This document shows, one piece after another, positions 1 through 24,000 of a stretch of 24,000 bases of DNA (position 1 is its first letter; every line of letters begins with the position of its first letter). The DNA is taken from assembly GCA_963600165.1 (NCBI GenBank), contig CAVCAV010000002.1:15146-39145 (forward strand), written 5' to 3'. Made by a program: the position numbers and the translations under genes. The stretch comes from Christensenella sp. UBA1685. Lineage in GTDB: Bacteria; Bacteroidota; Bacteroidia; Bacteroidales; Bacteroidaceae. The notes below the pieces were generated by a model. The model did not search any database. It worked only from the letters and a program-made list of their open reading frames with translations, and had not been told where the DNA came from.

Positions 1-413
1 GGCTTGCGCTGGTCCTTGATTTCAATGGTAAATTTGATTTCCACTTTCGTAATGCCGCGGAGGTTGGCGATGCTGTGAAGCGTAGTAACGAGACGTATGC
101 TTTGACCGCTGAGGACGGCCTGGCCGTACTTCATCTTGTCCATGCCGTAGTTGACCATCATCTTGAGGTTGTTCACCTTGATGATCTGCTCCCACATGTA
201 GGGAAGGAGGGAGAGGGTGAGGTAACCGTGAACGATGGTTTGGCCGAAGGGGCCGTTCTTGGCACGTTCGGTGTCAACGTGGATCCACTGATGGTCGAGC
301 GTGGCATCGGCGAATGCGTTGATGCGGTCCTGGTCGACGGTGAGCCACTCGGACTTGCCGAGTTCCTGGCCGAGGTATTTCTCGAATTCTTCGTAAGAGT
401 TGATGGTAAGCAT
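1..413 (-). CDS. MaoC-like (R)-specific enoyl-CoA hydratase/dehydratase domain protein; 3' end runs off the window
   Basis: Not in the ORF track because there is no in-window stop. Reverse-complement translation from the ATG at 413..411 gives MLTINSYEEFEKYLGQELGKSEWLTVDQDRINAFADATLDHQWIHVDTERAKNGPFGQTIVHGYLTLSLL... The D-x-Q-x-IH-x-D ... HG pattern is typical of MaoC hot-dog dehydratases. The opposite-strand ORF 75..479 is low-complexity shadow. Confidence 0.75.
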   Translation of the reverse strand, partial: MLTINSYEEFEKYLGQELGKSEWLTVDQDRINAFADATLDHQWIHVDTERAKNGPFGQTIVHGYLTLSLLPYMWEQIIKVNNLKMMVNYGMDKMKYGQAVLSGQSIRLVTTLHSIANLRGITKVEIKFTIEIKDQRK

Positions 414-438
414 ATGCGTATAGGTTTGTCTGTACTAT

Positions 439-1470
439 TTATCGTGTGGCTGAAGTTTCGGTCATGGAGAGCGACGTGAGGAGATACTGGGCATTGAGCG
501 TTGCCACGCACTTGTAGGAGCCGAACGTCTTTCCTTCGTTGTCGCGTTCAATGTATTGGTCAACGGTGAAAGTGGCCGTGTAGCCGCCGTCGCCGTTTTG
601 GCGCTTAATGTCCATGTCGCGGTTTACCACGAAACGGCAACTTTCGATGTGCTCGTTGAACATGCCGTTGATGGCGCTGACGACTTCCGCCTTCGTAGCG
701 TTCTTCTGGTGAAGGAAGGTGGTCATCGTGGATGCGATGTTGGAGCAGATGAGCGTTTCGTCCTGCGACTGGAATCCCTTGAAGAATTCGGTGCAGACGT
801 TTGTCACTTCTTCTTGTTCGGAATCGGAAAGCTGATTGTCCTTGATTTGAGTCTGGGCAATGGAGGCTTCTGAAGCATAGCGTCCGTCGGGGTGGGCGTC
901 CATGTACTGCTGGTAGGCATCAGGCGTTCCTAACTTTTGTGCGGTAATCCAGTCGAGAGAGTCGATCTTGATGTCGCACAAGCGTCCGTATTTGTCGCTC
1001 TGATAGGTGTTCTTGAAGTTCTTGAAGTCGTTGACCGTTCCGTTTACGGCGATGCCGTTCCAGGCCTGAATCATTTCGTTGAGGGTGTTGAGACGGTTGC
1101 GTACCTCATCGGCATGGGCACCGTTGGGGTATTTCTCCAAGTATGCCTCGTAGTCTTCGGGATTGTCGTTGTCCTCAAGCGTGTAGTACATCGTTTGCTC
1201 GTCGTCGGTATTTGTCAACGAATAGTAAGCGAATCCGCCTGCACCACAAAGAAGCAGAACGACTATTACGATGATACTGATAATAAGTCCTTTATGGCTC
1301 TTTTTCTCGGGAGGCAGAGGACTGCCCGGAATGGGCTGCTGCTGAGTGGGAGGATAGGGCGGAACAGGATTGGGCGCTTGTCCTGCGGGAACTTCAGGAG
1401 CGGGAGGAACTTGCTGGTGAACGGGTTGTTGAAACCCAGCTTGTCCAGTTGTATTGTTGTCTGTTTGCAT
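439..1470 (-). CDS. Hypothetical single-pass membrane protein: Pro/Gln-rich N-terminal tail, one TM helix, ~260-aa C-terminal domain
   Basis: 343-aa ORF. The N-terminus is PPAPEVPAGQAPNPVPPYPPTQQQPIPGSPLPP, followed by the TM helix GLIISIIVIVVLLLCGAGGFAYY. The motif Y-x2-Y(L/M)-x2-(Y/H)P(N/D)G-x-(H/Y)A occurs twice (YEAYLEKYPNGAHADE and YQQYMDAHPDGRYASE). It lies 9 bp downstream of the preceding ORF. Confidence 0.7.
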   Translation of the reverse strand: MQTDNNTTGQAGFQQPVHQQVPPAPEVPAGQAPNPVPPYPPTQQQPIPGSPLPPEKKSHKGLIISIIVIVVLLLCGAGGFAYYSLTNTDDEQTMYYTLEDNDNPEDYEAYLEKYPNGAHADEVRNRLNTLNEMIQAWNGIAVNGTVNDFKNFKNTYQSDKYGRLCDIKIDSLDWITAQKLGTPDAYQQYMDAHPDGRYASEASIAQTQIKDNQLSDSEQEEVTNVCTEFFKGFQSQDETLICSNIASTMTTFLHQKNATKAEVVSAINGMFNEHIESCRFVVNRDMDIKRQNGDGGYTATFTVDQYIERDNEGKTFGSYKCVATLNAQYLLTSLSMTETSATR

Positions 1471-1479
1471 AAATCAAGT

Positions 1480-1701
1480 TTAGGGCTTGTTCTTGTGCCG
1501 ATTGGCTCGGCGTTGTCTGATGTCGGCTTTCTTCTTGGCAGAACCAGAACCGTGAAGACCTGTAATGTAGGTCTTCTTTTTGGCTTTGGTCTTTACCTTG
1601 TCTTCTTTGGGCTTTTGCTTGAGCTTTGCGCCCTTGAAGGTGATGCCGCCCATCATGGCTTGCGTGATTTCCTCGTCGCTGGCTTTTCGGTCGGTTGTCA
1701 T
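1480..1701 (-). CDS. Hypothetical small Lys-rich basic protein (73 aa)
   Basis: The ORF is MTTDRKASDEEITQAMMGGITFKGAKLKQKPKEDKVKTKAKKKTYITGLHGSGSAKKKADIRQRRANRHKNKP. It abuts the next gene with a 9-bp gap and has no recognisable family. Low-complexity composition makes the coding status uncertain. Confidence 0.4.
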   Translation of the reverse strand: MTTDRKASDEEITQAMMGGITFKGAKLKQKPKEDKVKTKAKKKTYITGLHGSGSAKKKADIRQRRANRHKNKP

Positions 1702-1721
1702 TCGTGGGTGGTTTGTTTGTA

Positions 1722-1763
1722 GGACGAAATCCTGCTTCTGTGCCGAATGGGCATAGAAGCAGG
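1722..1763 (-). terminator. Candidate intrinsic terminator after the AICARFT-domain gene
   Basis: Perfect 10-bp inverted repeat tcctgcttct (1729-1738) / agaagcagga (1754-1763) with a 15-nt loop. On the minus-strand transcript it is followed by UUUCG, which is a weak U-tract. Confidence 0.4.
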
Positions 1764-1800
1764 AATTGTATAGTTCAATATAGGTAAGAACCTACGTGTA

Positions 1801-2982
1801 TCAATGGTGGAAGAGTCGGATGCCGGTGAATGACATGGCCATGCCGTATTTGTCGCAAGTGGCGATGACATGGTCGTCGCGGACGCTGCCGCCGGCTTGT
1901 GCAACATACTGTACACCGCTCTTGTGGGCGCGCTCGATGTTGTCGCCGAAGGGGAAGAAGGCGTCGGAACCGAGAGCCACTTCGGTGTTCTTGGCTATCC
2001 ATTCTTTCTTTTCTTCTGCGGTGAGCACTTCGGGCTTTTCGGTGAAGAACTGCTGCCATGCACCGTCGGCCAACACGTCGTCGTGGTCTTCGGAGATGTA
2101 GATATCGATGGTGTTGTCGCGGTCGGCGCGGCGGATTTTCTCTACCCAGGGAAGGTTCATTACCTTCGGGTGCTGGCGGAGCCACCAGATGTCGGCCTTG
2201 TTGCCGGCAAGACGGGTGCAGTGGATGCGGCTTTGCTGTCCGGCGCCGATGCCGATGGCCTGGCCGTCTTTCACGTAGCAAACGGAGTTGCTCTGCGTAT
2301 ATTTGAGGGTGATGAGGGCGATGCGGAGGTCGCGTTTGGCTGCTTCCGTAAATTCCTTGTTTTCGGTAGGAATGTTCTGGAAGAGTTCGTCGGAAGTGAG
2401 GTCAATCTCGTTGCGTCCCTGCTCGAACGTTACGCCGAACACCTGCTTATGCTCAATGGGAGCGGGGCGGTAGTTGGTGTCCATTTTGAGGATGACGTAC
2501 GTACCCTTGCGTTTGGCACGGAGTATTTCCAAAGCCTCGGGGGTATAGTCGGGAGCAATGACACCGTCGCTGACTTCGCGTTTTATCAGGAGAGCCGTAG
2601 CGAGGTCGCAGGTGTGGGAGAGGGAGATGAAATCGCCGTATGACGACATTCTGTCGGCACCGCGGGCGCGGGCATAGGCGGAAGCAATGGGAGTGAGGGG
2701 TTCCGTGATGTCGTCAACGAAATATATCTTGCGGAGCGTGTCGCTGAGGGGAAGGCCAACGGCAGCGCCGGCGGGTGAAACGTGCTTGAACGAAGCGGCA
2801 GCGGGGAGGCCTGTGGCTGCGCTGAGTTCGCGTACAAGCTGCCATCCGTTGAGGGCATCAAGGAAATTGATGTAGCCGGGACGGCCGCCAAGTACTTCTA
2901 TGGGTAACTCGCCCTCTTCCATGTAGATGCGTGAGGGTTTCTGGTTGGGGTTGCAACCGTACTTAAGTGCAAGTTCTTTCAT
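1801..2982 (-). CDS. purH: AICAR transformylase (PurH C-terminal, AICARFT) domain protein without the IMP cyclohydrolase/MGS-like domain
   Basis: The track ORF 1801..3258 is over-extended. The first 92 codons are Arg/His-rich junk overlapping the PqqD gene. The in-frame ATG at 2982..2980 gives MKELALKYGCNPNQKP...FKHVSPAGAAVG...GGSVRDDHVIATCDKYGMAMSFTGIRLFHH. This matches the PurH formyltransferase-domain hallmarks (LRYGENPHQ, KHxNPxG, GGSxRD...FTGxRxFxH). Length is 393 aa. Confidence 0.88.
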   Translation of the reverse strand: MKELALKYGCNPNQKPSRIYMEEGELPIEVLGGRPGYINFLDALNGWQLVRELSAATGLPAAASFKHVSPAGAAVGLPLSDTLRKIYFVDDITEPLTPIASAYARARGADRMSSYGDFISLSHTCDLATALLIKREVSDGVIAPDYTPEALEILRAKRKGTYVILKMDTNYRPAPIEHKQVFGVTFEQGRNEIDLTSDELFQNIPTENKEFTEAAKRDLRIALITLKYTQSNSVCYVKDGQAIGIGAGQQSRIHCTRLAGNKADIWWLRQHPKVMNLPWVEKIRRADRDNTIDIYISEDHDDVLADGAWQQFFTEKPEVLTAEEKKEWIAKNTEVALGSDAFFPFGDNIERAHKSGVQYVAQAGGSVRDDHVIATCDKYGMAMSFTGIRLFHH

Positions 2983-3026
2983 TGCTTTGTATGGGATAAT
3001 GTATGTGTTCCGAGGTTTTGGGAATA

Positions 3027-3293
3027 TTATTCGGCAATGCCGGCTTCGATGAGCGCCTGGCAAAACTTGTGGACATCGGTTTGGGCTGTTTCGGCATCGA
3101 TGTCGTATTCTGCTGTCAGAGCTTCCACCATTTTGGCTTCGTCGGCCGTGCCTTGTTCTATGAGGCTGAAGATGAAAGCGCCCGTTTCGTTGGACACGTT
3201 GAATTTGGTGTAATCGATGTTGCTGATGCCGTTTGCGAAGATTACCTTTTCGCCGCATACGTCGCGCAGCTCAAATCCGGGTTTGATTTTCAT
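3027..3293 (-). CDS. PqqD-family protein (RiPP recognition element-like peptide chaperone)
   Basis: 88 aa: MKIKPGFELRDVCGEKVIFANG...FNVSNETGAFIFSLIEQGTADEAKMVEALTAEYDIDAETAQTDVHKFCQALIEAGIAE. Size and pattern are those of stand-alone PqqD/RRE proteins: a beta-strand N-terminus, an 'LNETGAxIW' region, a 'Y-D-V/I-D-x-E-x-A-x-x-D-V' region, and a C-terminal 'L-x-x-x-G-L/I-I/A-E'. Confidence 0.8.
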   Translation of the reverse strand: MKIKPGFELRDVCGEKVIFANGISNIDYTKFNVSNETGAFIFSLIEQGTADEAKMVEALTAEYDIDAETAQTDVHKFCQALIEAGIAE

Positions 3294-3317
3294 TGTATGT
3301 TGTATTTATGAACATTC

Positions 3318-3833
3318 CTAAAGTGTGCCATACCGTTTGTTGTCGGCAAAGAAATGGCGGTGGGTGTAGAGGAAGTAGCGGCGCAAGGGGAGAGTGTGCA
3401 TCCAGAAGAAGGAATAAATTCTCCATTTGGCCGAGGTGACGGGCAGTGCCGTTGCGCTTCCTTTGCGGAAGAATGCAGACGCTCTTGCCACTACTTTCTT
3501 TTGTTCCGTTTGTTCCGTGCCGAAAGCGTTGCCGTCGCCACGGAGGGTGATTGATTCGCCTTCAATGCAGACAATGCGGTGGAGTACGAAATTGCCGAGA
3601 GTGGTTTGGGCGAGCACCACATCGCCTACTTTCAGCTCCTTGTTGCCTATGGGTTCGAGCACAATTTTGTCGCGCTTGTTTTCGAGGAACGGGCGCATGC
3701 TAAATCCTTTCGCCACGATGGTCACACTGTGGCCGGCTTCAATGTCCTGACGGATGAACTTGACGAATTCATCGTTGGGAAGCGTGATGACGCGGCTTTC
3801 GTTGGGCGTGAGATTGTGGCTTTGAGGGGACAT
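3318..3833 (-). CDS. S24/S26-family serine peptidase, signal-peptidase-like, with an apparent Ser/His (Sec11/SipW-like) catalytic arrangement
   Basis: 171 aa. It contains G-F-S45-M-R-P-F (G-x-S-M-x-P nucleophile box), VGDVVL, and FVL-H85-R-IV where bacterial SPase I/LexA have K-R. There is no N-terminal TM anchor. The hydrophobic/aromatic C-terminus is WRIYSFFWMHTLPL. Confidence 0.78.
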   Translation of the reverse strand: MSPQSHNLTPNESRVITLPNDEFVKFIRQDIEAGHSVTIVAKGFSMRPFLENKRDKIVLEPIGNKELKVGDVVLAQTTLGNFVLHRIVCIEGESITLRGDGNAFGTEQTEQKKVVARASAFFRKGSATALPVTSAKWRIYSFFWMHTLPLRRYFLYTHRHFFADNKRYGTL

Positions 3834-3870
3834 ATGTCGAATCCGTTGTTATATTGCAAAATATTTGGCG

Positions 3871-4782
3871 CTACTTGCCGTCTTTGGGAAGGTCGGCCAT
3901 GAGCGTTTCGTGGCAAACGTGTGCCGCATCGGCGTCGGGCAGGCAGTTGAGACTGTAGCAAGGAACCTTGTTGCAGATGGTTTCCACTACGTTGCGGATG
4001 CGGTTGGAGAAGTCGCGGTTCCATACCAGTTTGGAAGAAGAGGACCATAGTTCAACGAATCCCATAATGGGTTGCAACTTTTCTATTTCGTTGTTCGGTG
4101 CCTGATGGAGCCGTACGATGCCGCCGAGGGGATACGATTCGTTGAGGTAGAAGTTTCTCTTTCCGCTCCAGGGCGTTCCGAAGATGCGAACGGAGTTGTC
4201 GGGCATGACTCTCAGTGCCGGGTTGTCGTCGTTGAGAATATTGGTTCCGGCAATGTGTTTTACCCACAAGTCGGAGTGGGTGCTTTTCCCTGTGCCGCTT
4301 GTGCCGAGGAACGAAAACGCATAACCTCCATGACACACGGTGGAAGAGTGGATAAGCAACGTGTCGTGTATGATGGCTCCCATGGTGAAAATGAGCATCA
4401 TGGCGTTGTTAAGGCCAAAGGCTTGTTCTTGCTCTGTGCCGCTCAGTGCTATCTCGAAGTCGTTGCACGAGCTTGGGGCATACAGTGTGGTGGCATGCGT
4501 GCCGTTTGCCGTGTAGAGTTTGAACAGCATGCTCCCATTTTTGCTTTCGAAGACTTCCTGGCGGATGTCCATACTGAAGAATTCATGTACGGGTTTGAAC
4601 GTTTCTTCGTTGCAAGCGAAACGGTCTTTTATCTCTACCCTGATTTGGGAGAAGTCTACGCTTTGGTCGTCCGCCTTTCTGCTGAACGGGGCGTAGGAGG
4701 GTAGCAGACGCTTTACGTGCTGTATGTCGCTGGCATTGATGGTGATGCCGATATCGGCGATGGACAGGTGTATCTGGTTCAT
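3871..4782 (-). CDS. HPr kinase/phosphorylase C-terminal-domain-like P-loop protein (putative peptide/protein kinase)
   Basis: 303 aa. LLIHSSTVCHGGYAFSFLGTSGTGKSTHSDLW...ILNDDNPAL resembles the HprK catalytic core (H-[GA]-x-x-V...G-x-SG-x-GKS...DD). The Walker A motif is encoded at 4279-4305. The N-terminal ~140 aa have no recognisable family. Confidence 0.72.
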   Translation of the reverse strand: MNQIHLSIADIGITINASDIQHVKRLLPSYAPFSRKADDQSVDFSQIRVEIKDRFACNEETFKPVHEFFSMDIRQEVFESKNGSMLFKLYTANGTHATTLYAPSSCNDFEIALSGTEQEQAFGLNNAMMLIFTMGAIIHDTLLIHSSTVCHGGYAFSFLGTSGTGKSTHSDLWVKHIAGTNILNDDNPALRVMPDNSVRIFGTPWSGKRNFYLNESYPLGGIVRLHQAPNNEIEKLQPIMGFVELWSSSSKLVWNRDFSNRIRNVVETICNKVPCYSLNCLPDADAAHVCHETLMADLPKDGK

Positions 4783-4822
4783 TGCAAAATGATGGGGCGT
4801 GACGGTCGGCGGCGTGATGCCA

Positions 4823-5248
4823 TTATTCTTCGTTGCCGTGGTTGACAGCGGTGAACTTGAAAGCGGTGCTTTCTAGTTCCACTACTTTTCCGGCAGCAGT
4901 TTTCTTCGCAGACTTTCTTACCTTGATGTATTGGTTCTCCAGTTTCTTGCGTGACGTGTTGAAGAATATCACGCTCGTCTGGTGACCAGGATAAATTCCT
5001 TCAAGGTAGGACTTCAGTTGCAGGGTGTAGTTCGTGCGGTCGTTGAGGAAGTGGGTCTTCTTGTCTATGGTGCCGCCGGGAAGAGCGGAAATCTGTGTGA
5101 GGTAGACCGTGGAGTCGGCCAGACTTGTGCTGAAGCCGAAGGCGTAGATGGTCTTTTCGGGCTGACCTGCCGTGCGGGCCTGTATGCCGGTGCTTGCGGC
5201 AAAGAGAGCGGGGAGGACTATTGCGGCAAGTTTGCGGGATATCTTCAT
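4823..5248 (-). CDS. Hypothetical exported protein (141 aa)
   Basis: The N-terminal signal-peptide-like segment is MKISRKLAAIVLPALFAASTGIQA. Composition is ordinary and the gaps to neighbours are 38 and 40 bp. No family recognised. Confidence 0.65.
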   Translation of the reverse strand: MKISRKLAAIVLPALFAASTGIQARTAGQPEKTIYAFGFSTSLADSTVYLTQISALPGGTIDKKTHFLNDRTNYTLQLKSYLEGIYPGHQTSVIFFNTSRKKLENQYIKVRKSAKKTAAGKVVELESTAFKFTAVNHGNEE

Positions 5249-5286
5249 AGGTTGCAGTTTATGTATTTGACAGAGCCTCGCTAACG

Positions 5287-5472
5287 TCAGTCGAGGTATT
5301 GGCGCAACTTGAGCAGCGCTTCTTCTGTTTGTTCTTTATTGTATCCTTCGTCCTCGAGCCATTGGCGGAAGGCGTTAAGGGCTTTGGTGTGCATTTGTGC
5401 CTTGCCTGCCCGAAGTCCGCTGGCGTACTGGTGGTAGGGGAGAAGGTTGCGGTTGTAGTTTCCGTCGCTCAT
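5287..5472 (-). CDS. Hypothetical small helical protein (61 aa)
   Basis: MSDGNYNRNLLPYHQYASGLRAGKAQMHTKALNAFRQWLEDEGYNKEQTEEALLKLRQYLD. The sequence is more protein-like than the overlapping plus-strand ORF 5299..5490. It is the first ORF after the prfA-proximal repeat. Confidence 0.45.
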   Translation of the reverse strand: MSDGNYNRNLLPYHQYASGLRAGKAQMHTKALNAFRQWLEDEGYNKEQTEEALLKLRQYLD

Positions 5473-5488
5473 GGTTTGATAGTATTGT

Positions 5489-5598
5489 GAGCTCGTGATT
5501 CCTGTGGACGCAAGCTCACTTGAGCTCGCTTACATAAAATAGTAAAAAGCCGTGTAGAGCGCGAAGTCAGGAGACTTCGCCCCCATACGCTACGCCTC
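5489..5598 (-). repeat. Structured intergenic repeat, copy A (downstream of prfA)
   Basis: 5550-5586 is the exact reverse complement of 13307-13343 (37 nt: atgggggcgaagtctcctgacttcgcgctctacacgg). The core contains the hairpin gcgaagtc-tcct-gacttcgc. A second module, 5510-5529, is the reverse complement of gcgagctc-aagt-gagcttgc and parallels 13369-13388. Confidence 0.85.
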
Positions 5599-5621
5599 AT
5601 TATATATAATAAGGAGTGGAC

Positions 5622-6734
5622 TTACATTTCGGCTTCGCGCAGACGTTCGGCGTTTTCCGCTACTACGAGGTGGTCTATGCAGTCCTGGATGTCGCCGTCC
5701 ATGAAGGCTTGCAGGTTGTAGACGGTGTAGTTGATGCGGTGGTCGGTGATTCGACCTTGCGGATAGTTGTAGGTGCGTATTTTGGCCGAGCGGTCACCGG
5801 TGCTGACGAGCGTTTTGCGTCGTGAGGCAATGTCGTCAACGTATTTCTGGTGCTCGCGGTCGTAGATGAATGTGCGCAAACGGGCGAGGGCGCGCTCTTT
5901 GTTCTTGGGCTGGTCGCGGGTCTCGGTACATTCTATAAGAATTTCTTCCACGACTCCCGTGTTCGGATTCTTCCAGTTGTAACGCAAACGCACACCGGAC
6001 TCCACCTTGTTGACGTTCTGTCCGCCGGCGCCGCTGGAACGGAAGGTGTCCCATTTGATTTCGCCCTCGTTGATGACCACGTCAAAGGCTTCTGCTTCGG
6101 GAAGAACGGCCACGGTGGCGGCTGAGGTATGTACTCGTCCCTGTGTTTCGGTGGCAGGAACGCGCTGTACGCGGTGAACGCCGCTTTCGTATTTGAGCGT
6201 GCCATACACGTCGGCACCCGTTACGGAACATACGATTTCCTTGAAACCTCCCGCTGCTCCTTCGCTCGCACTGGACACTTCGAGTTTCCAGCCTTTGCGC
6301 TCGCAGTATTTGCTGTACATGCGGAAAAGGTCGCCGGCAAAGAGGGCTGCTTCGTCGCCGCCCGTTCCGCCGCGAATTTCAAGAATCGCATTTTTTGCGT
6401 CTTCGGGATCTTTCGGAACGAGCATGAGCTTGATGCGCTCTTCAGTTTCGGGTATGGCTTTCTCGCATGCGGACACTTCCTCGCGGGCCATTTCCTTGAG
6501 TTCGGCATCGGACTCGTTGAGCAGGATGTTCTTGCTTTCTTCAAGATTGCCCAGCAACTGTGCGTATTCCTTGCGGGCTTCCATCAAATCCTCCAGTTCT
6601 TTGTATTCGCGGGTGAGGCGAACGTAGCGCTGTTGGTCTGCAATGACGGAGGGGTCGGTGATGAGCGTGCTGACTTCCTCAAAACGCGACACGAGTCCGT
6701 TGAGTTTGTCGAGCAGTGTATTGTTTTCAGCCAT
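5622..6734 (-). CDS. prfA: Peptide chain release factor 1
   Basis: 370 aa with the RF1 tripeptide P-A-T (RVPATETQGRVHTS) and the GGQ motif (SSGAGGQNVNKVES). Confidence 0.97.
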   Translation of the reverse strand: MAENNTLLDKLNGLVSRFEEVSTLITDPSVIADQQRYVRLTREYKELEDLMEARKEYAQLLGNLEESKNILLNESDAELKEMAREEVSACEKAIPETEERIKLMLVPKDPEDAKNAILEIRGGTGGDEAALFAGDLFRMYSKYCERKGWKLEVSSASEGAAGGFKEIVCSVTGADVYGTLKYESGVHRVQRVPATETQGRVHTSAATVAVLPEAEAFDVVINEGEIKWDTFRSSGAGGQNVNKVESGVRLRYNWKNPNTGVVEEILIECTETRDQPKNKERALARLRTFIYDREHQKYVDDIASRRKTLVSTGDRSAKIRTYNYPQGRITDHRINYTVYNLQAFMDGDIQDCIDHLVVAENAERLREAEM

Positions 6735-6740
6735 TTCTGG

Positions 6741-6950
6741 TTATTGTTTTCTTTTGGACGGACGGAAGAAACGGAAGGCAGCGTTCCACAGAATGCAACA
6801 CCAACCGATGATGGCGAGGATGCCTTTTGCCCATTGTACGAAGCCTGCTGGTTTGTTGGCCAGCTCCTGGTATTCAACTCCTATGAGGAATCCGAGGCAG
6901 AGCATGCACACTGCCATGTAGGTGGCTTCAAAGGCCTTTCTTCTTGTCAT
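6741..6950 (-). CDS. Hypothetical small two-TM membrane protein (69 aa)
   Basis: Track ORF 6741..7052 overlaps the purM 3' end. The internal ATG at 6950..6948 gives MTRRKAFEATYMAVCMLCLGFLIGV...GILAIIGWCCILWNAAF, with two hydrophobic helices. There is a 6-bp gap to prfA. Confidence 0.45.
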   Translation of the reverse strand: MTRRKAFEATYMAVCMLCLGFLIGVEYQELANKPAGFVQWAKGILAIIGWCCILWNAAFRFFRPSKRKQ

Positions 6951-6993
6951 GGAATGCAGGGGTGAGGTTAGGTTGGTCTGTCGGACCTCCTTA

Positions 6994-8163
6994 TTAATAG
7001 TTGAATTCGCCGAATTCGCTCTTGATGGTGAGCGAACGCTGGCCTTCTTCAATGTGTCCTACAATCTGGGCATCGATGTTGAAGCTCTTGCTAACGGCAA
7101 TGACCTGTTCGGCCATTTCGGGAGAAACGTAAACTTCAAGTCTGTGCCCCATGTTGAACACCTTGTACATCTCGGCCCAGTCCGTTCCGCTCTGTTCGGC
7201 AATGGCGCGGAAGAGGGGAGGTACGGGGAACATGTTGTCCTTGATGACGCGGCAGTTGTCGCCCACGAAGTGCAGCACTTTGGTCTGTGCGCCGCCGGTG
7301 CAGTGCACCATACCGTGTATTTCGCTACGCATCACGTCAAGCAGTTTCTTTACGACGGGCGCATAGGTGCGGGTGGGGGAGAGAACGAGTTTGCCGGCAT
7401 TGACGGGTGCGCCTTCCACGGGGTCGGTCAACTTGTAGCCGCCGCTGTAGACGAGTTCTTCGGGCACGGCATGGTCGTAGCTTTCGGGGTATTTTTCAGC
7501 GAGATATTTGGCAAACACGTCGTGGCGGGCTGAAGTCAGTCCGTTGGAACCCATGCCGCCGTTGTATTCTTTCTCGTAAGTGGCCTGTCCGCAGGACGAG
7601 AGACCTACGATGACGTCGCCCGGACGGATGTTGGCGTTATTGATAACGTCGGAGCGCTTCATGCGGCAAGTAACGGTGGAGTCGACGATGATGGTGCGCA
7701 CGAGGTCGCCCACGTCGGCCGTTTCACCGCCGGTGGCGTAGATGCCCACGCCCATGTCGCGCATTTGCTGCAGCAGTTCGTCCGTTCCGTTGATGATGGC
7801 GGAAATGACCTCTCCTGGGATGAGCATTTTGTTGCGTCCGATGGTGGAGCTTACAAGGATGTTGTCGACGGCTCCTACGCAAAGGAGGTCGTCGGTGTTC
7901 ATGATGAGCGCATCCTGTGCAATGCCTTTCCAAACCGAGAGGTCGCCCGTTTCTTTCCAGTACATGTAGGCGAGGCTCGACTTCGTGCCGGCGCCGTCGG
8001 CATGCATGATGTTGCAGTATTCGGGGTCGCCTCCAAGAATGTCGGGGATAATCTTGCAGAAGGCTTGGGGGAAGATGCCCTTGTCGATGTTCTTGATGGC
8101 GTTGTGTACGTCTTCTTTCATGGCGGAAACTCCGCGCATCATATAACGTTGCTTGCTGTCCAT
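6994..8163 (-). CDS. purM: Phosphoribosylformylglycinamidine cyclo-ligase (AIR synthase), Bacteroidetes-type
   Basis: 389 aa. RGVSAMKEDVHNAIKNIDKGIFPQAFCKI...HADGAGTKS...GGETAD matches the PurM/AIR-synthase family layout. Confidence 0.92.
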   Translation of the reverse strand: MDSKQRYMMRGVSAMKEDVHNAIKNIDKGIFPQAFCKIIPDILGGDPEYCNIMHADGAGTKSSLAYMYWKETGDLSVWKGIAQDALIMNTDDLLCVGAVDNILVSSTIGRNKMLIPGEVISAIINGTDELLQQMRDMGVGIYATGGETADVGDLVRTIIVDSTVTCRMKRSDVINNANIRPGDVIVGLSSCGQATYEKEYNGGMGSNGLTSARHDVFAKYLAEKYPESYDHAVPEELVYSGGYKLTDPVEGAPVNAGKLVLSPTRTYAPVVKKLLDVMRSEIHGMVHCTGGAQTKVLHFVGDNCRVIKDNMFPVPPLFRAIAEQSGTDWAEMYKVFNMGHRLEVYVSPEMAEQVIAVSKSFNIDAQIVGHIEEGQRSLTIKSEFGEFNY

Positions 8164-8236
8164 TGGTGTGGTTGGCTGTTTGGTTTATGGTTGGGGGACG
8201 GAACACGTTATGCTGCGGGTTCCGCGTGTATGTTTC

Positions 8237-8836
8237 TTAAAATTCTACTGTAGGCGCTTTCTCCGCTCCTGCTTCGGCTTCAAACTGCGATTTCTTTTCG
8301 AAACCGAACATTCCCGCTACGATGTTTTTGGGAAACGAACGTACCGACACGTTGTAGGTTTGCACGGCTTCGTTGAAGAGCCGGCGGCTTTCGTTGATGC
8401 GGTTTTCGGTTCCTTCGAGCTGGGCTTGGAGTTCGGAGAAGTTTTCGTTGGCTTTGAGTTCGGGGTACGATTCGCTGACGGCGAGCAAACGGCCGAGAGC
8501 CTGTGAGAGTTCGCCTTGTGCGGCTTGTATTTGCTTCAGCTTTTCGGGCGAGAGGTTGTCGGCGTCCACATTGAGCTGTGTGGCTTTGGCTCGTGCCTCC
8601 ACCACTTCCTGCAGTGTGGTGCTTTCGTGTTTGGCATATCCCTTCACAGTGTTCACAAGGTTGGGGATGAGGTCTGCGCGTCGCTGGTACTGCGTTTGTA
8701 CGTTGCCCCATGCCGTAGCTACGGCTTCGTCCTTGGCTACGAGCAGATTGTAGGAATGGAACGTGAAAAAGGCTACGATGAGCACCACGATGCCGAGCAC
8801 GAGTAAAATGGTCTGGTTTCTTTTGGGTAGAGCCAT
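8237..8836 (-). CDS. lemA: LemA family protein
   Basis: 199 aa with an N-terminal TM helix. NVQTQYQRRADLIPNLVNTVKGYAKHESTTLQEVVEAR...SESYPELKANENF..LQ.QLEGTENRI matches the LemA signature. Confidence 0.93.
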   Translation of the reverse strand: MALPKRNQTILLVLGIVVLIVAFFTFHSYNLLVAKDEAVATAWGNVQTQYQRRADLIPNLVNTVKGYAKHESTTLQEVVEARAKATQLNVDADNLSPEKLKQIQAAQGELSQALGRLLAVSESYPELKANENFSELQAQLEGTENRINESRRLFNEAVQTYNVSVRSFPKNIVAGMFGFEKKSQFEAEAGAEKAPTVEF

Positions 8837-8944
8837 AGTTGTAAGTGTAGTGACGTAATGAAATGAGATATGGGGAAACGCAATTCGTTTCTTGTCGGAT
8901 TGGACGGGTCAAGAGTAGATTGCCATTTTTATGCCGTGAGGCAA

Positions 8945-9853
8945 TTAGAAATGTCCGCCGCTACCGCCTCCGCCGAAACTTCCTCCGCCGAAGCTGCCTC
9001 CGCCGAATGAACTTCCGCTGCTGCGGCCTGAACCTCCGATGAAGGGTGGGGGGAAGAAGCCTCCGGCGCTGTTGTTGCTTTGGTTGTCGTCTTGAAAGTC
9101 GGTTTTCTGGAAGCCGCATTTCGGACACTGGCGTACCACTTTGATGTAGTAGTTTCCCGTGCTTGCGTTTTGGATGCGTTTGCGGCTGATGCACGTCATC
9201 GGGAAATGCCCGCAGTGCGGACAACGCTTGCGGCGCCGGGAACTGAAGTACGACAAGCCTGCTATACCAAAGACGAAAAAGAGCACAAGTCCGGCGAGGA
9301 AAATGTCGCCATCGTCTGCTTCGTCTTCATCGTCGTAGGAAAGCGACGGGTCTTTGCGGATGTAGCGGTCGATGTCTCTTGCCGTTTCCACCATGGCTTC
9401 GCTCCATTTCCCTTCGCGAAGCAAAGGCAGCATGGTGCGGTTTTCTATTCTTCGGCAGATGGCGTCAGGAAGCGTGCCTTCAAGTCCGTTTCCGGTGATT
9501 ATCTGATAGCTGCGGTCTTTCGATGCAAGTATTACGATAAGTCCGGTATTGTCTTTGGAACCGACGCCGTATTTCCTACCCAGTTCCATACCGAACGTAT
9601 ATGGGGCGTCGCCTTCAAGGTTTTCTACGGCAACGAAAATGGCTTGCACACCTTTTTCGTGTTCCAGGGCGTAGAGCCGGACATTGATGGAGTCTTCCGC
9701 TTCTTGCGAAAGCACGTGGTCGGGGTTGCAGACGTGTTTGCGCTCGTCCTGCAAATAGGGCATGGGCAACGTTTGCGGCGACCATTTGGCAGCAAATGCT
9801 GACAAACTTGCCAACAGACATAACGTGAGTAGTGCGGCTTTGATGTGACCCAT
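8945..9853 (-). CDS. TPM-domain (YgcG-like) membrane protein with a cytoplasmic 4-Cys zinc ribbon and a Gly-rich tail
   Basis: 302 aa. It has a signal peptide, a TPM-type domain (VAVENLEG...GLIVILASKDRSYQIITGNGLEG), and the TM helix IFLAGLVLFFVFGIAGL. These are followed by CPHC...CPKC (encoded at 9116-9223) and the tail GGSFGGGSFGGGSFGGGGSGGHF. Confidence 0.88.
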   Translation of the reverse strand: MGHIKAALLTLCLLASLSAFAAKWSPQTLPMPYLQDERKHVCNPDHVLSQEAEDSINVRLYALEHEKGVQAIFVAVENLEGDAPYTFGMELGRKYGVGSKDNTGLIVILASKDRSYQIITGNGLEGTLPDAICRRIENRTMLPLLREGKWSEAMVETARDIDRYIRKDPSLSYDDEDEADDGDIFLAGLVLFFVFGIAGLSYFSSRRRKRCPHCGHFPMTCISRKRIQNASTGNYYIKVVRQCPKCGFQKTDFQDDNQSNNSAGGFFPPPFIGGSGRSSGSSFGGGSFGGGSFGGGGSGGHF

Positions 9854-9928
9854 GCGGTTTGGCTTTTCGGACGTGCGGCCAGAGAAGTTATTTGTATTTC
9901 AGACTTCAAATGTCCAATTTTTCAAATG

Positions 9929-9936
9929 CAAAGATA
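9929..9936 (-). promoter_or_regulatory. Candidate Bacteroidetes -7 box (TAnnTTTG) for the TPM-lemA... array
   Basis: The minus strand reads TATCTTTG, ~75 nt upstream of the TPM start codon. No well-spaced -33 TTTG was seen. Confidence 0.35.
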
Positions 9937-10625
9937 GTGTTTGAGGCACGAAGATTGAAACGATTTGCAAAGTTTTTGCCCGAAACGGCATCGCTGGCAT
10001 GCTTGCATGGAGATTGCATTCTTCTGTTGGAATCTTCTTTCTGTTATAACAGATGTAAAACGCAGCTGTCTTGGTATGATGTTTGTGTGAACGGATATTA
10101 AGATGAAAATGAACGTCGGAATCTTCAAACTAGAGCGCAAAATATGGGTGAAAAGGTTTTTGCAGGCTACGAAAAGGCATCTCGTGAAAACTCCAAGGCT
10201 TGGAATTTTTACGGGGTGCTTTGGAATTTTTCCTAGATGCTTTACTCTTAAGATAAAATACGTCGTGTAAAACGCCTTTTTAGGACTCAGATAGACTTTG
10301 GTTATGTTGCAAATTGCAAGATTATTTATGAGTGTGCATTATTGTGGAATGGAAAGGGCCCTGAGATTAGCCTGTACGCCGGCGAATGTATGGTCGGAAG
10401 ATTTTACGCTATTCTCAGGGCATTACAGGCTCTTTTATGTTTGCATTCATTCACTCTTTTGCGATGGTAGTGTGATACTATAGAAGCAAACGGTATGTTG
10501 TTCAGACAACGGACGAGGTTGCGATTACATCCAAAATAGCGCCATTCATTTCCCTCGCTCTGCCCCGAAACTGCCCCTGCAAGCGAAAGTTTTGAGCATG
10601 GATGGAGAAATTCCGAAAAATTGAG

Positions 10626-10633
10626 TACTTTTG
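10626..10633 (+). promoter_or_regulatory. Candidate -7 box (TAnnTTTG) for serS
   Basis: TACTTTTG lies 28 nt upstream of the serS ATG. The nearest upstream TTTG (10590-10593) is spaced too far away for a canonical -33 element. Confidence 0.4.
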
Positions 10634-10661
10634 CTCTCAATAATTCAAAATAGTAATAGCA

Positions 10662-11936
10662 ATGCTGACTATCAAACAAATCCTCGAAGACAAAGAGGCT
10701 GTGATTCGCGGTCTCGAAAAGAAGCACTTCAACGGTGCGCGCGAAGCCATTGACCGCGTACTCGAATTCGATAACAAGCGCAAGGAAGCCCAGGCTGAGC
10801 TTGACTCCCTCAACAATCAGGTTAAGACAATATCCAAGAGTATCGGCGGCCTTATGAAAGAAGGCAAAAAGGAAGAAGCCGAAGCCGCCAAGCAGCAGGT
10901 TGCCGACATCAAGGCCAAGGGAAAGGAACTTGAAGAGGTGATGAAGCAGGCAGAAGAAGACAAGAAACTTTTGCTCTATACCATCCCCAACATTCCTTAC
11001 GACATCGTACCCGAAGGCAACGGCGCTGAGGACAACCTCGTGGTAAAGACCGGCGGTCACGACACAGTGTTGCCTGAAAATCCGCTTCCCCACTGGGAAC
11101 TTGCCAAGAAGTACAACCTCATCGACTTCGACCTTGGTGTGAAGATTACCGGCGCCGGTTTCCCCGTATATATCGGTCAGGGTGCCCGTCTGCAGCGTGC
11201 CCTCATCAATTTCTTCCTCGATGAAGCCCGTGCTGCTGGTTACACGGAGATTATGCCACCCACGGTAGTCAACCAGGCTTCCGGCTACGGCACCGGTCAG
11301 CTTCCCGACAAGGAAGGACAGATGTACCACTGCAACGAGGACGACCTCTACCTCATTCCTACGGCCGAGGTGCCCGTGACCAACATTTATCGCGATGTGA
11401 TTCTTTCCGAGGACCAGCTTCCTGTCAAGAACTGCGCCTACACCCAGTGCTTCCGTCGCGAAGCCGGTAGCTATGGCAAGGACGTGCGCGGTCTGAACCG
11501 TCTGCACGAATTCTCCAAGATTGAAATCGTTCGCATCGACAAGCCCGAGCACTCCAAGGAGTCGCATCAGGAAATGCTCGACCACGTGGAAGGTTTGTTG
11601 AAGAAACTCGAACTTCCTTACCGCATTCTCCGTCTTTGCGGCGGCGACATCAGCTTCACTGCTGCACTTTGCTACGACTTTGAAGTCTACAGCGAAGCCC
11701 AGAAGCGCTGGTTGGAAGTAAGCTCCGTTTCCAACTTCGACACCTACCAGGCCAACCGTCTTCAGTGCCGTTACCGTGGTGCCGACAAGAAAATCCAGCT
11801 CTGCCACACACTCAACGGTTCTGCCCTCGCTCTTCCGCGCATCGTGGCCGCTTTGCTCGAAGACTTCCAGACTCCTGAAGGCATCCGCATTCCCAAGGCC
11901 TTGCAGCCTTACATGGGTTGCGACATGATAAAGTAA
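10662..11936 (+). CDS. serS: Seryl-tRNA synthetase
   Basis: 424 aa with an N-terminal coiled-coil arm and a class II core (FRREAGSYGKDVRGLNRLHEF, TLNGSALALPR). Confidence 0.97.
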   Translation: MLTIKQILEDKEAVIRGLEKKHFNGAREAIDRVLEFDNKRKEAQAELDSLNNQVKTISKSIGGLMKEGKKEEAEAAKQQVADIKAKGKELEEVMKQAEEDKKLLLYTIPNIPYDIVPEGNGAEDNLVVKTGGHDTVLPENPLPHWELAKKYNLIDFDLGVKITGAGFPVYIGQGARLQRALINFFLDEARAAGYTEIMPPTVVNQASGYGTGQLPDKEGQMYHCNEDDLYLIPTAEVPVTNIYRDVILSEDQLPVKNCAYTQCFRREAGSYGKDVRGLNRLHEFSKIEIVRIDKPEHSKESHQEMLDHVEGLLKKLELPYRILRLCGGDISFTAALCYDFEVYSEAQKRWLEVSSVSNFDTYQANRLQCRYRGADKKIQLCHTLNGSALALPRIVAALLEDFQTPEGIRIPKALQPYMGCDMIK

Positions 11937-12029
11937 GTTGAAGAAGCGGGCGGGTACTTGAGAAATATAACGGCCGCTGAAACCGCAAACCTATTCCGCT
12001 CAAATTCTTCTATTCATTCCTTCATCATA

Positions 12030-12084
12030 AAAAGGCACGACAAATTGCTGTCATTTCGCGACAAACGTTTGTCGTGCCTTTTCT
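12030..12084 (+). terminator. Intrinsic terminator after serS
   Basis: Perfect 15-bp stem aaaaggcacgacaaa (12030-12044) / tttgtcgtgcctttt (12068-12082) with a 23-nt loop, ending in a T-run. The direct repeat cgacaaa (12039 and 12058) allows an alternative smaller hairpin. Confidence 0.8.
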
Positions 12085-12163
12085 ACGTTATGCCGCAAGG
12101 CAAGTGCTTCAAACGGCCCCGTTGTTGTTGAAGTTACATCCGGTTTTTTACAAACATCAGAAT

Positions 12164-12586
12164 ATGTCCCGCATACTGTCCATCGATTACGGAAAGAAAC
12201 GTACCGGTTTGGCTGTGACCGACCCTTCGCAAATCATTGCCAACGGATTGACCACTGTCGATACCCAATCGCTCATAGCCTACCTCGCGGACTATTTTTC
12301 ACACGAAGATGTGGAGCGCGTTGTCTTGGGTTTGCCTACACAAACGAATGGCGAACCGTCTGAAAACCAACGACGTGTGATGGCTTTCTTGGAGAAATTT
12401 AAGAAGAAGTTCCCTGATATGCCCGTGGAGTTGTACGATGAACGCTTCACCTCTGTATTGGCCCATCAGGCCATCCTCTCTTCCGGCATAGGAAAGAAGC
12501 GCCGTCAGCAGGACAAGGGGCTGGTCGATGAAATCAGCGCCTGCATCATTCTCCAAAGCTGGATGGAAAGCAAGATGGCATGGTAG
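12164..12586 (+). CDS. ruvX: Holliday junction resolvase-like / pre-16S rRNA nuclease RuvX (YqgF)
   Basis: Track ORF 12074.. starts inside the serS terminator. The ATG at 12164 gives MSRILSIDYGKKRTGLAVTD...VVLGLP...DERFTS, the YqgF signature. Length is 140 aa. Confidence 0.9.
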   Translation: MSRILSIDYGKKRTGLAVTDPSQIIANGLTTVDTQSLIAYLADYFSHEDVERVVLGLPTQTNGEPSENQRRVMAFLEKFKKKFPDMPVELYDERFTSVLAHQAILSSGIGKKRRQQDKGLVDEISACIILQSWMESKMAW

Positions 12587-12688
12587 TTTCCGCAGAGGAC
12601 AACAACTGTAGATTCTACTCCCTGTATTTGCATAAAGAGCTAAACGGCAATTATTTACATAGAAACATTTAAACTATCGCATTAACAT

Positions 12689-13246
12689 ATGATTCTTCCT
12701 ATTTATACTTATGGAATGCCCGTACTCCGCAAGGAGGCCGAGGATATTACCCCCGACTATCCCGAACTCAAGGAGCTCATCGCAAATATGTTCGAGACCA
12801 TGTACCACAGCGACGGCGTGGGTCTCGCAGCTCCCCAGATTGGCAAAGCCATCCGCGTGGTCGTCATCACGCTCGACTGCCTCAAGGATGAGTTTCCCGA
12901 GTATGCCGATTTCAACGAAGCTTATATCAATCCCCATATTGTGGAGTTTGATGACAGCGAAACCGAACTTCTCGACGAAGGTTGCCTGAGTCTCCCCGGC
13001 ATTCGTGAGCCGGTTCGTCGTCCGAAGCGTATCCATGTGACGTATATGGACCAGGACTTCAACGAGCACGACGAGTGGGTAGACGGCTACCTTGCTCGCG
13101 TCATGCAGCACGAGTTCGACCATCTCGACGGCCATATGTTCATCGACCGCATATCTCCCCTCCGCAAGCAGATGGTCCGCAGCAAACTTAATGCCCTGCT
13201 CAAAGGCAAATTCAACTGCGGTTACAAGGTAAAGTCCCCGAAATAA
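12689..13246 (+). CDS. def: Peptide deformylase
   Basis: 185 aa with all three PDF motifs: [18 protein letters not shown] and QHEFDHLDG. Confidence 0.97.
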
Positions 13247-13270
13247 TCCAAGAAAGGAATAGGATTTTAT

Positions 13271-13415
13271 GAGCTGAGCTATGGGAGCGAACGCTGGAGG
13301 CGAACGATGGGGGCGAAGTCTCCTGACTTCGCGCTCTACACGGTAAAAGTAACACAAGTCCGCGCATGCGAGCTCGGGAGAGCTCGCCCCCATCGCTCGC
13401 CCCCATCGCTCGCCC
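13271..13415 (+). repeat. Structured intergenic repeat, copy B (downstream of def), with flanking inverted arms and a 13-bp tandem duplication
   Basis: The 37-nt core is at 13307-13343. The second hairpin gcgagctc-ggga-gagctcgc is at 13369-13388. The unit ctcgcccccatcg is repeated in tandem from 13383 (2 full copies plus a partial copy). That unit is the reverse complement of the left arm cgatgggggcga (13305-13316). Confidence 0.85.
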
Positions 13416-13456
13416 GAAACGTCCTTCAAATCATCATACCAAAGCCACCCCCTCCC

Positions 13457-15442
13457 ATGTCGTCTATGCACAAATATCATCGGTTCCAACGTGCTTTTTG
13501 GTGCACGTTGCGTTGTTGTGCAATAATGATGGCGTGCTTTTTCGGCTTTAGCCAAACCATTTCGGCCCAAGTGGACGCAGAAGTCGCCACCATCATGGGG
13601 CGCAATGCCCTCAGTGTGGACGACTATCTCACAGCAGTGAAGTATTTCAACCAGGCCATTGAGGCCAAGCCCTTCCTTTCCCGCCCTTACTATTATAGGG
13701 CCTATGCCAAGTTTACGTTGGAAGACTACGTGGGTGCAGAGGCCGACTGCTCGCAAAGCATTTCGCTCAACCCCTACATCAGCGAGGTGTATCAGTTGAG
13801 AGGACTTTGTCGCATACACTTGGACGATTTCGACGGTTCCATCGCAGATTACTCGCGCGTGCTCCGCGAAACACCCGACGACCAGGGAGCGCGCTACAAT
13901 CGAGCCCTTTGCTATCTACAGCAGAAAGACTATGCCAAGGCCGACTCCGATTTGGCCTACATCGTCAAACATTGGCCTACCTACAGCCGTACCTATCTGG
14001 TAAAGGCACAAAGCGCTTTTGAACAGAAAGACACGCTGGAAGGCATGAAATGGATAGACCATTTGCTTTCCATCAGTCCGAAAGAAGCGCAAGCTTGGAG
14101 TTTCAAGGGACGCTATGCGCTGCAAAAGTCCGAATATGCATTGGCCGACTCTTGCCTCACGCAAGCTTTGAAATACCAAAGCAACGACTTCGAAGCCTAT
14201 GTGGCCCGTGCGCAGGCTCGCCACGCCCTCAACAAGTTCGGTCTCGCCATTGCCGACTACGACAAGGCCATTGAACTCGTTCCGCAACATTTCGTGGCGC
14301 ACTACAACCGAGGTCTTCTGCGCAGTTTTGTAGGCGATTTGAACAAAGCCATCACCGACTTCGACTTCATCCTCCAAGTAGAACCCAACAATACTTTGGC
14401 CCTCTTCAATCGTGCCCAGTTGCGCGAAAAGGTGGGCAACTACCGCGGAGCCATTGCCGACTATTCCCAACTCATCAAAGCCTATCCCAATTTCACTTAC
14501 GGCTACATGCAACGTGCAGAGTGCCGAAGGAAAATAGGCGACAAACGTGGTGCAGTGGCCGACGAGACCTATGTGGCACAGCGCGACCTCGACATAGCCT
14601 TTGCCCGTGCGCCCCGCACCAAAACGAAAAAGGTACGACTCCGCTCGGAGCATGCACTTGAACAGTACCAGCAACTCGTTCAGGAAGACCCCGACACCGT
14701 GCGCAACGTGTTTGGCACCATGTTGGGAAAGGTGCAGAACGAAAAGGTAAGCAACGACCTTTGTCCCATGTTCCATGCCGCTTTCCGTCCCGTATACACC
14801 CGTGGCTACCATTCCGTGGCATTTATGTCTGAAATGGCCGCGTTCTCTTCACTCAATACCCCCATCCGCCAATTCTGCCTCACTGCCGAAACGGAAACAT
14901 CGGGCACCGATGAGAGCGAGTCCGACTGGCGACAAGTTGAACGGACAGCCTCGTCCTTGAGCAAATGCAATCAACTCGTGGTAAGTTCCGCCATCGCTGC
15001 AGACCGCTACAACTTCACCACCGCCCTCAACGACGCACAGGAGGCTCTCCGCTCCGACACGGCCTCCGTCGTGGCTTTGCTTCAAAGCGCTTTCGTGCTT
15101 TCACGCTCAGCAACTTCCGGCACTGTCTCATCGTCCGAAGCGCAAAGCAGCATGCATTTGGCCCAATCGCTCCTTGAGCGGGCCAGGACAATCTCTCCCA
15201 AAAGCGCCGTAGTTGTCTACAACCAAGCTTGCCTGTTGGCACAAATGGGAAACGCAAAGGCTGCCATTGAAACGTTCACGCAAGTAATCACCCTCGATGC
15301 CCGTTTTGCCGAGGCCTACTACAACCGCGCCATTCTCCTCAGTGCCGATGGAAACACGAAAAAAGCCGCTGAAGACTTCAGCACTGCTGGTCAGCTCGGA
15401 CTCTACAAGGCCTATGCGCAAATGAAGAAGCTCAACAATTAA
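13457..15442 (+). CDS. Tetratricopeptide-repeat (TPR) protein with N-terminal signal/anchor sequence
   Basis: Track ORF 13307.. starts inside the repeat. The ATG at 13457 (or 13466) gives MSSMHKYHRFQRAFWCTLRCCAIMMACFFGFSQTISAQ. This is followed by many A-x-x-D-Y/F-x-x-A-I/L-x-L-x-P-x-x-x-x-A-Y/H-x-N-R-A/G units, the TPR consensus. Confidence 0.85.
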   Translation: MSSMHKYHRFQRAFWCTLRCCAIMMACFFGFSQTISAQVDAEVATIMGRNALSVDDYLTAVKYFNQAIEAKPFLSRPYYYRAYAKFTLEDYVGAEADCSQSISLNPYISEVYQLRGLCRIHLDDFDGSIADYSRVLRETPDDQGARYNRALCYLQQKDYAKADSDLAYIVKHWPTYSRTYLVKAQSAFEQKDTLEGMKWIDHLLSISPKEAQAWSFKGRYALQKSEYALADSCLTQALKYQSNDFEAYVARAQARHALNKFGLAIADYDKAIELVPQHFVAHYNRGLLRSFVGDLNKAITDFDFILQVEPNNTLALFNRAQLREKVGNYRGAIADYSQLIKAYPNFTYGYMQRAECRRKIGDKRGAVADETYVAQRDLDIAFARAPRTKTKKVRLRSEHALEQYQQLVQEDPDTVRNVFGTMLGKVQNEKVSNDLCPMFHAAFRPVYTRGYHSVAFMSEMAAFSSLNTPIRQFCLTAETETSGTDESESDWRQVERTASSLSKCNQLVVSSAIAADRYNFTTALNDAQEALRSDTASVVALLQSAFVLSRSATSGTVSSSEAQSSMHLAQSLLERARTISPKSAVVVYNQACLLAQMGNAKAAIETFTQVITLDARFAEAYYNRAILLSADGNTKKAAEDFSTAGQLGLYKAYAQMKKLNN

Positions 15443-18682
<3,240 letters not shown>

Positions 18683-18768
18683 TGGTGTGAGCAGCATTAA
18701 AATGTGGAACTCTAACACGTGAACAGAGCATCGTTCCTGTCCCACTGTTAGTACCACCGTTAAATAGA

Positions 18769-18806
18769 AAAATCCCCTTTCTCCAGCGAGAGAGGGGATT
18801 TTCTAT
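18769..18806 (+). terminator. Intrinsic terminator after the beta-galactosidase gene
   Basis: 15-bp stem aaaatcccctttctc (18769-18783) / gagagaggggatttt (18788-18802) with one G-U pair and loop cagc. It runs into a T-rich tract. Confidence 0.8.
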
Positions 18807-18817
18807 ATTCTTTTATT

Positions 18818-18825
18818 TACCTTTG
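18818..18825 (+). promoter_or_regulatory. Candidate -7 box (TAnnTTTG) for the YhcH-like gene
   Basis: TACCTTTG lies 34 nt upstream of the ATG at 18860, immediately after the lacZ terminator. Confidence 0.4.
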
Positions 18826-18859
18826 CGTAACCATGTGAAATCATAACACCGAAACATAC

Positions 18860-19501
18860 ATGAAAATCAGAACCTTATTCTTATCAGCACTTTTAGCTTT
18901 GGCTCCTGCAGCCGCTTTCTCCCAAACCTACACAACCGTCTATCCCAAGGGATTGGCTAAAGCCGCCCACAAATGGGTGGCCAAGGGCGAATGGCGCAAC
19001 GGTTTCGACAAGGCTTCGCCCGCACCTACCGTCAACGAGACGGAGTTTTGCGTGCAATACAGTCGCAACACCAAGCAATGGGATGCCGTGTTCGACTGGC
19101 TCCAGCGAACGGACCTCTTGGCCATCAAGCCCGGACGCATGCCCATTGGCAACAGCGGACTCACGGCCTCCGTGGAAGAAGGCGACAACTGGTGCAGCGA
19201 AGACGACCTCAAGAACGGAAAAGGTTCGGAGTCGCACCGCGCGAAGATAGACTTCATGATAGTAGTGAAAGGCACGGAAGGCTTTGCCCGCCTCGACCAC
19301 GAAACGTCCACCCCCAACTGCGACTATACGCCCGACGTGCTCCACTACAACTTCGATGCCCAGAAACTCGAGCGCTTCGTGTCCATTCCCGGAACGTTCA
19401 ACGTGATGTTCCCCTGCGACTGGCACGTGGCAAAGGTGCGCACCTCACAGGCCGACCAAGCCGTGAAAGTGATTGTGATAAAGATTGATTACGTACAATA
19501 A
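18860..19501 (+). CDS. YhcH/YjgK/YiaL (EbgC-like, DUF386) family protein with signal peptide
   Basis: 213 aa with the signal peptide MKIRTLFLSALLALAPAAAFSQ. ESHRAKIDFMIVVKGTEG and FNVMFPCDWHVAKV...KVIVIKI parallel the E-x-H-x3-ID...G-x-E and F-x-x-F-P-x-(D/E)-x-H...KVVVK pattern of E. coli YhcH/EbgC. Confidence 0.75.
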   Translation: MKIRTLFLSALLALAPAAAFSQTYTTVYPKGLAKAAHKWVAKGEWRNGFDKASPAPTVNETEFCVQYSRNTKQWDAVFDWLQRTDLLAIKPGRMPIGNSGLTASVEEGDNWCSEDDLKNGKGSESHRAKIDFMIVVKGTEGFARLDHETSTPNCDYTPDVLHYNFDAQKLERFVSIPGTFNVMFPCDWHVAKVRTSQADQAVKVIVIKIDYVQ

Positions 19502-19830
19502 GGCTGTCGGCGGAAAAACGTAGGCTGCCGGTTCATGTTTGCCCTATTGATGAAAACGATGAAAAGCAAAGTTACCGAATAGTTTTCATAAACCTGTTGA
19601 CATCCGGCTAAAAACTGCCAAAATGCCTGCACGGCGGCAAATATGCCTCCCTACGGATTCCCCACGTACTTATTTCTCTCTAATTTTACGGCTAATAAAC
19701 ACAATGCCGCTGCAACTTGCCCTCATGCTTCTCCTTATTTAGCATAGACAGTTGTATGCTTACGTCAAAAATACCGGTACGCGACTTCGTGCGGCATGAG
19801 GTCCGTACAAAACCTTCTTACACTCACAAC

Positions 19831-20763
19831 ATGTCAGAGAAACATAGTTTGGTGACGATTGCCAATTTGTCGAAAGAGAAGATTCTCTATCTAATCAGCA
19901 TGGCACAAGAGTTTGAGAAATCTCCCAACCGGAAGATTCTCGAAGACAAAGTGGTGGCAACGCTCTTCTTTGAACCTTCCACCCGAACCCGCCTTTCTTT
20001 CGAAACGGCCGCCAACCGCTTGGGGGCACGTGTCATCGGATTTACCGACCCCAAAGTGACCAGCTCTACCAAGGGCGAAACGTTGAAAGATACCATCATG
20101 ATGGTCAGCAACTATGCCGACGTGATTGTCATGCGCCATTACCTTGAAGGCGCTGCCCGCTACGCCAGCGAGATTTCTCCCGTGCCCGTAGTCAATGCCG
20201 GCGACGGTGCCAACCAGCACCCCTCGCAAACCATGCTCGACCTCTACAGCATCTACAAGACGCAGGGTACGCTCGAGAATCTCAATATCTATCTCGTCGG
20301 CGACCTGAAGTACGGACGCACTGTGCATTCGCTCATCATGGCCATGCGCCATTTCAACCCCACGTTCCATTTCATCGCCCCGAAGGAACTGGCCATGCCG
20401 GAGGAATACAAGATCTACTGCCGCGACCACCACATCCGTTTTGAAGAACACGAGGACTTCAATGCCGACGTCATCAAAGAAGCCGACATCCTCTACATGA
20501 CACGTGTGCAGAAAGAACGCTTCACTGACCTTATGGAGTATGAGCGCGTGAAGGACGTATATATCCTCAAGGCGTCCATGCTCTCCGACGTTCGCGACAA
20601 CATGAAGATTCTTCATCCGTTGCCCCGTGTCAACGAGATAGCCTACGACGTCGACAACGATCCGCATGCCTACTATTTCGAACAGGCTCACAACGGACTC
20701 TTCGCCCGTCAGGCCATCATTTGCGACGTGCTCGGCATTACGCTCGACGATATCAAAAAATAG
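19831..20763 (+). CDS. pyrB: Aspartate carbamoyltransferase catalytic subunit
   Basis: Track ORF 19717.. is over-extended. The ATG at 19831 gives [10 protein letters not shown]...[14 protein letters not shown]...GANQHPSQ...HPLPR, the ATCase motifs. Length is 310 aa. Confidence 0.95.
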
Positions 20764-20814
20764 TGTTCACCTTGGGTGGTATCATAGCCATCCGCCAAAA
20801 CTTTCGTTATAGTC

Positions 20815-21273
20815 ATGAAACGTCAAGAACTCATGGTGGCCGCTATCCAGAACGGTACCGTCATTGACCATATACCTTCCAGCAAACTCTTCCAAGTAGT
20901 TCGCCTCTTGCACCTCGAGGACCTCAAGTCTTCTTCCGTAATGATCGGCTATCGCCTGAAGAGCAAGAAGATGGAGGACAAGAGCATTGTGAAAATAGAA
21001 AACAAGTTCTTCTCCGATGCCGAACTCAACCAGCTTTCCGTCGTAGCTCCCAATGTCACGCTTTGCATCATCCGCGACTACGAAGTTGTAGAAAAAAAGT
21101 GCGTGACGCTTCCTTCCGAACTGGTCGGCATCGTAAAGTGTGCCAACCCCAAGTGCATCTGCAACAACGAGCCCATGCCTACGCGCTTCCGCGTAACCGA
21201 CAGCAAACTGGGTCTCATTCAGTGCCACTATTGCGAGAAGGAACAGGAATTGGAAAAGGCAAAATTAATTTAA
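20815..21273 (+). CDS. pyrI: Aspartate carbamoyltransferase regulatory subunit
   Basis: 152 aa. It has [14 protein letters not shown] and the C-terminal zinc domain [12 protein letters not shown]...CHYCEKE. Confidence 0.95.
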
Positions 21274-21279
21274 TAGTCT

Positions 21280-21855
21280 ATGGCAGCTTCAGGAAAAATG
21301 GACTGGAAACCAGGCACGATGATTTATCCTCTGCCCGCATTGCTCGTTTCGTGCGGTGCTGCGCCAGAGGAATACAACGTGTTCACGGTGGCATGGAGCG
21401 GGACGATATGTACCAATCCCGCCATGTGCTACATCTCCGTCCGTCCCGAACGCCATTCCTACGACATCATTTGCCGTAACATGGAGTTCGTTCTCAACCT
21501 TACGACCGAAGAACTTGCCCGTGCCACCGACTGGTGCGGAGTGCGCTCCGGACGCGACTACAACAAGTTTGAGGAAATGAACCTTACTCCCGGTAAAGCT
21601 TCGTGTGTGCAGGCCCCCATCGTCATGGAGTCGCCGCTGAGCATCGAGTGCCGCGTGAAAGAGATTGTCCATCTCGGTTCACACGACATGTTCATCGCCG
21701 AGGTGGTCAACGTACAGGCCGACGAACGCTTCTTGGACGAAAACGGCAAATGGCATCTTGAGAAAAGCAATCCGCTGGTCTATCTTCACGGCGGATATTA
21801 CGGACTCGGCGAACTCATCGGCAAATTCGGCTGGAGCGTAAAGAAACAAGAATAA
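21280..21855 (+). CDS. Flavin reductase-like FMN-binding domain protein
   Basis: 191 aa. PLPALLVSCG...NVFTVAWSGTICTNPAMCYISVRPERHSYDII...FVLNL...SHDMFIAEVV fits the flavin reductase (split-barrel) family. It starts 6 bp after pyrI. Confidence 0.82.
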   Translation: MAASGKMDWKPGTMIYPLPALLVSCGAAPEEYNVFTVAWSGTICTNPAMCYISVRPERHSYDIICRNMEFVLNLTTEELARATDWCGVRSGRDYNKFEEMNLTPGKASCVQAPIVMESPLSIECRVKEIVHLGSHDMFIAEVVNVQADERFLDENGKWHLEKSNPLVYLHGGYYGLGELIGKFGWSVKKQE

Positions 21856-21863
21856 ACTTACAG

Positions 21864-21918
21864 CAAGAGAACGTAAGCGATGGATACCCTCTGCCGCTTG
21901 CGTTCTCTTGTGCTTTTA
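21864..21918 (+). terminator. Strong hairpin plus T-tract between the flavin reductase gene and glyA (terminator or attenuator)
   Basis: 16-bp stem caagagaacgtaagcg (21864-21879) / cgcttgcgttctcttg (21895-21910) with one A-G mismatch and a 15-nt loop, then tgctttt. The hairpin ends 20 nt before the glyA ATG. Confidence 0.6.
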
Positions 21919-21937
21919 AAATAAAAACCAATCTTCT

Positions 21938-23218
21938 ATGAAAAGAGACACACAGATTTTTCAACTCGTAGAGGCAGAACGCCGTCGCCAACTTCGCGGC
22001 ATAGAACTCATCGCTTCCGAAAACTTTGTCAGCGATGAAGTGCTGCAGGCTATGGGTTCGTGCTTGACCAACAAATATGCCGAGGGCTATCCCGGTCACC
22101 GCTACTACGGCGGCTGCGGAGTGGTAGACCAGGTGGAAACGTTGGCCATCGAGCGTGCCAAGGAGCTCTTCGGCGCAGAGTATGCCAATGTGCAACCTCA
22201 CTCTGGCGCACAGGCCAATGCTGCCGTGCTCCTCACCGTGCTCAATCCCGGCGACACCTTCATGGGACTCAATCTTGCCCACGGAGGCCATCTCTCCCAC
22301 GGTTCTGCCGTGAACACGAGCGGCATACTCTACCATCCCGTTGGCTATAACCTCAATCCCGAAACAGGCCGTGTGGATTACGATGAAATGGAACGGCTCG
22401 CTTTGGAACACCGTCCGAAACTGATTATCGGCGGCGGCTCGGCCTACAGCCGTGAATGGGACTATGCCCGTATGCGCGCCATTGCCGACAAAGTAGGTGC
22501 GCTCTTTATGGTTGATATGGCACACCCCGCTGGTCTTATTGCTGCCGGCTTGCTCGACAACCCGGTGAAATATGCCCACATCGTCACCACCACCACCCAC
22601 AAGACGCTGCGCGGTCCTCGTGGCGGTCTTATCCTTATGGGTAAGGACTTCGAAAATCCGTGGGGAAAGAAGACGCCAAAAGGCGTAGTGAAGATGATGA
22701 GCCAATTGCTCAACAGTGCCGTTTTCCCCGGCGAACAAGGCGGTCCGCTTGAGCACGTCATTGCTGCCAAAGCGGTGGCTTTCGGCGAAGCCCTTCAGCC
22801 CGAGTTCAAGGAATATGCACTTCAGGTGAAAAAGAATGCCGCTTGTCTGGCAGAAGAACTCGTGAAACGCGGATTCGCCATTGTCAGTGGCGGAACGGAC
22901 AACCATTCCATGCTCGTAGACCTTCGTCCGAAATATCCCGAACTCACCGGTAAGGTGGCAGAAAACGCCTTGGTTGCCGCCGACATCACGGTGAACAAGA
23001 ACATGGTGCCTTTTGACGACCGCTCGGCTTTCCAGACCTCCGGCATACGTCTTGGTACGGCAGCCATCACCACTCGCGGTGCAAAAGAGGACCTCATGGT
23101 GCTCATTGCCGAACTCATCGAGCGCGTTTTGGACAATCCTACCGACGAACAGGTCATTGCCGACGTGCGCCGTAAGGTGAACGAAACAATGGAAGGCTAT
23201 CCCTTGTTCGCTTACTAA
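21938..23218 (+). CDS. glyA: Serine hydroxymethyltransferase
   Basis: 426 aa. [23 protein letters not shown], and [14 protein letters not shown] (PLP-lysine box) are present. Confidence 0.97.
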
Positions 23219-23247
23219 AGCTTAAAACAATATATGAACAGTGGTTT

Positions 23248-23297
23248 TGCGCGAAGCGCGGGCTAAAAAGTCTGCTCTTCGCGCATTGCTTTTTGTC
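23248..23297 (+). terminator. Intrinsic terminator after glyA
   Basis: Perfect 9-bp stem tgcgcgaag (23248-23256) / cttcgcgca (23277-23285) with a 20-nt loop, followed by ttgctttttgt. Confidence 0.65.
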
Positions 23298-23324
23298 TCA
23301 GCTAATCTGCCAAGTATTTATGGT

Positions 23325-23687
23325 CTAAAATTGCAGCATTGCTGCCGGCGTGATGTTCAAAGCACGGCATAATAATCTTGCGATTTTCAAGGTGGGCTCT
23401 GAGCGGCCTGCTACATAGTCGTTGATGCGCGACGGACTTACGCCAATCTCGCTGGCAAGTTGTTTTTGAGTCATTTTCTTTTCTTCGAGCGAAAGTTCTA
23501 TGAGCTCTGCAACAGAGGGTTTGCCTATGGGGTAATGTTTCTTTTCGTATGCTTCTACAATATCTGACATAAGCGTCAGTTCTACAGCATTTTTGTCGTT
23601 GGCAGGAGTTTCGTCTGTCACCAACGGCAAAAGTTCCTCTATTCTGTTGAGGGCAAACTCATATTGTTCTTTAGTTATATTTTCCAT
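23325..23687 (-). CDS. higA: HigA-family antitoxin (N-terminal helical domain plus C-terminal XRE-type HTH)
   Basis: Track ORF extends to 23750 and overlaps higB. The ATG at 23687..23685, 13 nt after the higB stop, gives MENITKEQYEFALNRIEELL...MTQKQLASEIGVSPSRINDYVAGRSEPTLKIARLLCRALNI. This is the same two-domain layout as E. coli HigA. Confidence 0.85.
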   Translation of the reverse strand: MENITKEQYEFALNRIEELLPLVTDETPANDKNAVELTLMSDIVEAYEKKHYPIGKPSVAELIELSLEEKKMTQKQLASEIGVSPSRINDYVAGRSEPTLKIARLLCRALNITPAAMLQF

Positions 23688-23700
23688 GACTTCTTGATGA

Positions 23701-24000
23701 TTATATGTTTGAACAATCAATTTTGTCATACTCTTGATGTGTGCCGACAAATCTGATGAAGATTCGGCTGATTGTGAATTTGATTACGACTATCAATCTA
23801 TAGTTGTTTCCTCTGATGTTGAACACATAATGTTGGTTGCCTACATAATCCGCATCAGGAAAGTCTGACCTTATGTCGGAGAAGTTGTGCCATTCCGCCT
23901 CTTCTGCTATCTGATACCATCTTTCAAGTGCTATTTTTGAATCCTCTCTTCCTTTGGATTCGTAGAAATCCCGTAGTTTTCGATGTGATATGATTCTCAT
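23701..24000 (-). CDS. higB: HigB-family type II toxin (RelE-superfamily mRNA interferase)
   Basis: 99 aa: MRIISHRKLRDFYESKGREDSKIALERWYQIAEEAEWHNFSDIRSDFPDADYVGNQHYVFNIRGNNYRLIVVIKFTISRIFIRFVGTHQEYDKIDCSNI. The motifs VFNI-x-GN-x-YRLI and IRF(V/I)GTH-x-EYDKI are hallmarks of this HigB family. The start codon is the last 3 nt of the window. Confidence 0.9.
   Translation of the reverse strand: MRIISHRKLRDFYESKGREDSKIALERWYQIAEEAEWHNFSDIRSDFPDADYVGNQHYVFNIRGNNYRLIVVIKFTISRIFIRFVGTHQEYDKIDCSNI

Follow-up and report, generated by a model that had tools for sequence, protein, structure and literature searches.

The cassette and its place in the window

The window, the whole stretch of 24 kb of DNA analysed here, carries a tightly packed group of minus-strand genes in a setting of housekeeping genes. 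Their coordinates, together with the evidence on which each assignment was made, are as follows:

5472..5287, minus strand: open reading frame (ORF) of 61 aa, kept in close relatives
5248..4823, minus strand: gene for a secreted protein of 141 aa (ORF, synteny)
4782..3871, minus strand: kinase gene, 303 aa (ORF and motifs read from the sequence)
3833..3318, minus strand: peptidase gene, 171 aa (ORF and motifs read from the sequence)
3293..3027, minus strand: PqqD gene, 88 aa (ORF, PF05402)

A sequence-only reading had described the last three as a packed cassette, and the ORF coordinates agree, with a gap of 37 bp between the kinase and peptidase genes and of 24 bp between the peptidase and PqqD genes. 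The motifs that it had named for the first two proteins are present when the ORFs are read: LLIHSSTVCHGGYAFSFLGTSGTGKSTHS...NDDNP in the kinase, and KGFSMRPF (Ser45) and VLHRIV (His85) in the peptidase. It was also correct that a core RiPP enzyme is absent, in that the 24 kb contain no gene for a lasso cyclase, B2 protease, radical-SAM enzyme, YcaO, or exporter. Additionally, the window encodes no nucleotidyltransferase, has no match to the candidate-precursor profile described below, and gave no matches to Rfam or tRNA elements, or to anti-phage defence systems in PADLOC. A promoter and terminator scan, with a tool that does not cover Bacteroidales promoters, returned matches no commoner than in shuffled sequence.

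The original count of three genes falls short in this lineage: in Prevotella- and Alloprevotella-like lineages the 141-aa gene, which that reading had named only among the ORFs to co-fold with PqqD, is a conserved fourth member of the cassette, and the version in the window is a reduced Prevotella type, in the order secreted 141-aa protein, kinase, peptidase, PqqD. The 141-aa protein has a predicted signal peptide, with cleavage after ...GIQA, followed by a domain of about 110 aa, and its N-terminus has an n-h-c region that ends in a small-x-small sequence (AQA, ASA, AEA). No relatives of this protein were found in Pfam, NCBIfam, or the PDB, and a word-indexed protein search returned 7 relatives only. 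The 61-aa ORF, with which the transcription unit may begin, lies 38 bp upstream of the 141-aa gene. It is 90-92% identical in two related loci (L162 and L163) in which the kinase is 63-82% identical, and its dN/dS is 0.05-0.06; it is absent from the other 160+ loci and matches no Pfam or NCBIfam family. Found only in close relatives of the window, it was ruled out as a general precursor.

Identity of the kinase, peptidase, and PqqD proteins

The 303-aa protein is a P-loop kinase of the PEPCK/HprK superfamily, belonging to the ScmC family, and is not a true HPr kinase. Its N-terminal domain (about residues 1-115) is rich in beta structure, and its C-terminal domain is of the nucleotide-binding type. 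When its AlphaFold2 model (pLDDT 94.5) was searched with Foldseek, the best 50 PDB matches were all PEP carboxykinases (top E 5.5e-9), and the structural match spans both domains, which together with the motifs places the protein within the HprK/PEPCK-like P-loop fold, as had been proposed. Across 21 kinases the invariant residues are H145, S147, S162-G-x-G-K-S-T-H-S170, N184-D-D-N-P188, and G202-x-P-W-S-G-K208. The assignment to PF27840 (ScmC) comes from precomputed Pfam annotation, the model being absent from the local Pfam copy; the homologues match HprK_rel_A (21/21) and ScmC (17/21) weakly, and PEPCK also weakly.

The description of this protein as HprK-like therefore stands at the level of the superfamily, but not as membership of the HprK family: the window kinase had no match to Hpr_kinase_C or TIGR00679 in Pfam and NCBIfam profile searches, weak Hpr kinase matches occurred in 3 of 21 relatives (Pfam) and 5 of 21 (NCBIfam), and none of the curated HprK models was reached. 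Similar to HprK/P, it has the P-loop G-x-S-G-x-G-K-S, an upstream His, a downstream D-D, and a PEPCK-like nucleotide-binding fold, whereas its N-terminal domain is different and its genomic surroundings have nothing to do with carbon catabolite control. Bacteroidetes are not generally known to have a PTS.

The 171-aa protein is a soluble, Sec11-like serine peptidase of the S24/S26 fold, with the putative triad Ser45/His85/Asp100. Its AlphaFold2 model (pLDDT 78.5; core around 90) retrieved human SEC11A (7p2p_A, E 7e-4) and SEC11C first in Foldseek, followed by lambda cI, LexA, and SpsB, in agreement with the fold first read from its motifs. The Ser/His arrangement of the Sec11/SipW type, also claimed at that stage, is borne out by 86 domains, in which G43, S45, M46, H85, R86, G99, D100, G101, N102, and E107 are invariant while Lys124 varies. 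In S. aureus SpsB, the residue opposite His85 is the Lys of a K-R pair; the profile match behind this alignment is weak (E 0.21). The spacing from Ser to His is 40 residues, in agreement with yeast Sec11 (Ser44/His83). Archaeal and bacterial signal peptidase I profiles match below threshold (25.5 bits for TIGR02228, against a cut-off of 51.85; TIGR02227 likewise below its curated cut-off), and the NCBI name for the relatives is "S24/S26 family peptidase."

With Sec11/SPC18, archaeal SPase I, and Bacillus SipW (MEROPS S26B), the peptidase has in common the fold, the G-x-S-M-x-P box, and the conserved Asp (G-D-G-N). In contrast to these signal peptidases, it is fused to a kinase in 12 relatives, has an RRE partner, and is without a TM anchor; the absence of an N-terminal anchor had been noted before, and neither the sequence nor the model has an N-terminal hydrophobic segment. 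Its C-terminus consists of aromatic- and basic-rich helices (residues 135-167). Because it is fused to the kinase in these 12 proteins, the peptidase is placed in the cytoplasm.

The 88-aa protein matches PF05402 with an E-value of 2e-14 (54 bits, against a gathering score of 23.4), so that its initial placement in the PqqD family holds above the curated threshold. In NCBIfam it scores best, though short of the cut-off, with the two models for lasso PqqD chaperones, and it matches ScmD and PqqD_rel_X weakly; among solved structures TbiB1, a lasso RRE, is nearest (5v1u, E 1e-4). On these similarities it is classed as a stand-alone PqqD-family RRE, most similar to the B1 proteins of lasso peptides. 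Proteins of the PqqD family are peptide-binding elements in established RiPP work.

Conservation, gene order, and accessory genes

The trio is a conserved unit across hundreds of gut Bacteroidales, and its arrangement is not due to chance. In related genomes the trio co-occurs: the three genes are adjacent in most of 80 species-level loci and syntenic in about 70 of them, from Bacteroidales and Sphingobacterium. Written in shorthand, 30 loci have the order lip>kin>pep>pqq, 13 have kin>pep>pqq>abc, 7 have kin>pep>pqq, and 7 have an order with ntp. The proposal that the trio works as one functional unit is strengthened by gene fusions, of kinase and peptidase in 12 proteins and of peptidase and PqqD in one (P0197); the PqqD gene is absent beside the kinase and peptidase genes in some loci (e.g., L163). 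The cassette is single-copy and very widely conserved, and is far more uniform than typical RiPP clusters. All genes are under purifying selection, with dN/dS of 0.07-0.17 for the cassette genes and 0.11-0.18 for the 141-aa gene.

These values bear on the idea that the trio is an inactive remnant of a lasso-type cluster that has lost its cyclase, protease, precursor, and exporter. The genes are similar in kind to the accessory ones in phosphorylated lasso clusters (PMC10368454, PMC8498205), and the version in the window is without exporter or precursor. However, such a remnant is very improbable given the low dN/dS, the invariance of the catalytic residues across 86 peptidase domains and 21 kinases, and the four-gene order that is kept in 30 or more species while the flanks vary; furthermore, the lasso cyclase and B2 protease are not recurrently linked to the kinase in the 80 loci.

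The cassette had also been called an orphan, which is true locally but not of its relatives, which carry an ABC exporter (ABC_membrane+ABC_tran), NTP_transf_5 (4e-39), and, in 13 loci, a candidate precursor. The fuller clusters (e.g., L065, L066, and L008) comprise six genes or fewer. The candidate precursors have the pattern Y-x-x-P-x-[LIM], then [IL][ILC]x[GA]S, then a hypervariable tail, and occur in 13 of the 44 loci without the 141-aa gene, where 5 abut a cassette gene and 9 lie within 2 kb. Those of L023 and L059 have leaders one residue apart and entirely different tails. This family came out of a motif search only, and not of BLAST clustering; out of sample, its profile matched none of 4 further loci without the 141-aa gene (13/48 overall), and it matched none of about 116 loci of the window's type. 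Candidate precursors often adjoin genes for surface or T9SS-cargo proteins, and might belong to those genes instead. As for conserved small ORFs in the flanks, the only clusters that BLAST produced from 1,816 small ORFs were shadows, out of frame, of adjacent genes such as rpoD.

That most loci have no precursor found would fit a kinase that acts on a small molecule or on some other cellular protein, in a housekeeping or regulatory role, with the PqqD protein and the peptidase as accessories in other roles, and no peptide maturation. PEPCK as the best structural match over both kinase domains points the same way, as does the position of a single-copy, widely conserved cassette among purine, translation, and sigma-factor genes. 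We nevertheless consider this improbable: the PqqD family binds peptides and the 88-aa protein is nearest to lasso RREs, the fusions of kinase with peptidase and of peptidase with RRE argue for a peptide substrate, and an ABC exporter like that of lasso D genes and NTP_transf_5 co-occur with the trio.

In 36 of 80 loci the 141-aa gene is the immediate upstream neighbour of the kinase gene on its strand, often with an overlap at the kinase start, and the outer flanks vary. Reciprocally, of 32 dereplicated lineages in which the 141-aa protein occurs, 30 have the kinase gene immediately downstream of it. The ABC exporter and the 141-aa gene are almost mutually exclusive across loci, and where the latter is missing, the kinase gene is often preceded by a gene for some other secreted protein. 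All of this favours the explanation that the substrate here is the exported 141-aa protein, to whose signal-peptide-like N-terminus the module would bind in order to modify and/or cleave it, controlling its maturation or export; this would be processing at the protein level, not natural-product biosynthesis. The small-x-small end of its n-h-c region is, moreover, what Sec11-type peptidases cut. Against this, the fusions put the peptidase in the cytoplasm, where cleavage of a Sec signal peptide would block export, the 141-aa protein has neither a conserved Ser at its C-terminus nor another evident phosphorylation site, and its gene is missing from over half of the cassettes and occurs without the trio in two lineages (one of them very abundant in human gut metagenomes). 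We regard the 141-aa protein as an unlikely substrate in this sense.

Relation to known systems and proposed role

Most likely, the trio matures some peptide or protein. The clusters for phosphorylated or glycosylated lasso peptides (paeninodin in Paenibacillus, pseudomycoidin in Bacillus, and bsf in Bradymonas) have in common with it a stand-alone PqqD/B1 RRE and a kinase of the HprK/PEPCK superfamily. The fuller relatives of the cassette also share NTP_transf_5 and the ABC exporter with lasso clusters, whereas the version in the window is without N and D genes or a precursor. In lasso systems the kinase and the leader peptidase share one RRE: the HprK-like kinase BsfK is stimulated by BsfB1, which leader removal requires as well (PMC10368454). 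A kinase together with a nucleotidyltransferase yields phospho-glycosylated peptides (PMC8498205). Lasso leaders carry YxxPxL at -17 to -12 (PMC10368454); similarly, the candidate precursors in related loci have YxxPx[LIM] at about -17 or -18, counted from a conserved I-L. The differences are as follows. Lasso clusters have an Asn-synthetase-like cyclase and a B2 transglutaminase-like cysteine protease, neither of which is present in the window or recurrently linked in the 80 loci; a Sec11-like serine peptidase occupies the position of the protease in the cassette; and the cassette kinase falls below every curated HprK model, with no conserved C-terminal Ser among the candidate substrates. No Sec11-like serine peptidase is known to remove the leader in a RiPP pathway.

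The same pairing of an HprK/PEPCK-like kinase with PqqD is found in SynChlorMet (ScmC/ScmD, with radical-SAM ScmE/F) and HPr-rel-A (TIGR04352/TIGR04353), the in silico cassettes of Haft. The cassette studied here scores far below cut-off in NCBIfam (best about 1e-6, against cut-offs of 200 bits) and differs in having an S24/S26 peptidase. Radical-SAM/SPASM maturases (ScmE/ScmF) are neither encoded in the window nor recurrently linked to the kinase in related loci. SynChlorMet and HPr-rel-A are themselves not known to have been characterised. A full-text literature search found no paper that describes the cassette, in line with the earlier statement that no characterised pathway is known to have this exact composition.

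The identities of the domains, the conservation of the catalytic residues, the shared gene order, the fusions, and the purifying selection lead us to infer, at about an even chance, a cytoplasmic three-protein machine in which a PqqD leader binder, an ATP-dependent kinase, and a soluble Ser/His/Asp peptidase would come together on a ribosomally made substrate. The PqqD protein would bind the N-terminal leader of this substrate and hand it to the kinase for phosphorylation of a hydroxyl group, and cleavage by the peptidase after a small-x-small site would then release the leader. In other lineages, NTP_transf_5 may decorate the phosphate, and the ABC exporter would remove the product. This scheme follows that of phosphorylated lasso clusters, except that an S26-type peptidase stands where these have the B2 cysteine protease, and that there is no cyclase, so the product would be linear. 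A more tentative possibility, which we put forward with some doubt, is that the cassette represents a new and very widespread class of ribosomal peptides in gut and oral Bacteroidales, with a YxxPxL leader, a B1-like RRE, a PEPCK-like kinase (plus NTP_transf_5 in some lineages), a Sec11-like leader peptidase, a linear product, and ABC export. The Prevotella type in the window would then be a derived form with another substrate, possibly the 141-aa protein.

If the proposed mechanism is true, S26B would be a new type of leader peptidase in RiPP biology, and the kinase/RRE/nucleotidyltransferase/exporter module of lasso clusters would be workable without a cyclase. The cassette points to unknown phosphorylated peptides, or to a protein-maturation step, in major human commensals. 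The kinase family, which includes no protein of known function, comprises 1585 clusters (50% identity) at E<=1e-30, and its members are encoded in at least 591 genome stretches. These roughly 1,600 clusters extend over hundreds of Bacteroidales species, including Prevotella, Alloprevotella, Bacteroidaceae, and Muribaculaceae, lineages that dominate gut, rumen, and oral microbiomes.

Gene arrangement and distribution of the cassette

The kinase, peptidase and PqqD genes lie within an extended co-directional gene run, packed with gaps of 37 bp (kinase/peptidase) and 24 bp (peptidase/PqqD), as a sequence-only reading of this DNA had described. Their positions and surroundings are as follows.

4782..3871, minus strand: kinase gene, 303 aa
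3833..3318, minus strand: peptidase gene, 171 aa
3293..3027, minus strand: PqqD gene, 88 aa
4823..5248, minus strand: 141-aa ORF, signal peptide plus ~110-aa domain of no known family
Upstream of the trio, minus strand: purM, prfA, a 61-aa ORF and the 141-aa ORF
Downstream of the trio: a PurH-like gene and a 73-aa Lys-rich ORF
Rest of the window, housekeeping genes: SerRS, RuvX, Def, a TPR protein, GH2 beta-galactosidase, PyrB/PyrI and SHMT

No cyclase, radical-SAM enzyme, YcaO or exporter is found within the 24-kb window, in keeping with the earlier remark that a core RiPP enzyme and an exporter are absent. By synteny, the nearest named neighbors of the window are Prevotella sp. CAG:891-like genomes. 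A mechanical 485-aa ORF (1801-3258, minus strand) overlaps the PqqD gene; the true start of this PurH-like (AICARFT_IMPCHas) gene is most likely at 2982 (MKELALKYGCNPNQKP), giving ~393 aa as in the related loci L162 and L166. Directly downstream, the 73-aa ORF (1480-1701, minus strand), which has no family assignment, is conserved at this location in L003, L004 and L162, and probably also in L166, where a 72-aa gene occupies it. The next protein (439-1470, minus strand; 343 aa) has a Pro/Gln-rich N-terminus, one transmembrane segment and an uncharacterized C-terminal domain, with only weak, non-significant family matches. An intergenic region of ~800 bp (~9850-10660) with low GC (0.43-0.44) and no match to RNA families or tRNAs lies between the minus-strand block (1-9.8 kb) and the plus-strand block (10.6-23 kb). 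The GC skew changes sign there, in line with a coding-strand effect where the two divergent blocks meet.

The window member is an ordinary example of a very widespread, uncharacterized cassette. An exhaustive representative search gave 1,585 kinase clusters at E ≤ 1e-30, 7,685 at E ≤ 1e-10 and 12,056 at E ≤ 1e-3, and a scan with one genome per species gave at least 591 stretches with kinase relatives. The best 80 of these, studied here, belong to Sphingobacterium and the Bacteroidales (Prevotella, Alloprevotella, Bacteroidaceae, Muribaculaceae, Proteiniphilum and Dysgonomonadaceae). In these related genomes the trio does travel together: of the best 80 loci, 73-74 have the peptidase and 70-71 have PqqD, and the order kinase, peptidase, PqqD is kept almost without exception. 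The close relative L163 (5548-5720; kinase 82% identical) has the 61-aa, 141-aa, kinase and peptidase genes, with neither PqqD nor purH downstream of the peptidase, reflecting either a rearrangement or a break in the MAG assembly; an adjacent PqqD is also missing in several other loci.

The three cassette proteins

The motifs quoted earlier for the kinase (LIHSSTVCHGGYAFSFLGTSGTGKSTHS...NDDNP) and the peptidase (KGFSMRPF, with Ser45, and VLHRIV, with His85) are present in the sequences. The kinase has no match to Pfam profiles searched directly, and precomputed annotation places it and its relatives in PF27840 (ScmC). Its very confident structural model (pLDDT 94.5) retrieves PEP carboxykinases as all of the top 50 PDB matches (best E 5.5e-9), with both domains covered, and 21 kinase relatives match five families at scores far under the cut-off: HprK_rel_A (21/21), PEPCK (20/21), ScmC (17/21), HprK_rel_B (15/21) and true HPr kinase (5/21). 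The kinase is therefore a separate family in the PEPCK/HprK superfamily; the earlier description as an HPr-kinase-like P-loop protein holds at superfamily level, and the protein is not an HprK/P. Walker A, an upstream H-x-S, N-D-D-N-P and G-x-P-W-S-G-K are invariant.

The peptidase, whose relatives are labeled "S24/S26 family peptidase" by NCBI, gives nothing stronger than sub-threshold matches to archaeal and bacterial signal peptidase I. Its AlphaFold2 model (pLDDT 78.5, core ~90) is closest to human SEC11A and SEC11C, followed by lambda cI, LexA and SpsB. Across 86 peptidase domains, G43, S45, M46, H85, R86, G99, D100, G101, N102 and E107 are invariant, Lys124 occurs in only 46, and His85 aligns with the Lys of the K-R pair in S. 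aureus SpsB (weak profile match, E 0.21). Because S45, H85 and D100 are invariant, Lys124 varies and His85 stands opposite the SpsB Lys, these data support a Sec11-like enzyme with a putative Ser/His/Asp triad rather than a Ser/Lys dyad, in agreement with the Sec11-type assignment and the lack of an N-terminal anchor reported before. The modeled C-terminus forms two helices rich in aromatic and basic residues. The PqqD protein was correctly recognized: it matches PF05402 at 54 bits (cut-off 23.4), its top NCBIfam matches are two lasso PqqD-chaperone models, both below cut-off, and among solved structures the lasso RRE TbiB1 is its best relative, ahead of other lasso B1 proteins and of PqqD itself.

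Twelve kinase-peptidase fusions occur among the best 150 representatives, and P0197, a relative, is a peptidase-PqqD fusion. These fusions argue for a physical complex, and the kinase-peptidase fusions would place the peptidase in the cytoplasm. Against L162 and L163, PqqD has a dN/dS of 0.07, the kinase 0.10-0.12 and the peptidase 0.13-0.17. In view of this purifying selection, the fusions and the invariant catalytic residues, a role unrelated to peptides is improbable, and a decayed remnant very improbable indeed.

Relation to lasso clusters and candidate substrates

The closest published precedent is the lasso clusters. There, phosphorylation of the precursor by an HprK-like kinase depends on the leader; the B1 RRE strongly stimulates this kinase and is also required to remove the leader; the phosphate can be glycosylated by a nucleotidyltransferase, and the product leaves through an ABC transporter (PMC10368454, PMC8498205, PMC7533575). 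For the K, B1, N and D functions, the Bacteroidales cassette has homologs or analogs; unlike lasso clusters, it has a Sec11-like serine peptidase in place of the B2 cysteine protease, and no cyclase. For these reasons we favor, at roughly even odds, a reading in which a ribosomal substrate would be phosphorylated under RRE guidance and its leader removed, yielding a linear product. We rate the cassette as a putative RRE-dependent peptide-maturation system akin to lasso tailoring modules. A full-text literature search, including Bacteroidales RiPP-mining and RRE-discovery work, found no published description of it, in line with the earlier remark that no characterized pathway of this exact composition is known; the component families are listed in databases only under the names "PqqD family protein", "S24/S26 family peptidase", "hypothetical protein" and ScmC.

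The main alternative, which we regard as unlikely, takes the secreted 141-aa protein as the substrate in the window. Its gene, overlooked by the sequence-only reading as a conserved neighbor, immediately precedes the kinase in 36 of the best 80 loci, the two often overlapping by 4 bp, while the outer flanks differ (rpoD, prfA, others), and 141-aa gene, kinase, peptidase, PqqD is the most frequent architecture (30/80). Reciprocally, a metagenome scan with the protein's own alignment places the kinase immediately downstream in 30 of 32 dereplicated lineages. However, a Sec signal peptide would be an odd target for cleavage in the cytoplasm, and the gene occurs without the trio in two lineages. 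One is represented by 33 contigs, many from human-gut metagenomes, so the secreted protein can persist alone; in this lineage (L106, L118, L139 and ~30 similar metagenome loci), HtrA-rpoD precedes the 141-aa homolog, and kinase, peptidase and PqqD are all absent downstream.

Between prfA and the 141-aa gene, the 61-aa ORF (5287-5472, minus strand) is, judging from its strong constraint, a real gene: it keeps 90-92% identity in relatives with a kinase only 63-82% identical, with dN/dS of about 0.05, residues 1-28 invariant and all substitutions from position 29 onward. It has no family match and is limited to the window's close lineage.

Exporters and candidate precursors in other lineages

Accessory genes and a candidate precursor family also escaped the sequence-only reading. 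By profile search, an ABC exporter (~545 aa) occurs in other lineages, in 29 loci, and seven loci additionally encode an NTP_transf_5 protein (PF14907, E 4e-39), usually in the order kinase, peptidase, PqqD, NTP_transf_5, exporter. The exporter and the 141-aa gene are almost mutually exclusive. Among 44 loci without the 141-aa gene, a motif search and then a profile search located candidate precursor ORFs of 40-57 aa in 13, the profile being built on those very sequences; five directly adjoin a cassette gene, and for nine the distance is within 2 kb. They are candidates for small ORFs that travel with the trio, a point raised earlier; the family is absent from the window, from ~116 window-type loci and from four further test loci. 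No curated family matches them.

The candidates comprise (M)KK..Y-x-x-P-x-[LIMS] and an acidic stretch, a conserved [IL]-[ILC]-x-[GA]-S, and a hypervariable tail with many Asp, Gly and Trp; in L023 and L059, both Muribaculaceae, the leaders differ at a single residue and the tails are entirely different. The Tyr lies 17-18 residues ahead of the conserved I-L, the register of YxxPxL (positions -17 to -12) in lasso leaders (PMC10368454), and the small residues of x-[GA]-S fit the -3/-1 rule for signal-peptidase-type enzymes. Small YxxPx[LIM] ORFs in nine loci (L008, L023, L059, L065, L040, L058, L076, L010 and L033) often adjoin large lipoprotein or T9SS-cargo genes, whose domains include Laminin_G_3, F5/8 type C, MBG_2, Fib_succ_major, Lcl_C and Peptidase_M6; in four loci the small ORF overlaps or nearly touches the lipoprotein gene start (gap ≤ 21 bp).
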